A stretch of 64,000 bases of DNA, taken from a virus. The DNA is taken from positions 1-64,000 of the IMG/VR virus record IMGVR_UViG_3300043571_000313; one strand, written 5' to 3'. Positions 1 to 64,000 of this stretch are shown piece after piece. The position numbers were made by a program, and so were the translations under genes. Each line of letters begins with the position of its first letter. Position 1 is the stretch's first letter. The notes beneath the pieces are model-generated. The model had not been told where the DNA came from. It saw only the letters and a program-made list of their open reading frames with translations, and ran no database searches.

Positions 1-193
1 TACGAACTACAGCAACATCGAACTCACACCCGCCACGACATACGACTACCGCGTGTACGCCGTGAATGGCGTAGGTGACTCGACGGTAAGCAACACCGCG
101 ACGGCTACAACCCCTGCGGGCGGTGGAGGTGGCGGGCCGTCCGGCACCGCAACCATTGGGACGCTCAACATTAACACTATGAACATCCAATGA
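1..193 (+). CDS. 3' end of a virion/tail protein with a fibronectin type III domain (partial)
   Basis: Manual translation from base 2: TNYSNIELTPATTYDYRVYAVNGVGDSTVSNTATATT...NIQ*. The LxPxTxYxYRVxAxNxxGxS pattern is typical of FN3. Stop overlaps the next ATG. Confidence 0.7.
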   Translation, partial: TNYSNIELTPATTYDYRVYAVNGVGDSTVSNTATATTPAGGGGGGPSGTATIGTLNINTMNIQ

Positions 194-495
194 GGCTCCT
201 GCCGGTAAATCTCAAGGCCACTCTCCTGTGGCTCACCGATGCCACGACCGAGTGCTGCAACGGGTTCCTGCGCGGCCTGCTGCCGGGCACGGGCGTCGGC
301 GGCGTAGCGGTCGCTCAGACCGACACCACGGATGTGTCCACGCTATCCTGGGCCGGCTTTGGTGGCGTGTTCGTTACGGCGATGAGCAACGGCATCGTGC
401 ATGTCGTGGTCTGGCACCGCACCAATCCGATCCCGAATCCGTTCCGCCGGTCGGACCAAATGCTTCTGCCGATTCGCAACTCATCTTCCACATGA
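190..495 (+). CDS. small membrane protein, putative holin
   Basis: 101 aa with hydrophobic Gly-rich segments; ATGA-coupled in a cluster of small membrane genes. Confidence 0.4.
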   Translation: MRLLPVNLKATLLWLTDATTECCNGFLRGLLPGTGVGGVAVAQTDTTDVSTLSWAGFGGVFVTAMSNGIVHVVVWHRTNPIPNPFRRSDQMLLPIRNSSST

Positions 496-695
496 AACGC
501 CTCATCCTGCTTCTCCCGCTGCTTGGCGCTGGCTGCGTCAGCAAGCACACGCTGCCCACCAACGCCTTCATGCAGGACGTGGAGTCCAAGATCACAACGC
601 CGTGGGGCTCGCACACGCTGGTCATCGGGATGGCCGCGACGGGCGAGGCGGCGAAGAACGTGTCGCTGCCCGAGCCGGTGCCGAAGAAAAAATGA
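492..695 (+). CDS. small lipoprotein (possible spanin-like lysis accessory)
   Basis: ATG at 492 gives MKRLILLLPLLGAGC, a signal peptide with lipobox; Pro-rich C-terminus; ATGA overlaps at both ends. Confidence 0.55.
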   Translation: MKRLILLLPLLGAGCVSKHTLPTNAFMQDVESKITTPWGSHTLVIGMAATGEAAKNVSLPEPVPKKK

Positions 696-925
696 ACTAC
701 GACCCGCACAGTCCTGACTCGATGTTCACTCGCATCATGGAAAAGCTCGAAGACATCGACGCGCGTACAACGCGGATCGAGACTCAGGTGAACTTGACCA
801 ACGGGCGCGTCGGTCATCTGGAGCGGTGGCGCGAAATGGCTCGCGCGCACATCAAAGCGATTTCCGCCATCACCTCGATGGTCATTGGTGCGCTTATCTG
901 GGCCGTTGAGAAGGTGTTTTTTTGA
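692..925 (+). CDS. XhlA-like/holin-like protein (coiled coil plus C-terminal TM helix)
   Basis: ATG at 692 gives MNYDPHS...IDARTTRIETQVNLTNGRVGHLE followed by hydrophobic ISAITSMVIGALIWAV. Confidence 0.55.
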   Translation: MNYDPHSPDSMFTRIMEKLEDIDARTTRIETQVNLTNGRVGHLERWREMARAHIKAISAITSMVIGALIWAVEKVFF

Positions 926-992
926 TATGAACCCGGAAGGCGCTTGACCGAAGTGTAGCCTCTTTTACTAGGTAACTCATCCCCCAAATTCC

Positions 993-1403
993 ATGCCGCT
1001 CCAGTATTCGGAAACTCTTCGCAACGCACAGCTGGACGCCATTGAGACCGTGATCGGGGCCTCCGCCGTCCTGCGCATATACGATCTCACGGGCGCCGCT
1101 CCTGCCAACACTGCGGCTGCGATCGTGGCGACCACTCTGGTCTCGATCTCATTGCCGGCGGATTGGATGGCCGCCGCCAGCGCGGGCTCCAAGGTGAAAA
1201 ATGGGGCGTGGTCCGCTGTTGCGAGCGGATCTGGAACTGCAGACTTTTTTCGGATCTTCTCCTCGGACGGCACGACCTGCCACGGGCAGGGCACCGTGAC
1301 GCTGACGGGCGGCGGTGGAGACATGACGCTGGACGGGGTTGGCATCACTGCCGGACAAACGGTCACGGTCAACACGTTCACGATCAATCGCGGAAACGCC
1401 TAA
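993..1403 (+). CDS. putative virion structural protein
   Basis: 136 aa, Gly/Ala/Thr-rich and beta-type (LRNAQLDAIE...GTADFFRI...GQTVTV), in the structural operon. Confidence 0.6.
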   Translation: MPLQYSETLRNAQLDAIETVIGASAVLRIYDLTGAAPANTAAAIVATTLVSISLPADWMAAASAGSKVKNGAWSAVASGSGTADFFRIFSSDGTTCHGQGTVTLTGGGGDMTLDGVGITAGQTVTVNTFTINRGNA

Positions 1404-1405
1404 CC

Positions 1406-1834
1406 ATGGCCGACAACGTACAGATCACCGCCGGCTCTGGCACTGCGGTCAGCACCGACGAGATCGACGGCGTACACATCCAGCGAGTGAAGGTCGGCCA
1501 CGGTGCCGACGGCAAATACTCCGACGTCTCGCTCGCCGAACCCCTGCCGATCCAGGCATCGCGGACGGACGACCTGCTGGTAGCCCTCTCGCGCATCGTG
1601 CGCCTGCTCGAGTCGTCCGGCGTTGTCGATCAGCAGCAGCGCCAGCGTGTTTCGGTGGATATTTTTCCGGCGACGATCCCGACCGTCACAACCGTCACAA
1701 CCGTCACAACCGTGGCCACGGTCAGCTCTCTCACGAACGCTGCTGCCATCGCCGGCATGGACCGGGAGCAGTACATCAACATCGCCCGGAACGCCTATGC
1801 GAACGGGATTCGCGCAGCTTTGACCTTCGCCTAA
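1406..1834 (+). CDS. putative virion protein
   Basis: Start moved to ATG 1406 (MADNVQITAGSG...VHIQRVK); contains a TVT repeat. Confidence 0.6.
   Translation: MADNVQITAGSGTAVSTDEIDGVHIQRVKVGHGADGKYSDVSLAEPLPIQASRTDDLLVALSRIVRLLESSGVVDQQQRQRVSVDIFPATIPTVTTVTTVTTVATVSSLTNAAAIAGMDREQYINIARNAYANGIRAALTFA
1682..1713 (+). repeat. 9-bp tandem repeat ACCGTCACA x3 plus a partial copy
   Basis: Seen directly; encodes TVTTVTTVTTV. Confidence 0.85.
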
Positions 1835-1840
1835 ATAATT

Positions 1841-4483
1841 ATGCCCGCTCTAACTGCGAACAACCTCACCAAGCAGGTCGACCTCCCGGTATGGGAATGG
1901 ACGCGGTTTGCGCCAGCCGTGTCGTCCGCACTCTCGTCGTCGTGCAGCGCGGATAACGGCAACTTTCTGCCGTCCGAGCATGGCCGCTACATCTACTACC
2001 TGATTTCCGCCACGCAGTTCGTCCGCTACGATACGTGGACGGACATGTACCAGCAGTTGCAGTCGCCGCCGTTTACGCCCGCGACGATGACTGCGATGAA
2101 GTTCGCCGGGGCGCTTGGACCCGAAGGGGAGGTCATTTCCGCGACCTCGACCACGCTGCAACTCCCGGCAATTACGCAGGGCAGCATGGTGGGCTACGAT
2201 GTGGTGATCGTTAGCGGTACGGGTGCCGGACAGCGGCGCACCATCACTGCGGTTGCTGATCCGGTGGTAGCGGACAGTGGTATTGCCACGGCGGTCGCCA
2301 ACGCGCTCGGTGGCATCACGCTTACGGATACCCTCAAGGCTTTCACCTTTAACCAGTATGAGGGCTACACGTTGCGCGTGGCGAACACGCCAGCCGGTAG
2401 CTCGGGCCAGATTCGCCGCATTTTGAGCAATACCGCGACGGTGTTGACGGTTGGTGACACCACGCAAATGAACCGGCCTTGGAATAACCCGGCCATTTTT
2501 GCGCCCGCCATTTCGGCGACGGCAGGGTCGCAGACGTTTTACAGCATCGAATCGCAAGTGGTGACGGTTGATTCAGCGTGGGCTACGACGCCGGATGCCA
2601 CGTCGGTATTCCGCATCCAAAGCGGCATGATTCTACTTGGCTCTGGTGGCGGAACGACGGCCACGCCGGCCGCGCCGTTCTACTCGATGCAGGCGTATGA
2701 CATCCTGACGGATACGTGGTACATCCTGCCCGCCTACACGAACAACTACGTGGCGACGCTGACGGATTTGTCCATCGAGCGCACGACGGAGAACTCGTCG
2801 ATCTGGGAGCGTGGCATTGCGACGGGCGGCACCAACACGACGCTCGTGGATGCCACACGCGGCGTAGATGTCGCCGCGTGGCACACAAATCAGTGGGCGG
2901 GCTACTGGGTTTTCGTGTATTCAGGCACAGGGGCGGGGAATATCCGCCGGATCGACAGCAACACCGGCACCACGCTGACTTTTACCGCCCACCTTTCGCC
3001 CAACACCGACACGACCAGCCGCTACCTTATCCTCGGCTTCGACGCGGGCACGGCGACGGCGGGTGCGGCCTCGACGCTGACGGACTCGACGAAGGCGTGG
3101 GCGACAAACCGCTGGGCCAACTACGTCGTGCGCATCCTGCACGGCACCGGCATCGGGCAGACGCGCATCATCGCCTCAAACACGGCGACGGTTCTGACGG
3201 TGCAGAATGCGTGGAGCACCACCCCAGACAACACGTCGGTGTTCGCGATTCAGGCCAACCCGGACACGCTGTATCTGGTGAGCGGCGGTAACGCTGCGAT
3301 CCTGATGCACAATATGGATTCGATGGTCGCCACGTTTGGGCGACAGCAGGACTGGGGCATCGCTCGCAATGCGTCGGCAGTCGTCGGAGCCAATCAGCCG
3401 GTGGCAATTGCCTCCGCAACGTGGTCGGGAAATGTCGCCACGGTAACGACCGCGCACGCTCATCAGTTCAAAGTCGGCGACTCGGTAACTGTGTCCGGCA
3501 TCACGACGACCACCGCGCTCAACACCACCGCAACGATCACGACTGTGGCGTCTGCGACCACGTTCGCCTACGCGCTGACGGGCAGCGGATCGCCAACTGT
3601 AACGGCTCAATCCACCACGACGCTAACCGACGCCACGAAAAATTGGACGACGAACGAGCACGCTGGGCGGCTGGTCTACCTCAACACGGCGGCAATCACC
3701 GCCGCCTCGGGATCGGCCGCAGGGCAGGTGGTGCGCATCTCAAGCAACACGGCCACCACGCTGACCTTTGCGGCGACGGTCACCGCCCCGACGAACGGCG
3801 TCAGCCGCTACTCAATCGCTCGTGGAGACGCCATCGGCACATTGGACTTCGGCGTGGCAACGGGCACGCAGTCCACCACCACGATCCAGGACACCACCAA
3901 AACGTGGGCGGTCAACATCTGGGCGGGTCGCCGCGTGCGCGTGCTCACCTCGGGCGGTCCCATTGAGGTCATTATTGCCAGCAACACGGTCAACACGCTG
4001 ACCGTCGCGACCATAACGCTTCCGGTCACGCTCGTGACGCAGTACGCGATTCTTGAGGGCAACGCCAAAGGCGTCGGCACCAACGCCAACTGGATCTTCG
4101 GCGCGAGCAACTCAGCGTATAAAGGGCGGTTTATCTTCATTGCACGCGGCGGCGGCGCTTACGGCTTTGAGCGGCTGGACCTGACAACGGATCGCATTAG
4201 CGTGATTAACACTTCACCACTCAGCGAGACGCTTACCACCGGCTCGATGACGGCCTACGATGGCGGCGACCGCATCTACTTCCACAAGGACGCCACGCAG
4301 CGGGTGTATTCGCTCGATGTCGTTACCGGCAAGATCAATGGCGCAAGCATGTTCCCGTATGCGGCCCCAACCGCAATCATCGGCAACCGCATGGAGGTTT
4401 TCACCACCAAGGACGGGCTCAAGTACCTCTGGCTCAACCGAGCCAGTTTCGCGGAATGCTTCCGGTGCTTGTTGTTCTGGTAA
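1841..4483 (+). CDS. Thr-rich repetitive tail fibre/adhesin-like protein
   Basis: 880 aa with several copies of a module TLxDxTKxWxxNxWAG..V.I..GTG.GQ.R.I.SNT...LT; propeller-like YD..TD.W segments at both ends. Confidence 0.65.
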   Translation: MPALTANNLTKQVDLPVWEWTRFAPAVSSALSSSCSADNGNFLPSEHGRYIYYLISATQFVRYDTWTDMYQQLQSPPFTPATMTAMKFAGALGPEGEVISATSTTLQLPAITQGSMVGYDVVIVSGTGAGQRRTITAVADPVVADSGIATAVANALGGITLTDTLKAFTFNQYEGYTLRVANTPAGSSGQIRRILSNTATVLTVGDTTQMNRPWNNPAIFAPAISATAGSQTFYSIESQVVTVDSAWATTPDATSVFRIQSGMILLGSGGGTTATPAAPFYSMQAYDILTDTWYILPAYTNNYVATLTDLSIERTTENSSIWERGIATGGTNTTLVDATRGVDVAAWHTNQWAGYWVFVYSGTGAGNIRRIDSNTGTTLTFTAHLSPNTDTTSRYLILGFDAGTATAGAASTLTDSTKAWATNRWANYVVRILHGTGIGQTRIIASNTATVLTVQNAWSTTPDNTSVFAIQANPDTLYLVSGGNAAILMHNMDSMVATFGRQQDWGIARNASAVVGANQPVAIASATWSGNVATVTTAHAHQFKVGDSVTVSGITTTTALNTTATITTVASATTFAYALTGSGSPTVTAQSTTTLTDATKNWTTNEHAGRLVYLNTAAITAASGSAAGQVVRISSNTATTLTFAATVTAPTNGVSRYSIARGDAIGTLDFGVATGTQSTTTIQDTTKTWAVNIWAGRRVRVLTSGGPIEVIIASNTVNTLTVATITLPVTLVTQYAILEGNAKGVGTNANWIFGASNSAYKGRFIFIARGGGAYGFERLDLTTDRISVINTSPLSETLTTGSMTAYDGGDRIYFHKDATQRVYSLDVVTGKINGASMFPYAAPTAIIGNRMEVFTTKDGLKYLWLNRASFAECFRCLLFW

Positions 4484-4487
4484 AACC

Positions 4488-4667
4488 ATGACCATCGCGA
4501 CCCTGATAGAACTGTTGCAGAATCGCCTCGCTGCGCTCGCCGAGAGGCGCGCGTTGCTAGTTCGCATCGGCGACATTGCTGGGGTCGTGGGGCTAGACGC
4601 CGAGCGCGACGAAACCGAATCCACACTCACGACGCTGAAAGGAACTCAGGCCGACGGGGGAGGTTAA
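4488..4667 (+). CDS. small hypothetical protein
   Basis: ATG 4488 gives MTIATLIELLQNRL..., tightly packed between neighbours. Confidence 0.55.
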   Translation: MTIATLIELLQNRLAALAERRALLVRIGDIAGVVGLDAERDETESTLTTLKGTQADGGG

Positions 4668-4670
4668 TCC

Positions 4671-5468
4671 GTGCTCCTACTTTTCGGCACAGGCGGCACA
4701 GGCGGCCCGGGGGGAATTGCCGCCTCGCTGTCGCTCACCGAGGATGCCGACACGCTGAATGCGGCTGGCTCGGTGGCGGTGGCTGCACAGGCGGCACTCA
4801 CCGAGGTTGCTGACACGCTGACTGCGGCCGGATCGGTGCCAGTGGTCGCGCAGGCGGCGTTCACCGAGGTTGCTGATACGCTGACTGCGAATGGCCTGGT
4901 GCCAGTATCCGGTGCGCTGGTAGCCACGGAGGCCAGCGACACGCTTTCAAGCGCGGTCCTTGTCTCGGTTTCCGCAGCGGCCTCGCTTATTGAGGCATCC
5001 GACACGGTCACCTCGAGTGCCGGCGTTGTTGTTACTGCATCGCTCGTCGCAACAGAGGCGGCAGACACGCTGACAGCGTCCGGTGGCAGCGATTTTGGTG
5101 CTGTGTCCGGCACGCTCGTTGCGACCGAGGCTGCCGACACACTTACGGCGTCCGGGTCCGTATCGGTCAGGGCCAGCCTTTCGGCGGCGGAAGCCCCCGA
5201 TACCCTGGGAGCTGCCGGCTCGGTGCTAATCGTCGCAGTTGCGGTGATCACCGATCAGGCGGATACACTGACCTCGTCGGGCATCGTGCTCGATCCACGG
5301 TTTGCCGCGCTGGTGGCGACCGAGGCTTCGGACACGTCAAGCGCAGTGGCGGTCGCCTTTTTCCGCCCAGGATCGGTGGGAGGCGCCCGGCCTATTTCTG
5401 GATCTCCGAGCGGTTTTCTACCCGCTGGAACTGCAATCAATCGAACCCCTGAATACGCCGTGCCATGA
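4671..5468 (+). CDS. virion protein with ~21-aa repeats
   Basis: About ten copies of LxxTExxDTLxAxGxV; near-identical 63-nt-period DNA copies around 4787-4889. Confidence 0.65.
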   Translation: MLLLFGTGGTGGPGGIAASLSLTEDADTLNAAGSVAVAAQAALTEVADTLTAAGSVPVVAQAAFTEVADTLTANGLVPVSGALVATEASDTLSSAVLVSVSAAASLIEASDTVTSSAGVVVTASLVATEAADTLTASGGSDFGAVSGTLVATEAADTLTASGSVSVRASLSAAEAPDTLGAAGSVLIVAVAVITDQADTLTSSGIVLDPRFAALVATEASDTSSAVAVAFFRPGSVGGARPISGSPSGFLPAGTAINRTPEYAVP

Positions 5469-5782
5469 TCTATCTGAAGCAACACGACACAGCTCGGTAT
5501 ATCGAGCAGACCCTCTTACTCGGATCAGCGCCAATCAACCTGACGGGCTGCACTGTGCAACTGGTCTTCCGCAGGCTGCCTGCGGGAGATGTGTTCATCA
5601 GAACTGCAGAGGTCGTGGCGCCTGCTTCGGCGGGCATCGTCCGCTACCTGCCCGTCGCGGAGGATGTTTCAGTCCCAGGCGAATATGACCTCGAATGGGT
5701 GATCGCGTACCCCGACGGCTCCCGAATCAGCATTCCCACTCGACGGCCGGTGCGCATGACCATTCAAGCGGCGCTGGCTTGA
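5465..5782 (+). CDS. BppU-N-like baseplate/tail Ig-fold protein
   Basis: IYLKQHDT...PINLTGCTV...GIVRY...D...PGEYDLEW.I.YPDG...SIP pattern. Confidence 0.6.
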   Translation: MIYLKQHDTARYIEQTLLLGSAPINLTGCTVQLVFRRLPAGDVFIRTAEVVAPASAGIVRYLPVAEDVSVPGEYDLEWVIAYPDGSRISIPTRRPVRMTIQAALA

Positions 5783-5813
5783 CGATAAAGTAACCCACGG
5801 ATATGCGTTTTCC

Positions 5814-7688
5814 ATGCCGCGCCGCCAGTCCGTACTAACATTCCGGCCGAAGGACGGAGGCTCTTTCGTCACGAGCGTCTCCATGGAGAACGCCGGTGCC
5901 GATAACTATGTCGCCAAGACGAACTGGAGGCGAGTGTCGGATCGCGAATGCACTCGCGAGGGGGATGTGCTGTTTCGGCCCAACACCGGGCTGGCGCAAG
6001 GAGTGCAGGCGCTCAACAGCACCGGGCCAGTAATCGGTTTGTGGGAGGCGGTTAGGCCGAATGGCGAGCGCGCGGTGGTGGCGGCGACAGCGACTACACT
6101 GTACAAGTACGTCTTTTCCAGCGGCACATGGTCGACCATTGGGACTGGGTACTCGGCCACCGGGAGGCGCTGGCAGGTCGAGTCGCTAGATGGATACCTC
6201 ATCTTCAACAACACGGTTGACCTGCCGTTCACGTACCGCGTGGAGGATGCCGGCGTTTCACCCATCCATGAACTGCGGGAGATCGGCGTAGCCGCAGTCG
6301 GGCACATCATGGTCTTTAATGGGTTCCTCATCTGCGGGGACTTGACGGAAATAATTGCCGCCGAACTGGCGGGCGTGATGAACAGCGGCAGCCCGTACGG
6401 CTTGGTGGCTTCCAACAAGGTGAACCGGATTCGGTATAAGCTCGCGTGGTCGGACTACAACGCTCCGCGCAACTGGGCACCGATCATCACAGGCACGATC
6501 CAGTCGGCTTCGAAGAACGTCGTCACACTCCAGTATCCGGTGACTGCGCTTCCCAACGGCGCCCGGGTTGGCGTGATCGGGGCCGGCGCTGACGGAGGCA
6601 TGCTGGGAGGAGATGAGGCGAACCCGGACGGCATCCTGATCACGAACGTAACCGGCGCGGTGCTCACGCTACAGGTGGCTGCGGACGCGGCGCTCACGTA
6701 TCCACTCACGGTTCAGGTCACAAGGTTCGCGGACGTCAGCACTTTCGCAGGCAGCGCGTCACTTCAGGACGACAGCGCAGGCATCCAGGGATTGAAGCCG
6801 CTGAACCGAGGCTTGTTTGCCGTTTACCGGGACACGGGGATCTTCCACGGACGGTACACGGGCGAGGTCGAGAACCCGTTTGTCTTCCAGCCGGTTTACT
6901 CGGGGCGCAACGTTCCGTTCTATCAGGACGCAATCCAAGAGCTGTTCGGCGATCGGCATGTGTACCCAACCGAGAACGCATTCTATGTTTACGACGGCAC
7001 CGGCGAGCCGACCCTGTTCGGGGCACTTGATGTCGTTTCGAGTGTGTTCTTCGACGGCATCACTGATGCAAACGCCTTTTCGGCGCACAACCCGATCACG
7101 AAGGAGCTGTGGTTTTTTGCGACGAACGGCGTACTCGCGTACGACTACCTTACGAACTCGGCCAGTTGGATTGACCGTGCGTACACTGCTGCGGCTTACG
7201 TCCGAAAGCCTGACGGCACATCATCTACGACCCCATCCGACTGGTGGTTCATCATGGCTAGGGCTGGTCGCGTCCTCTGCTATGGGCTAACCCACAACGG
7301 CGCGGGCACCTTCTTGCGCGTGAAAGACAGCGACGCAACCACCCAGGCGTACACGGCCCTGCTTCGTTCCGGGCTCATGTACGCGGGCGACGAGAACAAC
7401 GAGAAGGATCTCTATGCGTTCACGCCGATTCTCGGATCGCAAACCGGGCACGTCGACGTGCATGTGAGGTTGTACGGCTGCGACAACCCTGCGATCAGCC
7501 CAGAGCTGCTTTGCGACGTTCTTCTCGACGAGCCGACCGTCGTGAACGAGGTGTCCGTTTTCTTCAGGAACATATACTTCCAGGATGAGATCGAGGTGAC
7601 AGTGTCCGGCGTTCGGGTGGATCTTTCAGCGCGTCAATACAAGCTCGCGCGCGTCGGTTCCGATGGCGTGACTCGTTCCGCCTTTTGA
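5814..7688 (+). CDS. putative tail nozzle/DNA-stabilization protein
   Basis: 624 aa, beta-rich, with HNPITKELWFF..VLAYDY....W as in podovirus nozzle proteins; precedes tail and ejection genes. Confidence 0.5.
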   Translation: MPRRQSVLTFRPKDGGSFVTSVSMENAGADNYVAKTNWRRVSDRECTREGDVLFRPNTGLAQGVQALNSTGPVIGLWEAVRPNGERAVVAATATTLYKYVFSSGTWSTIGTGYSATGRRWQVESLDGYLIFNNTVDLPFTYRVEDAGVSPIHELREIGVAAVGHIMVFNGFLICGDLTEIIAAELAGVMNSGSPYGLVASNKVNRIRYKLAWSDYNAPRNWAPIITGTIQSASKNVVTLQYPVTALPNGARVGVIGAGADGGMLGGDEANPDGILITNVTGAVLTLQVAADAALTYPLTVQVTRFADVSTFAGSASLQDDSAGIQGLKPLNRGLFAVYRDTGIFHGRYTGEVENPFVFQPVYSGRNVPFYQDAIQELFGDRHVYPTENAFYVYDGTGEPTLFGALDVVSSVFFDGITDANAFSAHNPITKELWFFATNGVLAYDYLTNSASWIDRAYTAAAYVRKPDGTSSTTPSDWWFIMARAGRVLCYGLTHNGAGTFLRVKDSDATTQAYTALLRSGLMYAGDENNEKDLYAFTPILGSQTGHVDVHVRLYGCDNPAISPELLCDVLLDEPTVVNEVSVFFRNIYFQDEIEVTVSGVRVDLSARQYKLARVGSDGVTRSAF

Positions 7689-7691
7689 TTT

Positions 7692-8879
7692 ATGGCACTC
7701 ATCGACAAAACATCGCCTCCGCAGCCGGTTCGCGGATCGTCGCCGCTCCCGAGCGCCTACCCGAAGACGCCGGCCGACGTACTTCGGCGCTTCCCGAGCA
7801 TGGTCGGGTTCGACCGCGAGGTTGCCGAGCACCACCGTCGGCTGCGCAGCTCCTTGTACTCCACCCTCGACGAGCTCGGCGTCAGCGCCAGCAAGACCGA
7901 CACAAAGGTGGGGGCGGTTGAGAGTCTAGTGTCGGTCGAATCGCGCTCCCGCCGGCAATCGGACGGATACCTCGAGGGCTACTATGCGTTGCGCGTGACC
8001 GCCGGCAATGTGGTAACCGGCATGAAGATCACCTCGGCGTCGGGTCCCGGGACGGAGATCAGCGACGTCACGTTTGCGGCTGCGAATTTCAGGATCTTCA
8101 ACGGGCTTACCGGAGTTCAGACCTTCGCGGTCGATGGGCTGGGCAACGTGTCGCTGGCCGGCACGATCACACTTTCGAGTTTGCAGGTCAGCGGACTCGG
8201 CGCTCTCGCGCTGTTGAACAGCGTCGCGTACGGCGACATCTCCGGGTCGAAGCCGCCGGTCAATGCCGACGTGACGCTGGCTGCGATCAACGGCGGACTG
8301 GCCATCACCGGCGGCGGGCTCCAGCTACTGTCCGGCGGCGCCGCTCTTCGTGGCGGTCAGACCGCGTACGATACCGGCCTCGGCTTCTGGCTCGGCGATG
8401 CCGCCGGCACCACCAAGTTTTCCATCGGCAACTCCGGCGGGAACAAGCTGACCTGGAATGGCAGCGCGCTCACGATGGTGGGAACCGTCACCGCGACGTC
8501 GGGTAACATTGCCGGATTCACGCTGGGTGCGAACGGCTTCACGTCTGGCGCCGGAGCCACCTACTTCAACATCAACACCGACGCGACGGCTGGTTTGACA
8601 ATGGGTGACGCGTCCGGCGACCAGGTCCGGTTGTTTACGGGGGTGGGAACTGCGCAAGCCTGCATCTACGACGCCGGCAGTCTGGCCGCGGAGATGAAGA
8701 AGGGGCAATTAAGCCTCTTCTCGTTTGCGGGCGACACCCGCATCTACTCGTCGAGCCTCGGAATAGTGTTCAGTTCCGACACGAACATCTACCGGACGGC
8801 TGCCAACCACCTGAAGACTGACGACGCGTTTACTGCGGTGGGCGTGATCACCGCCGCGTCATTCAACACCGTCCCGTAA
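7692..8879 (+). CDS. tail tip/fibre protein (J C-terminal, DUF1983-like segment)
   Basis: YALRVTAGNVVTGMKI...FAAANFRIF...FAV motif; Gly-rich GQTAYDTGLGFWLG...KFSIGN segment. Confidence 0.55.
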   Translation: MALIDKTSPPQPVRGSSPLPSAYPKTPADVLRRFPSMVGFDREVAEHHRRLRSSLYSTLDELGVSASKTDTKVGAVESLVSVESRSRRQSDGYLEGYYALRVTAGNVVTGMKITSASGPGTEISDVTFAAANFRIFNGLTGVQTFAVDGLGNVSLAGTITLSSLQVSGLGALALLNSVAYGDISGSKPPVNADVTLAAINGGLAITGGGLQLLSGGAALRGGQTAYDTGLGFWLGDAAGTTKFSIGNSGGNKLTWNGSALTMVGTVTATSGNIAGFTLGANGFTSGAGATYFNINTDATAGLTMGDASGDQVRLFTGVGTAQACIYDAGSLAAEMKKGQLSLFSFAGDTRIYSSSLGIVFSSDTNIYRTAANHLKTDDAFTAVGVITAASFNTVP

Positions 8880-9875
8880 GTGCCATCTGGATACAAAGTC
8901 AACGGGGTCGACCTCGACTCGATCTTTGCTGCTCGAGGCGGTTCTACCCCGGCCGCGAACACCGGGTACAGGGTGAACGGCGTGGACATTTCAGACCGCT
9001 ATCGCGCATCAACCGGGATCGCCGATCGCATCGGTTACAACACCGGGTACAAGGTGAACGGGACTGATCTCAAAAGCATTTTCCGCGACATCAACTACGT
9101 TGCCGCTCCCGTGATCACAACGCACCCATCCAACCAGACTGTCACCGTTGGCGGCAGTGTTACCTTCACGGTCGTCGCTTCAGGCGTCGGCCCGCTCATG
9201 TATCAGTGGGTCAAGGATACAGACGGCAACGCCGTCTCTGGTGCCACTTCGGCCTCGCTCACCATCAACCCGGTCGCGCTGGGAGACAGTGGCAGCTACG
9301 CTTGCTTCGTTGAAAACGCGGGCGGGCAGGTCCGAAGCAATTACGCATCGCTGACCGTCAACAGCCCGCCGGTCATCACGGGCAATCCGTCTGGCACCAT
9401 CGGCTGCGCGGGCGTCACCGTCACGCTCACGGTGGCGGCGTCGGGCAGCGGGCTCTCCTACCAGTGGCGGAAGAATGGGTCGAACGTGCTTGGCGCCACC
9501 AGCAGCACACTCACTTATTCACCCGCCGCCTCGTCGGATTCCGGCTCCTACGACTGCGTGGTGACGAATGCCTACGGCAGCGTCACGTCGGCGGCTGCCA
9601 CGGTCACGGTCGATGACGCCCCGTTCATCACCGGCGGCACCATTGTCGGCGGCCCGTACACGCTCAACACCGGCGACGCCGTGAATTTCTTCGTCACCGC
9701 CACCGGCACCAACCTCACCTACGTCTGGAAAAAGAACGGTACGCCCACCGGAAACACTGGATCGTCCATCCCGGTGTTCTTTGCCGTGGTCGCCGACAGC
9801 GGCACATACGAGGTCGAAGTCTCAAACGCCTGCGGCACCGTCAGCAGTTCCGCTTCGCTCACCGTCAACCCCTGA
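8880..9875 (+). CDS. virion protein with three Ig-like (I-set type) domains
   Basis: Three PxIT..P...V..G..YQW.K.G..GAT..L....DSGSY.C.V.N..G repeats; N-terminal GY(K/R)VNGxD repeat x3. Confidence 0.8.
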   Translation: MPSGYKVNGVDLDSIFAARGGSTPAANTGYRVNGVDISDRYRASTGIADRIGYNTGYKVNGTDLKSIFRDINYVAAPVITTHPSNQTVTVGGSVTFTVVASGVGPLMYQWVKDTDGNAVSGATSASLTINPVALGDSGSYACFVENAGGQVRSNYASLTVNSPPVITGNPSGTIGCAGVTVTLTVAASGSGLSYQWRKNGSNVLGATSSTLTYSPAASSDSGSYDCVVTNAYGSVTSAAATVTVDDAPFITGGTIVGGPYTLNTGDAVNFFVTATGTNLTYVWKKNGTPTGNTGSSIPVFFAVVADSGTYEVEVSNACGTVSSSASLTVNP

Positions 9876-9915
9876 TTTGCCTCGACAAGAGTAACTCATC
9901 CTTTGGGGTAATACC

Positions 9916-10125
9916 ATGACTGCGGCCGAACTCAAAGTAATGCTGGAAAACGAGCTTAACCAGCTCACCCAACTTCACGATGGGGCCTCAAAAGAGGCGG
10001 CTGTATTGGAAGCCAAGCTCAAGCATGCCGGGCTAAACGCCGCCTTTTTCATGGGGCGCATGAGCCAGCTTCAGCAGACGATCAGCCAAGTGGGAATGAT
10101 CCAGCCACAACCACAGCAAGAATGA
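9916..10125 (+). CDS. small coiled-coil hypothetical protein
   Basis: 69 aa heptad-like; coupled to next gene. Confidence 0.5.
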   Translation: MTAAELKVMLENELNQLTQLHDGASKEAAVLEAKLKHAGLNAAFFMGRMSQLQQTISQVGMIQPQPQQE

Positions 10126-10739
10126 TGCTTTCCGAAAAGTCCTTCATGGTGGTCGACGACTTCTGCCCGGCGATCGACGACGTTCGCAATTCCGCCCTCG
10201 CCGCCGGATTCGGGACATGGCGACCCAGCAAGGGCGAAGTCGGGAGCTCCATCTACGAGGGCATGTGCTTCTGGGGGGATCACAGCTACATGCTGCACTC
10301 GCTTTCGCGCGCCGTCGGCAAGCCAGTCTTCCCGAACACGATGTTCTTCCGCGTCACGAACAAGACGACCGAGAAGGCCTACGTGCACAGCGACCGCGAG
10401 ACGGGTTCGTTTACCTGCGTCGCCTATCTCTCGCAGCACTCCTGCACGAAGAGCGGCACCGGGTTCTTCCGCCACAGGCGCACCGGCCTGGTCGAGATGC
10501 CCGCGTTCAATCAGCTCCGCGACATGGGTGCCAAGGGAGAGAAGCTGAAGCGCGACATGGTTCGCGGATCTAGCCGCGATTGGGAGCAGCTGGACTTCGT
10601 GCGCGGCGTTTACAACCGAGCCCTCATTTTTCGAGCACCGCTATTTCACGCGCGCCGCCCGCGCAATGGCATCGGAACGACCGCCGAAGACGGTCGCATT
10701 GTCTGGGTGAGCCACTTCGAAGTGGAGGAGATCGCTTAA
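10122..10739 (+). CDS. 2OG-Fe(II) oxygenase-like protein (DUF6445-like)
   Basis: VVDDF start, HxD (VHSD), VAYLS, GTGFFRH, YNRALIF...FH and a distal R: the HxD...H triad. Confidence 0.7.
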   Translation: MMLSEKSFMVVDDFCPAIDDVRNSALAAGFGTWRPSKGEVGSSIYEGMCFWGDHSYMLHSLSRAVGKPVFPNTMFFRVTNKTTEKAYVHSDRETGSFTCVAYLSQHSCTKSGTGFFRHRRTGLVEMPAFNQLRDMGAKGEKLKRDMVRGSSRDWEQLDFVRGVYNRALIFRAPLFHARRPRNGIGTTAEDGRIVWVSHFEVEEIA

Positions 10740-10740
10740 C

Positions 10741-11073
10741 ATGGCTGAAGTCTGGGGAGCAGCACTCGGAGCAGCGGTAATCGGCGGCGGCATCACGCTA
10801 ATCGGCGCCAACAAGCAGGCGAAAGCCGACGCCGCCGCGCGCGCCGAGAACAGCGCAGCGCAGGCCGAAAGCGAACGCCAGAATTGGGTTCGCTACCTGA
10901 TGACGCGCGGCATCACGCCGTCCGCCGACACTCAAACCGGAGTCGTCCCTGGCGCCACGCCGGGAGCTCCGATCAACACCAAGCTGCCGGTCTGGGCCAA
11001 GGTGGTGACACCTTCCGTCCCGATGGCTGGAGCGCGGCCGTCCGTGCCGTTCCTCATCAAGAAAGGCGGGTAA
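10741..11073 (+). CDS. putative small internal virion/ejection protein
   Basis: Gly/Ala-rich hydrophobic N-terminus followed by an Ala/Gln helix. Confidence 0.5.
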   Translation: MAEVWGAALGAAVIGGGITLIGANKQAKADAAARAENSAAQAESERQNWVRYLMTRGITPSADTQTGVVPGATPGAPINTKLPVWAKVVTPSVPMAGARPSVPFLIKKGG

Positions 11074-11075
11074 CC

Positions 11076-12737
11076 GTGGACTACGAGACAGTACTTCAGC
11101 AGCACCAGACGCTATTCCCGGGCGCAGACTACTCGCGCCCCGAGACAGTTGAGGCGTTCAATAAGTGGTGGGGTCAGATCGAGGCGCTTCCTCCGGGCGT
11201 GTGGGATGCCGCCTACAAGCTCATGGCCGAGAAGCCGGACCAGCGCGTCGCGTTCGTTCGCGACTACGGCGCCGATCTGAACAAGTGGCTCGATGGCGTC
11301 GTTGGCTGGTGGAGCGAGAACGGCTCCACTGTAGGCGGAAACATCAACGAGTATGGCACGGAGATCGGCTTGCTCGACGCTCTTGGGTATCAGGTCAACC
11401 CTGACGCAGTCCCGGCGCGCACCCTCGACCCGAACAATCCGAAGGCAGTCGCGCTCGAGCAAGACATTCTCAACACGATCATCAAGGACTACATCAACCC
11501 GGACCTTGAAGCCGACAAGAATCGGCGCGGTGAGGCAGACAAGATCGTCACCGACATCACCGGCGCGCTCGACAATGCGCTGAAGATCAACGACGAGATC
11601 CTTTCTGGCACCTTCGACTCCAAGGGTTACCTCACCCGCAACCCGGATGTTTCCGCGTGGGCGGCGCAGGCGGTTGCCGGCGGTCAGTATCCCGACCTCG
11701 CGAGCGCGGCGAAGGGGCACTACGACTTGTTTGGGAAGAAGGAGGGCAGGACTTCAACGAACGTCACTCGGCTCCAGCTTGAGAACGAGATGGCTGACGG
11801 GACCGCCGCCAGCCTCGCAAAGTCCGCAGAGAGCGCGGCCAAGATCCGATTGGATGGGCTCGACAAGCGCAAAGAGGAGATGACCGCAGCCCTTGCGGGA
11901 ATGCAGACAGATCGCAGCGGTGCGCTCGATGCGCAGACCGCGCAGCTCCGTGACGGTCTTGCCCTGCTGGAGACCGAGCGCAAGGCCGCCCTCGAACAGC
12001 TCACCAGTGCTCGCGTTGCCGCCGCCAACGCGGAAGTTACAGGCATCAATCAGGCGCTCCAGTCAGAGCGTGACCGCATCGTTGGGCGCGCTGCCGAAAA
12101 GGGATACATCGGCGCGAGCACAATGGAGGATACAGCCTTGGCTCGCGCATCCATGGGCGCACGCCAAGTTGCCGCGCAGACCATGGGCAACGCGCGTGTC
12201 GCAAACGCGACCGACTCGCGCGGGCTCGGCGACGAAATCGCCGGCACCCGGTTTGCGATCACTGGCAACGACGCAACGTCTCGGCGCGAAATTGCAGATG
12301 AAGGTGCGACCGGCCGGTTCAATTTGGCTGACTCCATCTCGCAGGGCAGGCTTGGGGTCGCCGATACACTGGCGGGCCAGAAGCAAGATGCGACTGACGC
12401 AGGCACGAAGATGCGCCTCGGCTACTTCGACAACGACTTCACCCGCCGGCTGGGTGCAGCGCTCGTGCCGGTCACAATCGGCACGAACAAACTCTCCCTC
12501 CTCGACGCATCAGGTCAGGCGGGTTCGACCGGGATGAATCGCGCGCTGAACTTCCTGAACTTTTTCTCCACCGGCGGAACCCCGCCCACGTCTAATCCGA
12601 CCAACACCGCCGCGTCTCGAGTCGGCACCGACATGGCCGCCTTCGGCGCCGCGCTCACGAAGGCTGGCTTCAATGTGGGTAACACAGTGGGCTGGGGAAA
12701 ACCCAAGGTCGACCCGAGCACCAACAAGGACGCATAA
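11076..12737 (+). CDS. putative internal virion/ejection protein
   Basis: Start moved to GTG 11076; Ala-rich coiled coil; contains YLTRNPDV...A..HY..FG.KEGR motif. Confidence 0.55.
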   Translation: MDYETVLQQHQTLFPGADYSRPETVEAFNKWWGQIEALPPGVWDAAYKLMAEKPDQRVAFVRDYGADLNKWLDGVVGWWSENGSTVGGNINEYGTEIGLLDALGYQVNPDAVPARTLDPNNPKAVALEQDILNTIIKDYINPDLEADKNRRGEADKIVTDITGALDNALKINDEILSGTFDSKGYLTRNPDVSAWAAQAVAGGQYPDLASAAKGHYDLFGKKEGRTSTNVTRLQLENEMADGTAASLAKSAESAAKIRLDGLDKRKEEMTAALAGMQTDRSGALDAQTAQLRDGLALLETERKAALEQLTSARVAAANAEVTGINQALQSERDRIVGRAAEKGYIGASTMEDTALARASMGARQVAAQTMGNARVANATDSRGLGDEIAGTRFAITGNDATSRREIADEGATGRFNLADSISQGRLGVADTLAGQKQDATDAGTKMRLGYFDNDFTRRLGAALVPVTIGTNKLSLLDASGQAGSTGMNRALNFLNFFSTGGTPPTSNPTNTAASRVGTDMAAFGAALTKAGFNVGNTVGWGKPKVDPSTNKDA

Positions 12738-12740
12738 CCC

Positions 12741-14378
12741 ATGGCAACCGGACCACTAGCACTTCTCGGTGATGCAATCGCTTCCGGCACGGGAGACTGG
12801 GCCGCGATGGAGCGTGCGCGGAAGGAGCGCGAGCTCGCGCGGAGCGAGCGCGTTGCTGACGTGGCAGCCGAGCGCCAGTTCCAGACGGGTCGGGATGCCG
12901 CGCAGCAGACATTCATGACGCAGCAGGCGAATGCGGCGCGCGATTTCGAAAGGAAACAGACGAGTGATGCGCAGGCCCGAGAGGAGCGGCTTTACAATGC
13001 GCGCTTCCTTGACTCGGTGAAGATCGACCTTATCCGGCAGGGGCTACTCGATCCTCGCAACGCCGATAAGGCCGAGGCAATCGCGCTGGCGATGAAGAAA
13101 GCTGGGCCTGAGTACGAGCGCGCGGTTCAAGAGTTGGCCGGATACCGCACCGCCATCCTGCGCGGCGAAATTAGCGTGCCTGGCGTCGAAAGCGTGCTAG
13201 AGATGGGGCCTGAACGCATCTTCGAAGCGCGGGAGATCATGGCTTCTGCGGCAGGCACGCTGGCGACCCGCTCCGATGCCGACCGCACGAACATCGAGCG
13301 CGGGCAGGGCAACGTTGCTGGAATGGTGGCACGCGCCAGTGCTGACCTTACAGCCCTCAGCGGAGAGCGCTCGACGCTCAATGCGGAAATGGCGCGCCTC
13401 AATAGCGGGCAGTTCAGCCCGCAAGAGGCCGAAGAGATTCGGCAGCTGACGATTGCCGAAGCTGCAAAGTCCGGCATCACAGCCAAGAACTTTAACGACC
13501 GCAAGAATGCCGAGGCCGTCGCCGCTGCGCGCCAAAAGGCGATTCAGCAGTTTGTCATGACAAAGGGGTTCGGCATTCAGCAGGCCCTCGTTGAGAACAA
13601 TCGCCGGTACAGCGAGGCCAATGAGGCGCTCGGAATCGCCAGCCGTATCAATCCCGCCATCGCCGGCCGCACGCCTGCTGCGCCAGGCGCACTCGGCGCA
13701 GGCGCGGGTCCAGCCGCCGGCACAGCCTCCCGGCCCGCTCGGCCGGCCGCTGCAACCACGCTCGACGCAAAGACCTTCCTTGATCAGCAAGGTCCAGCCG
13801 CCGGTGCTGCAGCTCCGGCCGGCGCAGCTGCGCCGGCCGCGCTCTCGACTGGTGGTGGCACCCCCGCCGCCGCGCCCGCGAAGCCCGCTGTCGTCGGCGC
13901 GAGCGACGACGCCACATTCCTCGATGTTGGGGAGCCGACCGCCGGTGCCACCGACTCCTACGGTGGTGTCATTGGCGCCTTGTCCAGCCTGCTTCCAAGC
14001 AGGCAGGGCATCACGAATGCGATGAACACCCTGGGCAATGCCGTCGCGGGCGCCCCCGTGGCAGCTGCAAGAGTCATGGGGGGAGAGAAGGCCGCCCGCG
14101 AGGTTACCGCTGACATCGATCGGCTTTCGACGGCTATTCGAAAAGGCGGCGTCGTCCCGTCGCGCGATCCGTCGCGCGTGCCACCCGCCCTGCTCCCGAG
14201 TCCGGTCAACACCTACTCCGATGCGCAGGTGCGCGCCGCCGAGGACGAGATCCTATTGCGCCTGCCGTACTCGGTGCAAGCTGCCGGGATCCGCAGGAAG
14301 CGGGCGATGTCCCCGGAGGTCCCGCAGTCCACTGCTCCATACGGCGCGGGCGCGGTGCCGCCCGTATTCGGCCGCTGA
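12741..14378 (+). CDS. putative internal virion/ejection protein
   Basis: 545 aa, helical, Ala/Arg-rich with a Pro/Ala linker; lies before the giant virion gene. Confidence 0.5.
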   Translation: MATGPLALLGDAIASGTGDWAAMERARKERELARSERVADVAAERQFQTGRDAAQQTFMTQQANAARDFERKQTSDAQAREERLYNARFLDSVKIDLIRQGLLDPRNADKAEAIALAMKKAGPEYERAVQELAGYRTAILRGEISVPGVESVLEMGPERIFEAREIMASAAGTLATRSDADRTNIERGQGNVAGMVARASADLTALSGERSTLNAEMARLNSGQFSPQEAEEIRQLTIAEAAKSGITAKNFNDRKNAEAVAAARQKAIQQFVMTKGFGIQQALVENNRRYSEANEALGIASRINPAIAGRTPAAPGALGAGAGPAAGTASRPARPAAATTLDAKTFLDQQGPAAGAAAPAGAAAPAALSTGGGTPAAAPAKPAVVGASDDATFLDVGEPTAGATDSYGGVIGALSSLLPSRQGITNAMNTLGNAVAGAPVAAARVMGGEKAAREVTADIDRLSTAIRKGGVVPSRDPSRVPPALLPSPVNTYSDAQVRAAEDEILLRLPYSVQAAGIRRKRAMSPEVPQSTAPYGAGAVPPVFGR

Positions 14379-14387
14379 TATTCCGCC

Positions 14388-14828
14388 ATGCCGTCGCTCA
14401 ACAAAGTCATGCTCATGGGCAATCTCACCCGAGATCCCGAGCTCCGCGTTACCCCCAAGGGCACCGCCATCTGCCAGTTCTCACTGGCCATTAACCGCGA
14501 GTTCAAACTCGAGTCGGGCGAGAAGCGCGACGAGGTTGTCTTCGTTGACGTCGAGGCATGGGGTAAGGCGGGCGAGACCGTCGCGAAGTACCTCACCAAG
14601 GGGAAGCCGCTGTTCGTCGAGGGCCGGCTGAAGCTGGAGCAGTGGGAAGACAAAAAGACCGGCGAGAAGCGCAGCCGCATGAAGGTCGTGCTTGAACAAT
14701 TTCAGTTCATTGGCGTCCGAGAGAACGCAGGCGGTGGCGAGCAGCAGTCCGGCGGCGAACAGCACGCGCCGGCTCCCGCCTCCAAGCCAGCGTCGCAGGA
14801 CAACCTCGATGAGGACATGCCATTCTGA
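14388..14828 (+). CDS. ssb: single-stranded DNA-binding protein
   Basis: LNKVMLMGNLTRDPELR, KGKPLFVEGRL, WEDK and acidic tail DEDMPF. Confidence 0.97.
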   Translation: MPSLNKVMLMGNLTRDPELRVTPKGTAICQFSLAINREFKLESGEKRDEVVFVDVEAWGKAGETVAKYLTKGKPLFVEGRLKLEQWEDKKTGEKRSRMKVVLEQFQFIGVRENAGGGEQQSGGEQHAPAPASKPASQDNLDEDMPF

Positions 14829-17800
14829 TGTCTGGCTCAACGAACTCTCTTGTCCAAGGGTACAGGGCGTACCTTGAACGCAGCGGCAAGGTTGACCTCC
14901 GCACCGACACCGAGCTCACGGTCGAGCTCGGTGACCTCCTGCGCTCAAAGGGCAACGATGCCTTTGATCTGAAGGCGTCGGAGTATCCCGACTTCCGCGA
15001 GCAGTACCTCACAGCCACGCAGTCGACGGATCGGGGTGTGATCGGTGAGGTCGCGGCCGGCGCGCGGCGCGGTGCGCGCAGCCTGGCAGGGACGGCGATG
15101 GGTGCCGTCGCACTCGGCCTCGATGCCGTGGGTGCGAACGAGACCGCGAAGAGTCTGGCCACGAAGGCCGAGGAGTTCGCTTCCGGCGGCGAAGACAATG
15201 CGGCCACCGTCGGCCGGATGAAGGACGTCATAGACGTCGAGGGCGGCGTGCGGTACGCCGCCGGCAAGATCGGCGAGGCGGTTCCGTCCATCGCTGAAGC
15301 CCTCGTCACTGCCACGATCGGCGCGACGGCTGGCACGGCGGCGGCACCCGGACCCGGCACAGCAGGCGGTGCAGCCGCAGGCTTCATCGGCAAGCAGGCC
15401 GTGAAGCAAATGATTCGCAAAGGCGTCGCGACACGAATCCTCGGAAAAGATGTTACGGAAGCCGCTCTCGAGACAGCGCTCAAGGATGCTGCCAATGCCA
15501 CGCTGCGCACCGCGTTCGTGAACGAGAGCCGCGCGCTCGCCGCGCGCATGGGTGCCGGCGCCGTCGGCGCGATCAACTCCCTCGGCCTTTCGTCGGGCGA
15601 AATCTACAACGAGACCGGCGACGTTGCCACGTCGCTCGGTGCTGGCGCCATCGCCGCGATCCCTGACACGATCCTGCCGACCTACATCGTAGGGAAGTTC
15701 TTCCGGGGTGCCGCCAGTGCTGACGACGTGGCGCGAGCGGGCGGTTTCATGAAGCGGCTCGCCACCGAGGCCGCGAAGACCATGCCGATCGAGGCCGGCA
15801 CCGAAGCATTTCAGGAACTCGTCAACATCGCTGCCGTCAAGTTCAACAAGGGCGAGCCAGCCACCCTCGATGCGGCCGACCTCGAGCGCATCAAGGAAGC
15901 GGCGGTGGGTGGATTGGCTGGCGGTTTGGTGGGAGCGCCCATCGCTGCGGCGCCCGCGCCAAACGCCGCCATCGAAGCCCGGCGTGCGGCGGCAACCGGC
16001 ACGACACCCCCGCCGCCCGGCACACCTGTTACGCCGCCGCCGCCCCCGGCGCCCAAGACTCCGACGCGCGGCGAGGTTGTGGCGAAGTGGGTCGCGGCTG
16101 CGCCAGACCTACAGGATGCCCGGATCAACGCGCTGCTGCGCGTCACCCGCACCAAGGACGAGGATCAGGAACTCGAAGTCCTGAATGCGCTCGTGTCCCA
16201 GCGGCCGCCGGCCGTCGCCGCCACTGCGACGCCGCCGCCACCCGCTCCTTCGCCCGCATCAACTGCAACCCCTGCGCCGGCCGCATCAAATTGGCTGACC
16301 GAACAAATAGATCGCGATGCTGCGACTGCCGACCGCTTGGGCTGGACTCAGAAGATCGGCGACATGGCGGCACAGCGGATGACGGCTCGCCAGATTCGGG
16401 ATGCGCTACCGTACCGCGAGAACGGCATCGACCAGATGGACGCGATGAGCATTGTGCTTTCCGCTAGGAATAAGCTGAAAATTCCATCGCAGGAAGAGCG
16501 AGTAGAATTTGAGGAATGGATTAAGGCTAGGCAGCAAACCGCTTCCGCGCCTGCCGCAAGCATGGGCACACCACCGGCCGCGCCGGCACCTAGTGCAGTG
16601 GGCGCGGCCGGTGCAACGGTGACGCCGCTGGTGTCGGCACCCACCCCGCCGCCCCCGCCGCCGGTTGTCGCCCCCGCCCCGGCGCCAAAGCCGCCGACGG
16701 CCGCCGAGCTCACTGACCGGATCAACTCCGCGAACCGCCGGTTCGGGACCATCATCAGCCGTGTCCCGACGCTGGACTTTGCGGCGGCGAAGACCGCGCT
16801 CGAAGCCATCAGCACGTCGCCGACGGACCTCGCGAACGCGGTCCAAAAGTTTGAGGCGTCCGTCGAAACTCTCGAAACGCTCGCAGTCGCCGAGGCTGCG
16901 AAGATCGCAGCGGGCACCGCGCAGAAGCGGCAGGAGGTTGCCACGTCCCGGGCGAAGAACCTTGCCGAAAAGCTGGATGCGCAGGTTGCCGCCGCCGCCG
17001 ACCGCGCGCGCAAGCGCGCCGAGAAGAACGCGAAGATTCTGGCGAAGGAAGCCGAGGCGCCTGCGCCTCCCGCACCGGCGCCTCCGGGTTTCCGCTTGGC
17101 CACAGATCAGGAGATGAGCCTGCCTCTTCCATTGGAGGGTCAGTTTGTGCAGACGGCGAGCGGCGTCATATTTCGTGAGGGAGAGCAACCCGTGGGCGAG
17201 GCGGTCCAGCCGGTAAGAGTCGCGGTTTATCAGAAAGGCGAAAGGTTCCTCACGCAGAGACAGTATGAGGCTGAAGACGTCGCTCCGGTGGCGGAACCCG
17301 TCGTCACCCCGACCGTTCCTGCCCCCGCCGATTTACGAGCCGAGCAGGACGAGGCTGAGAGCGAAGATGATGCCGCCGCGACCGAGCAAATGCGCGCCAT
17401 GGGTCGCTTCGCCGACGCGCTGCTTGCCAAGCAAGGCAAAAAAGCCGCCGAGGTGGTGCCGCCCCCCACCCCCGCCGACGACCTCAAAACCCGCCTCGAT
17501 GCCGTGCTCAACCCTCCTGTCGAGGTGGCGCCGCTGTCGTTCGGCAAGATCGCGGCGATGGATTCGGAGCTGAATACTCAAGGCGCATCAGACAACTCGG
17601 GCACGCGCACGAAGTCGCGCGTCGCTTACGCAATCCGCGACGATCGCGACACGTCGATCCCGGAGGATCAGCGTCCGGTCTATCTCAAGGGCACCGTCGA
17701 CTACTCGAAGGCTGAGGGGCTGCTGCGCGTTGGTCCCGGAGCAACGAAGGGCGTCGGTAAGGCGGTCTTTGCCATGGGTAAGAATCGCGGCAAGCCAGCC

Positions 17801-20800
17801 GAGCGAACCAAGACCATTGAGCCTGGCGGATCGCAACAGGTACTACTTGAGGATCTGGCGAAGGCGGGATTCGTGCCGTACTTGAGGATCGTTTTCGACG
17901 GCGAGCCGGCCGCCATCAGCCGCCACTTCGCCAACATGGCGGAACTGGATGCGGCTATCGCCAAGACCGAGAAGGTGCCCGCTGCCACGACCGCTGTGAA
18001 TGTGGCTGCTGGGCGCAGCACCCTGCGCTCTGACATCATCACAACGGGAGACGCGGCAATGACTGTCGCCGAATCCGCGCTCGCCCCCGAGGACGCGGCG
18101 AACGAGCAGTCGCCGGCTGCTGCGCTGGCAGAGGCGATGACAAAGGTGATGGACGGCATGACCACCACCATGCTCGACAGCATCGTTCGCCGCGCCGCGA
18201 AGGCGAAGGCCTCGATCGAGGCGACGATCGAGGGCATGCCTGCATTCGGCCGGGAGCTGCTGAAGAAGGTGATGGTCGAGACCGATGCCACCCCGGCGAT
18301 GGTTGTTACCTACGTTCGAAGCTCACTGCCGGCCGACACTGAGATCCCGGCTGGCCCGGGAACCTTTTCGCTCGATGCCAAGAAGGCCACGACATCGAAG
18401 ACGACCGCAGCACCCGCGCTCAAGGGGTTCGACAAGGTGCCGCTGGCGGCGCTCGAAAAGCTGTATGAGGTCATCACCCGCTCGCCCAAGAACCTCGACG
18501 GAAACTTCGACGGCAAGGAGCTTTCGTCCGGCTGGCTTGATCGACTCAATATCCTGTTCGAGCGGACGGGCATGGCGTCATTCGATGAGTTCGTCGCCAC
18601 GCTGGACAAGTTGTCCAAGGCGGCGAAGTCGCCGACCCAGTTCGCGGCTGCGCTCAAGGGCAAGCCGATGTATGAGAGTCAGGAGTTCACCGTCCCGCTC
18701 CCGCCGGTCGGCCACTTCGAGGCGCTGGTGCAGCGTCTCCGCAACAACGGCTTCGATGTCGAGGTGATCCAGCGCGAGCTGGGCATGACGCTCGCCGGCA
18801 TGTATCGCGGCGGGAAAATCTTCGTCGCGCTGGAGGACATGGCCAACGCCAACCTCGCCGGTCTTCGGCGCCTGATTCACGAGGCTGGCCACGCGGTCAT
18901 CGACCAGGAGTCCATGCAGACGCGCGAGGATCTGCAGCGTGCGGTTGAGAGCACGATGAGCGAGGCCGACAACGGCGCGATCTTCAAGGCGGCGCTGAAC
19001 GCCGGCAAGGACTGGGAGGAAATGCTGGTCGACACTACCGCGATCAAGCTGGCCGAGGAAGGCTTCGGCGAGAAGTCAGCCACCATTGCCGAGGCGATCT
19101 GGCGGACGGTGAAGGACGTTTACTACCGGGTGGGCATGGCGATGCTGCGCGCGCTGGGCGTCGATCCGTCGCCGGAAAGTGTCCTTGCGTGGTGGGACAA
19201 TAACATGCGGCGCCACCTGGGCGGCGACTTCGACTTCCGATTCACAGACCTCTTCCGCCCACACGTTGAGCGCAACGCCGAGCGCGTCTCCCGCTTCACC
19301 ATCGCCGACGGGCAAGACATTCCCGACCTCCTCGATCCTATCACCGGCCGCGTGACGCAGGCCGAGGTAGTGCCGGACACCGTCGAGGCAGCGGAGTGGA
19401 ACCTCAAGTTCATGAAGGATGGCGTGGCCGGCGCGGACATGGACTACACCGAAGCCATGGCGCGGGTCACGGCGGCGGCATGGAACGAGGCGATGCCCGT
19501 GATCCAGCGGCTCAAGGCAGAGCTCCTGCCGGCCGGGACGGATGATCAGTTCTGGGCCATCTTTTCCCCATCGAAGGACACTCCGCAGAAAATCGTTGAG
19601 GAGATGGAGAAGCGGGTGCCCGGCGCAGCGACGGCAAAGGTCGGTGGTGAGAAGATGACCGATGCGATGAACTCTCGCGCGCGTGCGAAAGCGTTCCGCA
19701 TCATCACCGGACTTGCTCGAGCAGCCCGCAAGCGCGCGGCCGGCAGCGAAGCAGCCATCACCCGCGAGTCGGACGCGATCGTTGCCAAGGCGGAACAGCT
19801 AAACCGTGCCGACCGCGAGCTCCGCGACGCGACCGCAATGGATGCTGTTTTCAACGACGCGCTGCGCGACCTCATCAAGGAACTCTCGGTCGGCATCGAC
19901 AGCGGACCCGACACTGCTTTTGCGGCCGGCAAGCTGGCGGGCGCCATCCGCGAGATCGAGCGGCTGACAGACAAGGACGCGATCCCCGCCGAGTACCAGA
20001 ACGTTTTCAAGCGGCTACTCGACAGCGGCGGCGTGTCGGTCTTCGACTACCTGAGCGCCATCGCCCGCCTGAAGCTGCCTCTCGGCAGCATGAAGGTGCC
20101 GGACATCATGAAGGCGATCAGCGAGAACGCTGCTTCCGACTCCCGCCTTGCTTCGCTCAACGATCAACGCCCCCTCGCCGTCGCGCTCTCCACCCTGGCG
20201 CGCAACTCGACGCGCGAGATGGACCTCCTTCAACTGCGCTCACTCAAGGACGCTGCCGAATACACTTCGATCCGCGCCGAGCTGGACGAGATCCAAGTAG
20301 CCAACGAAACCCGCCTCGAGGAAATCGCCAAGGGGATCGACGCCAAGGCCGAGAGTCTGAGTCTGCGGGACCGGCTGAAGCAGGCATACGTTGAGGCACG
20401 CCGGGATTTCAACCGCTCGCGCAAAACAATCCAGCGCCAGCAGGAGTTGGTCATCCAACGCAAGCGCTTTGCCGACGTCATGGAGGAGCGCGCCACGGAG
20501 CTATCCCGCGACGTGGGATCGTTCTCGTTTTGGGAGGCGCACGACGGCGCTCAATACCGGGCGATGACCCGGGGTGACGACGGCAAGTGGACGGCAACCG
20601 AGCGCACGCTGCGCATGGTGGGCGATGAGATTACTGAACAGCACGAGCAGGTTTCGCACGACATGGCGATGAACCGGCTTTGGCTGAACATGCACAAGGA
20701 TCAGGCTGGCTCCCGCCTCTATGAAGAGGTGAAGCGCCAGACATGGGAACTCACCAAGCTCGACTTCGCCAAGAACTATGAGGCGGCGACACGCTTCCGC

Positions 20801-23800
20801 ATGGACCGCTGGCTGCAGCCGCTCGGCCAGAAGTTCGCCGGCACGGGTGAGCTGGCCGGCACCAAGATCAAGCAGATGCTCATTGCGTGGCAGTCGGTGA
20901 TGTTTCAGCACTCCGACCAGGTGGATGCCGCCGCGCGCCGCTGGACGAAGGCGCTGAAAGATGCGTCGAAGGACGCAGGTTACACGAACGAGAAGCGATT
21001 CTTCGACGAGGTGGTGAACCCCGCCATCTACGCCATCGAGAGTGACCCGGGGCGCGACGAGGCCGGCGCTCTCCGCACCGCGCGCAAGGTGGCGGCCCGC
21101 ATCATTCCGCCCGCCTACACCGTCGGGCCGAACTTCAACCTGAAGCTGGAGCGGCTGCTGCGCGCGCACAAGGAGGTGAGCGAACTCATCGTTCAGATCG
21201 CCGAGAAAAATGGCGTGTATGTGAACGACAGTCGCATGCGCGATCCGCTCACGGGCAAGGCCGGCATGCTGCGGCACGCCATCAAGTACGGCTGGTTCAC
21301 TTCGACTCGCAGGCTGCGGGGCGAGGCGGTGCGCATCCTGACCAAAGACATGCACCAGGCCGGGTGGCGCGACGACACCTTCACGGATCTGCCCGAGACT
21401 GCCGAACTTGACAAGCTGGTGGGCAAGCACTTCACGCCGACGATCATCAAAGGATTCGTGGAGCCGTTCGTCCGCAAGCCTGGGCGCGAGGTGTTCTTCG
21501 GAGCAAAGGATGCCAACGATAAGCCGACCTATGTTTCGCAGCTCACGGCGCAGGAGTTGTGGGAAGGCGCTGGCGGCGACGTGATGAAGTTCATCGACGC
21601 GATGTATGATCGGACCAACCCGCTCGACAATCGCGACGCGCTGCCCGAGTACCGGCGCTCAATCCTCGCCCGCTTCAATCAGCTCTACACGATGGAGTCG
21701 AAGCTGGCCGCAAAGACGGAGTCGGGCGGCGGACTCGATCACATGACGCAGAAGAGCCATCGCGTGATGGACTCCCGCACCAATGACCTGATCCCGCCTG
21801 AGCATTTTCAGTATGACATTTTCTCTCCCATCGATGCGCGGCGGGCACTGACGGAGGTGGCGTTCCACGCTGCGTTCGGCCGCGACGGCGTCGCGCTGGA
21901 CAAGGCGATGATCGATCTCGACAAGGGGCTCAACCTGTCGGCCGACCGCTACAAGATGATCCCCGAGGGCACGCGCAAAGAGAAGGAGGCCTACGCCAAG
22001 GAGCAGGGCTGGGACTTCAAGAAGCTGGAGCGTGCGGCCGACGATCGCAAAGCAGTCTCGGCCTGGAAGGCGAAACTCGTGAAGCACTTCACCGGCAGCG
22101 AAGCCGTGGTCGGCGACGCGCGCACGATGCTCGAGCTCGCACAGCTGAACGTGGCCCTGCTGCTCAATCAGCCGAAGTCGGCGCTGTGGAATCTCCTCTC
22201 CATCCTCGAGTATCCGCTGGTCTATCGCGGCCTCAACCGCAGCTCAGTCCGCGCCACTGCGACGGCCGCGCGCGTGCTGGCGCGCGAGATCACTGGCTCG
22301 TTTCTCAAGGTGGCCGGCGTGAACCTCACCCAGAAATTCGAGTACGCGAATGAGATCGCTGAGATCGTGGAGCGCAAGGAGACGGAGCGCCTGGACTTCG
22401 GCACACTCATGGCGGACATCGGGCCGGATGGCCGATTCACTCAGGGCGGTGTAGGTAACACCGTGACGGAGGTGAGCCGTGGCATCCAGACTGCGATGCG
22501 AAAGGGGTTCAAGGGTAACAACGCGCTGTGGGCACCCTTCAACTTCATCAGCCACAAGGCCGACACCGCCATCGCGACGGCCAACGTGCAGGCGTTTGAG
22601 ATGATGGTGAAGCGCGCGATCGACTACTTCGAACGCCACCCGGAAGCGCGTGACAACCCCGCGTTCCGGCTCACGTCCGACCACCTCGGGATGTCGGAAG
22701 GCTGGTTCTCTGAGGCTGGCACCTTCGACTACTTCCGCACGCGCGCGATGGAGTACGGGCTTGGATCCCTGGAGGACATCGCCCGCGAAGCGGCCATCGG
22801 ACGTGACAGCGGCGGCAAGCTGCTCACCCGCGATCAGGCGCTCGGCGTGGCGATGATGGCGCTCAATGAAATCTCGCTGCATGCCGGCGTGAACTCCCGC
22901 CTGATCGAGATGATCGACAATCCGATCCTGCGCTTCGGCGGCCTGATGCTGGGCTGGCCCCTGTCGAAGGTGAATCAGATCAACGACGCCTTTAAGGATG
23001 CCGATGGCAAGGCGACGCTGGCCTCGGCGATGCGTGCGGTCGGGATCATGGCGGCGTGGACGCTGCCGGCTGGCCTCGCCTACTCGCTAATGGTCGACGA
23101 GTATGACGACAAGCTCCTGAACAAGAAGTCGAACCTCCGCAGCATCGACCCCATTGCGATCACGCCGGTCGTCGGCCCGCTGCTGGCGGCGGCTTCCGAT
23201 TCGGGCAACATCCTCGGCATGCTTGAGCGGCTGGCGCGCGCCGGAACCTACGGTATCGTGGGCGACATGGTGAACTCCTTCACCAACGTCGTCGATCCGT
23301 CGAGTGGGCAGCGTGACTTCGACCTCAACAGCCGCGTGCTGGTCTTCAATCAGTTCGCGAACATCCGCGACGTCTTCCGTAACCTCATCCACCAAGACGG
23401 CGAGATGACGTACCAGTCCACCGGGCGCCCGCTGATCTCGGCGATGGGTGGCGGCGGCCTACTGCAGGCGATGCAGCTGGTGAACGCCCGTCTTGGCCTG
23501 ACCAACGCCGAGGCGGCAGTCACGAATCGGATCAACGTGAACAACTACCTGCGCGCTGCCGGCCGTGCCGTCGACATCGAGCTTCGTGGTGGCACCGCCC
23601 GCAGCCTGCCAACAGCACGCTCCGTCTGGCTGAATCAGATGCAGGTGATGGCGCTCTCCAACGATCGCGTTGGATTCGCCGAGGCGTACCGCAACGCCGT
23701 CGACGTGGCCCGCCGCCAGGGCGAGCCGGACCCCGAGGCCAAGGTGCTCGAAGACTTCAAGTCCCGCCACCCGCTTTCGTCGGTGTTCCGCACCAAGCCC

Positions 23801-24022
23801 TCCGAGGTGGAGATGGGCAAACTCATGTCGACTCTTGACGACACAGGGAAGCAGGCGGTTCAGCAGGCACTCGCCTTGTTCGAATCCTTCACTGAGTTAA
23901 TCGAGCCGAACCCAATCATCCAGCGAATCAAGCAGCAGCAGGCGGCACAAATGCGAGCGGCGCAGCCACTCACCATTGAGCAGCTGCGCCGCCGTGCGGC
24001 ATCAGGTGTGATGGGTTACTGA
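14828..24022 (+). CDS. giant internal virion/polyvalent protein with a zincin-like HExxH motif
   Basis: 3064 aa; N-terminal Gly/Ala membrane-like region (EAGTEAFQE), Pro-rich linkers, LIHEAGHA...WEE, helical C-terminus. Confidence 0.7.
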   Translation: MSGSTNSLVQGYRAYLERSGKVDLRTDTELTVELGDLLRSKGNDAFDLKASEYPDFREQYLTATQSTDRGVIGEVAAGARRGARSLAGTAMGAVALGLDAVGANETAKSLATKAEEFASGGEDNAATVGRMKDVIDVEGGVRYAAGKIGEAVPSIAEALVTATIGATAGTAAAPGPGTAGGAAAGFIGKQAVKQMIRKGVATRILGKDVTEAALETALKDAANATLRTAFVNESRALAARMGAGAVGAINSLGLSSGEIYNETGDVATSLGAGAIAAIPDTILPTYIVGKFFRGAASADDVARAGGFMKRLATEAAKTMPIEAGTEAFQELVNIAAVKFNKGEPATLDAADLERIKEAAVGGLAGGLVGAPIAAAPAPNAAIEARRAAATGTTPPPPGTPVTPPPPPAPKTPTRGEVVAKWVAAAPDLQDARINALLRVTRTKDEDQELEVLNALVSQRPPAVAATATPPPPAPSPASTATPAPAASNWLTEQIDRDAATADRLGWTQKIGDMAAQRMTARQIRDALPYRENGIDQMDAMSIVLSARNKLKIPSQEERVEFEEWIKARQQTASAPAASMGTPPAAPAPSAVGAAGATVTPLVSAPTPPPPPPVVAPAPAPKPPTAAELTDRINSANRRFGTIISRVPTLDFAAAKTALEAISTSPTDLANAVQKFEASVETLETLAVAEAAKIAAGTAQKRQEVATSRAKNLAEKLDAQVAAAADRARKRAEKNAKILAKEAEAPAPPAPAPPGFRLATDQEMSLPLPLEGQFVQTASGVIFREGEQPVGEAVQPVRVAVYQKGERFLTQRQYEAEDVAPVAEPVVTPTVPAPADLRAEQDEAESEDDAAATEQMRAMGRFADALLAKQGKKAAEVVPPPTPADDLKTRLDAVLNPPVEVAPLSFGKIAAMDSELNTQGASDNSGTRTKSRVAYAIRDDRDTSIPEDQRPVYLKGTVDYSKAEGLLRVGPGATKGVGKAVFAMGKNRGKPAERTKTIEPGGSQQVLLEDLAKAGFVPYLRIVFDGEPAAISRHFANMAELDAAIAKTEKVPAATTAVNVAAGRSTLRSDIITTGDAAMTVAESALAPEDAANEQSPAAALAEAMTKVMDGMTTTMLDSIVRRAAKAKASIEATIEGMPAFGRELLKKVMVETDATPAMVVTYVRSSLPADTEIPAGPGTFSLDAKKATTSKTTAAPALKGFDKVPLAALEKLYEVITRSPKNLDGNFDGKELSSGWLDRLNILFERTGMASFDEFVATLDKLSKAAKSPTQFAAALKGKPMYESQEFTVPLPPVGHFEALVQRLRNNGFDVEVIQRELGMTLAGMYRGGKIFVALEDMANANLAGLRRLIHEAGHAVIDQESMQTREDLQRAVESTMSEADNGAIFKAALNAGKDWEEMLVDTTAIKLAEEGFGEKSATIAEAIWRTVKDVYYRVGMAMLRALGVDPSPESVLAWWDNNMRRHLGGDFDFRFTDLFRPHVERNAERVSRFTIADGQDIPDLLDPITGRVTQAEVVPDTVEAAEWNLKFMKDGVAGADMDYTEAMARVTAAAWNEAMPVIQRLKAELLPAGTDDQFWAIFSPSKDTPQKIVEEMEKRVPGAATAKVGGEKMTDAMNSRARAKAFRIITGLARAARKRAAGSEAAITRESDAIVAKAEQLNRADRELRDATAMDAVFNDALRDLIKELSVGIDSGPDTAFAAGKLAGAIREIERLTDKDAIPAEYQNVFKRLLDSGGVSVFDYLSAIARLKLPLGSMKVPDIMKAISENAASDSRLASLNDQRPLAVALSTLARNSTREMDLLQLRSLKDAAEYTSIRAELDEIQVANETRLEEIAKGIDAKAESLSLRDRLKQAYVEARRDFNRSRKTIQRQQELVIQRKRFADVMEERATELSRDVGSFSFWEAHDGAQYRAMTRGDDGKWTATERTLRMVGDEITEQHEQVSHDMAMNRLWLNMHKDQAGSRLYEEVKRQTWELTKLDFAKNYEAATRFRMDRWLQPLGQKFAGTGELAGTKIKQMLIAWQSVMFQHSDQVDAAARRWTKALKDASKDAGYTNEKRFFDEVVNPAIYAIESDPGRDEAGALRTARKVAARIIPPAYTVGPNFNLKLERLLRAHKEVSELIVQIAEKNGVYVNDSRMRDPLTGKAGMLRHAIKYGWFTSTRRLRGEAVRILTKDMHQAGWRDDTFTDLPETAELDKLVGKHFTPTIIKGFVEPFVRKPGREVFFGAKDANDKPTYVSQLTAQELWEGAGGDVMKFIDAMYDRTNPLDNRDALPEYRRSILARFNQLYTMESKLAAKTESGGGLDHMTQKSHRVMDSRTNDLIPPEHFQYDIFSPIDARRALTEVAFHAAFGRDGVALDKAMIDLDKGLNLSADRYKMIPEGTRKEKEAYAKEQGWDFKKLERAADDRKAVSAWKAKLVKHFTGSEAVVGDARTMLELAQLNVALLLNQPKSALWNLLSILEYPLVYRGLNRSSVRATATAARVLAREITGSFLKVAGVNLTQKFEYANEIAEIVERKETERLDFGTLMADIGPDGRFTQGGVGNTVTEVSRGIQTAMRKGFKGNNALWAPFNFISHKADTAIATANVQAFEMMVKRAIDYFERHPEARDNPAFRLTSDHLGMSEGWFSEAGTFDYFRTRAMEYGLGSLEDIAREAAIGRDSGGKLLTRDQALGVAMMALNEISLHAGVNSRLIEMIDNPILRFGGLMLGWPLSKVNQINDAFKDADGKATLASAMRAVGIMAAWTLPAGLAYSLMVDEYDDKLLNKKSNLRSIDPIAITPVVGPLLAAASDSGNILGMLERLARAGTYGIVGDMVNSFTNVVDPSSGQRDFDLNSRVLVFNQFANIRDVFRNLIHQDGEMTYQSTGRPLISAMGGGGLLQAMQLVNARLGLTNAEAAVTNRINVNNYLRAAGRAVDIELRGGTARSLPTARSVWLNQMQVMALSNDRVGFAEAYRNAVDVARRQGEPDPEAKVLEDFKSRHPLSSVFRTKPSEVEMGKLMSTLDDTGKQAVQQALALFESFTELIEPNPIIQRIKQQQAAQMRAAQPLTIEQLRRRAASGVMGY

Positions 24023-24023
24023 G

Positions 24024-25112
24024 TCAGCGGTGCACGTAGCCCTCGGTTACGGCTTCCGAAGTGCGCGAGTGGCCAAGCAGCCGGCCGATCTGCTCGATGG
24101 TCTTACCCGCCTTCTCCATGCGGGTGGCGAACGAATGGCGCAGGCAGTGGAACGACTTCCCCTCGATGCCGAGGTCGGCTAGTATGCGGGCGTAGTAAAC
24201 GCTGTGCCGTGCGCGCCTCGCGGGGTCGAGGGCTATCGCGCGCTCATCAGGGAAGACGTACTTCGGGTCGAGGCATTCAGCCATCATGTCGAAGAAGATT
24301 CCGCGCAGCTCGCCGCCGCCGAGAAGCGGGTCGTCGATCGGCAGCGCCACCCGCGCCCCACTCTTCCGCGTCCAGACGACGATCTCATCGGGCATGATGC
24401 TGCCCCACTCCAGGCACGCGCAGTCCGACAGGCGCAGCCCCGCCCAATAGGACAGCGCCGTCCACCACTTCCACTTGCCGGTCGTGTGCGCCATGATGTG
24501 CTTGAACTCGCGCTCGCTGAACGGCACGCGCCGGACCGGCTCCTTCTGCTCATGCGAAAGATCGTTGAGCCGGACCCTAACCAGCTTTGATGGGTTGCCG
24601 GCGTAGTACGCCTTCGCCGTGACGAAGTCGAAGAACGATCGGATGGATGCGAGGCGCACGTCCCGGTTGCTGGCCGTCGTCGTGTCCTTCTTGGAGTTTA
24701 CGAATCCATCGAGGTGCTCGAAGGTGAGGCGGGTGACCGGCCACTTCGATGCGTCGTTGGCCTTGACCAGGTGGCGCAGCACGAGCTCTTGCGTGCGCAC
24801 CGTGTTGGGCGCGGCGTTCGTCTTGCGCCATACTACCCACTCGGCGATCGCCTGATCGAGCGACACCTTGCGGCCGGCCATGATGGCAGTGAGGGCTTCA
24901 GCAGTGAGCGCACGAGCACGCGCCGCCATCTCCATCTCCAGCACCTTCGACTGCACGACGACCTCGCGCGCCTTCTCGATGGTGGATTGCTTTGTCGATC
25001 GCGTGTGCGACTTGCCCTGCGCGTCGAGGAACTTGACGTGATAGATGCCCGACTCCTGATCGCGGGTCAGGTGGGCATCGAGTTCGGCTTTGGTTGGCAC
25101 GCCGTAACCCAT
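24024..25112 (-). CDS. int: tyrosine recombinase/phage integrase
   Basis: Catalytic residues GLRLSD, HCLRHSFAT, LLGH and terminal Y (EGYVH); arm-binding-like N-terminus. Start is probably ATG 25112 or 25130, not 25493. Confidence 0.9.
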   Translation of the reverse strand: MGYGVPTKAELDAHLTRDQESGIYHVKFLDAQGKSHTRSTKQSTIEKAREVVVQSKVLEMEMAARARALTAEALTAIMAGRKVSLDQAIAEWVVWRKTNAAPNTVRTQELVLRHLVKANDASKWPVTRLTFEHLDGFVNSKKDTTTASNRDVRLASIRSFFDFVTAKAYYAGNPSKLVRVRLNDLSHEQKEPVRRVPFSEREFKHIMAHTTGKWKWWTALSYWAGLRLSDCACLEWGSIMPDEIVVWTRKSGARVALPIDDPLLGGGELRGIFFDMMAECLDPKYVFPDERAIALDPARRARHSVYYARILADLGIEGKSFHCLRHSFATRMEKAGKTIEQIGRLLGHSRTSEAVTEGYVHR

Positions 25113-25127
25113 GCCATGTGGTGACTT

Positions 25128-25146
25128 CATTTTGAAGATTAAAATG
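25128..25146. promoter_or_regulatory. palindromic operator-like site CATTTT-N7-AAAATG upstream of int
   Basis: CATTTT GAAGATT AAAATG; same geometry at 35660 and degenerate copies at 54917 and 58032. Confidence 0.5.
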
Positions 25147-25160
25147 TGGGTGCTTGCCCG

Positions 25161-25213
25161 GCCGAACGAGTCGCCGGAGCGGACGCTACGCGCCGCTCGG
25201 CTTGGTGTTCGGC
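25161..25213 (+). mobile_element. attC: integron attC-like recombination site 1 (53 bp)
   Basis: R'' GCCGAAC, 5-nt spacer, L'' GCCGGAGC (extra G), GGaCGC-TAC-GCGCC stem (extra A), L' GCTCGGC, 5-nt spacer, R' GTTCGGC. Confidence 0.85.
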
Positions 25214-25536
25214 CGATAGTGTTCCGTCCCGGTGGTTGCAAATCCGTATCGTTTCCCGGTCGGGTCCGGGAGCAGTTGGCAGTTGGCGATGACATCACAC
25301 ACCAGCGTCCGCTCCGGGTCGCGCATGTGCTTCTGCATCTGCGATAGCATGTCCACGCGCCTTCGATTCCAGTCTGCGGAGTGCGTGAGCTTGCGGCAGT
25401 GCTCCACCAGTTCGTCCTGCATGAGCTTTCCGGTCGGGTCGCCCACGGCAGCGCGAATGTCCGCCAAAAGGCCCAACAAGGCGGTCGAGCCAACAGCCGC
25501 CTCGCGTTTCCGTTTCGTTGCGTTCCGGTTCTTCAT
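25186..25536 (-). CDS. cassette-borne hypothetical protein A
   Basis: 116 aa; ATG in the attC2 loop, TAG in the attC1 loop; N- and C-termini encoded by attC arms. Confidence 0.7.
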   Translation of the reverse strand: MKNRNATKRKREAAVGSTALLGLLADIRAAVGDPTGKLMQDELVEHCRKLTHSADWNRRRVDMLSQMQKHMRDPERTLVCDVIANCQLLPDPTGKRYGFATTGTEHYRPNTKPSGA

Positions 25537-25596
25537 ACACTTTTTCTGTCGGCCACGCCCGCTGTCGGCGGCTGTGGCTCACCTTGGTCGTTCGGC
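25471..25596 (+). mobile_element. attC: integron attC-like recombination site 2 (126 bp)
   Basis: R'' GCCCAAC, AAGGC, L'' GGTCGAGC (extra C), CAACAGCCGC (extra A) ... GCGGCTGTG, L' GCTCACC, TTGGTC, R' GTTCGGC. Confidence 0.9.
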
Positions 25597-25835
25597 AATC
25601 GCATCGCGTGAGCAATTTCGTGCGCAGAATAATCGCTTGCCCGATCACTGCCACCCCCACCTTCAAGTCCGTGCTTTTTGCAAAAACGATCGTACTCGTA
25701 ATCAGAAATGACCGGACGGCACATCACGTAATATAAATACTGATGCGCTCGCATCGTTAAAAATGGCGAACAAGGCGCCACAGCCAAGCCGGACGGCCGC
25801 CCGTCCTTGGTCGCTTCGGTTTCAGGTGTCTTCAT
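25533..25835 (-). CDS. cassette-borne protein B, similar to domain Ia of NAD+-dependent DNA ligase
   Basis: ATG 25835 with GGAG RBS in attC3; HQYLYYVMCRPVISDYEYD matches the LigA Ia motif HxYxYY...P.ISDxEYD; TGA in the attC2 loop. Confidence 0.7.
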   Translation of the reverse strand: MKTPETEATKDGRPSGLAVAPCSPFLTMRAHQYLYYVMCRPVISDYEYDRFCKKHGLEGGGGSDRASDYSAHEIAHAMRLPNDQGEPQPPTAGVADRKSV

Positions 25836-25871
25836 GATTTTTCTCCGGCTGGCTGATCTTTGGAGTTGCTG
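25765..25871 (+). mobile_element. attC: integron attC-like recombination site 3 (107 bp, more degenerate)
   Basis: R'' GGCGAAC, AAGGC, L'' GCCACAGC, CAAGCCGGA (extra A) ... TCCGGCTG, L' GCTGATC, TTTGGA, R' GTTGCTG. Confidence 0.7.
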
Positions 25872-26077
25872 CCAAGCGGCGACTGATTCACCCCACTCCA
25901 AAAGGACTGGTCATTCAGCGCGTTCGCGACAGCCTTACATGCCTCCTCGCGGGTCATGCCTTTTGCGATACAAGCCTCGATGGCTGACTGTGCATCGTCA
26001 TAAAGCATCTTGCCCACTTGCGCCGGGGTGAGGCCGCAGATTGTGCTCTGAGTTAGGATGGCTTTTTTCTTTTCCAT
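25832..26077 (-). CDS. hypothetical protein C, ending inside attC3
   Basis: 81 aa; C-terminus SNSKDQPAGEKS is encoded by the attC3 arm; TGA overlaps the ATG of gene B. Confidence 0.6.
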   Translation of the reverse strand: MEKKKAILTQSTICGLTPAQVGKMLYDDAQSAIEACIAKGMTREEACKAVANALNDQSFWSGVNQSPLGSNSKDQPAGEKS

Positions 26078-26089
26078 AAGAGGGCAATG

Positions 26090-29000
26090 TTACGCCGCCA
26101 CCTCGATGACTGGCGCGAGGACCGGACGGTTGGCAATGATGAGCTGCTTGCGCAGTTCAATCCACTGCGACTCGCACTCCGACTCAGAGAGGACGTCGCC
26201 GTCCTCGGCCTTGAAGTTGACGATGTGCTCGGCAAGAACCTCGCTCGCGTCGAGGGTCTTGAAGTCCCGAGGCACCCGCTTCCCATGCAGGCACAGCGTC
26301 GCGGCATCCTGCTTCAGCGCGACCCGATCGAACAGCAGTTCCTCGATGGAGTTCTGATGCAGGACGCACCAGATCTTCACCGGCTTCGGCGAGGTCAGAC
26401 GCCACACTCGACCCTGTGCCTGGTTGAGCGTGCCATAGCTCCACTCGAGCGAGCCAACGATGAGGTTCGGGCATTGGTCGAAGCTGTGCCCTTGGGCGCA
26501 CTTGATGCCCATGAGCATGACCCGAGCGTCGCCCTTCTTGAAGCGGTTCGCCTCGGCCGCATGCAGGTCCGGCCGGACGGTGGAGTCGATGCGGGCAATC
26601 GGGATCTTGGCGTTCGCCAGGCGGGATGCCAGCTCCGACGACTGGCCGACGCGCGCCGACACCACCACGACCTGCTCGCCGCGCTTCAGGCAATCGCGCA
26701 CCAGCTGCAGGATGGTGATGGTCTTGTGATTGAAGTTGGATTTGCACATGTCCCTCGTGTAGTCGAGGGACGCTGGCGAGGCGCAGCACCCACGCAGCCG
26801 TGACGACTGGACGCGGGCAATGGTCAGCGCGCTCTTGAACTCGGTCAGGTAGTTGCGCCGCTCCAGCCAGAACTGATACAGCTTCGACTGCTCCTTGCCC
26901 ATGGCGACGCGGACGTCGATGACCTCGCACGGCTGCAGGTTCGGGTTGCAATCCTTCTTGCTGATGTAGGCGAGCGTGGGCTTGAGCAGCTTCAGCAGGC
27001 GGGCTGGCGAACTGATGACCGGCGAGTGCTTGGTCCCGGTGTTGCGCCAGCCGCGCTTGCCCCGGGCCTTCGCCTTCCACTGTGCAGTCAGATCCTCCTC
27101 GACGGAGAGGAATGTCGAGTTGAACCGGCCGATCTCGTCGACGGCGTAGGGCCAGGCCGCATTGCGCATCTTGCCCTTGTGCCAGTCTTTCACGCACAGC
27201 CATCCCATGAGGGAGAAGATATTCGAGATGACATTGGGGATCGGTGTCGCCGTGAGGGCGAAGCGATACTTGGGCTGCAGGCGGAACAGGTTCTTTGTTA
27301 CCTGCGCCTCTGCGTTACAGTAGAGGTGCGCCTCATCGCAGATGACCATGTCCCACGCATCGCCGTGGGTGGAGGCGACGATCGTGGCGAGCGACGGCAG
27401 GCCGATGCAGCGAATGCCGTGCTTGTTGCCCGCGCCGACGTTGCGGCAGAACTGCTCCTCGACCGGGCGCTTCTCGTCATACTTGAGGTTGAAGCGCTCG
27501 CAGAACTTCTTCTCCGCAACCCGATCCCAGCTTTCGGGAAGATGCTCGAAGCCACCGTTGCTGAAGTAGGCCTGCGGGTAGGTGATGTAGATGCCGGGCG
27601 GGAGTTCGCCGGCGTTGGCATGGAGGATGGCGTACCAATCCTCGGCGCTGAAGAGCTGGAAGACCGGCTCGCCGGGAGCGAAGCGCTGGATCTCGGACAC
27701 CCACTGCGATGCTTGATAGTCGATCTCCTCATCCTCCTCGGTGGAGCGCATCGTACCCTGCGGTGCGATCAGCAGCGTGCGCTTCGGAGACTTGAGGGCG
27801 ATGAGCGTCAGGGCGCCGAGCGACTTGCCGGTCCCCGTCTCGGCTGCGACCAGCCCGTAATCCTTGCACGCCATGCGAGCGTAGAAGTCCAGCTGGCCGG
27901 GGAAGTAGGTAAACCCAGCCATCATCTCATTGAACCGCATCGCGTTCTTGTTGCGCTCGAACTGATCGACCTCGACCTCGGCGATCGTCGGGACGAACGG
28001 CTTGTCGAAGAGAGTCCACAGCATGTCCTCGGGGTGCTGCCAGCTCATGCCTTCGGCCGGCCGATCCATGAACCGATGCACGCGGCGGTGATCGTCGGTC
28101 ACCTCGATGTAGCGATCCTCGCCGGACAGCCGGCACTCGTGATCCTCGATCTCCGTGGTGTCCTCGTCCTCGTCGTAGTAGATCTTCTTGCGGGTGAACT
28201 TCTCCGTGAAGGTGTAGGTCCCGGTGCGAATCTCGTACCGCTTCCCGACCGTGAGCTTGATGATGCCGGCCTCGTGCGCGGCCTTGCACTTCAGCGCCTC
28301 CTCCTCGTCGGCGTAGGCAACGAGCTCGAAGTCCGTGACCGGCATGATGGGACACGCCATCGAGGCGACCTCAGCCAGGGCGGCGGCGATAGCCTTGCGC
28401 GCCTCGGGCTGGATCGTGTAGATGCCGTCGTTGACGAACTGATGCAGCAGCTTCCGCGTCTCCTTCTCCGTGGTCAGCGTGAGCGGGTGGCACCCATTGA
28501 TGCGGTGCAGCCGGACGATCTCGTCGTCCTTGATCTTCACCTGTGCACGGGTGCTCAGGTAGGTGCGAAGCGCGCCGTCCTTGCCGAGGTAGATATTAAA
28601 CTTCGGCCGGTCGAGGTGTTCTTCCTTGATGATCTTGGACAGGTTATTCCAGTCGAGGTAAAGCGAGTAGTGCTCAGTGTAGGGTGAGTACCAGTACGGC
28701 TGGCCGGACACCTGATGCAGGTTGCTCTTGATCGTGCGTCCGTACTCGAAGAGCTGTTGCTGATCCGGCATGTGGTCCCACACCTTCTGATTGCGCGGCC
28801 GGCCGACGATGTTGCCGAAGTGCACGATGCCGAGCTCGACATCGCAGTTCTCCCAGATGCCACCGGCGGGGAACCGCTGGTAGAGGTACACCCACGGGTC
28901 ATCCTGAATGCCGAGCTTCTCAATCGTCTTGGCGTTGGAGATGAGGAAGCCGCAGCCGTTGTTCGCGAGCCGCTTCTTGATCATCTGCCACGTCCACTCG

Positions 29001-29461
29001 GTCGAGTCGATCGTCTCACCATTCGCCAGCTTCCAGCGGATAGCGAACGGCGGGTTCGACACGATGCACGGGAAGCGCAGGTTCGGGAAGATCTCATCCA
29101 TCACCTCGAAGGTGTGGACGCAGGACCCGGTGATGCGGTCGACGGGTTTGTCCCAGGTGTTGCGGCCGGTGAGCGAGGTGCGCGCCGCCTCATCCTCATC
29201 GGCGAAGCGCTTGTCGATCTCGGTGCCGTAGTATTGCTGCGCCGAGAGCGCGCGGATCAGGTTGCCGCCGGCGCACTGCGGATCGAAGACGGTGTTGAAG
29301 TTGCCGAACGGGAGCTGGGCCACGAGGCCTTGGGCAAGCCAAGGCGGTGTTTGATACTGCTGCTGGCCGCCCTGAAGCGCGTGCTTCGCGGAGACGGCTG
29401 CGTCGATGACTTCCTGGATGTTTTCGTTTTCGATCCCGGAGCGTGCGTCGGTGATGTTCAT
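26090..29461 (-). CDS. N6-adenine methyltransferase fused to an SNF2-family helicase (DarB-like)
   Basis: YQTP, FDPQCAGGNL (motif I), SNPPF (motif IV); helicase motifs AETGTGKS, DEAH, LTATP, QAQGRVWR. Confidence 0.85.
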   Translation of the reverse strand: MNITDARSGIENENIQEVIDAAVSAKHALQGGQQQYQTPPWLAQGLVAQLPFGNFNTVFDPQCAGGNLIRALSAQQYYGTEIDKRFADEDEAARTSLTGRNTWDKPVDRITGSCVHTFEVMDEIFPNLRFPCIVSNPPFAIRWKLANGETIDSTEWTWQMIKKRLANNGCGFLISNAKTIEKLGIQDDPWVYLYQRFPAGGIWENCDVELGIVHFGNIVGRPRNQKVWDHMPDQQQLFEYGRTIKSNLHQVSGQPYWYSPYTEHYSLYLDWNNLSKIIKEEHLDRPKFNIYLGKDGALRTYLSTRAQVKIKDDEIVRLHRINGCHPLTLTTEKETRKLLHQFVNDGIYTIQPEARKAIAAALAEVASMACPIMPVTDFELVAYADEEEALKCKAAHEAGIIKLTVGKRYEIRTGTYTFTEKFTRKKIYYDEDEDTTEIEDHECRLSGEDRYIEVTDDHRRVHRFMDRPAEGMSWQHPEDMLWTLFDKPFVPTIAEVEVDQFERNKNAMRFNEMMAGFTYFPGQLDFYARMACKDYGLVAAETGTGKSLGALTLIALKSPKRTLLIAPQGTMRSTEEDEEIDYQASQWVSEIQRFAPGEPVFQLFSAEDWYAILHANAGELPPGIYITYPQAYFSNGGFEHLPESWDRVAEKKFCERFNLKYDEKRPVEEQFCRNVGAGNKHGIRCIGLPSLATIVASTHGDAWDMVICDEAHLYCNAEAQVTKNLFRLQPKYRFALTATPIPNVISNIFSLMGWLCVKDWHKGKMRNAAWPYAVDEIGRFNSTFLSVEEDLTAQWKAKARGKRGWRNTGTKHSPVISSPARLLKLLKPTLAYISKKDCNPNLQPCEVIDVRVAMGKEQSKLYQFWLERRNYLTEFKSALTIARVQSSRLRGCCASPASLDYTRDMCKSNFNHKTITILQLVRDCLKRGEQVVVVSARVGQSSELASRLANAKIPIARIDSTVRPDLHAAEANRFKKGDARVMLMGIKCAQGHSFDQCPNLIVGSLEWSYGTLNQAQGRVWRLTSPKPVKIWCVLHQNSIEELLFDRVALKQDAATLCLHGKRVPRDFKTLDASEVLAEHIVNFKAEDGDVLSESECESQWIELRKQLIIANRPVLAPVIEVAA

Positions 29462-29475
29462 GGAGTGAAAGAGGT

Positions 29476-29507
29476 GGCAGCCCCACGCTCACTCTCGTGG
29501 GGCTGCC
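29476..29507. terminator. GC-rich hairpin (possible terminator or RNA processing site)
   Basis: GGCAGCCCCACG-ctcactct-CGTGGGGCTGCC perfect 12-bp stem between genes; only a weak U-tract on the minus strand. Confidence 0.45.
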
Positions 29508-29562
29508 GGTTCTCATGTCTGCGCACTGCGCAGAAATTGTTACTGTTTAGTTGAGGTTACAT

Positions 29563-30918
29563 TCAAGACATTTCCGCTCGGCAATTACCGGCTGCGAAGG
29601 CGGACCAGCGGGTCACGGAGCAAATGATCTGACTGAAGCTGGATACTTCCACGCCCTGCCCCATCGCCTCGCCTGCGGTTGTCTTCGATTCGCCGAGGTC
29701 GTATCCATCCGGCAATGCCATGATGAGCTTGACCTCCGTGATCGTAAGCCAGCGATACCTGTCGGAATCATTCGGGTGCACGACGACAGGGTTGTCGCCC
29801 TGCCCTGCGAAGTACCTCTTCTTGATCGTGCCGATGGTGCGGTCAGTGTAGTGGATAAGCTGAGACGCGAAGCCGTTGCCCTTTGTCGTCTGCTTTTGCC
29901 AGTGGTCGAAGAGCCAGCGCTTCGTCGGCGTCTTGCGATCAAACCACTCGCATGCGGGATCATCCGGCTTGAGCAGGTAGTCCGACAGGCAGGCGGCGCT
30001 GGTCTGCGGCTCGGGCCAGCGAACCGAATCGAACGACGTCGCCACCATGACAGCGCGCTTGCGCTGGGTGATGGCGCCATAGTCGGTTGCGTTGATGACC
30101 TTCCAGTCGACGACGTACCCCATCCGGCGCAGCGCATGCCGTGCGATCCAGCCTGCGCCAGAGTCGAGCCACGCCGGAACCTCCTCGATGACGACCGTGT
30201 GCGGATTGAAGACATCCACTGCACGCAGCGTCCAGAAGGTCATGTCCCCCAGCTCGTGCGCCTCGGGCACGAGGGTCTTGTCGACCTTCGTGTTCGTGCC
30301 ATCGTTCCGCCGGATCTTCGAGAACGGCTCGCATGGGATGCCGGCATGGAGGAGGCCCACCGGCCCGATCATCCTCGCAGCATCCTCAATGCGGGCATCG
30401 GCGATGTCGGAGTTCATCATGTGCCCGCCGTGGTTGGCGTCATGGATGTTCGCGTAGTCCGTATTCCATTCGACCGCCGCCCTCGTCTCGAAGCCCGCAG
30501 CCTTGGCGGCCTGACTGAGCAGGCCGGCTCCGACAAACAGGCCGACGGCGACAGATGTGGCGACGCGCGCCGCCACATTGGCGAGCGTGCGGGCCGGCGT
30601 TATGGTGATCGTGTGCATCGTCATCCTCACGGCGATGCGCTCGGTGTTGGGGAACACCTTGGCGAGATCCGCCGTGCTGATGTCGATGATCGGGTGCGCG
30701 CCGTCGCCGCGATCCCGGCCGGACACAGTGCGGTCCTGGGCGACGGCATTGCCGAACGCCTCGAGGGTGACCTTGCCCACCTCGAAACGTGCGGAGAACT
30801 TCGTGCCTGGGAGGAAGCCGGCCTCGCCGAGGCGCTTGCCTTCGATCCAAACGCGGGGCTTGCCGCGAGACTGACCGAGCTTCAGCTCGGTGTCATACTG
30901 GAAGGGTTGGTTTGTCAT
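29563..30918 (-). CDS. C5-cytosine DNA methyltransferase with an N-terminal AbrB/SymE-like domain
   Basis: LFVGAG (I), GIPCEPFS (IV), EEV (VI variant), DYGAITQRKR (VIII), RWLTITE (IX), MGQGV (X). Confidence 0.85.
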   Translation of the reverse strand: MTNQPFQYDTELKLGQSRGKPRVWIEGKRLGEAGFLPGTKFSARFEVGKVTLEAFGNAVAQDRTVSGRDRGDGAHPIIDISTADLAKVFPNTERIAVRMTMHTITITPARTLANVAARVATSVAVGLFVGAGLLSQAAKAAGFETRAAVEWNTDYANIHDANHGGHMMNSDIADARIEDAARMIGPVGLLHAGIPCEPFSKIRRNDGTNTKVDKTLVPEAHELGDMTFWTLRAVDVFNPHTVVIEEVPAWLDSGAGWIARHALRRMGYVVDWKVINATDYGAITQRKRAVMVATSFDSVRWPEPQTSAACLSDYLLKPDDPACEWFDRKTPTKRWLFDHWQKQTTKGNGFASQLIHYTDRTIGTIKKRYFAGQGDNPVVVHPNDSDRYRWLTITEVKLIMALPDGYDLGESKTTAGEAMGQGVEVSSFSQIICSVTRWSAFAAGNCRAEMS

Positions 30919-30924
30919 GATGGG

Positions 30925-31572
30925 TCACTTCTTCAGCACGTCGGCGATCGACGTGAGCACGGTGGCGAGTTCCTGACGCACGATGCGGCGGACGTCCGCC
31001 TCGGTAATACCCTTCGCCTTGGGTTGGGCAGCCAGCTTGCGCAGCTGGGCGGTGATGATGGACATGGGATCGCTGGACTCCGACTCGTCTTCGTCATTCG
31101 CCTCGTCGAGGACCGTGGCGCCAGGGTTCGGGCCGCCGGGAATGGCGTGCGTTTCGATGGCGGCGGGAGGGAAGTCCACCAACACTTCCGGCGCTGGCGT
31201 CGGAGCGACAGGCTTGGGTGCGGCGGGCCTTGGGGCGGCGGGCTCGAGGACACGGGGCGCAGCGGGGCGAGGCGCCGGGGTGGCAGCGGCCGGCGTCGTT
31301 GCGGCCTGCCCCTTCGGGATGACCGGCAGCTTCCCCCAGTCGAGCCCCTTCGCGATCTCGGTGAGCTCGTCGACGAGGGCGATGCGATCCTCGAATGGGA
31401 CGGTCGCGTCGTTGATATAGTCGGCCAGCTTCTTGCCGGTCTTGTTCACGACGAACAGCGTGATGCGCTGCATGACATCGGTTTCACGGTGCGGCTGGAG
31501 CTGCCGGAAGAGCGCCGCATTGCGGGCGTTCAGGTCAGACTGCGTGACGGGTGTGGCGGTGGCGGTGGACAT
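30925..31572 (-). CDS. hypothetical protein with Pro/Ala-rich linker
   Basis: 215-aa ORF in the minus-strand operon. Confidence 0.6.
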   Translation of the reverse strand: MSTATATPVTQSDLNARNAALFRQLQPHRETDVMQRITLFVVNKTGKKLADYINDATVPFEDRIALVDELTEIAKGLDWGKLPVIPKGQAATTPAAATPAPRPAAPRVLEPAAPRPAAPKPVAPTPAPEVLVDFPPAAIETHAIPGGPNPGATVLDEANDEDESESSDPMSIITAQLRKLAAQPKAKGITEADVRRIVRQELATVLTSIADVLKK

Positions 31573-31615
31573 GATGCTTATGGATATGAGTTACAGTTGC
31601 GGACGGAGAGGAATG

Positions 31616-31969
31616 TCAGAGGCCGAGAGAACGAAGCTGATCGGCCGGGTCTTCGGCGGGAGTGATGCGGTGGTGGTTTAGATTTTTTTTGCGCTTCGCG
31701 TGCATGGGTTTCAGGCAGCTGTTTCCCCAGCTGCCCTTGGTGGTGCCGTCGGGCATGGTGTGTCCGTCCGGGCAGAAGCGGAAGCCGAGGTCCTTGAGGT
31801 GCTGGCGCAGCGGAATGTTGTCGTTGCCCGACAAGGCAGGTCCGCAGTACCAGATCCAGTCCCGGTCCATGAAGCAGTGATCGACCAGGGACGGCGCGCG
31901 CTCGCTGAGTTCTTGCATCACCTCGTCAGCGGAGCGCAGCTGACGGATGGGATTGTTGAGTTTGACCAT
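31616..31969 (-). CDS. hypothetical protein
   Basis: 117 aa with WIW...LKDLGFRF motif; in operon. Confidence 0.6.
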   Translation of the reverse strand: MVKLNNPIRQLRSADEVMQELSERAPSLVDHCFMDRDWIWYCGPALSGNDNIPLRQHLKDLGFRFCPDGHTMPDGTTKGSWGNSCLKPMHAKRKKNLNHHRITPAEDPADQLRSLGL

Positions 31970-31978
31970 GAGAAAATA

Positions 31979-33022
31979 TTATTGACTGCTCTTGCCTCGG
32001 ATCTCGCCGAGAGTCTTCGGCGTCCAGTGGAAATCCAACTCGCCGTTGTTCGCGATGATCTCGGTGATGCTGATGTAACCCAACTCGCCACCGTCGCCGA
32101 AGAGGTCGGCAAGTCCGAATGCCTGGTCCTGCTGCGCCAGCATGTCCTTCTCCGTGATGTACCAGTTGGCCGATCCGCCGGCGAAGTAGTGGAGGTGAGC
32201 GACGGCGGCGTCGCCCTGCCGGTCCGTCTCGCCTGTCTTCGGCATGCCGCTGACCACTGCGGCGAGCTCAATCATCTTGTCGAAGAAGAACTCGCGCTCC
32301 TCGCCGCGCATCGCATCGCGCACAGTCAGGAGTTGGGCGCCTCCGATGAAACCCTTCAAGAGCTTGAGCGCATCGAATGCGTTTGCCGACTTGTCCGGCG
32401 GCGAAGTCGGCGGCGCTGCGCTGAGTCCATCCCTGAGCGCAGCCACCACCAGCTTCGCCTTGTCCATCGGCAGCCGCAGGAACTCGAGATCGGGCAGCAC
32501 GCCGACGAGCAGCGCCGTGGGCACGAGCTCGGGGCGGGTGATGGACTGCGCCACCGTCTCTGCCCACAGCTCAACGAGCTTGGTCTTGTAGTCGCGATCG
32601 GGATGCGGGTGCCATGTGATGATGACCTCCTGATGCTCGCGCAGCAGGCCGGCATGACGGGAGGAGAACTGGCCGTGCGGTGTCGGCGTGATCTTTCCTT
32701 CGACGGACATCACGAAGTCGGCGGCGTGCCCGACCTCATGCCAGATGATGCGCATGACGCCAGGGCTGTTGGCATCCATGTCCAGCGGGACGACGACGCG
32801 CGGCGGTCTGTGGGAGAACAGGCCGGCCACGCCGACCGGGATGTCGCAGCCCTGGGCCTGGATGATTGGGATGCCGTAGGCCTTGAGCCAGTCGAAGGGC
32901 GCGGCGATGGCGCCCGTGGCTTGGATGATGGCGCCGCCGATGCGGCCGCCCGCCTTGCCGATCTGATCGGTCGGGTCGGGCACGTTGGCGAAGAGTTCGC
33001 AGAGGAGTTCGGTTCCGTTCAT
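31979..33022 (-). CDS. zincin-like metallopeptidase domain fused to a DUF2958-like domain
   Basis: WHEVGHAAD...ELWAE; C-terminal HYF.GGSANWYITE...AFGLADL...ELGYISITEI...ELDFHW.PKTL. Confidence 0.7.
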   Translation of the reverse strand: MNGTELLCELFANVPDPTDQIGKAGGRIGGAIIQATGAIAAPFDWLKAYGIPIIQAQGCDIPVGVAGLFSHRPPRVVVPLDMDANSPGVMRIIWHEVGHAADFVMSVEGKITPTPHGQFSSRHAGLLREHQEVIITWHPHPDRDYKTKLVELWAETVAQSITRPELVPTALLVGVLPDLEFLRLPMDKAKLVVAALRDGLSAAPPTSPPDKSANAFDALKLLKGFIGGAQLLTVRDAMRGEEREFFFDKMIELAAVVSGMPKTGETDRQGDAAVAHLHYFAGGSANWYITEKDMLAQQDQAFGLADLFGDGGELGYISITEIIANNGELDFHWTPKTLGEIRGKSSQ

Positions 33023-33031
33023 GATTTTGGG

Positions 33032-33235
33032 TTAGTCTCGGACGATTCGGGGTAAGTCTTTGTCTCTCGGGAATTCTTCCGGGCCTTCGCTGACCCACCC
33101 GATCCCGACCCACTGCTTGACGATGCCGTCATCGACGATCTTCGTGAAGCGCTTCTCATTGCCGGCGACCATGGCAACACTGGAGCACTCTCTTGCGTGG
33201 ATGGTTTTGGATGTGGATGTGGGTTTTCTTTTCAT
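33032..33235 (-). CDS. small hypothetical protein
   Basis: ATG 33235 (MKRKPTST...KQWVGIGWV), coupled to the upstream stop, with GGAGG RBS. Confidence 0.6.
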   Translation of the reverse strand: MKRKPTSTSKTIHARECSSVAMVAGNEKRFTKIVDDGIVKQWVGIGWVSEGPEEFPRDKDLPRIVRD

Positions 33236-34206
33236 GCGGCCTCCTTTGATTGGGCGATGATGCGATTGATCCAGTCCTGCCAGTCGGTGATGCCGGCAGC
33301 AGTGAAGTCGTCGCGTTTGATGTAGCTGGTCGGGGTGAGTGCGATGAGTCGGTCGATCTGCTCGGCGGGAAGCAGTCCCTTCTCCCTGATGTAGTCCGTC
33401 ATGGCACCGGGCTTGGGTGTCGCACCGCGCATGCCCTTCACGCGCCGACGCCAGAGTCCTTCGATCAGCGGCACACCCTCGCCTCTCGGCCAGCTGCGTT
33501 CTTCTGCCTTGTCGAGGTGGCGCTGGCGGGTGCGCGCCTCTATGATGACGATGCCGGCGAGCTGACGCTCGGGCAATTCGTCCACCTCCCATGGCTTCAT
33601 CGCCGGGCAGAAGTAACAGGATGACTTCGGCGGGACGATGAGTCCGGCCGCATCGATCTCGGTGATGCAGCGGGCCAGGTTCCAGCCCCACTCCTGCAGC
33701 GGGAAGACCAGCTTGACCAGGCTCGCGTCCTCCTCTTGCACGGCGAACGTGCTGCATCGCTTAGTGCGGCGGTGCTCATGCGGCGAGTCCTCGAAGCCAA
33801 CGGCCTTGGTCACCAGTTCGCCCGCCGCCCATGCGTCAATGGCTGGCTGCCACGACGCAATGAACTTGGCCTGCGGTGCGATCTTCCACTTCTGCGAGCA
33901 GCTGTGCCCACCGTAGGCGAGGGACGGGAGCGTCACGTTGGTCAGGCAGTTCTCCTCGATGGTGTAGTAGTGCGGCCAGTGCTTGTAGTTCTGCGGTTCG
34001 TACCGCACGACGGTGACTTGTGGGAAGCCGACGAACTCCAGCCACTCATTGATGATGGCGAGGTAGGCGTAGGTCTTCTGCCGTTCGGCTCCGACGTCGG
34101 CGAAGATGATGAGGTCAGGCCGGATGCCACGCTGCCAGTATCCGACGAGCATGGCGGTGCTGTCCCGGCCCATGCCGTAACACACAACGAGAGGTGACTT
34201 TGCCAT
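33232..34206 (-). CDS. PAPS reductase-like (PP-loop) protein
   Basis: Start 34206: VVCYGMGRDSTAM, IIFADVGAE, CSQKWKI, FPL.EWG, KSSCYFCP. Confidence 0.8.
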   Translation of the reverse strand: MAKSPLVVCYGMGRDSTAMLVGYWQRGIRPDLIIFADVGAERQKTYAYLAIINEWLEFVGFPQVTVVRYEPQNYKHWPHYYTIEENCLTNVTLPSLAYGGHSCSQKWKIAPQAKFIASWQPAIDAWAAGELVTKAVGFEDSPHEHRRTKRCSTFAVQEEDASLVKLVFPLQEWGWNLARCITEIDAAGLIVPPKSSCYFCPAMKPWEVDELPERQLAGIVIIEARTRQRHLDKAEERSWPRGEGVPLIEGLWRRRVKGMRGATPKPGAMTDYIREKGLLPAEQIDRLIALTPTSYIKRDDFTAAGITDWQDWINRIIAQSKEAA

Positions 34207-34508
34207 TAGATTATTGTGATCCCGGGTAGATTGCCCTGTTCGCACAGGACGCCATGGATCATACAGCCCATGGGGGGTGCGGTTTGGGCCAGCATAATCA
34301 GGGTTAGTGGCATGCCCATGGCGGCGAAACTTTTTGCCATGTCGTCGTCCAACTCTTCCTTGAGCTGCGCCCACTTCACCGGGCCGAGCAGCACGCGCTG
34401 CGGCTTCATGCCGATCACCTTCGCAAGGTCGATGGCGTAGGCGATGCGGCTGATGATGGTCGTGCCGGGCATTACCGGGCGGACGGTGGCGACGGGCCAG
34501 GAGCTCAT
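34206..34508 (-). CDS. hypothetical protein
   Basis: Overlap-coupled ORF in the operon. Confidence 0.5.
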   Translation of the reverse strand: MSSWPVATVRPVMPGTTIISRIAYAIDLAKVIGMKPQRVLLGPVKWAQLKEELDDDMAKSFAAMGMPLTLIMLAQTAPPMGCMIHGVLCEQGNLPGITII

Positions 34509-35035
34509 GGCGCACCGCCTTTCAGTGCCCGCACGACGGACGCCAGCATAACCTTCTGCATCTCGGGGTCTTTGAGGTAGAGGCCCATTTCCAGCTGAAC
34601 CCGGATCTTGCGCAGAGTGTCACGCATCACTGGCGCAGCAGCGACGAGGTGCGCACGTTCCGGCGGGCCGTCGCGCATGACGCAGATGATCTCGCCTTTC
34701 AGTAGCCACCAATTCCCCTTGTCGGTGTCGGACACAAGGATCTCGGCGTCGTTGGTGACGATGTAGCGGTGGTCGTGGAACGTGTGCTTTCCTCCGTGCT
34801 CGGGGCATGGCATCACCTTCCATCTGCCGATCTCCTCTTGAACAGGAAGCGGCTCGATGATGTCCGTCGTCGTGCCGTACTTATACAGCGTGAGCACAGC
34901 CTCGGCGGGGCAGTAGCCATGCGAGTCGGCCGGCTCACCCTCGTCACGGTGCGGGCCTTCGAGGACGACGGCCATGGTGATGCGGTCCTTGTTGGCGATC
35001 TCGGTCGCCTGCTTGATGGCTTCAGTGCGTGTCAT
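34505..35035 (-). CDS. hypothetical protein
   Basis: 176 aa with common phage AHLVAAAP motif; ATGA-coupled. Confidence 0.6.
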   Translation of the reverse strand: MTRTEAIKQATEIANKDRITMAVVLEGPHRDEGEPADSHGYCPAEAVLTLYKYGTTTDIIEPLPVQEEIGRWKVMPCPEHGGKHTFHDHRYIVTNDAEILVSDTDKGNWWLLKGEIICVMRDGPPERAHLVAAAPVMRDTLRKIRVQLEMGLYLKDPEMQKVMLASVVRALKGGAP

Positions 35036-35631
35036 GTGGCAACATCTTCCTTTCGTTTGTCGTCGAGCACCTTCGCGCCAGCGGCCTCGGCCTGCTCACG
35101 GGTGAAGGGTCCGTCGAAGATCAGGTACGATTTGCTCTCGAGCAGGAGTGCCCGGTCTCGGGCCAGCGTGACGGCGCGGGTGTGCCAGAGCTCGCCGTGC
35201 GTGCTTGCCCCAGCGGTACGAAACTTATCCTTGTTCGCAGCGTAGAAGGCGTCGCACCGATCTCGGATCGGCTTGGCTTCCGGCTTCGCCAGCCATGCGT
35301 CCACGCCTTTCATGTAGGAGGGTGGGTTCATCGCCTGACGCACGGCGCTGAACAACTCGTCGTCGGAGAACAGATCCGGGAAGGCGATGGCGACCAGCAC
35401 CCAGTCGCAGTCCTCCTCGTACCAGCCCGGCCCCGCCCAGGTGCCGAGCGCATCGAGCGGCTTCGGCATGCGGGCCAGCGCCTCATCGCTGATGTGGAAG
35501 CCGCCATGCGAAGCGGTGGTATAGAACGTGACGCCGGGTCCGTACTCGGTGGCGGATTGCGCCGGACCCCATGGTGTCTCGGGTGCGGGCGGATGGCTGT
35601 GCCCTGAGAAGGGCGTGGTTGTGCGGTTCAT
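35032..35631 (-). CDS. DUF7007-like protein
   Basis: TPWG.AQ....GPGV..Y.TASHGGF..S...WYEEDCDW motif. Confidence 0.65.
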   Translation of the reverse strand: MNRTTTPFSGHSHPPAPETPWGPAQSATEYGPGVTFYTTASHGGFHISDEALARMPKPLDALGTWAGPGWYEEDCDWVLVAIAFPDLFSDDELFSAVRQAMNPPSYMKGVDAWLAKPEAKPIRDRCDAFYAANKDKFRTAGASTHGELWHTRAVTLARDRALLLESKSYLIFDGPFTREQAEAAGAKVLDDKRKEDVAT

Positions 35632-35658
35632 GTGAGTTGTTGCTTCATAATGTGGGTA

Positions 35659-35679
35659 ACATTTTAGAATCTAAAATGT
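35659..35679. promoter_or_regulatory. perfect palindrome ACATTTTAGA-A-TCTAAAATGT, operator-like
   Basis: In an AT-rich intergenic gap upstream of the minus-strand operon starting at 35631. Confidence 0.65.
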
Positions 35680-35709
35680 CGAGTGGAAATCAGGCGTTTG
35701 GCGGTTATG

Positions 35710-36051
35710 TTACTCGACTTCCTCCACCCAAGCGGCGGCGAACTTGGGGTCGGCGGCGGCGGCGGCTTCGACGGCCCGCTGAGATGCCTCGCCGAGCGCC
35801 TGCTCGCCCTCGCCTAGCCATTCGATAAGCTCGGCCGGGGCGGGGAAGGAACTGGCGGTGCGACGAGTGCGCTCGCCCTCCCACAGGCTGCATCGCTCGA
35901 TGCGGGCGATGTAACGCTCGCTTTGGGTGCGGTAAATCTCGACCGTCGTCCAGCGGGTCGAGTTGTGATCCCTGTTGGAGCCAACGGCGATCCTCTCGCC
36001 TGTGAAAACGATGGGGGGTAGGCCATCGCGCTTGATCGTGATCTTGTTCAT
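35710..36051 (-). CDS. hypothetical protein
   Basis: ATG 36051: MNKITIKRDG.PPIVFTGE...RWT.VEIYRT. Confidence 0.6.
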   Translation of the reverse strand: MNKITIKRDGLPPIVFTGERIAVGSNRDHNSTRWTTVEIYRTQSERYIARIERCSLWEGERTRRTASSFPAPAELIEWLGEGEQALGEASQRAVEAAAAADPKFAAAWVEEVE

Positions 36052-36289
36052 GTCTGTGTGTGTGCCGCTGTCGTCGGTCGCGTGCGTCACCGGAGCAGAC
36101 GGGTTTCGGTCTGCCAGCGATTGCTCATTGGATACGAGAAGGGCCACGCTTGCGGCGCGGCCTGGGTTGAGGGGTGGCTGGCGATTGGAGGACGGCGATG
36201 TAGCGGCAGCTACAATGCGGGCGAAGGGATCGCATCGCTGCGATCTGATCCGCGTTCAGCGGCTTTGGTTTTGTCATTGGGATTGCGCT

Positions 36290-36511
36290 TCAGTCATCAC
36301 GGTACGGCAGCCGCAGACGCGGCGACTCAACGACGGCGAGCGCCGGATCGTTGAGGGCTGGCGTCGTGCGGCCGTACTTGGCACCGCTGCGCTGACGCAG
36401 CAGGCGTGCCTTGGCCTGGTGCCAGGTGCGGGCCTCGCCGCGCCGGACCATGAGGTCGGCGGCGCGATCGAGGGGCATGTCACGAGGTATGGGGCGGAAG
36501 CCGGTGTTCAT
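36290..36511 (-). CDS. small hypothetical protein
   Basis: Coupled small ORF. Confidence 0.45.
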   Translation of the reverse strand: MNTGFRPIPRDMPLDRAADLMVRRGEARTWHQAKARLLRQRSGAKYGRTTPALNDPALAVVESPRLRLPYRDD

Positions 36512-36705
36512 ATGGCACCCCCTTTCTTGCTAAAAACCTGACCGCCTAGCGATTTGGCTAGACGTTGGGCATCGCGCTTTGCGTTGCGTCCGCAGAAGTA
36601 TCCGCAAGGGCGTCCCGTGCGGTGGGTGGCGACCCAGTATTTCCTTTGGTCGTTGTTCAAGAGGCACTTCCTTCGGCGCGGGCCTTGGTCGATGGCGGTG
36701 TTCAT
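36508..36705 (-). CDS. small hypothetical protein
   Basis: ATGA-coupled small ORF. Confidence 0.45.
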   Translation of the reverse strand: MNTAIDQGPRRRKCLLNNDQRKYWVATHRTGRPCGYFCGRNAKRDAQRLAKSLGGQVFSKKGGAI

Positions 36706-36899
36706 GTGGCGGTGTCGTCCTCACTCGGTTCGACGTAGGCAAAGCACCCGCACTCAGGGCACTCGCCAGCCGGAACAATTCCTCCGACGTCGAGCCGTTC
36801 GGCGAGGCGGTGGATCTCGTGCAGGGTCTTGCCCAGTTCACGATACGGGCCGCTCCAATCGCAGTCATCGCAGCGGCATTCGGTAGTGTCACTTGTCAT
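36702..36899 (-). CDS. small Zn-ribbon protein
   Basis: ATG 36899: CDDCDW...PAGECPECG. Confidence 0.6.
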   Translation of the reverse strand: MTSDTTECRCDDCDWSGPYRELGKTLHEIHRLAERLDVGGIVPAGECPECGCFAYVEPSEDDTAT

Positions 36900-37236
36900 G
36901 GTCGAGATCTCCACGCCGAGCGAGCTCGGCCATGAGCAGCAGGCCGAAGGCGCGGGCGTTCTGGGCTTTGTAGTAACAGCGGGGCCTTGGCCTGATGTCG
37001 TAATGAAAGCGAAGAAGGTCCGGCCACCATGCGCCCGATGCACTGGCCTTCGCCGGCTTGAAGTAGCGCAAGAATGCGTCGCGCATCTGAACATTGATGC
37101 CCCAATCTTCAGGGGAGGCTGAGTCGATAGCGGTGCAGGCATAGTAATGCTCCCGCGTGACGATATACCCGGCGGCGAGCGTGAAGACCGCAGCCATCTC
37201 GGCGCGCTGGCGTTTGGTTCTTGGAGTCGGCTTCAT
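36889..37236 (-). CDS. hypothetical protein
   Basis: 115-aa ORF in operon. Confidence 0.55.
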   Translation of the reverse strand: MKPTPRTKRQRAEMAAVFTLAAGYIVTREHYYACTAIDSASPEDWGINVQMRDAFLRYFKPAKASASGAWWPDLLRFHYDIRPRPRCYYKAQNARAFGLLLMAELARRGDLDHDK

Positions 37237-37237
37237 G

Positions 37238-37426
37238 TCAGGAGTGCTCCTCGTAGGCGCAGATCAGGCAGACCTTGCGGCCACCGGACAGCGTGGTTGC
37301 GGGACGACTGAGGCACTTCGGGCAGAGCGGAGATGCCTGCGGCTTGGGTGCACGGCGGCGGGTCAGGTAGCCGACGAGCAGGATGCCGGCGGCGATCGCG
37401 ACTGCGATGATGATGGCGGTGTTCAC
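37238..37426 (-). CDS. small membrane-anchored Zn-ribbon protein
   Basis: N-terminal TM helix, then CPKC...CLIC. Confidence 0.55.
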   Translation of the reverse strand: MNTAIIIAVAIAAGILLVGYLTRRRAPKPQASPLCPKCLSRPATTLSGGRKVCLICAYEEHS

Positions 37427-37695
37427 TTAACGCCCTCCTTCGGTGGTTGAGTTTTCTTCGGGTAAAGAACGGCGTGTGCTTTCGCCAACGCCTCCTTGCT
37501 CAGGCACGCGCCGACCCACATGTCGGTCATGCGGTATGCGTGCCTGGTGAAATTGATGTCGCCCATGACCACGCGCAGCGCAGCGACGGCGTCGTCGCGC
37601 TCCTTCTCGAGCTCCTCGAGGCGGTCGGCGACGATGTCCGCCGTGGCTGGCGACATGAGGGTGCGCAGTAATGCGCGGTTCAGTTTTTGAATCAC
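37423..37695 (-). CDS. hypothetical protein
   Basis: GTG 37695 coupled to the upstream stop; ADRLEELE motif. Confidence 0.55.
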   Translation of the reverse strand: MIQKLNRALLRTLMSPATADIVADRLEELEKERDDAVAALRVVMGDINFTRHAYRMTDMWVGACLSKEALAKAHAVLYPKKTQPPKEGVK

Positions 37696-38402
37696 GCTGC
37701 CACCTCCTTCACGTCCGCCGCGGCGACTGCCTTCGCCTTGCCACCAAGGAAGCGAACGTGCCGCCACTCGGTCGGTGCGACGTAGTCATAGTATTCGTCG
37801 AGCTGCTTCACCGGGAAGCCGGCTGCCTTCCACGCCTCGAAGTATTCATTGCGGGTGCTGCGGATCAGGTCGCCATTGCGTGCCTCGAGGATGAGCATGG
37901 CGCGCGCCTCGTCTTCATCGCGGGCAACGCAGCCCCAGTAGCAACCAGAGCTGGAATTCATCGTCTCCCAGTCGTCGCGCCACGCCTTCCACTCAGGCCC
38001 CTTGTATGTCGAGAGCGTGACGTACTCCGAGTGCCGGCGACAATACATGACCTGCTCGGCCTTCAACTCATCGAGGGTGATGGCCCACTGCATCGGATCA
38101 CTGATCGGGCGATCCCGCTTCTTGCCGTGCTGGCGCACGAGCTTCGCCATGAGCGCACCCATGCCGATGAACGCATCGGGGGTGCAGTGCTCGCCATCGG
38201 CGCTGCATCCGTAGTAGAGGAGCGCGCCATCCTCTTTGACTTCGGACTTGGTGGCTTGGAAGCGGAGCTTCAGGAACGGCAGGTTGTTGTTGTAGAGCTT
38301 CGCGACCGCGATGTTCAGATGCGTGACGACGTAGTCGCCGCGCACGTCCTGACTGATGTGATAGATCAGCCGGCCGGGCTTGATCGGATGGGTTGGTTTC
38401 AT
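37692..38402 (-). CDS. hypothetical protein
   Basis: ATG 38402 (MKPTHPIK...), ends EVAA. Confidence 0.6.
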   Translation of the reverse strand: MKPTHPIKPGRLIYHISQDVRGDYVVTHLNIAVAKLYNNNLPFLKLRFQATKSEVKEDGALLYYGCSADGEHCTPDAFIGMGALMAKLVRQHGKKRDRPISDPMQWAITLDELKAEQVMYCRRHSEYVTLSTYKGPEWKAWRDDWETMNSSSGCYWGCVARDEDEARAMLILEARNGDLIRSTRNEYFEAWKAAGFPVKQLDEYYDYVAPTEWRHVRFLGGKAKAVAAADVKEVAA

Positions 38403-38653
38403 GAGAGAGTGAGATCGGGTTGGGGATTGGGTGGCGTCACGATCCGCAGCATCCCCATCCGACGGAGCCAGCAGCGGCGGGCGCGCGGCGTGTCGTTGAG
38501 GATGTGCGGTCGGCGGGTGGCGTACCGTTGCTGGCGCACGTAGCCCCGGGCGAAGATCTCGCACCGGGACCACGTCGCCGGCCCGAAGATCAGCTCGGCC
38601 TCACGCCATGGCGTAGTGACCAGCACGATACTCGGGCGGTTGCCTGCGGGCAT
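38399..38653 (-). CDS. hypothetical protein
   Basis: Coupled ORF. Confidence 0.5.
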   Translation of the reverse strand: MPAGNRPSIVLVTTPWREAELIFGPATWSRCEIFARGYVRQQRYATRRPHILNDTPRARRCWLRRMGMLRIVTPPNPQPDLTLS

Positions 38654-38656
38654 GGG

Positions 38657-39103
38657 TTACTTGCGGGACTCAGCCTTGGCGATCAGCTCGGCGTGGATTT
38701 TCTCCACGGCGCGGAGCGTTTCGACGTAGCGCTGGATGTGGGAAAGGGTTCCTAGATCGATTATCGACCAGCCGTCGTCATTGATGGTGACTGCGGCTGC
38801 GATCTGCCCTCCATGGAGCTTGTCCACGCGGATCATGGTCTGCCCCAGCGTGGCGAAAGCACCACCGCTATACTCATAGCCCGATTCGTGCGAGCCGTGG
38901 TACGGAATGCCACGAGGCAGGCCACGGCAGCCGAAGCCATCGTCGCCAGTGCCGACGCCGAGGGCGTAGTTCATTTCCTCGGCGAACAGGTTGGCGACAG
39001 GTGAATCGGATTCGTCATCAAACTCATCCGTGAAGCCGAGATCCTTGAACAGGTGGGCGTACTCACGCGCCACCGTCACTTGCATATAGCAGCGGTCTCC
39101 CAT
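38657..39103 (-). CDS. hypothetical protein
   Basis: 148 aa, MGDRCY start. Confidence 0.6.
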   Translation of the reverse strand: MGDRCYMQVTVAREYAHLFKDLGFTDEFDDESDSPVANLFAEEMNYALGVGTGDDGFGCRGLPRGIPYHGSHESGYEYSGGAFATLGQTMIRVDKLHGGQIAAAVTINDDGWSIIDLGTLSHIQRYVETLRAVEKIHAELIAKAESRK

Positions 39104-39278
39104 TGTAGTGTGTGGTTGAGGGTTGTGTTTTACGTTTCAAAGTGGGCGTGTTGCCCATAGGTGGAGGTAACAAGCACGCTGAATCAGTCGTGCTCGGGGT
39201 CCTTCGCTATCCGGCAGATCGCGACGATGAGGGCCGACGCGATCAGCAGCGCGAGGCCGCCGAGGGTGAGGAGGGTTG

Positions 39279-39686
39279 TCATGGGGAGGGAGGGATGCCG
39301 AGCGCACGCTTGATGTCGCGATCGGTGGTGATGAAGACCTTGTCGTCGGAGAGGCGCTTGATGAGGAACGCTTTTCCCAGTGCCCTGGCGCGGTAGCCGT
39401 GCAGCACGTAGCTGTCGCGGCCGAGCGTGAACACCTGGGTCAGGTGCGCTTCGGTGAGGCCGAGGAACCGATACGATTGCTTGAGATAGGCCTGCTCCTT
39501 GGTCACGGCCACGCCCTCCGGGCTGATGACACGGACCTCCAGCTTGTAGGTGGCGTTCATCAGGGTGAAGGAGGCGTTGCACGCCTCGAGTTCGACGCCG
39601 TGCTTAAGGCCGACGGCCTTGAGTGCGGCGTTAATGTCCGGCCGCAGCGCGGCGAGGAGATCCTTTGATATGGTGGATGGGTTCAT
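39279..39686 (-). CDS. hypothetical protein
   Basis: ATG 39686; LRPDINAALKAVG.KHGV motif; coupled. Confidence 0.6.
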   Translation of the reverse strand: MNPSTISKDLLAALRPDINAALKAVGLKHGVELEACNASFTLMNATYKLEVRVISPEGVAVTKEQAYLKQSYRFLGLTEAHLTQVFTLGRDSYVLHGYRARALGKAFLIKRLSDDKVFITTDRDIKRALGIPPSP

Positions 39687-39952
39687 GGCGGGGAAATCCA
39701 AGCTGATCCGGGCGTACGGAGGGTCACATGCCCCTCGATGGTGCAGATGACGGCGAAATCCGACACCCTCCGGCCTTTGCGATCCGCTGGCGCGAGGCGG
39801 CGAAAGGCCTCATCCTGTGCATCTGCCTGCGCCTGTGACGCGAATTGCCTGGTCATATAGGCCACGTAGTAGTTGCGGGAGTGGCGACGTGAGCACCGAT
39901 CGAATGGATCGAGCTGCTCGTCAGGGTAGCGCAGGAGGATGGTGTATTTCAT
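39683..39952 (-). CDS. hypothetical protein
   Basis: MKYTILLRYPD...EGH. Confidence 0.6.
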   Translation of the reverse strand: MKYTILLRYPDEQLDPFDRCSRRHSRNYYVAYMTRQFASQAQADAQDEAFRRLAPADRKGRRVSDFAVICTIEGHVTLRTPGSAWISPP

Positions 39953-39976
39953 GGGAAAGTCAGTCTTCCACCCGGG

Positions 39977-40285
39977 CTACGATGCATCGTCGACTTTGTC
40001 TTCCCATCGTGCTTCAATGCGCGAATGCATTGAGGCATTCCCGGGTGACAACAGGCGAATACTGGCCCCAGCGGGCACCACATAGGAGTCTTCGCCACCG
40101 GCGGATCTCCAATAGAACTCGACGGCCCTCGCTAAGGTTACCGGCTCGTTTGAGAGCCATACGTGCTCCGTTGTGCCATCAGCACGGGAGAAGAAGCGAT
40201 TGAGTTTGGACGAATCAACAATGGACTCGACTGGTAGATGGTGACGGGATGACGGAATAATGACTGTTTTCATGAGATGTGTCAT
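39977..40285 (-). CDS. hypothetical protein
   Basis: ATG 40285 coupled to the upstream stop. Confidence 0.45.
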   Translation of the reverse strand: MTHLMKTVIIPSSRHHLPVESIVDSSKLNRFFSRADGTTEHVWLSNEPVTLARAVEFYWRSAGGEDSYVVPAGASIRLLSPGNASMHSRIEARWEDKVDDAS

Positions 40286-40584
40286 GGCACGGCCTCCCAC
40301 CCGAAGGGTTTGCATACGAAGCGGAGGTAACGGTCGGGGACGCCGGTGATGATGACCTCATCGCCGACGGAGAGCGACGGCATGCGCATGCCAAGCAGTG
40401 ACATCAGCTCACTGCCATCGACGGCATTGAACTGGCGGAAGACCCAGCGCAGCAAGGCGCCGGTGTCGAGGGAGGTCACGCTGGTCATCTGCTCATTGCG
40501 GATGGTCAGCGACGAGTAGCGATAGGGCTGCGCAGCCTGCGGGTTGTGGTCCAGCTGGCGGATCGTGATGGTGATGGTGTCCAT
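40282..40584 (-). CDS. hypothetical protein (YodL-like SLSVGD motif)
   Basis: VFRQFN...PSLSVGDEV...C.PFGW. Confidence 0.6.
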   Translation of the reverse strand: MDTITITIRQLDHNPQAAQPYRYSSLTIRNEQMTSVTSLDTGALLRWVFRQFNAVDGSELMSLLGMRMPSLSVGDEVIITGVPDRYLRFVCKPFGWEAVP

Positions 40585-40593
40585 GGGAAAGTG

Positions 40594-41043
40594 TCAGTCT
40601 TCCACCCGGCGGATGTACCAGGCGCCGCCGGAGCGGAGTGATTCGTAACGCGATGAGCCAAGGATGCTCGAGATGAGGAGCAAGTCCTCGATGAAGTTGC
40701 CGCCGTCGTTGGGCGGGTTGGGATACGGCACCCAGCCAGCGGACGGGGACCGCAGCGGCGGCGGGGCAAGGCGGTGCGGCAGCTTGCACGGCACGACGTG
40801 GATGCCGTGCACCTTGGCCACGATGCGGCCACGGTAGGCGAACTCGTCGCCGTCCTTGATGGCGTCCGAGCATTGGCGCAGATCGTAGAGGCAGCCCAGC
40901 GCGTCGCCGTTCCAGCGGCGCGGGATGATGGGTTCGCCCTCGTCGGAGCGGGTGAAGAGGAGCGTGTCCTCCTCGTCTGCCTCGAGATCGGGGATGTTGA
41001 CGTAAAGGCCGCTATTGTAAGCGGTGATTTTCCAGGTGGTCAT
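40594..41043 (-). CDS. hypothetical protein
   Basis: ATG 41043 (MTTWKIT...). Confidence 0.55.
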   Translation of the reverse strand: MTTWKITAYNSGLYVNIPDLEADEEDTLLFTRSDEGEPIIPRRWNGDALGCLYDLRQCSDAIKDGDEFAYRGRIVAKVHGIHVVPCKLPHRLAPPPLRSPSAGWVPYPNPPNDGGNFIEDLLLISSILGSSRYESLRSGGAWYIRRVED

Positions 41044-41274
41044 GGGAAATAGTCGCGCCGTGGGCCGCACGGCGCGCATTGGACTGTGGGTTGTGATCAG
41101 GCAGCGGTGAGGCCGCCCATAAACTCGCCGTGATGAGTGTCCGCCCGTGCTCGACGGGCATAGCGGCGACTGGCGGCGGCTTCCGCCAGTCCCCATGGAC
41201 ACTCGCCTTAAAGATTTCGGGTGGCATCGAGGTGGCTTCTGCCCCACCTGCCTCTTGGCCCACCCAGCAAAGTC

Positions 41275-41466
41275 TCAGGTCGAATGCAGACCGCACCGGC
41301 GGCGCGGCTTAAATCCAAGGATGTCCGCCACGCTGGCGGCCGGGCGGGCTACGGGCTTCGGAGGCGGCGTGCGATCCTCGATAGTGACGGAGCGCGGGGC
41401 GTAGCCGTAGCGCTGTTCATGTTTGCGGGCCGAGGCCTGCTCCCAGATCTGATTTAGTTGGCTCAT
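41275..41466 (-). CDS. small hypothetical protein
   Basis: ATG 41466 (MSQLNQIW...). Confidence 0.45.
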   Translation of the reverse strand: MSQLNQIWEQASARKHEQRYGYAPRSVTIEDRTPPPKPVARPAASVADILGFKPRRRCGLHST

Positions 41467-41482
41467 GGCAATAGAGTTGAGG

Positions 41483-41767
41483 TTACACTTTCGAAAAGGA
41501 ATGCCGCACCGTCGTGGGCGCATGCACCCAGTTGCCCGGCGTCATCAGCTGCGGCGCTGACATCAGGCGGTGGTCGCCCTTCAGGCGATGCTTGGACATG
41601 ACGCGAAAGGCCTCGCCCTTCCGCATGTGAAAGCGCCCACCGTCCAAGGCCGCAGGCAGGAACGAAACCGGCCGGGGGCGCACGGCCACGGCCACCCGAC
41701 CAAGCTGCCCCAGGGCATCCGCCGGCAGATGCCACTTGCTCAGACCCCGGCGAGCGTCCGCGCTCAT
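41483..41767 (-). CDS. hypothetical protein
   Basis: ATG 41767 coupled to the upstream stop. Confidence 0.45.
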   Translation of the reverse strand: MSADARRGLSKWHLPADALGQLGRVAVAVRPRPVSFLPAALDGGRFHMRKGEAFRVMSKHRLKGDHRLMSAPQLMTPGNWVHAPTTVRHSFSKV

Positions 41768-42063
41768 GCCCATAGAGCCGGGCGATCGCGCGGCTCGAGA
41801 TAGCCATTGGCGAAGAGCCATTCGGCCACCGGAGCGGGCAGGGTCAGGTCGTCACCGTAGGCGAACACGATCTCCTGCCCGGCAAATTCAGGGAACACCT
41901 CGACAAAACGCGCACCGTTCGCACGGTCGCGGAAAGCGGCAAACACGCCCTTGCGCTTGACCACCGTGAAGCCGATTTCGCGCTTGCGCACGTCCCGGCG
42001 CCACTCACAGACCCGCTCGCGCAGCTTGTCGCACACGAGCGTCACCGTCAGTTTGGATTTCAT
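41764..42063 (-). CDS. hypothetical protein
   Basis: 99-aa ORF. Confidence 0.55.
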   Translation of the reverse strand: MKSKLTVTLVCDKLRERVCEWRRDVRKREIGFTVVKRKGVFAAFRDRANGARFVEVFPEFAGQEIVFAYGDDLTLPAPVAEWLFANGYLEPRDRPALWA

Positions 42064-42149
42064 ACCGATACGCGCCGGCCCCCGTGGACCGCGCGGCGTT
42101 TCGCTGGGATTTCACCAGCTCATCAGTCGGTTCGAGTCATCTCCTACCC

Positions 42150-42749
42150 TCACGCCTTCGAGGCAATCGCCGCATAGGCAGCACGCACCTGCGCGGCATG
42201 CGACGTCGCCTTCGGCTTTTCGCCGTGCGTCTTCTGGAACGTCAGCTTGGTCGTGGTCTTGGCCGCGCCCACACGAACCGTGTAGGCCACCAAGTCACCG
42301 CCGTTGTCCATCGCCTCATCGCAATACATGGCCTTGTTCGCCATCAGATCCGCCTTGCGCGCATCTGCGGTCTTTTTGACCGAAGCGCGCTGGCTGTCCG
42401 TCAGGCGGACATACTTGCCCGGCTGGTAACCCTCGGGAATCGCCGCGCCATGCGCGGTCGCCTTCAGGATCACAACCATGTGCGCCAACGTCGCCACCGG
42501 CAGCAGTGAGACGAACGCCTTGCGGGCTTCCGTCGCGTGGAACTGGGTCAACTGAACCCGCGAGTCCGCGAGATCCAGCTCACTGAGCTCCGAACCGGCG
42601 TCCGCCTCAGCGGCAGCATCTTTCGCCAACTCTTCGGCCAACACCGTGTCATCCTCCAGAATGTCGAGCAGCTTCGCGCTGGCCTCGTCATTCGAGATCA
42701 AACCCTTGTCCAACTGCGCCACGATGTCATTCTTGATCGAGTTATTCAT
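42150..42749 (-). CDS. hypothetical protein, first gene of the leftward early region
   Basis: ATG 42749; acidic N-terminal half, basic C-terminal half. Confidence 0.6.
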   Translation of the reverse strand: MNNSIKNDIVAQLDKGLISNDEASAKLLDILEDDTVLAEELAKDAAAEADAGSELSELDLADSRVQLTQFHATEARKAFVSLLPVATLAHMVVILKATAHGAAIPEGYQPGKYVRLTDSQRASVKKTADARKADLMANKAMYCDEAMDNGGDLVAYTVRVGAAKTTTKLTFQKTHGEKPKATSHAAQVRAAYAAIASKA

Positions 42750-43252
42750 GAGAAACTCGGTTCCGTCCTGCGGGGTCCGATTGGTCGCTGGCCTGAAGAG
42801 GCTTCGCGGGATCGGGTGCCCCACTATCGGGATACCGATACGCCATTTTTCACGCGCCCCGCTGTAAACCATTTCGCTTGCGACATTTGAACGGCCGTCC
42901 GCCACTTCGCCCCACTACTTTAAGTGCATTCGTGCGCTGCGGCCGAGTTCGATCCGCGTCATGCGACCCACGTAAAAAAATCCGCCGTCGAGCTAAGATT
43001 CCATCAGGTGTGATCCACGCGCCGTCGGTTGCGGTATCGTGGGATTGTAAGTCCCCTTATTGCAACCCATATGCGCTAGCTTGTTCCGGTAGCCCCCCGG
43101 CAGTCTCTCGCGGCTGACTGCTGCCTCGTGCCGGGCGAGTCGCGAACCGGTCGAGCGTTGCTCTAGACCGTCGGACTGCTAACCCTGACACCAGCAGCAA
43201 CTTGCTGACTATCAGTGACCTAACCTAGGCAGAGGTAACAGCAAAATCCGAT

Positions 43253-43270
43253 ATACCCCCCCGGGGGTAT
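43253..43270. other. G/C palindrome ATACCCCC-CC-GGGGGTAT, candidate packaging or terminus signal
   Basis: Seen directly in the long non-coding region; function inferred. Confidence 0.3.
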
Positions 43271-43388
43271 TCGGGGTTTCGACCTGGCCGCCTTCCCCGT
43301 ATATAATCCCCTCCCTCTGAACTTTCGGGCCTGGCTCGCGTGGGTGGATTCAGGCCTATTTTTCTAGGTCCATTCAGGCCTATTTCTC

Positions 43389-43787
43389 TTTTTTACAATT
43401 TGTCTCATGGGATAATTTTCCCATGAGACCACTTCCCATGAGACTGCTCGGTTTTTTACACGTTGTCTCATGGTCTCATGGGATGGGGTATTGTATAATA
43501 CCCCTCCCATGAGACCATGAGACTGTGGAAAACCGGGTGAGACCGGGTTCAGGACGGCCGTTTCGCGCCAGCTTCCGTGCCTTTAGGATTAAAAAGACCC
43601 CCCTCTTCTGCGCGCAGACCGGCTGTTTCGATCCGACAGGCCTTAAATCGCAAAGGACGGCGTTTAAATCGGTCTCATGGGAAACGCATTTTTTATCCCA
43701 TGAGACCATTTCCCATGAGACCACTTTTTACATTTCGTTTTTTACACTTTGTCTCATGGCATTCCCGTGAGACAAATTGTAAAAAAA
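43389..43787. repeat. iteron-like array of GTCTCATGG/CCATGAGAC in inverted pairs; candidate origin of replication
   Basis: At least 11 copies (43402, 43421, 43436, 43465, 43473, 43507, 43515, 43672, 43698, 43713, 43751, plus variant 43765); AT-rich; bounded by an inverted repeat TTTTTTACAATTTGTCTCAyGGGA. Confidence 0.8.
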
Positions 43788-43979
43788 CACCCTCTTTCGT
43801 TGCCCACGGTTTGAGGTTGCCATCTCGAGGCCGGTTTGCCGGCATCGGGGCGTGAGCTTGGCGCTTCTACTCCTCGTTTTGCAGAGCCGGCTGGCGTGGG
43901 CGCAGGTTCCTGAGCGCGCTTCGGCGCCTAGGGCGGTGCTTATCGCGCTGCGGGACATGCAGTTTCGGGGATTCCGCCG

Positions 43980-44090
43980 ATGAACCGGCGTGGCTTTATC
44001 CGAAACCTGCTGGCGGGTGGCGCGGTGGCGGCCGTTGCGCCGAAAGAGGCGATCGACGAGGCGGTCGGTCCGGATGATTGCCCGTTCTGA
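43980..44090 (+). CDS. 36-aa twin-arginine (Tat) signal-like peptide
   Basis: Manual translation MNRRGFIRNLLAGGAVAAVAPKEAIDEAVGPDDCPF*; too short for the ORF track. Confidence 0.55.
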   Translation: MNRRGFIRNLLAGGAVAAVAPKEAIDEAVGPDDCPF

Positions 44091-44103
44091 ACGTATTTTA
44101 CAC

Positions 44104-44451
44104 ATGAGCAGCGACACGCCACTGACGGATGCGGAGTACGTCACGACCTACGACGGCGGGGACCACCCGCATTGGGCAACAGCGGTGCGACATGGGCCGT
44201 ATGCTGGCTATTGCTACACTCAGGAGGCGGCAGACCACCTGACCAAAATGCTCAACGAACGTATCACTCTCGAACGCCGCGTCAGCCAGCTAGAGGCCCA
44301 ACTTGCCGAGGCGCGCAAGGATTCGGAGCGGTTGGCTAAAGCTGACCGGCTCGCGCTCTACGACGGGAAGGATGGGCACCGCGAGTGGTGGAGCGGAGGG
44401 ACGTGGCTCTATCCAGGTGATGAGATCATACAACTAGACGCGAAACCATGA
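44104..44451 (+). CDS. hypothetical protein
   Basis: ATG 44104; LEAQLAEARKDSERL coil; ATGA-coupled. Confidence 0.6.
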   Translation: MSSDTPLTDAEYVTTYDGGDHPHWATAVRHGPYAGYCYTQEAADHLTKMLNERITLERRVSQLEAQLAEARKDSERLAKADRLALYDGKDGHREWWSGGTWLYPGDEIIQLDAKP

Positions 44452-44729
44452 GCCCACAACGCAAAGCCAAGAAGCCCGCGAGGATTAACGGGGAAATCAA
44501 GCAGTCCATGATGCCGATACGGGACAATCGTGGCATGACGATTCGTTTTGAGGATCGCCCCAAGTATCTACAACTCCCCATCGACAACCCTGACGCGCTG
44601 GTTGAGCAGGTGGCCAACGACATGGCGGCCTATGGCCGTAGTGGACAGTATCTGTTGACATGGGAGGATATTGCCCGCGCCGCCCTGCGCTCCCTCGGTG
44701 TGCCGATTAAGGGAGGGAAAAAACCATGA
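44448..44729 (+). CDS. hypothetical protein
   Basis: ATGA-coupled at both ends. Confidence 0.6.
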   Translation: MSPQRKAKKPARINGEIKQSMMPIRDNRGMTIRFEDRPKYLQLPIDNPDALVEQVANDMAAYGRSGQYLLTWEDIARAALRSLGVPIKGGKKP

Positions 44730-45241
44730 GCACGCAACCAAGCGAGCACGCGCAGCGGGCATCGAAAGCATTAGACGGTGGCGACATCGAGGCGCACATC
44801 ATCGACCATCACGCGATCGCTCCCGCCGTGGCCGAGCGGGACCGGCGAATTGCCGAGTTAGAGGCGCGTATCGCCAAGCAAAACGCGATCATTGACCGGC
44901 TGAACCACTGCGGATCCGACACCGAGCGGATCGAGTGGCTGGAGCGTATGTGCTTTGACCTCACCGAATCAAAAGGGCGATGGTGCGTCTCGGACTTTAT
45001 CGTCGAGAGGGCGCACTACGGCAAGACCGTGCGAGAGGCGGTCGACGCGGTGGGCCGGGTCACGGATTGCCCGGGTCAAATAATCACGGCGCACTGGATG
45101 CAGACCGCGCGCTCCACTGCGATGTACAGCGAGGCCTACCTCGCCGCCTTGAACGAAATCATGGCCGGAAAAGCCAATTTTTACACTTTGTCTCATGGGA
45201 AAATATCCCGTGAGACTGCCGGGCTCCGGGGAGCCCCATGA
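44726..45241 (+). CDS. hypothetical protein
   Basis: DTERIEWLE...REAVDA common phage motif. Confidence 0.6.
   Translation: MSTQPSEHAQRASKALDGGDIEAHIIDHHAIAPAVAERDRRIAELEARIAKQNAIIDRLNHCGSDTERIEWLERMCFDLTESKGRWCVSDFIVERAHYGKTVREAVDAVGRVTDCPGQIITAHWMQTARSTAMYSEAYLAALNEIMAGKANFYTLSHGKISRETAGLRGAP
45178..45216. repeat. outlying copy of the iteron pair
   Basis: TTTTACACTTTGTCTCATGGGA-AAATA-TCCCGTGAGAC, a direct-repeat match to 43740-43773. Confidence 0.8.
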
Positions 45242-45612
45242 GATCGACCCCACGTCATTTACGTGAGTGGCTGGCGGTCCTGCACTATAACGGGGACCAG
45301 GTGACGTGGCGCACATGGTGGAAGATGCTGCGCGGGGCAGTGTCCATGGTCGCCCGGCCGCTGCCCCGGGCCGTCTGGCGTAACCGGGCGCGGACGTGCG
45401 CGCGGTGCCCCCTCTTCGACCGCGAGTTGCGGCGCTGCGCCGGGCCGTGGGTGCAGGGCAAGCCTACCGGGTGCGGGTGCTACCTCGTTTGGATGATCCG
45501 CGTGCCGGCGCCTTACCCTGCGGGGTGCTGGGCGAAGCAGTTCTTGGCGCCTGAGACGGGGCTGGGCTGGCCGGCTTACCCATCGGCAACGCCGAGGAGT
45601 CCAGGATCTTGA
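45238..45612 (+). CDS. Cys-rich putative Zn-binding protein
   Basis: RARTCARCP...C...GCGC...C pattern; ATGA-coupled. Confidence 0.55.
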   Translation: MRSTPRHLREWLAVLHYNGDQVTWRTWWKMLRGAVSMVARPLPRAVWRNRARTCARCPLFDRELRRCAGPWVQGKPTGCGCYLVWMIRVPAPYPAGCWAKQFLAPETGLGWPAYPSATPRSPGS

Positions 45613-45802
45613 ATGCGATCCACTTCTCCCCCTCGATGGTCTCATAACTGGAGAACCGGGTCTTCACTCGATGCAGGGTGTCCCTCTGCATGATCGTCCA
45701 GTCGTAGTGCAGCGCTGGATCAAGCGGAGGGCTATTCTCGTCCATCAAGTTGGAGTACGGCACGAACAGGTACTCGCCGCGAACGAAGGTATTGGTGCTC
45801 AC
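45464..45802 (-). CDS. hypothetical protein
   Basis: GTG start; last gene of the minus operon; overlaps the convergent gene. Confidence 0.5.
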   Translation of the reverse strand: MSTNTFVRGEYLFVPYSNLMDENSPPLDPALHYDWTIMQRDTLHRVKTRFSSYETIEGEKWIAFKILDSSALPMGKPASPAPSQAPRTASPSTPQGKAPARGSSKRGSTRTR

Positions 45803-45833
45803 GGCTTATCCTCCGGGTGCATCTCTTCGATTT

Positions 45834-46025
45834 TCAGGGTTCATGATGGGTTTGGTTGTTCCGAGCCGCCAGCACCGCCAGCAGGTTCAGCCGGATCGTC
45901 TTGAGCGCGGCCCGCTGGATCTTCTCACGGATGGCGTTCGGCACGCCGCGCGCCGCCTTGAGCCGTGCGGCCGCAATGTCAGGGGTGATGGTCGGGAAGA
46001 GCTCCCGGGCTTCGCGTGCGTTCAC
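45834..46025 (-). CDS. small hypothetical protein
   Basis: Coupled ORF. Confidence 0.5.
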   Translation of the reverse strand: MNAREARELFPTITPDIAAARLKAARGVPNAIREKIQRAALKTIRLNLLAVLAARNNQTHHEP

Positions 46026-46222
46026 GTCGCCACCTCCTTCCGCCGAATCTCGAGTCCGGCCAGATGCTCCATGACCTTGAGGTGATGCAGCTCCGGCTCG
46101 AAGCCGACCTTGGCCGCAATCAACCCGTATTTGTAGGTGACTTTCGCCAGCCGTTCGTGGGCCTGCGCGAGACTTTCACGGAGGGTGGCGTTCTCGGCCT
46201 GCAGTTTTTGGAGTGAGTCCAT
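46022..46222 (-). CDS. small coiled-coil protein
   Basis: ATG 46222 (MDSLQKLQAEN...). Confidence 0.55.
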   Translation of the reverse strand: MDSLQKLQAENATLRESLAQAHERLAKVTYKYGLIAAKVGFEPELHHLKVMEHLAGLEIRRKEVAT

Positions 46223-46226
46223 GGCG

Positions 46227-46469
46227 TCAGAGGTGGCGGGTGAAGTAGAGTTCCATGAGGCGCTGCATGACCCGAATCCCGAGCGACTGCGGCAGGGTGG
46301 CGTGCAGCTTTTCAGCGAGCGCGTCACCCTCGTATTTGATGGTGTGGCTCATCGCCGTCAGGTTGACCTGCCCGCTGGGTGCCGCCCGGTTCAACTCCGA
46401 CAGCGGCTCCTCGATGCGGATGACGACCGGCTCGCTGTTGTCAGCGCGGTGGATGGAGAGGGTTGTCAC
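46227..46469 (-). CDS. small hypothetical protein
   Basis: Coupled ORF. Confidence 0.5.
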   Translation of the reverse strand: MTTLSIHRADNSEPVVIRIEEPLSELNRAAPSGQVNLTAMSHTIKYEGDALAEKLHATLPQSLGIRVMQRLMELYFTRHL

Positions 46470-47095
46470 GACGCGCCATCCTTCTTCCCGTCATTGCCCT
46501 CGAGCACCGCGCGCTCCTTCACGAGATCGCGGTTGAGCGCGGCGTCGCTGGTGAATTTCTCCGGGTAGCGCGCCTGGAGCTTTTGGATATTGACCGTGGC
46601 GCACGCCTCCAGCGTCGAGTCGGCGGCATGTGCGAGCTCCGAGAGCACGCACACGATGTCGCGCACCCTCAGCTGATAGTTTTCCTCCATCGAGCCCAGT
46701 CGCATCGTTTCCAGCCCGATCAGGCTGGCCGACTCCTTCATGAGTTCGAACGCGAGCGACTTGAGATCCGCATGCCGGTTGAAGGGCGCCCACGCAGTCG
46801 AGAACTCCTCCATGTCATTCGTGCCGACAAGGCCTGCCAGCCGCCAGCCGAACGCCCGACAGATCAGCGGCACGTACCACAGCGCATCGCCGATCTCCTC
46901 GCGGAAATTCACGAGGTCGACCGGCTTGCCGTAGGCGTGCTGCTTCTTCATCACGTCGACCAGCTCGGCCGCTTCGGTGCAGAGGCCCATGATCGCATGG
47001 ATCATGTCATGCTCACGAGCCTGCAGCGAATGCACGGCGGCGTGGACGGGGGCCGTGCGGAGCGCGGCTTGTTCGTATTCAGAGAACGTATTCAT
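46466..47095 (-). CDS. MazG-like nucleotide pyrophosphohydrolase
   Basis: ATG 47095: YEQAALRT...HAIMGLCTEAAELVD..KK...EEIGDALWY...NIQKLQARYPEKF. Confidence 0.85.
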   Translation of the reverse strand: MNTFSEYEQAALRTAPVHAAVHSLQAREHDMIHAIMGLCTEAAELVDVMKKQHAYGKPVDLVNFREEIGDALWYVPLICRAFGWRLAGLVGTNDMEEFSTAWAPFNRHADLKSLAFELMKESASLIGLETMRLGSMEENYQLRVRDIVCVLSELAHAADSTLEACATVNIQKLQARYPEKFTSDAALNRDLVKERAVLEGNDGKKDGAS

Positions 47096-47097
47096 TG

Positions 47098-47334
47098 TCA
47101 GATTACACTGGCGGATTCCTTGCGGGTGCGCTTCAGGGAAGCGCGGGTTGATGTGGGCTCCTGGAGTTCCAGGAGAATGTGCAACGCGGCCTTGGCGGCT
47201 GCGATCTGGCGAATGGCGGCGACTTCCTTCAGCTTCCCGGCCGCCACCCATTTGGGATACGCGCGCTCACGCATCGCGATCTCCCGCTTGAGGTCCATGA
47301 CCACGTCCTCGAAGGTGACCTCGACTTCGATCAT
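47098..47334 (-). CDS. hypothetical protein
   Basis: REIAMRERAYPKWVAAGK common phage motif. Confidence 0.6.
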   Translation of the reverse strand: MIEVEVTFEDVVMDLKREIAMRERAYPKWVAAGKLKEVAAIRQIAAAKAALHILLELQEPTSTRASLKRTRKESASVI

Positions 47335-47549
47335 GGCTCAGTCGGTTGTGGTTGCGGTGCCTTCACCGGCGAGGTCAGGTCGATCGGCTGTGGCGCGAAT
47401 AGTTTCTGCCGGTGCTTCCGGCTTCGGCGGTTGCGCTCCCGACCGAAGAACATCGGCCGGCCGATCACATTCTTTTTGATGGCGACATTCGCGCGGTGAT
47501 CTGCCCTTTCGGCGGCGGACCCGAGTTTGACCTTTTGTTGTTTGCTCAT
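47331..47549 (-). CDS. small basic protein
   Basis: Coupled ORF. Confidence 0.45.
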   Translation of the reverse strand: MSKQQKVKLGSAAERADHRANVAIKKNVIGRPMFFGRERNRRSRKHRQKLFAPQPIDLTSPVKAPQPQPTEP

Positions 47550-47723
47550 GGATGGGTGAATTATTGAGTGTGTCGGTGAGTGCCATCGGCACCCAGGCGA
47601 AGTAGTCCCATCCGGCCGGCGCCGCCATGCGCAGCTTCGAGAGCTCGAGCTCGATGTGGGACCACTCGACCGACGCTATATAGATGCCGTACTCAAATGG
47701 TGTCACTGCGTGGATTCTGAATT

Positions 47724-49367
47724 TCATGCCGTCTCCCTTAGTTTGGTTTTGGCAAGCTCGTCACCGAGCGCCGTGCGCCGCCACCGCTTGTCCTCAAGTT
47801 GTTCGACGATCCCGTCATCAATCATGCGCTTCTGCCAGCGGGCCATGGTCGGCTTGCTGACGCCGCAGCCCTCGGCGGCCGCGCGCCAGATCATTGCACA
47901 AGGTTCACCCTCGGTCGCCTGCTCCGGGTAATAGACGATCAGCACGTCCGCAGTGTAGGCCTCGCCGTAACTGCCGGTGTTCTTCTTCGCCTTGTTTCCC
48001 TCCCGCACCGGCTCTTCGGCATCCGGCTTGCGGCCCTCCCAGAAGATGACCGGGAAATTGCTCTTCCGGCCTTCGATGCGAATGACCTCATTCGAGTGCT
48101 GGGCTGGAATCTTCGTGGTGATTTCCCAGCGCACGACGCCATCACCATTGCCCGGGACCTCGATCGCGACGCCGGCCCGCTTGCCGCGCTTCGCCAGCAC
48201 GATATTGAACCGGCCCTCGTCCTCGCTCGGCTTGATTGTGACAACCGCGCGCGCCCAGTTCACCAGCTCGGCGCTCCCAGCCGCGTCGTACATGAACTCG
48301 CTCCACTTCTTGTCGGGGACGTTCTTCCCAGTGACCGGCTTTGGCGTGTGATGCACGACCATGAAAGCGAACTTCTCCTCGCGGTTCACGACGTTCAGCC
48401 CCTTGCGCAGGAACCGCCCAATCTCGGCCGCGTCCGCGATGTCGCAGCCGGCGTAGGAGTGAAGTGGGTTCAGCCACACGAGATCCGGCGCTACCTGCTG
48501 CCCGACCATGCGAAGCCACGCGATGAACTCCTCGCCTGACTTCTCCCGCTGGCGCAGGAATACGACGTTCTTATTGACCTGCTCAATATCGGCTGCGGTC
48601 AGCTTCATCTTGTAGTAGATCGAGTACAGCACCTCCGCAATGTCGCCGTCGGAATCCTCAGCCTGAATGATCAGCGACTTGATCGGCTTGCGGGTATGGA
48701 TGCCGAGGAACGACCGGCCGAGCGCGGCGCATACGGCCCACTGGACACTGAATGAACTCTTGCCCATACCCGACGATGATACGACCAACGCGCTGTCGCC
48801 CCGCCCGATGTAGCGACCGCGTCCGAGCAGCATGGATTCATCGTCGTCTGGCAGCAGCTCGAATTCACCTGCCCCCTTGGGCTTCGTATTGTTCACGCCG
48901 CCGTTCTGCAGCTGCTCCACCCGACTGCGGATCGAGCCAAGGAACTCGTCCATCTGACCGCTGTAGTCGTAGCAGTCCTCCACCGCGCGCGTGAGCGTCT
49001 TGATGGTGTCGCGCAACTTCGCCATCTCGCCGACCTTGTCGATGAAGTAGCGGGCTTGGGCGGTGGTCGGGATGCGGTCGCTGACCTGGGTGAGGTACGC
49101 ATAGCCTCCGACCTGATCCAGCTTCTTCGCCGCCTTCAGCTCTTCTGCCACTACCGACACATCGACCGGCGCTTGCCGGTGGAACAGGTCGAGGATGCAC
49201 CCGAAGATCTCGCCGTTCTTCGGCTCATAGAACGAGTGCGGCGTGATGCGCTGGTCGATACACCGCGAAATTGTCTCAGCGCCGTCGAGCAGGCATGTGG
49301 AGAGAAGGTGCTCCTCGGCCTCGATGCTGTGCGGCAATGACCGCCCGATGTTGGAGGTCGTGGCCAT
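47724..49367 (-). CDS. replicative helicase-like protein: DnaB N-terminal domain, RepA/AAA_25 ATPase, C-terminal wHTH-like region
   Basis: LPHSIEAEEHLL...FY...IF...VGGYAYL (DnaB-N); SSGMGKS, QAED, VVHHTPK, AAGS (RepA-type). Confidence 0.8.
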   Translation of the reverse strand: MATTSNIGRSLPHSIEAEEHLLSTCLLDGAETISRCIDQRITPHSFYEPKNGEIFGCILDLFHRQAPVDVSVVAEELKAAKKLDQVGGYAYLTQVSDRIPTTAQARYFIDKVGEMAKLRDTIKTLTRAVEDCYDYSGQMDEFLGSIRSRVEQLQNGGVNNTKPKGAGEFELLPDDDESMLLGRGRYIGRGDSALVVSSSGMGKSSFSVQWAVCAALGRSFLGIHTRKPIKSLIIQAEDSDGDIAEVLYSIYYKMKLTAADIEQVNKNVVFLRQREKSGEEFIAWLRMVGQQVAPDLVWLNPLHSYAGCDIADAAEIGRFLRKGLNVVNREEKFAFMVVHHTPKPVTGKNVPDKKWSEFMYDAAGSAELVNWARAVVTIKPSEDEGRFNIVLAKRGKRAGVAIEVPGNGDGVVRWEITTKIPAQHSNEVIRIEGRKSNFPVIFWEGRKPDAEEPVREGNKAKKNTGSYGEAYTADVLIVYYPEQATEGEPCAMIWRAAAEGCGVSKPTMARWQKRMIDDGIVEQLEDKRWRRTALGDELAKTKLRETA

Positions 49368-51163
49368 TAGTTATTCCCTCCGAAGATGGTGCTCAAGTCC
49401 TCGATCTGCTCGTCAGCCGACGGCAGCGGTGCCGGATCAAAGAGGCTCCGCGCGCGGGTGCCTGCGCCCGCCATCTCGTCCACGTCCATGCTCAACTGAG
49501 AGGCGATCTCCTGCAGCTCGGACTGGACCTGCTCTGCCTCTCGCTTCTTTTCCTTCCGGCGCTGCTCCCATTCGGTGAACTTCTCGCGCTGCCGGCGCGT
49601 CGCCTCTTCCTTGGTGAAGCCTATCGCATCCACGCCGATCTTGCGGAAGAAATTCAACTGCCTGATCGTGCACAGCCCCTTGCGGTGCCGGTCCATGATG
49701 CGATTGATGATCGCGTGGGCGTGGCCCCAGCAGGTAACAGCTTTCACGTTGACGCCGTTTGATTCCAAAATGTGCGCCTGCTTGGGGCTCACCGGCGCGC
49801 TGTCGTGGGCCGTCTCGGGCTCGTAGTCCGCGAGATCGACGTCGCCCAAGCTCGTCGCAATCGCGAGCGGGTCGATCACCTGGGACTTTTTGCGAGCGTT
49901 CTTCCTCACCTCGTCCTCAAGTTTCTTGAGGAGGTCGCGTTCGGCCTGCGCCTCGGCCTCGATGAGGTCGCCCTCCTTGCCGTCCATGAGTTCCTTGATC
50001 CGGTCGTCCTTCGTGACCAGCGAAGCGGGCGTGCACAGGTCGTGCTTCTCGTAGAGCCAGAGAAAATCCAGCACCTTTACGTGCGGTTTCGATGAGGCGC
50101 GGATCAGTTCGACTCGCTCGAGCGCATTGGCCGCAGCATTGAGCTGCTGGACGATTTCTCCGATGGGGCGAGTGCCCCGGCCGATGATTTGGCAGTAGAG
50201 GGAGCGAATTTTTGTCGGCCGCAGGCAGACGACGTTGCGGATCGTGTCGTCATCGTAGCCCTCGGTCAGCACGGCCATGTTGGTGAGCGCCTGAAACTCG
50301 CCGCGCTTGTGCCGCGCGACCCGCTCCGTCCGATCAGGGCAAAGTTTCTTGTCGCCGCAGACCCAGTCCGCCGAAACGCCGCACTTCGTCAGCGCCGCCG
50401 CCATGATTTGAGCCGTCTCGACCGACGGCAGGAAGATCAACACCTTCTCTTTCGCGACTTCGGCGCGAATCGCCTCGGCAATCGCGTCCATGAACGGGAC
50501 CAATCGCTCTCCGACCTGTCCCCGGTCGAGATCGGCTCCGTCGGCGGTCTGTTTTGTCTTCACGCCGCTCAAGTCGATCTTGATTGGCATGGTCTTGACG
50601 ATCGGACGCACGAGCCAGCCGTCGCGAACTGCCTTGAGCAGCCCATAATCGTAGGCGACGCGCTGATAAAACTCGCCGAGAGCGCGTTTGTCGCCGCGAT
50701 CGGCGGTTGCGGTCACCCCGACGACCTTCGCGCCGCCGGCCACGAAGTGCTGCAGCACTTTTTGGTATCCGGCGGCGAGCGATCGGTGCGCTTCGTCCAC
50801 CACGACGACCGAAAAATGATTTTTCGGCCAGGACGATAGGCGGAAATCGCCCTGCAACGTCTGCACCGACCCAACGACTACCTTCTCGAAGCGCGATGCG
50901 TAGCTTCCGGCCTTCTCTTTGCCTGCTCTGAGCCCCGTCGTGCGCTGAAACTTGTCGATCGCCTGATCAATCAGCTCATCTGTGTGCGCCAGAATCAAAA
51001 CTCGCCCGCCCTTTTCCACTTCCTGCGCCGCGAGCAGCGAAAACACGACCGTCTTGCCACAACCCGTGGCCATGCACACGAGCTGATGCTTGATTCCATC
51101 GTCAAGCCACCCCTCGCGGAGGGATTCGATGGACTCAATCTGATATGGGCGGGCGGAAATCAT
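49367..51163 (-). CDS. superfamily 2 (DEAH) helicase
   Basis: RPYQ, MATGCGKT, DEAH, GVTATADR, LTEGYD, QIIGRGTR. Confidence 0.92.
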   Translation of the reverse strand: MISARPYQIESIESLREGWLDDGIKHQLVCMATGCGKTVVFSLLAAQEVEKGGRVLILAHTDELIDQAIDKFQRTTGLRAGKEKAGSYASRFEKVVVGSVQTLQGDFRLSSWPKNHFSVVVVDEAHRSLAAGYQKVLQHFVAGGAKVVGVTATADRGDKRALGEFYQRVAYDYGLLKAVRDGWLVRPIVKTMPIKIDLSGVKTKQTADGADLDRGQVGERLVPFMDAIAEAIRAEVAKEKVLIFLPSVETAQIMAAALTKCGVSADWVCGDKKLCPDRTERVARHKRGEFQALTNMAVLTEGYDDDTIRNVVCLRPTKIRSLYCQIIGRGTRPIGEIVQQLNAAANALERVELIRASSKPHVKVLDFLWLYEKHDLCTPASLVTKDDRIKELMDGKEGDLIEAEAQAERDLLKKLEDEVRKNARKKSQVIDPLAIATSLGDVDLADYEPETAHDSAPVSPKQAHILESNGVNVKAVTCWGHAHAIINRIMDRHRKGLCTIRQLNFFRKIGVDAIGFTKEEATRRQREKFTEWEQRRKEKKREAEQVQSELQEIASQLSMDVDEMAGAGTRARSLFDPAPLPSADEQIEDLSTIFGGNN

Positions 51164-51302
51164 TCAGAAAAGGGCAGAGAGGTCTTCAGGCTCGGTGCGG
51201 GTGCGTCCGCAGGAGCGGCAGGTTGGGGTGATAGGGGTTGCGCGGCCGAAGCGATGCCAGCAAATGCCGCAGACGAGGCCGCGATCTGGCTCGGGCCGAA
51301 AA

Positions 51303-51752
51303 TCAGGATATGGCTCGGACGGCGATTGCGATTCGAGGGTCGGTGCCCCTCCGCTTGTGGACGTTGAGATCGTCGATCTGGCTGTCGTCCTCCCAGAGCT
51401 TGAGCTCGGTGAGCGTGTCGAGGATGAGTTTGAGGCTGTTGTCGACGTCGGGGCGCTTGCCATGGTGAATCTCGAATCGAGGGTCGCTGAGTTTGTCGGC
51501 GTGCTTCGCGGCCTGCTCCTCCGTGAACGGGAAGACGAACTTGACTGAGACGTGCAGCGGGCCGATGAGCGGGGTGAAAAACTTGCGGTGGGCGACGTAC
51601 TCGGCCCCGGTCCAGAGCTGGATGCAGCGCTTCACGCGCCGCTTTTCCGCCTTAACCGCGACCTTCGTATAGAAGGAGCGCGACTTGAAGTTCACGCCCT
51701 TCTGTTGGGCCGTGATCGTTGCGGGCTCTCCGGGGATGAGCAGCGAGATCAT
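51303..51752 (-). CDS. rusA: RusA-family Holliday junction resolvase
   Basis: ATG 51752; KRPDVDN.LK.ILD.L....W.DDSQI. Confidence 0.88.
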   Translation of the reverse strand: MISLLIPGEPATITAQQKGVNFKSRSFYTKVAVKAEKRRVKRCIQLWTGAEYVAHRKFFTPLIGPLHVSVKFVFPFTEEQAAKHADKLSDPRFEIHHGKRPDVDNSLKLILDTLTELKLWEDDSQIDDLNVHKRRGTDPRIAIAVRAIS

Positions 51753-52948
51753 TTGAACAGCAGCTTCTTGACCTTCGGCCGCGTGATAAGGTGACCCATC
51801 GAGCGCTTGATCCAGCTTTGCGCGGTCTCGACCTCCTCCTTCGTGCTCTTCCGCTGCATCTCGCCTTCCTCGACGAGCACGTCCTCGGCGTCGCTCACCG
51901 ACATCGCGAGCGTCTTCCACGCAAGATCGTCCGCGTCGTCCTCGGTGCAGCCGGTGAGCTCCATGATTTTCTTGGAGATGAAGGCGTGCGCGACTTTTGG
52001 GTGGGTGACCTTGCGCCGGCCATCTTCCTCGACGACTCGGGCCAGCGTGCCGTCCGAAAGTACGACGTCGCCCTCGGTGGCGACGCGCGCCTTGAACTGC
52101 TCCAGGATTTTTTCGATCGGGCCGGCGATCGCGCGCCCGCGTTGGGCGAGGTCGCCGAGTTGCCGCAAAACGGGGGTTACATTAAGGGCCTTGAGGTCAA
52201 TTTCAGACAGGATCTTTTTCATTTCGATGAACTCGGCTTCGATTGCTGGGCAGAAAGTGATGCACGGGCACAGGCGGCACTGGCTGTATCCAGATTCCAA
52301 CGTCAGCCACGCATCGAGGGCTTCGTTGACCTTCTTTTCCAGGAAGCCGGCCATTACATCGAGGTCATCGACCTCGGCTTCCGTGGTCTGGTCCTCGGCC
52401 TCGCGCTGACGGATGCGGATTTTTCCGCGCTTGAGCGTCGGGTAGGCAAACTTCAGGAGCGTGGCGTAGCCGGCGAGCTGCCAGTTTTCCTCGGCGTGGT
52501 CGACCTCGCCGGGTCCGCTCTTATTGTCGTCGATGGCGAACTCCACCGCCTGCGCGTCCATGGAATACACGTCTATCTGGCCGGTGAGGATGAATCGCTC
52601 AAACTCGATCGTGAACCGCTTCTCCACAAAGATCGCGTGATCCTGCGGTATGTCGGCAGTCACGCTGGAGATGAACCACTCCACCGAGCGCAAGTCCCAC
52701 TCGGCCGGCTCCCAGCCGCGCCCGAGCGCCGGCTTCTCAAGTCCATCCGGCGCGACGGCGCCGAATTCCATTACGAGCCTGCGGGCGCACTGGTGGTGAA
52801 TCCAGTTGCCGCGCCACGTCATTTCATCGCCGCCAACCTCGAACTCCATGGTGGAGTCGTTGAGTTTGCGTTCGAGGGTGCGTGATCCTGGGCAGGAAAG
52901 GAGTCGGCCGAGACTGCTGCAGCGAATCGTTGGCTTTGGTGCTGTCAT
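51749..52948 (-). CDS. PD-(D/E)xK nuclease (DUF2800/Cas4-like exonuclease)
   Basis: SS..R...CPGS, G..IH, E...GQID...DDNKSG, QLAGY, C..CPC...CP. Confidence 0.8.
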   Translation of the reverse strand: MTAPKPTIRCSSLGRLLSCPGSRTLERKLNDSTMEFEVGGDEMTWRGNWIHHQCARRLVMEFGAVAPDGLEKPALGRGWEPAEWDLRSVEWFISSVTADIPQDHAIFVEKRFTIEFERFILTGQIDVYSMDAQAVEFAIDDNKSGPGEVDHAEENWQLAGYATLLKFAYPTLKRGKIRIRQREAEDQTTEAEVDDLDVMAGFLEKKVNEALDAWLTLESGYSQCRLCPCITFCPAIEAEFIEMKKILSEIDLKALNVTPVLRQLGDLAQRGRAIAGPIEKILEQFKARVATEGDVVLSDGTLARVVEEDGRRKVTHPKVAHAFISKKIMELTGCTEDDADDLAWKTLAMSVSDAEDVLVEEGEMQRKSTKEEVETAQSWIKRSMGHLITRPKVKKLLFK

Positions 52949-53205
52949 TCTTCGGGAGGGAGATAGAGGTTGAGGAGCCGGTCGCCTACGTCATCGAGAG
53001 TGGCGTACATCGCCTTGATCTTCTGTGCGGCTTCCGGGTGCATGGCGCTTTCGTGGGAGAGGTAGGCGATTGAATCCTGCAGGCGCTCGGCTCCGTGCTT
53101 GAGCCAAGTGCCCACGAGGATCGCCTCCTCAACTGTCAGCGGGACGGTTTTTCGGCTGGTCGTCGGCATTGTATCGCGGTTCCACGGTCCAGACCCGATC
53201 GTCAT
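52945..53205 (-). CDS. hypothetical protein
   Basis: Coupled to next gene; start uncertain. Confidence 0.5.
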   Translation of the reverse strand: MTIGSGPWNRDTMPTTSRKTVPLTVEEAILVGTWLKHGAERLQDSIAYLSHESAMHPEAAQKIKAMYATLDDVGDRLLNLYLPPEE

Positions 53206-53488
53206 CGGCGTTGGCTGCCAGCACCCGCTTCACGAACGGGTGATCGTTCACGACGCTGTCGCGAAGCGTTGCGATGAATAGCTCCGTCCGCTCGATCGCA
53301 TACTGCGCGCGGCGCGCGGCGTAGGTGGTCGGATACTTGTCGCACTCCCGGTCGATCATGAACTTCGTCGGTTCAGCGCCCGGGGTCGGGAGGAGCACGC
53401 CATCCGGCTTGGCGTGCTCGCTCTTCTCCATAACGCACGGCACGCCGCCGCGCAGTACGATATAGTAACTATAGCTGCGGCGTGACAT
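53129..53488 (-). CDS. hypothetical protein
   Basis: 119-aa ORF in operon. Confidence 0.55.
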   Translation of the reverse strand: MSRRSYSYYIVLRGGVPCVMEKSEHAKPDGVLLPTPGAEPTKFMIDRECDKYPTTYAARRAQYAIERTELFIATLRDSVVNDHPFVKRVLAANADDDRVWTVEPRYNADDQPKNRPADS

Positions 53489-53499
53489 GGTGCAGCGGG

Positions 53500-54546
53500 T
53501 TAGGAAGCCTGCGTGAACGACACGAGGATTTTGACTTTCGCACCGCTGGGTAGCGCGCGCTCCTCAATCACGGCGTCGATGATCGCGCCGTTCGCCGGCA
53601 CTTGCTCCATTGCTCCGTCAAACAGGGCGTCGCCCATCAGTTCGCCGGTGAGTGTGACGGTGCACACGGGTCCGACCACCCCACCCGCCTTGCGCGCCTG
53701 CTTCTCGGTGACATTGGTGATCTCGCAGCGCAGGGTCTTTGCGGCCGGGATCGCAGTCTCGGTCGGTGGGACTTCGGCGGCTGGAGCCGGCGCCGCAGGA
53801 GCGGGATCGGCGGGCTTCGCCGGCTCCACGGTCTTCGCCGGTTCAGTGGCATCGACGGTCTTCTCGGCTTCCCTGCGCGCGCCGGACACGCCCTTGCTGC
53901 GGCGCTGGACGACCGGCTGCTGTTCCGGCTCGACGGCCGGCGGCGTGGGCGCGCCTTCGGGCGCGGCCTGAATCTCGATCACTTCGTCCGAGGTCTGGAA
54001 GCCCATCAGCAACTCGGGCGCGTACATGCGCGTCCACCACGTCGCCGCACGATACTGGAGCATGAGCTCGGGCATCGTCTTCCACTTCGATCCCTTCTTG
54101 TCGATCCAGCCTTCGAGGCGGGCGATCTCCATGGTGACGGTCGTGCCCTTGCAAAGGAAGCCGTCCACCCGGGCCGTCGCCTGCGCGAAGAAGCCCCATG
54201 TCTCCTTCCCCTTCTCGCCGACCTCGACGAACCGCAGCGGCGTGAACCGGCCGCACGCATTGATCGAGGCGATGTTAAACGTCGAGCGAAACGCGGGGCG
54301 ACCGTAGATGATGTCAAGATTCTGCATCACCATGAGCGGCGAGGCGCCCATGCGGTTCGACATTTCCAGCGCGATGATGACGTTCGCGTCGTGGTTCTTG
54401 AACACGTCCGGCACCAGATTCGAGCTCGCGAACATTTTCGCGACACGCTGAATATGGGCGAACTTCGTGGCATCCTCGTAACCGAGGGAAAGCTGGCTCG
54501 ACTGGGAGCCTGCGGAGGGGACGATCTGGGTAGTTGTATCACTCAT
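53500..54546 (-). CDS. RecT-like single-strand annealing protein
   Basis: SNLVP..F...IIALEM..RMG.SPL.VMQN..IIYGRP, EGW..K.GSKWKTMPELML.YRA; lies near the exonuclease gene. Confidence 0.75.
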   Translation of the reverse strand: MSDTTTQIVPSAGSQSSQLSLGYEDATKFAHIQRVAKMFASSNLVPDVFKNHDANVIIALEMSNRMGASPLMVMQNLDIIYGRPAFRSTFNIASINACGRFTPLRFVEVGEKGKETWGFFAQATARVDGFLCKGTTVTMEIARLEGWIDKKGSKWKTMPELMLQYRAATWWTRMYAPELLMGFQTSDEVIEIQAAPEGAPTPPAVEPEQQPVVQRRSKGVSGARREAEKTVDATEPAKTVEPAKPADPAPAAPAPAAEVPPTETAIPAAKTLRCEITNVTEKQARKAGGVVGPVCTVTLTGELMGDALFDGAMEQVPANGAIIDAVIEERALPSGAKVKILVSFTQAS

Positions 54547-54555
54547 GGCGGAAGA

Positions 54556-54831
54556 TCAGGTGCCGGCGACGATGTGACACTCGGTCACGGCGCCCGGCGG
54601 GTTGTTGGCGGGATCCATAAAGGTATCCAGCTTTCGAATACTGTAGTAGGAATCGCCGCGAATGATGCGCGGCTGGAGAAGTTCACGGCCCGGCATCGCT
54701 GCATCGTCACGCCACGAGCGGAACGCCGAGCGCGAGATGCCGAGATAGGACGCAGCGGCTTCGACTCCGTAGAGGTAGCCGCGAAGCGCTTGCTTTCGAA
54801 TACGCCTGGGAGTTTTAATATCAGCGCTCAT
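54556..54831 (-). CDS. helix-turn-helix protein (Cro/excisionase-like)
   Basis: ATG 54831; EAAASYLGISRSAFRSW...Y...LD.F. Confidence 0.7.
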   Translation of the reverse strand: MSADIKTPRRIRKQALRGYLYGVEAAASYLGISRSAFRSWRDDAAMPGRELLQPRIIRGDSYYSIRKLDTFMDPANNPPGAVTECHIVAGT

Positions 54832-54907
54832 GGTGCGGCGGGAAATGGAGTAATATGGCAGAGGAAGGACCAACCCATGCCACCAGTGCAAGAAGAAAAC
54901 ACCGTAG

Positions 54908-54935
54908 TTGACTAATCATTTTAATATGTAAAAGC
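54908..54935. promoter_or_regulatory. divergent control region with TTGACT and an operator-like CATTTT-N7-AAAAGC
   Basis: AT-rich gap between divergent operons. Confidence 0.45.
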
Positions 54936-54955
54936 GGTGAGCTATCCCGCCGCGA

Positions 54956-55336
54956 ATGAGAAAGACTCCCTGGAAGCTATTGCACGATCATCCCCCTGCC
55001 TTGGTGCGTCTTTGCGCGCGTCGCAGGGTGCGAGGCAAGACCGTCAGGGCGCTCTCCCTTCAGGAAATCGCACTCGCCGCGGGGCTGCCGCTTGCCCGCG
55101 TGCAGGTGATTTCACAGTCCGTCGATTGGGAGGGTATCTCCATCCCTGAAGCCGAGCGGTTCGTCGCCGGCTGCGGCTTCGATCCGCTCAACGGGCAAGA
55201 CCGCAACCGCCAGTCAGCCTATCGCCGCGCATGCCAGAAGACACCGAGCAAGTTCGCGTTCCTGAAACGCAGTCCGTGGTGGACCACGGAGTTCCTTCCG
55301 CTGATCGAACGCCTTCGGTCCCGCAAGGTATCCTGA
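54956..55336 (+). CDS. putative DNA-binding protein (HTH-like)
   Basis: LSLQEIALAAGLPLARVQVIS; divergent from the Cro-like gene. Confidence 0.55.
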   Translation: MRKTPWKLLHDHPPALVRLCARRRVRGKTVRALSLQEIALAAGLPLARVQVISQSVDWEGISIPEAERFVAGCGFDPLNGQDRNRQSAYRRACQKTPSKFAFLKRSPWWTTEFLPLIERLRSRKVS

Positions 55337-55773
55337 AAAAAGCCGCCCCTCGACCCAGCCCATTTGACGTAAACCTACTGTGCAGGAAGGACACGAAGTT
55401 CCGCAAGCTGCAGGCGAGGGAAGCGCAGCTGGCCAACCGAAAGGTGCCGAGCCGCAGCCAAGTGAGCGCGGCGTGGGCGAAGGTGGTGAAAGCTTATTGG
55501 GACTGGGCGAACCTGGAGGTAGCGGAGCTCTACACGAAGCAGGACTTGGAGGAGGTAAGAGCGCAGATGCGGAAGCGGAAATTGTTTCTGCAGAAGACGG
55601 CGACGGCGAACCTGATTCACCGGCTCCGGCAAACCCTGGGCGGAAGGTTTCGGAAACTGGCCATTCCGACCGTCGCGCTCTCACCGATGCCCAAATCGTT
55701 CGGGCCCTCGAGCTCTGCAACTACGACTTCACCCTTGCCGGAAAAGTCCTCGGGACAACCGGCGAGCGGCTGA
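55231..55773 (+). CDS. basic hypothetical protein, overlapping both neighbours
   Basis: GC-rich third positions over about 55380-55680 favour this frame; start uncertain. Confidence 0.5.
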   Translation: MPEDTEQVRVPETQSVVDHGVPSADRTPSVPQGILKKAAPRPSPFDVNLLCRKDTKFRKLQAREAQLANRKVPSRSQVSAAWAKVVKAYWDWANLEVAELYTKQDLEEVRAQMRKRKLFLQKTATANLIHRLRQTLGGRFRKLAIPTVALSPMPKSFGPSSSATTTSPLPEKSSGQPASG

Positions 55774-56333
55774 GGATCCGCGCCAAGAAAAGCGCCAAGC
55801 TGGCCGCGCTACTCGACCGAACACCCGGCGCGCCGCCCGCCCCGACCGATATGGTTTACCGGAAGCCGCCGGCCGAGCCGCCGGTGATCGCCGAGAACAC
55901 GGCGCTTGGTGAGCAGCTGCTCAAGGTGAACCGCGAGATCCTGCGCAATGGCCTGGAGAAAGCCGGCATCCAGAAGTCGACCATTGAAAAGCTGCGCGCG
56001 TTCGACGGTTTTGCACCCAACGCTGGCGAGTTCCTGATCTCTGCTCTCGATCTGACCCACCGCTCGATGGTGTTCCTGTCCGTTCACCTCCTCGAAGAGG
56101 CCCAGCGCATCAAGACGGACTACCTCGACGACGAAACCCTCGAGCACGAATACAAGATTCAGTGGCAGAGCGCCTACAACGACATCGTTGAGCAGATCGG
56201 CAAGTGCTACGACCGCACTCTCACTGGCACGCAGGCGATGGCGAAGATGATCGGGACCGATCAGCCGGACAAAAAGAAGAAAAAGCCCGGGTTCAAAGAG
56301 CTGAAGCGGGTCGAACCTACCAAGAATGGTTAA
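55380..56333 (+). CDS. putative terminase small subunit-like protein
   Basis: HTH-like IVRALELCNYDFTLAGKVLG and helical body, directly upstream of terL; start uncertain. Confidence 0.45.
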   Translation: MQEGHEVPQAAGEGSAAGQPKGAEPQPSERGVGEGGESLLGLGEPGGSGALHEAGLGGGKSADAEAEIVSAEDGDGEPDSPAPANPGRKVSETGHSDRRALTDAQIVRALELCNYDFTLAGKVLGTTGERLRIRAKKSAKLAALLDRTPGAPPAPTDMVYRKPPAEPPVIAENTALGEQLLKVNREILRNGLEKAGIQKSTIEKLRAFDGFAPNAGEFLISALDLTHRSMVFLSVHLLEEAQRIKTDYLDDETLEHEYKIQWQSAYNDIVEQIGKCYDRTLTGTQAMAKMIGTDQPDKKKKKPGFKELKRVEPTKNG

Positions 56334-58026
56334 GTTACACCCCCAAGTATTCGAAGAGCTGGGCAAAAAGCTTCGCGAGGTTGAGCCACCGCCGCCCTCA
56401 AAGAAGAAACGCGGCCGCGCAAGCGATGATGACGGCTGGTCGCCACTACTGACCCCCAAGCAGCAGGAGGCATTCGATTCGCCGGCCCGGTACATCCTGG
56501 CCGATGGCGAAAAAGGGTCGGGGAAAACGATTGGCCTGCTGCACAAGATGGTGCGCCACTGCTACGAGAACGAGAACGCTCTCGGGCTGATTCTCGTGCG
56601 CGTGAAGTCCATGGCGACCAAGGGTGGCGCGTGGGACAAGTTGATCGGGCACATTCTGCCCAGGTGGAAGGAGGGTAACATCGAGCCTCCGTTCACCGAG
56701 CGCGGCGGAAAGCTGGTCCCGAACCCCAAGGCCGGGCAGCGCATCGATGAAGGACTCGGGCTGGAGTATTCAGACGTCAAGTACGACTCCCAGCACAACG
56801 AATATATCTGGGTGGAGAACCGCCACGGCGGCTGGTCGATGATCGTTTTGGTGTCCGCGCCGCACGCGAACCAGCTGCGTGACCGGATGCGCGGCTATGA
56901 GCCATCGATCGCACTCGTCGACGAGCTCACGTCCTGCGACTCCATCGAGTACCTGCGCGCCGTCGCCATCCAGATCGGCCGCCGCGAAGGCATCGAGGGT
57001 CCTCAGCAGTATATGGCGGCCTGCAATCCTGAAGGTCCGTCCCATTGGGTGCACAAAACATGGTTCGAAGAGGCTTACGACCCGGTCGCCGACCGATGGG
57101 ACCTAGATTACCACCGAATCCACGTCCCCGTCGCAGACAACCGGGTTAATCTGCCGGCCGGCTACATCGAAAACCTTGAGAAGCTCTACAAAAACGACCC
57201 AGTCGAAGCCGCACGCATGCTTCGCGGTGAGTGGATCGACCGCCCAAGCGGAGAAGCCCTGTTTCGTGACGTATTCGTGGCCGGAATTCACATTCGACCG
57301 CCCCTTCCGACCATAGAACGCATCTATCCCGAGCCAAACTTTCCCATCATCATCGGTATGGACCCCGGCTCGGTGAACAACGCCTTCATTTTCATGCAGT
57401 GGGTGCTGCATGAAGGCGCGATGCGTTGGGTGGTTTTCGACGAGATGGTCTATGTTCAGCGGCGCATTCCCTACCCGATCCTCGTGCCTGCATTTCTGCG
57501 CCGGCTCAAGTTTTGGAACGACTTCACCTTCGGTAGGAACGTCGATGGGCCACGGAAACGCTTCCCTGTGGTGTATTGCTCAGACAATTCGGCGTTCAAT
57601 CAATTCCGTGCCACTGGCGGAAGCTACGATGTTCTGGATTTCGAGAAGATCGCGAACGACCGGGCAGAAGGCCGCACCCCACTACATCAGCAGCTCGGCC
57701 TGGCGCGCATGAAGGTGGTTGCGGCACCAAAGTTTCAGGGTTCGGTGCGGGCGCGTACCCGCCTGGTTATGGATCTGCTTGGCTCAGAGAACCTGATCAT
57801 CTCTGCCGGGTGCCTGCATACGATCAACATGTTCAATAAGCTCGAGTCGGAGCCCCAAAAGCAGAACAGCCCATTCGATCCCGATCTTGCGATGACGCCA
57901 CGGCGCTCGATCCATGTCCACCCCTACGATGCGATGTGCAACCCAATCCTTACGTCGACGATCTCGCCGCAGCTGCTCACCCCACCCCCCGAGGGATCGC
58001 AAGAACTCTTTACCATCGGCTCTTGA
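56326..58026 (+). CDS. terL: terminase large subunit
   Basis: LTPKQ, GEKGSGKT (Walker A), VDEL (Walker B), ACNP.GP.HW, DN..NLP.GY, GEW, nuclease GMDPG and H.YDAM. Confidence 0.93.
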   Translation: MVKLHPQVFEELGKKLREVEPPPPSKKKRGRASDDDGWSPLLTPKQQEAFDSPARYILADGEKGSGKTIGLLHKMVRHCYENENALGLILVRVKSMATKGGAWDKLIGHILPRWKEGNIEPPFTERGGKLVPNPKAGQRIDEGLGLEYSDVKYDSQHNEYIWVENRHGGWSMIVLVSAPHANQLRDRMRGYEPSIALVDELTSCDSIEYLRAVAIQIGRREGIEGPQQYMAACNPEGPSHWVHKTWFEEAYDPVADRWDLDYHRIHVPVADNRVNLPAGYIENLEKLYKNDPVEAARMLRGEWIDRPSGEALFRDVFVAGIHIRPPLPTIERIYPEPNFPIIIGMDPGSVNNAFIFMQWVLHEGAMRWVVFDEMVYVQRRIPYPILVPAFLRRLKFWNDFTFGRNVDGPRKRFPVVYCSDNSAFNQFRATGGSYDVLDFEKIANDRAEGRTPLHQQLGLARMKVVAAPKFQGSVRARTRLVMDLLGSENLIISAGCLHTINMFNKLESEPQKQNSPFDPDLAMTPRRSIHVHPYDAMCNPILTSTISPQLLTPPPEGSQELFTIGS

Positions 58027-58050
58027 CTCTACATTTTGTTACACAAAAAG
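58023..58050 (+). promoter_or_regulatory. TTGACT plus operator-like CATTTT-N7-AAAAAG upstream of the portal operon
   Basis: Same TTGACT-N3-CATTTT arrangement as at 54908. Confidence 0.4.
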
Positions 58051-58070
58051 GCGGGCAACACCTCATCACC

Positions 58071-58358
58071 ATGGATTATCCGAAACCGCAGCGCCTCTCG
58101 ATCGACCTTGAGCGAAACGAAGACCTAGCCCGGATCGTCGCCGACGTGGAGCCGGGCGAAACCCTGCGCGCCACCCTCCTCGTTGTTCACACCTCTGACA
58201 AGACCCTCGAAGTCGAGGTGCAAGAGGTCGATGCGCCCGAAGGCGTCGAGGTTGAGGACGTCGAGGAAGTCGATGATGAGGGTGAGGATGAGGTTGAGAG
58301 TGCAGGCGGCGCCTACGATTCCCCGGCGATGAAAGTGATGCGTGGAAACAAAGGCTAA
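58071..58358 (+). CDS. small acidic protein
   Basis: ATG 58071; Glu/Asp-rich. Confidence 0.6.
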   Translation: MDYPKPQRLSIDLERNEDLARIVADVEPGETLRATLLVVHTSDKTLEVEVQEVDAPEGVEVEDVEEVDDEGEDEVESAGGAYDSPAMKVMRGNKG

Positions 58359-58845
58359 TTTTGGGCCAATCCTGCCCAACCGAAAATCGCGGTTCACCAC
58401 GCCGGCCAGCCTGCGGATCGACCTCCACTATGCCCGCATCGGAGTCATTGCACGCTGGGACTGGGAACGATTCACGCGCCTTGCTCTCTTCCTCAATTAC
58501 ACGCCCGAGGAAATGGCTTCGCTCATCTGCCTCCAGCACTCGCACCTCCATGGCATCCGCGAGCGAAACATTTTCCCAGGTCCAGCGGCGCTGCTGCTGA
58601 CCCTCGTCGAAGCGCAGGTGCTCAAGGGCATCTCCTACGACATCATCTCCAACCCGCTACCAAATGATTCACCGCAAAGTCCTCGAAAAGACGGGGTGCA
58701 CGACGGCCCGCCTGAAGCAGATCTTCACGGCAACGGAGGGGGCCGACCTGAAAATCAGGAAGCGGTTCGAGGACCGGATCATGTCCCGAATCACGGACGG
58801 GGTGCAGGCGGGATTGAAAGGGGCGCCGATCTGGCAGGCGGTTGA
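58342..58845 (+). CDS. hypothetical protein (HTH-like) overlapping the portal start
   Basis: FLNYTPEEMASLI...PGPAALLL; low-complexity tail overlaps the next gene. Confidence 0.5.
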   Translation: METKANFGPILPNRKSRFTTPASLRIDLHYARIGVIARWDWERFTRLALFLNYTPEEMASLICLQHSHLHGIRERNIFPGPAALLLTLVEAQVLKGISYDIISNPLPNDSPQSPRKDGVHDGPPEADLHGNGGGRPENQEAVRGPDHVPNHGRGAGGIERGADLAGG

Positions 58846-60952
58846 CATCGCATGGGACTCGACGCCCATCCAGAAGCAGACGATTCCGCTCCTGCTTTGG
58901 GCTCAAGGCAAGATCACCGATGGCGGTTTGGTTGAGCAGCTGAAAAAGTTGCAATGCGCAACGGAGTTTGTGCGCAACATCGAGGTGAAGGACTCGGAAG
59001 GGAAAGTCACAGGCAGCGAAATGAAGATCGACGTTCCGCGCCTCTACGAAATGTCGATCAACCTGATCCGATCGTACATCACCCGCCGGCTCGCGTCGCA
59101 GACTGCGCGTTTCTCAAATCTTTGGCCGTACTTCCGCTATGAGCCACGCGGCGTGGACCTAGTTTCCAAGCTGCGTGCCGATTCGCTGTCGGAGCGCATG
59201 GATGTGATGGCCAATCATTACAACTACCGGCATTTTTTCCCGCAGACGTTCCGGCATCAATTCCTCTATTCGCGGTCGGTCGTTTTCCCGCGTTGCGCAT
59301 GGGACCAGGTGAAGTCCTGGCGTGCGAAAGACATCACGCAGCCAGTGGACAAGCTCGAGCTCGAGTCTTACGTCGAGCGCGAGGGGATCGACTTTACCGC
59401 GCCCCATGTGTCTCGCGTTTTCTGGGACCGATCGGCGCCGTTGGCGAACATCAACACCGACACCGGCCCGAGCTACATCGGTTATTGGGACGTGGTCCCG
59501 TACCGCTCGATCAAGTCCGGCGAGTATTGGAACTGCGACGCCATCTCCGTTGGCTCTGAACTGACCGAATTGGTCGACCGATACAGCGGGTTCTTCACGC
59601 AGTATTTCGACCCCAAAATCCTGAAGTGGCCGGATCTAACGGCCGATCCAACGTCCACGAATGACCGTCGCCGCAATGTTGGGAAGTATGCTGCGGTCGA
59701 CGATGACAAGGGGTGCCTGCAGACTCAGTATTTCGAAAAGATTAACCCCAAGCACGAAAGCATCGCCGACCTCAATGTCGACGTGTGGGTGCGACTCGGC
59801 GTCGCTGGAGACAACACAGTAGTCGCAGGCGAGTTCCTGACTTCTCTCCCGGCGTGCTACGGCGGCCTTAACGAAAACGATGACCGTGAGATCAATGCGT
59901 CGATGGCGACGGAACTGATGTCGTTCCAAGACCAGCTGACCAACATTTTCAGCCAGATGCTCATGAACATCCGGGCTGGCATGCTGCAAATCTGGGCGAT
60001 CGACAAGGACGCGCTGGAGCCGGAAATGATCGAGTACGTGAAAAACACGCTGAAGTCGAAAGACTACTACGTGGAACCGAAGGCGTTCTTCTACTCGGGA
60101 GAGAAGCTGCGGAATCTCGGCGTTACGAACCCGACCGACAACGGCCGCGCGTTCCTGAGCATCATCCAGGCAAACATACAGACCACAATCGCCGAGTCGA
60201 TGAAGGCGGCGATGGCAGTCCTGCAGATGGCGGACAAGCTGCTAATGTTCTCGCCAAACGAATCGGCCCAGCCAAATCCCCGCGAGGTCGCAGCCCGCGA
60301 GATCACGGAAATCTCCACCTCGACCGACGCAATCAAGACGTTCGTGTCTGACGGCATCGACGAGCAGCGTGCCGCGATCAAAAGAATGTGCTACGAGTCG
60401 CTGGTCTGCGAGTCGAACGATACCATGAAGCTGCAGGTGATGGATCGCTACACCGCCGCAACGGTGCGCGAAGCTGGCTTCGAGGTGAAGGGTACGTGGC
60501 GGGATGGAGAGATCCTCCCGCTCAAGACGCCTATCTATGGACAGGTCCATAACCTTGTTTACGACTACTACTACGACTCGCGCGACGGCGGCGACCGGCC
60601 AGTGAACTCGCAGGGCGCGAACGTCATGGCGACACTGCTCGGCCAGTTCATGCAGGTCGAGTCGATCGCCAAGGCGTTCGGAAAAAAGCGCCTGTTTGAG
60701 TGGGCAAACGAGATCGCCCGCATGTCGGGGGCGCCGACCGATCTCAAGCTGGAGCTCGACGAAAACGAGCCCGAAAGCATTTCCACCGACAGCGAGCTCG
60801 CCGACCGAATCGCCAAGATAGAGGCGTTCCTTGGCGAGATTCAGAAGATGCTCTCTCCGCAGCCTGCGCAGCCCGCGCAGCCTGCGCAGCCCGCCGGCCC
60901 CCCGCCGGCCGATGGCACCGCCGCGCCCCCCGCCGCGCTCGCTGCTGCCTGA
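58664..60952 (+). CDS. putative portal protein
   Basis: 762 aa after terL; ELMSFQDQL, REVAAREI motif and Pro/Gln/Ala tail as in podovirus portals. Confidence 0.7.
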   Translation: MIHRKVLEKTGCTTARLKQIFTATEGADLKIRKRFEDRIMSRITDGVQAGLKGAPIWQAVDIAWDSTPIQKQTIPLLLWAQGKITDGGLVEQLKKLQCATEFVRNIEVKDSEGKVTGSEMKIDVPRLYEMSINLIRSYITRRLASQTARFSNLWPYFRYEPRGVDLVSKLRADSLSERMDVMANHYNYRHFFPQTFRHQFLYSRSVVFPRCAWDQVKSWRAKDITQPVDKLELESYVEREGIDFTAPHVSRVFWDRSAPLANINTDTGPSYIGYWDVVPYRSIKSGEYWNCDAISVGSELTELVDRYSGFFTQYFDPKILKWPDLTADPTSTNDRRRNVGKYAAVDDDKGCLQTQYFEKINPKHESIADLNVDVWVRLGVAGDNTVVAGEFLTSLPACYGGLNENDDREINASMATELMSFQDQLTNIFSQMLMNIRAGMLQIWAIDKDALEPEMIEYVKNTLKSKDYYVEPKAFFYSGEKLRNLGVTNPTDNGRAFLSIIQANIQTTIAESMKAAMAVLQMADKLLMFSPNESAQPNPREVAAREITEISTSTDAIKTFVSDGIDEQRAAIKRMCYESLVCESNDTMKLQVMDRYTAATVREAGFEVKGTWRDGEILPLKTPIYGQVHNLVYDYYYDSRDGGDRPVNSQGANVMATLLGQFMQVESIAKAFGKKRLFEWANEIARMSGAPTDLKLELDENEPESISTDSELADRIAKIEAFLGEIQKMLSPQPAQPAQPAQPAGPPPADGTAAPPAALAAA

Positions 60953-60958
60953 TAGTTT

Positions 60959-62368
60959 ATGTCCACCCCCGCCGACACCACCACGCCGCCGGCTTCCGCG
61001 CCGGCAGCTCCCGCAGGTAACGCAAGTCCTGCTGCCGAAGAAACCGATCCGACGCTACGGCTGCTGTTCGACGCCGCCGAGAGCGAGAAGCCAGATCCCA
61101 GCGCCAGCACCGACGTTCTCGTAGGCAAGTCGCTGATTCAGACTATTGACGAGCCGGCGGGAGAACCACCTCCTGCGCCGCCAAAGCCGGAAGACAAAAA
61201 GCCCGCAGCCGACGCGCCGCCGAAGCCGGAAGACAAGCCCATCAAGATTCGCCGCACGGCGAAGCAGGAGCCGCCTGCGCCGCCGCCCCCGCCGCCCGCA
61301 CCCAAGGATGAACCGAGGCCAAAGGAGAAGTCGGAGTACGAGAAATTCGAGGAGACGTTGATCGACGAAGAGCGCGACCAGCTTGATGTCGCCCGCTTTG
61401 CCGAGTCAAAAGATCCGGGCAAGTACAAGGGATTAGCCTCAAGGACACTGACGTTTCTCAAGGCGCATCAGGAATACCTTGAAAAGAATCCCCAAGCAAC
61501 GGAGCCGGACAGCGAAGCCGCCGAAAAGTATCAGGAGTGGCTCGGGAAGAACACCATCACATTGCCGCCGCGCGAAATGCGCATGCTCGAGCGCGAGATG
61601 ATCGCCGAGGTGACCCGCGAGAAGGTCGCGAAAGAGACTGACTCAAAGCTCAGTGAAATCCATGATGAGAATTTCAGGCGCGACAAGGAGCCTGAGATTC
61701 GGCGCGAGGTCGATGATTTCTTCAACAAGACCGCGCAAGCCGCGATCCCACCGGAGTTCGCTGCCATGGCACGCGAGAAGGGAATTGAGGAAGCGAAGAA
61801 AGCATTTCCCACCGAGTTCCGCGTCGCCTCCGAGGTGCTGACCGAGACGGCTGGCGAAGTCGAAGAATTCCGCCGGCTCACGACCATTAACCCGCGCACC
61901 GGCCGGCCGCTCGCCGCCTACGACCCGAACAGCCCGAAGCACGCCAAGATTGTTGCCTTCATCCGTGAGCAATGCGACTGGTTCAAAAATGGCGTACCTG
62001 GCGAGAATGAAGACCAGCGCACTGCGCGCGTCCGCGCTCAGAATCAGGGAGGCAAGCAATTCCTCACGCGCGACGAGTATTACTCGATGTCGATCGACCA
62101 GCGCGGCCCGTACTGGACGTTCACGCCCGAGCAGGTAGTCGCGATGCAAACCGAAGTCGCCAAGAGGCGGATCTCAGATCGGGTGAAGCAAGAATACTCG
62201 ATGCGCGAATCCGAGGGCTGGGTCCGTCGACCGGCTCAGTCGGCAGCTCCCGAGCAACGGCCGGCCGGCGCCCCGCCTGCCCCTCGTCCCTCACCCATGC
62301 CGGGCGGATCTCCTGCGCCCGAGCTACCTGATCGCACCTTCGAACTGCTCGTCGGCGGCGCGTTGTGA
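60959..62368 (+). CDS. putative scaffolding protein
   Basis: Pro-rich acidic disordered N-terminus and helical core, directly after the portal. Confidence 0.5.
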   Translation: MSTPADTTTPPASAPAAPAGNASPAAEETDPTLRLLFDAAESEKPDPSASTDVLVGKSLIQTIDEPAGEPPPAPPKPEDKKPAADAPPKPEDKPIKIRRTAKQEPPAPPPPPPAPKDEPRPKEKSEYEKFEETLIDEERDQLDVARFAESKDPGKYKGLASRTLTFLKAHQEYLEKNPQATEPDSEAAEKYQEWLGKNTITLPPREMRMLEREMIAEVTREKVAKETDSKLSEIHDENFRRDKEPEIRREVDDFFNKTAQAAIPPEFAAMAREKGIEEAKKAFPTEFRVASEVLTETAGEVEEFRRLTTINPRTGRPLAAYDPNSPKHAKIVAFIREQCDWFKNGVPGENEDQRTARVRAQNQGGKQFLTRDEYYSMSIDQRGPYWTFTPEQVVAMQTEVAKRRISDRVKQEYSMRESEGWVRRPAQSAAPEQRPAGAPPAPRPSPMPGGSPAPELPDRTFELLVGGAL

Positions 62369-63264
62369 TCCAGCGCATCCCATCGGTGATGGAGCAGGGC
62401 ATCAACGCCCGCTTCATCACCCATGCCGATTGTACGACCCGAAACTACAATTCAGGGATGGCAGTGGTTGGAGGCAAGACGTACCTCGCCACACGGTACT
62501 TCAACCGTGCGGCATGGCGCTGCGACATCGTCATCAATGAGCTTAACGGAATGGAGGCGAAGCCGGTTACTCAGCTCAAGCTGCCGCGCGCGCACGGGCG
62601 CGAGTGGCACGAGGATGCCCGCCTGTTTTGGCACGCAGGGAAACTTTACTGCGCCTACACCGAGGGCCAATACTGGATGCGGCCATGGGTGGCGGTGCAG
62701 AAGCTCGCCGTGCTGCGTGAAGACTGGAGCGTAGAGCGCGTCGTCACGATCGGCTTTGGTGAGAACAGCGTCGGCCAGGAGAAAAACTGGCAGTTCTTTT
62801 CGCACAATGGGCACCTCCACTTCGTCTATTCGATCGCACCGACTCATTGCGTTGTCGCGCTCGACGACGATTACATGGTCATTGGGGCGCACCAGACTGA
62901 AAGCGGGCTCAAGCTCCCGCTGCGCGGCGGAACCCCGCCGCGCAGGTTCGGTGATTGTTACTTCACCTTCCCTCACTTCCACGTTGAGCACGAGGGCCAC
63001 GCCCGCCGCTACGCATTCTCCGCGCTCACCTTCGAAGCGAAGCCACCGTTCCGAGTTGAGGGGGTGACGGAGCCGCTGATCTGGGGGAGCGAGCACGATG
63101 GCGTGATCCTTAACGCCGCGTACCCACACTGGAATCCGCTCGTCGTCTTTCCCTGCGGCGCCCTCCTCGACGGTGACACATGGATGGTCAGCGCTGGGGT
63201 GAACGACTCGTTCGATGCCCTCTTCTTCATCGACAATGACGACCTCAAATTCCTCTCCGCGTAA
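62365..63264 (+). CDS. GH130/GH43-like five-bladed beta-propeller glycosidase
   Basis: YNSG, EDARLF, EKNW.FF, LRGGTP, VVFPCG, GVND motifs. Confidence 0.75.
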   Translation: MIQRIPSVMEQGINARFITHADCTTRNYNSGMAVVGGKTYLATRYFNRAAWRCDIVINELNGMEAKPVTQLKLPRAHGREWHEDARLFWHAGKLYCAYTEGQYWMRPWVAVQKLAVLREDWSVERVVTIGFGENSVGQEKNWQFFSHNGHLHFVYSIAPTHCVVALDDDYMVIGAHQTESGLKLPLRGGTPPRRFGDCYFTFPHFHVEHEGHARRYAFSALTFEAKPPFRVEGVTEPLIWGSEHDGVILNAAYPHWNPLVVFPCGALLDGDTWMVSAGVNDSFDALFFIDNDDLKFLSA

Positions 63265-63934
63265 CGACTATGGAACGGTGCATCAGCTGCGCTTCCAGCT
63301 CAGTCTGGATTGGCTCGCGCCGCACCTCGGGCCAAAGGTGCGCTTGCTTGAGCTTGGCGGCACGTCGCCATTCTCAAGCATGATAATTCCGCGCGTCGGA
63401 GGCTATCACGGAGCGCCAGAAGACCTGCGCGGCAAGATCCAGCGGGAGGGCGAGCTTTATGACCTCGTGCTTTGCATGGAGGTGATCGAGCACATCGCCG
63501 ACACGGACGGCCTGCACACCGAATGGCAGGGCGACGGCGCGCGGAACATGCTGCGTGAGACATTCCGCGTGTTGAAGCCTGGTGGGCTGCTGTTCCTCAC
63601 GACGCCAAACGCCGCCAGCATTACAGCGATTCATCATGCACTGCAGCTGGGGCCACCAATGATCTACCGCCCTCACGTCCGCGAGTATGCACCGTATGAG
63701 CTCGATGTGCTGGTACGCGCCGCCGGCTTCGTGATTGAGCGCCGCGAGACGATCGACACCTGGCGAAATGCTATAACTCCACGTCGCCACACTGACATAA
63801 AAAACTTCATATACCAGGCAGGATTCCCGTCAGAATTGCGCGGCGAGGACATATTCCTGCTCGCCCGCAGGCCCATTTTAGAATCAGAGAAACCCCACGA
63901 TCCCATTTTAGAATCGGCGAAAGTAGGCCCATAA
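63236..63934 (+). CDS. class I SAM-dependent methyltransferase
   Basis: LELGG, YDLVLCMEVIEH, RVLKPGGLLFLTTPN, HVREY. Confidence 0.85.
   Translation: MTTSNSSPRNDYGTVHQLRFQLSLDWLAPHLGPKVRLLELGGTSPFSSMIIPRVGGYHGAPEDLRGKIQREGELYDLVLCMEVIEHIADTDGLHTEWQGDGARNMLRETFRVLKPGGLLFLTTPNAASITAIHHALQLGPPMIYRPHVREYAPYELDVLVRAAGFVIERRETIDTWRNAITPRRHTDIKNFIYQAGFPSELRGEDIFLLARRPILESEKPHDPILESAKVGP
63872..63915 (+). repeat. direct repeat CCCATTTTAGAATC x2 (30-bp period)
   Basis: Its CATTTTAGAATC core is identical to 12 bp of the 35660 palindrome. Confidence 0.7.
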
Positions 63935-64000
63935 ACGGCACTTCGCCACAAAATAGCCTAAATTCGCAGGATTCAGGCAGCGGCATGGCCCGGCGTGTTA

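Follow-up and report, generated by a model that had tools for sequence, protein, structure and literature searches.

The window analysed here is the first 64 kb of an IMG/VR virus record of 73,809 bp, which carries direct terminal repeats, is rated 100% complete and has a GC content of about 62%. The runs in which the phage DNA occurs are lake-water metagenomes. On the minus strand the gene order is SNF2 helicase, ORF3, ORF2, ORF1 and tyrosine integrase. The SNF2-type helicase (26090–29461) has a methylase-like N-terminal part; it is a conserved upstream neighbour and served as the query for related phages. Relatives of this gene were found in Verrucomicrobiota MAGs, for example of Opitutus and Pedosphaera. 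We note that six SNF2 homologues of 1270–1510 aa (P0027, P0030, P0034, P0043, P0044 and P0111) contain Hint/intein and homing-endonuclease Pfam domains; inteins have thus entered this phage gene in some lineages. The tyrosine integrase int (24024–25130, minus strand; PF00589), which is not an IntI, points away from the small ORFs. Its stop is separated by one base from that of a convergent giant gene, a plus-strand ORF of 3064 aa (14828–24022) with Pro/Ala-rich linkers and a HEAGH metalloprotease-like motif.

Three small minus-strand genes fill the interval between the helicase and the integrase. ORF1 (25186–25536, 116 aa) and ORF3 (25832–26077, 81 aa) have no assigned function; ORF2 spans 25533–25835 (100 aa). 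ORF3, ORF2 and ORF1 are linked by ATGA stop/start overlaps and follow the SNF2-to-int direction, in agreement with the first-pass annotation, which placed the cassette genes on the minus strand, co-directional with the phage operon. A blastn search of 24000–26100 against the phage collection gave no match.

The interval also contains three hairpins that had been proposed to be integron attC sites. Site 1 (25161–25213, plus strand) has the R'' box GCCGAAC (25161–25167) and the R' box GTTCGGC (25207–25213), with the crossover between G25207 and T25208. Site 2 (25471–25596, plus strand) has the boxes GCCCAAC and GTTCGGC and a crossover between G25590 and T25591. Site 3 (25765–25873, plus strand) is degenerate, with GGCGAAC, GTTgcTGCC and a crossover between G25865 and T25866. 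The proposed positions were correct, the R'' boxes starting at 25161, 25471 and 25765 and the R' GTT at 25207, 25590 and 25865. R'' and R' pair at 7/7 positions in site 1 and 6/7 in site 2; site 3 pairs only if a 2-nt insertion in R' is allowed, and two of its L positions are unpaired. The spacers are unpaired and 5 to 6 nt long, and the loops range from 3 to 65 nt. The loop of site 1 is 3 nt in the model alignment, and the site contains the stop codon of ORF1. The loop of site 2 holds the ORF2 stop and the ORF1 start (ATGA overlap 25533–25536), that of site 3 the ORF3 stop and the ORF2 start (ATGA overlap 25832–25835). In all three sites both extrahelical bases sit in the 5' (L'') arm on the plus strand, at positions that match chromosomal sites in the model alignments; plus is therefore the top strand, as had been claimed.

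Folding of the sites as single-stranded DNA, a check that the first-pass annotation had suggested, gave a mixed result. Site 1 folds well on both strands (-19.7 and -19.6 kcal/mol, z -3.4 and -3.3) and site 2 moderately (z -1.9 and -2.7); the fold of site 3 is weak, hardly better than shuffled sequence (z -0.5 and -0.9). Site 1 was also considered as a terminator, a tRNA-like attP and a core site. It has no T run and no tRNA, its arms are 39 nt apart, and these readings were abandoned on account of the covariance model match described below. A perfect 14-nt inverted repeat (25174–25187 and 25304–25317) additionally has one copy (CCGGAGCGGACGCT) in the L'' arm and loop of site 1 and the other in a part of ORF1 that is conserved; by a rough estimate the chance of such a repeat in about 1 kb is near 0.002.

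A structural detector (7-nt R box with AAC/GTT, 4–6-nt spacers and an L stem with one bulge) reported three sites in the 64 kb, against about 2.1 expected from Markov shuffles, and missed site 3. The architecture alone is thus not above chance. One of its calls, at 6800–6950, has no support from the covariance model, and the detector was rejected as evidence by itself. Genuine attC sites were therefore collected from bacterial chromosomes. Using NCBIfam TIGR02249 with a cut-off of 265 bits, IntI was found over the cut-off in 115 of 401 sampled Verrucomicrobiota genomes, some with multiple copies, and the array side of 30 of these intI genes was scanned with the detector. One 4-Mb contig (L089) has at least 15 periodic, near-identical attCs beside intI. 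In every chromosomal array with periodic sites the bulged arm lies on the side predicted from the position of intI. From 32 intI-adjacent sites of 10 genomes, aligned as top strands with an explicit structure, we built a covariance model (R1) that includes no phage sequence; it is our own model with shortened calibration, distinct from that of IntegronFinder, and the window was searched with filters off.

R1 ranks precisely these three sites highest in the window, each on the plus strand: site 2 with 53.2 bits (E 4e-11), site 1 with 37.8 bits (E 3e-7) and site 3 with 27.2 bits (E 1e-4), the lowest score going to the site already described as the more degenerate. The next best match in the window scores 11 bits, and no match beyond the three has an E below 1; on the minus strand site 1 reaches only 10.4 bits, and R1 located no further attC in the rest of the phage genome. 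Over its first 25 nt site 2 is near-identical to the chromosomal attCs of L089, starting GCCCAACAAGGCGGTCGAGCCAAC where the L089 site starts GCCGAACAAGGCGCTAGAGCCAAC. Among 37 phage-borne sites 90.4% of cells are paired, compared with 62.5% after shuffling and 35–44% when the partners are slid; double changes number 228 against 75 in shuffles and are seen in all 20 L-stem pairs. These values are somewhat flattered, as the 37-site alignment was fitted to R1. AAC/GTT is invariant in 36–37 of the 37 sites. The three sites are genuine integron attC sites, and the attC architecture claimed at the outset, together with the covariance-model check proposed for it, is borne out. An attempt to survey arrays across IMG/VR with a 14-base attC half-site pattern was discarded because the matches were mostly chance; R1 gave hits in 17 of 80 loci, and three of the 17 lie close to an IntI and are possibly host DNA.

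The three sites bound two putative cassettes. Cassette A (25208–25590, plus-strand coordinates, 383 bp) consists of the ORF1 body and site 2, and cassette B (25591–25865, 275 bp) of the ORF2 body and site 3. ORF3 lies between the SNF2 stop and site 3, its SNF2 side being without an attC. Codon usage of ORF1 is phage-like (GC3 0.79), as is that of ORF3. The body of the ORF2 cassette looks foreign, with 47% GC against 62% for the genome. ORF2 resembles NAD-dependent DNA ligase in its domain Ia; the match to PF22745 (E 2e-5) scores 25.5 bits, short of the 27-bit cut-off. Its family comprises stand-alone ligase-domain-Ia-like proteins of 57–134 aa, some named ligase by JGI.

In both cassette bodies every plus frame contains stops and one minus frame is open throughout, which places the cassette genes on the bottom strand. 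The two cassettes thus have no top-strand ORF of the canonical kind. Strand calls from the longest open frame were given up as too noisy in short high-GC cassettes, and a read-through test was used instead. Among the phage-family cassettes, 13 of 15 have a bottom-strand frame that continues through the R boxes on either side; none of 16 chromosomal cassettes has one. The chromosomal control L089 has one top-strand ORF per interval, located between the sites, which accords with the earlier statement that cassette genes normally run along the top strand. In the phage the coding sequence uses the sites themselves. At each site the R'/L' arm supplies the upstream gene with the codons for its C-terminal tail, and the L''/R'' arm provides roughly the first 20 residues of the protein that follows. 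Thus the last 7 codons and the stop of ORF1 are encoded by site 1, and ORF2 takes its first 23 aa from site 3 and its tail from site 2. Of 21 phage-borne sites, 16 have the AAC of R' in phase 0, where it is read as Asn; against an expectation of one third the binomial p is 7e-5, although the 21 sites are not independent. A phase-0 stop lies within the site in 21/21 phage-borne and 24/32 chromosomal sites.

Homologues of the cassette genes mark the same boundary at the protein level. ORF1 has 229 homologues; among the 51 closest, 27 end their common core with ...RPN, followed by 27 different tails. Those of ORF2 behave alike, with ...L[AP]N and then differing tails. Two unrelated proteins, P0145 and P0148, share with ORF2 only its site-encoded leader of 23 residues. 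ORF1-like cassettes occur in other IMG/VR contigs at 80–86% nucleotide identity, each flanked by opposite-strand attCs. At the nucleotide level four further viral contigs can be aligned with the window as far as GGCC(C/G)AAC, beyond which all similarity ends, and blastn alignments to two contigs (L236 and L237) end at window position 25207. The breaks in other contigs thus fall exactly at AAC/GTT, where the first-pass annotation had anticipated them (between the G and the TT of R'). Similarity among ORF1 cassettes has its 5' limit at about 25530, close to the R'' box and loop, and not at 25590, so that the cassette's own attC has either diverged much faster than the ORF or been exchanged. ORF1 was not found in the 401 Verrucomicrobiota genomes searched. 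We also note a stretch of 32 residues, ALLGLLADIRAAVGDPTGKLMQDELVE[HR]CRKL (window 25394–25485, ORF1 residues about 18–49), which is 94–97% identical in many small metagenome proteins. These proteins (for example P0247–P0266) are otherwise unrelated, the position of the stretch varies among them, and a divergent contig of run X9 matches this stretch only.

Related phages were gathered by means of aligned SNF2 homologues, giving 53–55 related loci; searches with single proteins had returned no locus for the integrase and only two distant ones for SNF2. Among the relatives the gap between SNF2 and int varies from 0 to about 5 kb, and ORF1–3 are present in none of the 53–55 loci. The idea that the interval is a plug-in slot of variable content is thereby upheld. 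R1 located attC arrays in five relatives, always on the strand opposite to the genes and hence in the same inverted orientation. L007, a complete 72-kb contig with direct terminal repeats, has two sites upstream of SNF2 and six between int and the giant gene; L030 has four, L046 five, L013 one directly after int, and L005 one (5275–5326), a homologue of site 1. The C-terminal part of the giant gene is kept in relatives and bounds the far edge of the second attC slot (L007, L013). The L007 cassettes include three DNA methyltransferases, of MT-A70, N6_N4 and N6 type. Similarity between the window and L005 begins at CCGAAC of site 1, and a different gene enters the L005 site. Its inner stem shows a compensatory swap, from GAGCGG/CCGCTC to GACCGG/CCGGTC. 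A comparison for cassettes common to the phage-family arrays yielded one short match only, between L013 and L030. In the closest relative, L052, the SNF2 protein is 91% identical, and homology breaks directly after the SNF2 stop codon. That contig ends 521 nt past SNF2, and its MAG contains no match to the int region. ORF3 differs from the L052 gene at this position, though the SNF2 side of ORF3 has no attC.

A natural variant lacking cassette A was located by comparing Logan contigs of four lake runs with 24000–27200. Uncovered stretches (in X8 and X9) were counted as evidence only where a contig bridges them. One joint was reported, 25206 to 25590, which skips 383 bp and occurs in contigs of runs X6 and X9. 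The joint shares with both sides the 7 letters GTTCGGC, the R' boxes of sites 1 and 2; slippage within this microhomology could also produce it. In X9 the bridging contig has a short side of 38 nt and a depth of 4.5, and 25284–25390 is uncovered; in X6 the joint is a minor contig (short side 23 nt, depth 2) alongside the full form at depth 5.5. The deleted segment is exactly the 383-bp unit, 25208–25590, that had been delimited as a cassette beforehand. In the variant ORF2 would be predicted to end ...LPN-TKPSGA-stop, in frame. No joint for cassette B was found among the contigs of the four lake runs. As the run data consist of contigs instead of raw reads, neither rare forms nor excised circles are visible in them.

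The three sites lie within 713 bp with no IntI nearby, the arrangement termed a CALIN. The neighbouring recombinase is not an IntI, and the locus is thus no complete integron: the phage integrase scores 34.8 bits on TIGR02249 against the cut-off of 265 and is best matched by a Xer-like model (49 bits). Throughout the 73.8-kb phage genome the best TIGR02249 scores are 25–35 bits. A host enzyme is plausible given the 115/401 Verrucomicrobiota genomes over the IntI cut-off, although in the Opitutus MAG of L052 the only IntI-like gene stays below the threshold, at 237 bits. A second possible source is provided by an unrelated viral contig of 56.8 kb, L252 (IMGVR_UViG_3300013800_000011; CheckV 92%), with phage replication genes. 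Its region L252:10129–17152 (contig positions 16128–23151) contains an IntI of 280 bits, over the cut-off, beside 11–13 attCs. The cassette ORFs of at least 110 aa in this array are all on the bottom strand, co-directional with intI and transcribed towards it, and include Dam and N6_N4 methylases and an ORF1-like gene. Relative to the array, the integrase of the window occupies the exact place and orientation that intI has in an integron, as in L252, a correspondence that may be coincidental. The recombinase is most probably IntI supplied in trans from the host or another phage; phage-borne IntI, as in L252, is the alternative source.

Taken together, the data very probably describe a CALIN in a complete temperate lake phage, whose cassettes turn over by attC x attC recombination with IntI acting in trans and whose genes are held in an inverted, in-frame format. 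In this mechanism the three sites would bound two complete cassettes, and a cassette would be gained or lost by site-specific recombination between the G and the TT of R', the IntI coming from the host or another phage. Each cassette contributes one bottom-strand ORF, co-directional with the SNF2-to-int operon. Every attC loop contains the upstream gene's stop and the downstream gene's start, the N-terminal leader being encoded by the L''/R'' arm and the C-terminal tail by the R'/L' arm of the next site. The crossover between AA and C falls in a triplet read as Asn, and any cassette at any site would therefore be completed in frame and translationally coupled. We infer that this in-frame design was selected for modular exchange. 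A broader proposal, to which we give an even chance, is that freshwater phages hold a cassette pool of their own in a phage-operon format, able to plug in anywhere with coupled expression independent of Pc, and moved by host or phage IntI such as that of L252. Were such a pool to exist, phage-format cassettes would be antisense and hence silent in a bacterial integron.

The proximity of the arrays to int deserves attention. In the window, L005, L013, L007 and L030 they lie no more than a few hundred bases from it, the phage genome has no IntI, and in the window int sits where L252 has its real IntI. The phage integrase itself might accordingly recombine the hairpins, as a private cassette system that reuses the attC fold. 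We consider this unlikely. The protein is a generic Xer-like integrase (49 bits, with 34.8 against the 265-bit IntI cut-off), and most relatives have the same integrase without any attC. The geometry is not conserved, the array being on the other side of int in L007, L013 and L030, and chromosomal attCs on which IntI acts are nearly identical to the phage sites.

Recombination in trans by IntI has also to be weighed against two further readings. That 27 independent tails begin directly after one and the same Asn codon, that the stems covary and that AAC/GTT is fixed all argue against relic host cassette DNA acquired beside attP, for example by imprecise excision, and no longer subject to site-specific recombination, with the variants arising by homologous or microhomology recombination between the boxes. 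Moreover the gene layout is opposite to that of chromosomal cassettes and regular across many phage contigs, and ORF1 was not found in the 401 Verrucomicrobiota genomes. Such a relic would fit the degenerate site 3, the 7 bp shared at the observed deletion and the location of the array, where attP-adjacent accessory genes usually gather, but overall it appears improbable. The placement of stop and start codons in the loops, with ATGA overlaps, could point instead to hairpins that act mainly as RNA elements of the early transcript (in coupling, processing or attenuation), since a terminating ribosome would open the stem; the likeness to attC would then be secondary. This leaves unexplained why AAC/GTT is invariant, why the extra bases lie on one side, why the match to attC reaches 53 bits and why breakpoints fall at AAC, and we regard it as very improbable as the main function. 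An RNA role may exist alongside recombination.

Integrons are viewed as bacterial devices in which one promoter expresses top-strand cassettes. In the phage, attC sites form part of an operon in the opposite orientation, and the coding sequence continues across them. If this reading is correct, attC sites tolerate, and even encode, protein termini and gene junctions, and phages own a plug-in route for accessory genes. Counter-defence is the kind of cargo suggested by the methyltransferase cassettes of related phages. Inverted cassettes of this type would be mis-annotated in surveys that look for ORFs on the top strand. The lake populations, polymorphic for one cassette, offer a natural system in which to follow cassette turnover.

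Canonical attC sites, in the definition of Nivina et al. (NAR 2016, PMC5027507), have a bottom-strand R' of the form RYYYAAC, cleaved in AAC, and extrahelical bases by L''; their central spacer is unpaired and their terminal structure varies. The phage sites share the R' motif, the extrahelical bases, the spacer and the variable terminus. For canonical cassettes, which are mostly promoterless, the top-strand orientation is essential for expression from Pc (PMC5027507). The phage ORFs, by contrast, would face Pc and would instead be expressed by read-through of the phage operon. The attCs of the sedentary chromosomal integrons of Verrucomicrobiota (for example L089) are nearly the same in sequence and fold, sharing the R boxes, the 5-nt spacers, the two extra bases of L'' and motifs such as AACAAGGCG...GAGCCAAC. 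These integrons differ in having an adjacent IntI, which the phage lacks, and in having a top-strand ORF between sites where the phage has a bottom-strand ORF through both.

The first-pass annotation implied that a phage-borne array was new, a view that holds only in part. Clusters of attC sites, and even complete integrons, have been described in phages (Qi, Rajabal, Ghaly, Tetu and Gillings, Front Microbiol 2023, PMC9892861). That survey of 10,705 NCBI phage genomes yielded 17 CALINs and does not mention Verrucomicrobia. It established phage attCs as IntI1 substrates in assays and noted methyltransferase cassettes; it found same-direction arrays to be typical and did not report bottom-strand ORFs across the recombination point (PMC9892861). 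Our locus resembles those CALINs in having at least two close attCs in a phage without IntI, and orphan DNA methyltransferase cassettes recur here in L007 and L252. It differs from them in the inverted format, which extends across a phage family and other lake viral contigs, and in the natural loss of a cassette. It therefore appears that the inverted, read-through, in-frame cassette format is new.

Follow-up and report, generated by a model that had tools for sequence, protein, structure and literature searches.

Integrons are the textbook case of modular gene capture. In the accepted picture, a cassette consists of a promoterless gene followed by its attC site, and the array is read from one promoter located beside the integrase gene. 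The strand of attC that recombines is the bottom strand, in which, from 5' to 3', an R' box (5'-RYYYAAC, cut between AA and C) is followed by a spacer, a stem, a variable loop, the returning stem with extrahelical bases near L'', a second spacer and the sequence GTTRRRY-3' (Nivina et al. 2016, PMC5027507). CALINs and a few integrons have also been published from phages, and their cassettes have been described as oriented like those of bacterial arrays (Qi et al. 2023, PMC9892861). In ORF-11/ORF-18 of attI1, a short reading frame runs across the recombination point, takes its stop from the inserted cassette and is coupled to the next gene; moreover, attC hairpins in mRNA hinder ribosomes unless they are translated through (PMC8876359).

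The locus described here is very probably a CALIN, in which three integron-type attC sites, without an integron integrase, bound two mobile cassettes, A and B, in an early-gene operon of a 73.8-kb lake-water phage. This same high confidence is attached to our best explanation as a whole, that is, a CALIN with reversed cassettes, a shared reading frame at the crossover and borrowed C-terminal tails.

The phage and the neighbourhood of the cassettes

The window analysed, by which the whole 64-kb stretch is meant, corresponds to the first 64 kb of one 73.8-kb contig. Genes for helicases, for the large terminase subunit and for tail and virion proteins identify it as phage DNA, and the sequencing runs containing it are lake-water metagenomes. 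Three small genes, C, B and A, all of them on the minus strand, are located between an SNF2/methylase gene and a tyrosine integrase gene:

29461-26090, minus strand: SNF2/methylase gene (1123 aa), flanking the gene C side
25832-26077, minus strand: gene C, an orphan ORF (81 aa) whose sole match is itself
25533-25835, minus strand: gene B, a small protein (100 aa) resembling LigA domain Ia; its tail, DQGEPQPPTAGVADRKSV and the stop, is encoded by attC2 of cassette A
25186-25536, minus strand: gene A (116 aa), function not assigned; core from LLG to RPN, with the tail TKPSGA and the stop encoded by attC1
24024-25130, minus strand: tyrosine integrase of phage type, not an integron integrase (TIGR02249, 34.8 bits against a cut-off of 265; phrog_1, E 1.5e-32)

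No integron integrase was found by tblastn in the 73.8-kb phage genome. Taking into account this result and the low TIGR02249 score of the window's own integrase, the locus is not a complete integron, in which an intI of the TIGR02249 family would lie beside the array together with attI and Pc. It has the composition of a CALIN (at least two close attC sites with no intI nearby), with three sites within 709 bp. Homologues of the window's tyrosine integrase adjoining arrays in other loci were not found, and positions 24000-26100 had no counterpart in the phage collection by blastn.

Gene A has 229 homologues, which in alignment A1 are conserved through the RPN motif and carry unrelated tails beyond it; the protein atlas returned nothing for this gene. 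Gene B has 28 homologues, and its score against Pfam PF22745 (25.5 bits) falls under the cut-off of 27.

Anatomy of the three attC sites

About 110 related loci were fetched with the 229 homologues of gene A from viral, metagenome and genome collections, and many small genes in them end in Pro-Asn or Ser-Asn followed by a short variable tail. A covariance model, R1, was trained on 21 sites, all from other contigs and none from the window. RNAalifold predicted no structure on the MAFFT alignment A2, and the structure of R1 was written by hand from single-sequence folds. In the 64-kb window the model gives exactly three matches, all on the minus strand and far beyond chance, at the places where a sequence-only reading of this DNA had proposed attC-like palindromes with the minus strand as bottom strand. 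The sites, and the cassettes that they bound, are the following:

25161-25213, minus strand: attC1, 53 nt (R1 44.5 bits, E 4e-8; single-stranded DNA fold of -24.4 kcal/mol, z -4.7)
25471-25596, minus strand: attC2, 126 nt (R1 63.5 bits, E 2e-12; fold)
25765-25869, minus strand: attC3, 105 nt, the weakest site (R1 23.7 bits, E 2e-3 in a search of the window only)
25208-25590, minus strand: cassette A, 383 bp, between the AA/C crossovers of attC2 and attC1 (break points in relatives, natural deletion)
25591-25865, minus strand: cassette B, 275 bp (tail swap in P0121; leader common to P0145, P0147 and P0148)

The boxes of attC1, GCCGAAC and GTTCGGC, are complementary at 7/7 positions and are separated from a 12-bp stem by unpaired spacers of 5 nt on each side. 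Two bases are bulged in the 3' arm of this stem, the 3-nt loop falls in the TAG with which gene A ends (25188-25186), and the site ends 30 bp ahead of the start of the phage integrase gene. In attC2, the R' box GCCGAAC is followed by a 6-nt spacer, a 17-bp stem, the loop, the 3' arm, a 5-nt spacer and the R'' box GTTGGGC, the two boxes being complementary at 6/7 positions. Its 3' arm contains an extrahelical G, three pairs in from the 5-nt spacer, and a T six pairs further on, which correspond to positions G16 and T23 of attCaadA7 (PMC5027507). The third site, attC3, has GCAGCAAC as its R' box and GTTCGCC as its R'' box, a stem of 12-13 bp and an extra T in the 3' arm. The poor match of its R boxes, which are complementary only at AAC/GTT and in part of the remaining positions, makes it the weakest of the three, and it was missed by a simple box-and-stem finder. 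It has in common with attC2 a 28-nt direct repeat, 75% identical (family D1).

The loops of attC2 and attC3 contain the joints between genes. Two TCAT motifs (25533-25536 and 25832-25835), ATGA when read on the minus strand, are the stop of B and start of A in attC2, and the stop of C and start of B in attC3; in the latter, GGAG (25846-25843) stands 7 nt before the ATG of gene B. The AAC triplets of the three R' boxes on the minus strand, at 25209-25207 (RPN), 25592-25590 (LPN) and 25867-25865 (SN), are all in-frame Asn codons. All these elements, including the TAG in the attC1 loop, had been pointed out in the sequence-only reading, and all of them are present.

Thus, cassette A comprises the tail and stop of gene B and then gene A from its start, through leader and core, as far as RPN; cassette B comprises the tail and stop of gene C and then gene B, likewise from its start through leader and core, as far as LPN. 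The search of the window with R1 found no attC in front of gene C, which is a fixed flank and provides, with its terminal GSN, the R' box of attC3.

Conserved structure and strand of the sites

In 554 kb of related loci, R1 gives 121 matches, and 118 of these are on the coding strand of the gene A module. When 90 distinct sites were compared, the AAC and GTT were near-invariant, and 85.5% of the cells were paired, against 59.8% in shuffles and 28-45% in controls with slid partners. Compensatory cells numbered 527 in these sites against 189 in shuffles. All 17 stem pairs vary on both sides, with a covariation score of 0.571 against 0.162 in shuffles, a figure that leans toward structure since the alignment was fitted to the model. 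The sites therefore have the properties described for attC, i.e., an imperfect inverted repeat with boxes of the types 5'-RYYYAAC and GTTRRRY-3' (only in part for attC3) and a structure that is kept while the sequence and the terminal loop vary.

Unpaired central spacers (5-6 nt and 5 nt) and extrahelical bases in one arm are also present, and it is the latter that define the strand. The bulges are located in the minus-strand 3' arm in 3/3 sites of the window, and in the sense-strand 3' arm in 49 of 52 foldable non-redundant sites of the relatives. Since they lie in the 3' arm of the coding strand, the coding strand is the attC bottom strand, the reverse of classical cassettes.

In classical sites the bottom strand tends to be more stable and richer in G:T pairs, a statistical tendency and not a requirement. 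Here, the sense strand is not more stable than its complement (mean difference of -0.46 kcal/mol, with 35 sites more stable and 37 less), and G:T pairs amount to 0.70 per site on the sense (bottom) strand and 1.53 on the antisense (top) strand, the opposite of classical attC sites. Mismatched C·A positions are thus found on the mRNA-sense strand in both layouts.

Exchange of cassettes at the crossover

Homology between related loci breaks at the AAC of the R' box. Between loci L001 and L002, identity extends up to and including AGGCCC AAC, at the end of their gene A homologue, and the sequences are unrelated directly beyond this point. Conversely, at nine junctions ahead of gene A relatives the sequences are unrelated before the AAC, and at six of them (L005, L009, L030, L036, L050 and L058) they become near-identical from a few bases past it. 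Of the two sites flanking gene A, only the one ahead of it co-varies with the gene. At the protein level only, P0121 has a core 96% identical to that of gene B with a different tail after the Asn, and P0145, P0147 and P0148 begin with the same 23 leader residues as gene B, as far as the R'' box, and continue into unrelated cores; an exact 23-nt leader pattern had no match in viral contigs. Therefore, the attC travels with the gene located 3' of it, and the tail and stop that it encodes for the preceding gene belong to the next cassette. It had been suggested from the sequence that one arm of each site encodes N-terminal leaders and the other C-terminal tails, each protein borrowing its tail and stop from the neighbour, and a search for homologues with swapped tails had been proposed. 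P0121, the gene A homologues in A1, the leader swaps and the break between L001 and L002 bear this out.

A natural deletion of cassette A was found when the contigs of four lake metagenome runs were compared with positions 24400-26800. In run X6, a 53-nt contig joins 25206 to 25590, skipping 383 bp, with 7 letters (GTTCGGC) common to both sides; its size is that expected in a 31-mer de Bruijn graph for a new joint across a 7-nt repeat. In run X7, which belongs to a different study, the first 10 nt of a 937-nt contig correspond to 25197-25206 and the sequence continues at 25590. The undeleted form is also present in X6 and X7, so that both forms coexist in both runs. The contigs have short sides, and the X6 joint, resting on a 53-nt contig with a 23-nt side, belongs to a class of joints flagged as weak.

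This deletion removes precisely cassette A, from the R' box of one site (attC2) to that of the other (attC1), and leaves gene B ending in MRLPNTKPSGA and stop. The end LPNTKPSGA had been predicted for the deletion product in the sequence-only reading, and a simulated deletion agrees with it. Recombination at the AA/C of R' is thus reflected both in the homology breaks of relatives and in the 383-bp deletion. The joint lies within a 7-nt repeat (13 nt with one indel), so replication slippage or microhomology recombination could also yield the deletion product.

A common reading frame at the crossover

The frame of the crossover was examined in a census of the 91 R1 matches with AAC, which were reduced to 76 by merging those with upstream 150 nt at least 70% identical, and to 59 by requiring 50 or more open codons ahead of the AAC. 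In 51 of these 59 non-redundant junctions the AAC is read in frame as Asn, and in 8 it is out of frame. AAC triplets elsewhere in these ORFs provide a baseline of 0.36 (p 2e-15), and 51/55 junctions are in frame when the loci of classical integrons are left aside. The comparison with a chance of one third, proposed when the design was first suspected, has thus come out in its favour. The residue before the Asn is Pro in 24/51 junctions, as expected from RYYYAAC, and the borrowed tails have a median of 8 residues.

A frame-0 stop is found inside the site in 50 of the 51 in-frame junctions, and in 28-29 of 51 for the other two frames. The stop and the next start overlap as NTGA in 18/43 cases; for about 30/43 the next start falls between -17 and +12 nt relative to the stop, the whole range being -35 to +41 nt. 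Taking into account that nearly all cassettes are entered in one frame and that nearly every site has a frame-0 stop, any insertion, excision or reordering leaves the genes terminated. The sequence-only reading had claimed that they also stay coupled, which holds only where stop and start overlap; likewise, the 4-nt overlap that it described is common and not universal.

The lengths of the two cassettes, 383 and 275, which are also the distances between the AAC triplets, are both 2 mod 3, and the sequence-only reading had matched this to a 4-nt stop/start overlap. As a rule for the family, it is rejected, remainders of 2, 0 and 1 being found in 13, 10 and 9 cassettes of relatives. The lengths in the window are 2 mod 3 because the joints are ATGA.

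Association with integron integrases and an internal control

A true integron integrase is present in some of the related loci. The 56.8-kb viral contig L004/L030 encodes one (TIGR02249, 280.7 bits against the cut-off of 265), with at least 12 sites upstream of the gene and co-oriented with it. Its bottom-strand ORFs, which end in sites, include Dam, N6_N4_Mtase, Methyltransf_24 and HTH_3, all above the Pfam cut-offs. IntI genes lie beside the arrays in L030, L031, L111 and L109, and a degraded copy in L032. In all, an IntI gene or remnant was found in only 6 distinct contigs among the approximately 110 loci, and wherever intI is present the array has the classical position and orientation relative to it.

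An internal control is provided by L063, a TARA scaffold with the same sequence as part of L109, an 892-kb Panacagrimonas contig carrying a chromosomal integron. In this locus, R1 finds a dozen sites upstream of the IntI gene and co-oriented with it, with one ORF per cassette on the top strand and Pfam hits to MerC and SEC-C, which is the textbook layout. Comparison of L030 with L063/L109 indicates that the sites are placed alike with respect to intI and that only the genes are turned round. The link between IntI and the sites is one of association, and it suggests that an integron integrase, from the host or from a co-infecting relative, may catalyse the exchanges.

Proposed mechanism and alternative explanations

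In this layout, the strand that folds and recombines is the coding strand, each attC thereby preceding its own gene. The upstream gene ends in the R' box RYYYAAC, read as Pro, Ser or Leu followed by Asn, with the crossover between AA and C. The 5' arm of the hairpin then encodes a short tail and the frame-0 stop of the upstream gene. Around the loop, or inside it, the gene belonging to the site begins, preceded by its Shine-Dalgarno sequence; its N-terminal leader is encoded by the 3' arm together with the R'' box, and its core follows. Each protein in this way carries a C-terminal tail belonging to the neighbour cassette, and where stop and start overlap the genes would stay translationally coupled after rearrangement. 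A ribosome reading the 5' arm would probably melt the hairpin, and so couple translation, and selection may maintain the common frame.

As to the origin of this arrangement, it has about an even chance that an integron lineage has become adapted to phage operons. Its cassettes would have been turned round and given one frame at the crossover, so that shuffling by the integrase within coding sequence would yield terminated and coupled genes; cassettes would move between phages and bacterial integrons, and the G:T asymmetry would follow the coding strand and not the recombining strand. Somewhat unlikely is the alternative that the common frame and the borrowed tails are by-products, genes merely running to the next stop and the uniform frame coming from attC ancestry or from one cassette-forming mechanism. 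Cassette lengths unconstrained mod 3, starts spread between -35 and +41 nt from the stop and stops met in the site by frames 1 and 2 in about 55% are all consistent with it, as is L005, in which a spacer one base shorter shifts the frame of the tail and the gene still ends inside the site. However, the frame-0 stop in 50/51 junctions stands against that 55%, and both the R' box and the frame belong to the upstream cassette, whose genes are unrelated (76 clusters). As the frame is set by 51 different upstream genes, ancestry of the site does not explain its being common.

Other explanations dispense with the integron integrase or with recombination at the sites. The hairpins could be mere module boundaries, exchanged through replication slippage at the boxes or through homologous or microhomology recombination of the phage or the host. 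The phage has no IntI, such genes or remnants are scarce among the loci, and the joint of the deletion lies in a short direct repeat beside a hairpin; yet all the features that IntI reads (AAC/GTT boxes, spacer, extrahelical bases) are kept with strong covariation, homologous recombination needs none of them, and arrays sit classically beside intI wherever it is present, all of which makes this explanation quite improbable. Far less credible, and already contradicted by the evidence, is the view that the palindromes act at the RNA level, as terminators, processing sites or coupling hairpins, in an ordinary operon of small overlapping phage genes. Phage operons often contain ATGA overlaps, and stop/start overlaps and Shine-Dalgarno sequences do occur in the loops, but RNA elements do not account for homology that breaks exactly at AAC, for a precise cassette deletion in nature, for the co-occurrence of integron integrases with such arrays or for an identical site anatomy in a classical bacterial integron, where the sites are on the non-coding strand. 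Finally, there is scarcely any likelihood that plus-strand ORFs such as 25232-25711 are the real genes and the cassettes are classically oriented. This ORF has wobble positions in common with gene A, so an excess of third-position substitutions cannot separate the two; nevertheless, it runs across the A/B junction, and this junction is not kept in relatives. Antisense frames have 1-3 stops in most relatives and the sense frame is open in 5/6 tested (the stop in L036 resting on unverified coordinates), genes A and B have their 229 and 28 homologues, and the Pfam domains of L030 are on the bottom strand. The minus-strand ORFs, preferred from the outset in the sequence-only reading, are thus upheld, and its interpretation is largely supported.

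Comparison with described systems

The sites resemble the classical attC of class 1 and sedentary chromosomal integrons in their RYYYAAC/GTTRRRY boxes, unpaired spacer, L'' extrahelical bases and variable loop (PMC5027507); their sizes of 53-126 nt fit, and so does the crossover in the AA/C of the bottom strand. As in classical integrons, the array lies upstream of intI where this gene is present, and its bottom strand is co-oriented with it. Unlike classical cassettes, whose ORF is encoded by the top strand and followed by its attC, the ORFs here are on the bottom strand, the attC precedes its own gene and the crossover takes place inside the upstream coding sequence, at an in-frame Asn codon. 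Unlike in classical integrons, the genes are predicted to be expressed not from Pc but from a phage promoter at the end of the array distant from intI, reading toward that gene. The preference of G:T pairs for the top strand is a further difference from classical attC.

Phage-borne attC clusters without intI, and DNA methyltransferases as cargo (here in the relative L030), have been described by Qi et al. 2023 (PMC9892861), who make no mention of bottom-strand coding, a fixed crossover frame or borrowed tails. As in ORF-11 at attI1, the frame crosses the crossover and the incoming cassette provides the stop. That leader is, however, one small top-strand ORF, whereas here every cassette gene and every attC are involved, on the bottom strand and with a family-wide frame. 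In the literature searched, whose coverage leaves subscription journals largely outside, no description of reversed, frame-locked cassettes was found. Its absence from these papers does not prove that the layout is new. The natural deletion and the use of a classical integron as internal control are new here.

Significance

These results describe a second working layout for integron cassettes, in which the same recombination machinery would support a reversed arrangement with a codon as recombination point, and indicate how site-specific recombination can act within reading frames without breaking them. Such cassettes will be mis-called by annotation tools that expect genes on the top strand. 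The layout can also be used to test what purpose attC strand asymmetries serve, and provides a natural template for frame-standardised gene assembly; if the proposed arrangement is true, it would constitute a natural plug-in standard. For the phages themselves, it suggests a route by which small accessory genes, DNA methyltransferases being among those of the relatives, may be swapped in tight, coupled operons.

Sequence features of genes A and B and of the attC sites

The following features of the minus-strand cassettes were recorded in the window:

25174-25187 and 25304-25317: perfect inverted repeat of 14 nt, between attC1 (its 3' arm, in sense orientation) and the DPERTL-coding segment of gene A
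25439-25477 region (-): N-terminal module of 31 residues, LLGLLADIRAAVGDPTGKLMQDELVEHCRKL, gene A residues 20-50 (alignment A1, gene A homologues)
25533-25835 (-): gene B, a stand-alone protein of 100 aa with similarity to domain Ia of NAD-dependent DNA ligase

The arms of the inverted repeat lie 116 nt apart, and the 3' arm of attC1 pairs better with the DPERTL-coding segment than within attC1 itself; about 0.003 such 14-nt inverted pairs would be expected by chance in 1.2 kb. In alignment A1, LLGLLADIRAAVGDPTGKLMQDELVEHCRKL is shared, with identities of up to 97%, by dozens of proteins with unrelated C-terminal halves, which points to mosaicism within the cassette or else to a common N-terminal domain. 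The similarity of gene B to Pfam PF22745 (25.5 bits) falls slightly below the cut-off, and this family is recorded on several of its homologues.

Among 76 non-redundant attC sites from the related loci, G:T pairs number 1.53 per site on the top strand against 0.70 on the bottom, a bias opposite to that of classical sites. C·A mismatches fall on the mRNA-sense strand in classical and reversed layouts alike.

Related loci in viral and bacterial genomes

L030:2237-8729: reversed cassettes with three DNA methyltransferase genes (Methyltransf_24, N6_N4_Mtase and Dam) and an HTH_3 gene
L032:10001-10255: integron integrase gene remnant adjoining an array of sites
L063:5906-6222 (= L109:7906-8222), bottom strand: gene A-like module in the cassette nearest intI

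The cargo of L030, a viral contig with a true integron integrase (IntI), fits an anti-restriction role. In the related locus L032, only integrase residues 1-43, fused to 291-333, are left. The same attC arrays are present in two contigs binned with Verrucomicrobia genomes: L111, whose junctions are reversed and in frame and whose IntI is 31% identical, and L112, with mixed junction frames and IntI as a fragment only. They may represent prophages or else phage contigs misassigned to those bins.

L063, a TARA scaffold, is part of L109, an 892-kb Panacagrimonas contig carrying a classical chromosomal integron in which every cassette except the intI-proximal one has top-strand ORFs. The lone bottom-strand gene A-like module among them suggests that a bacterial integron has captured a reversed, phage-type cassette.
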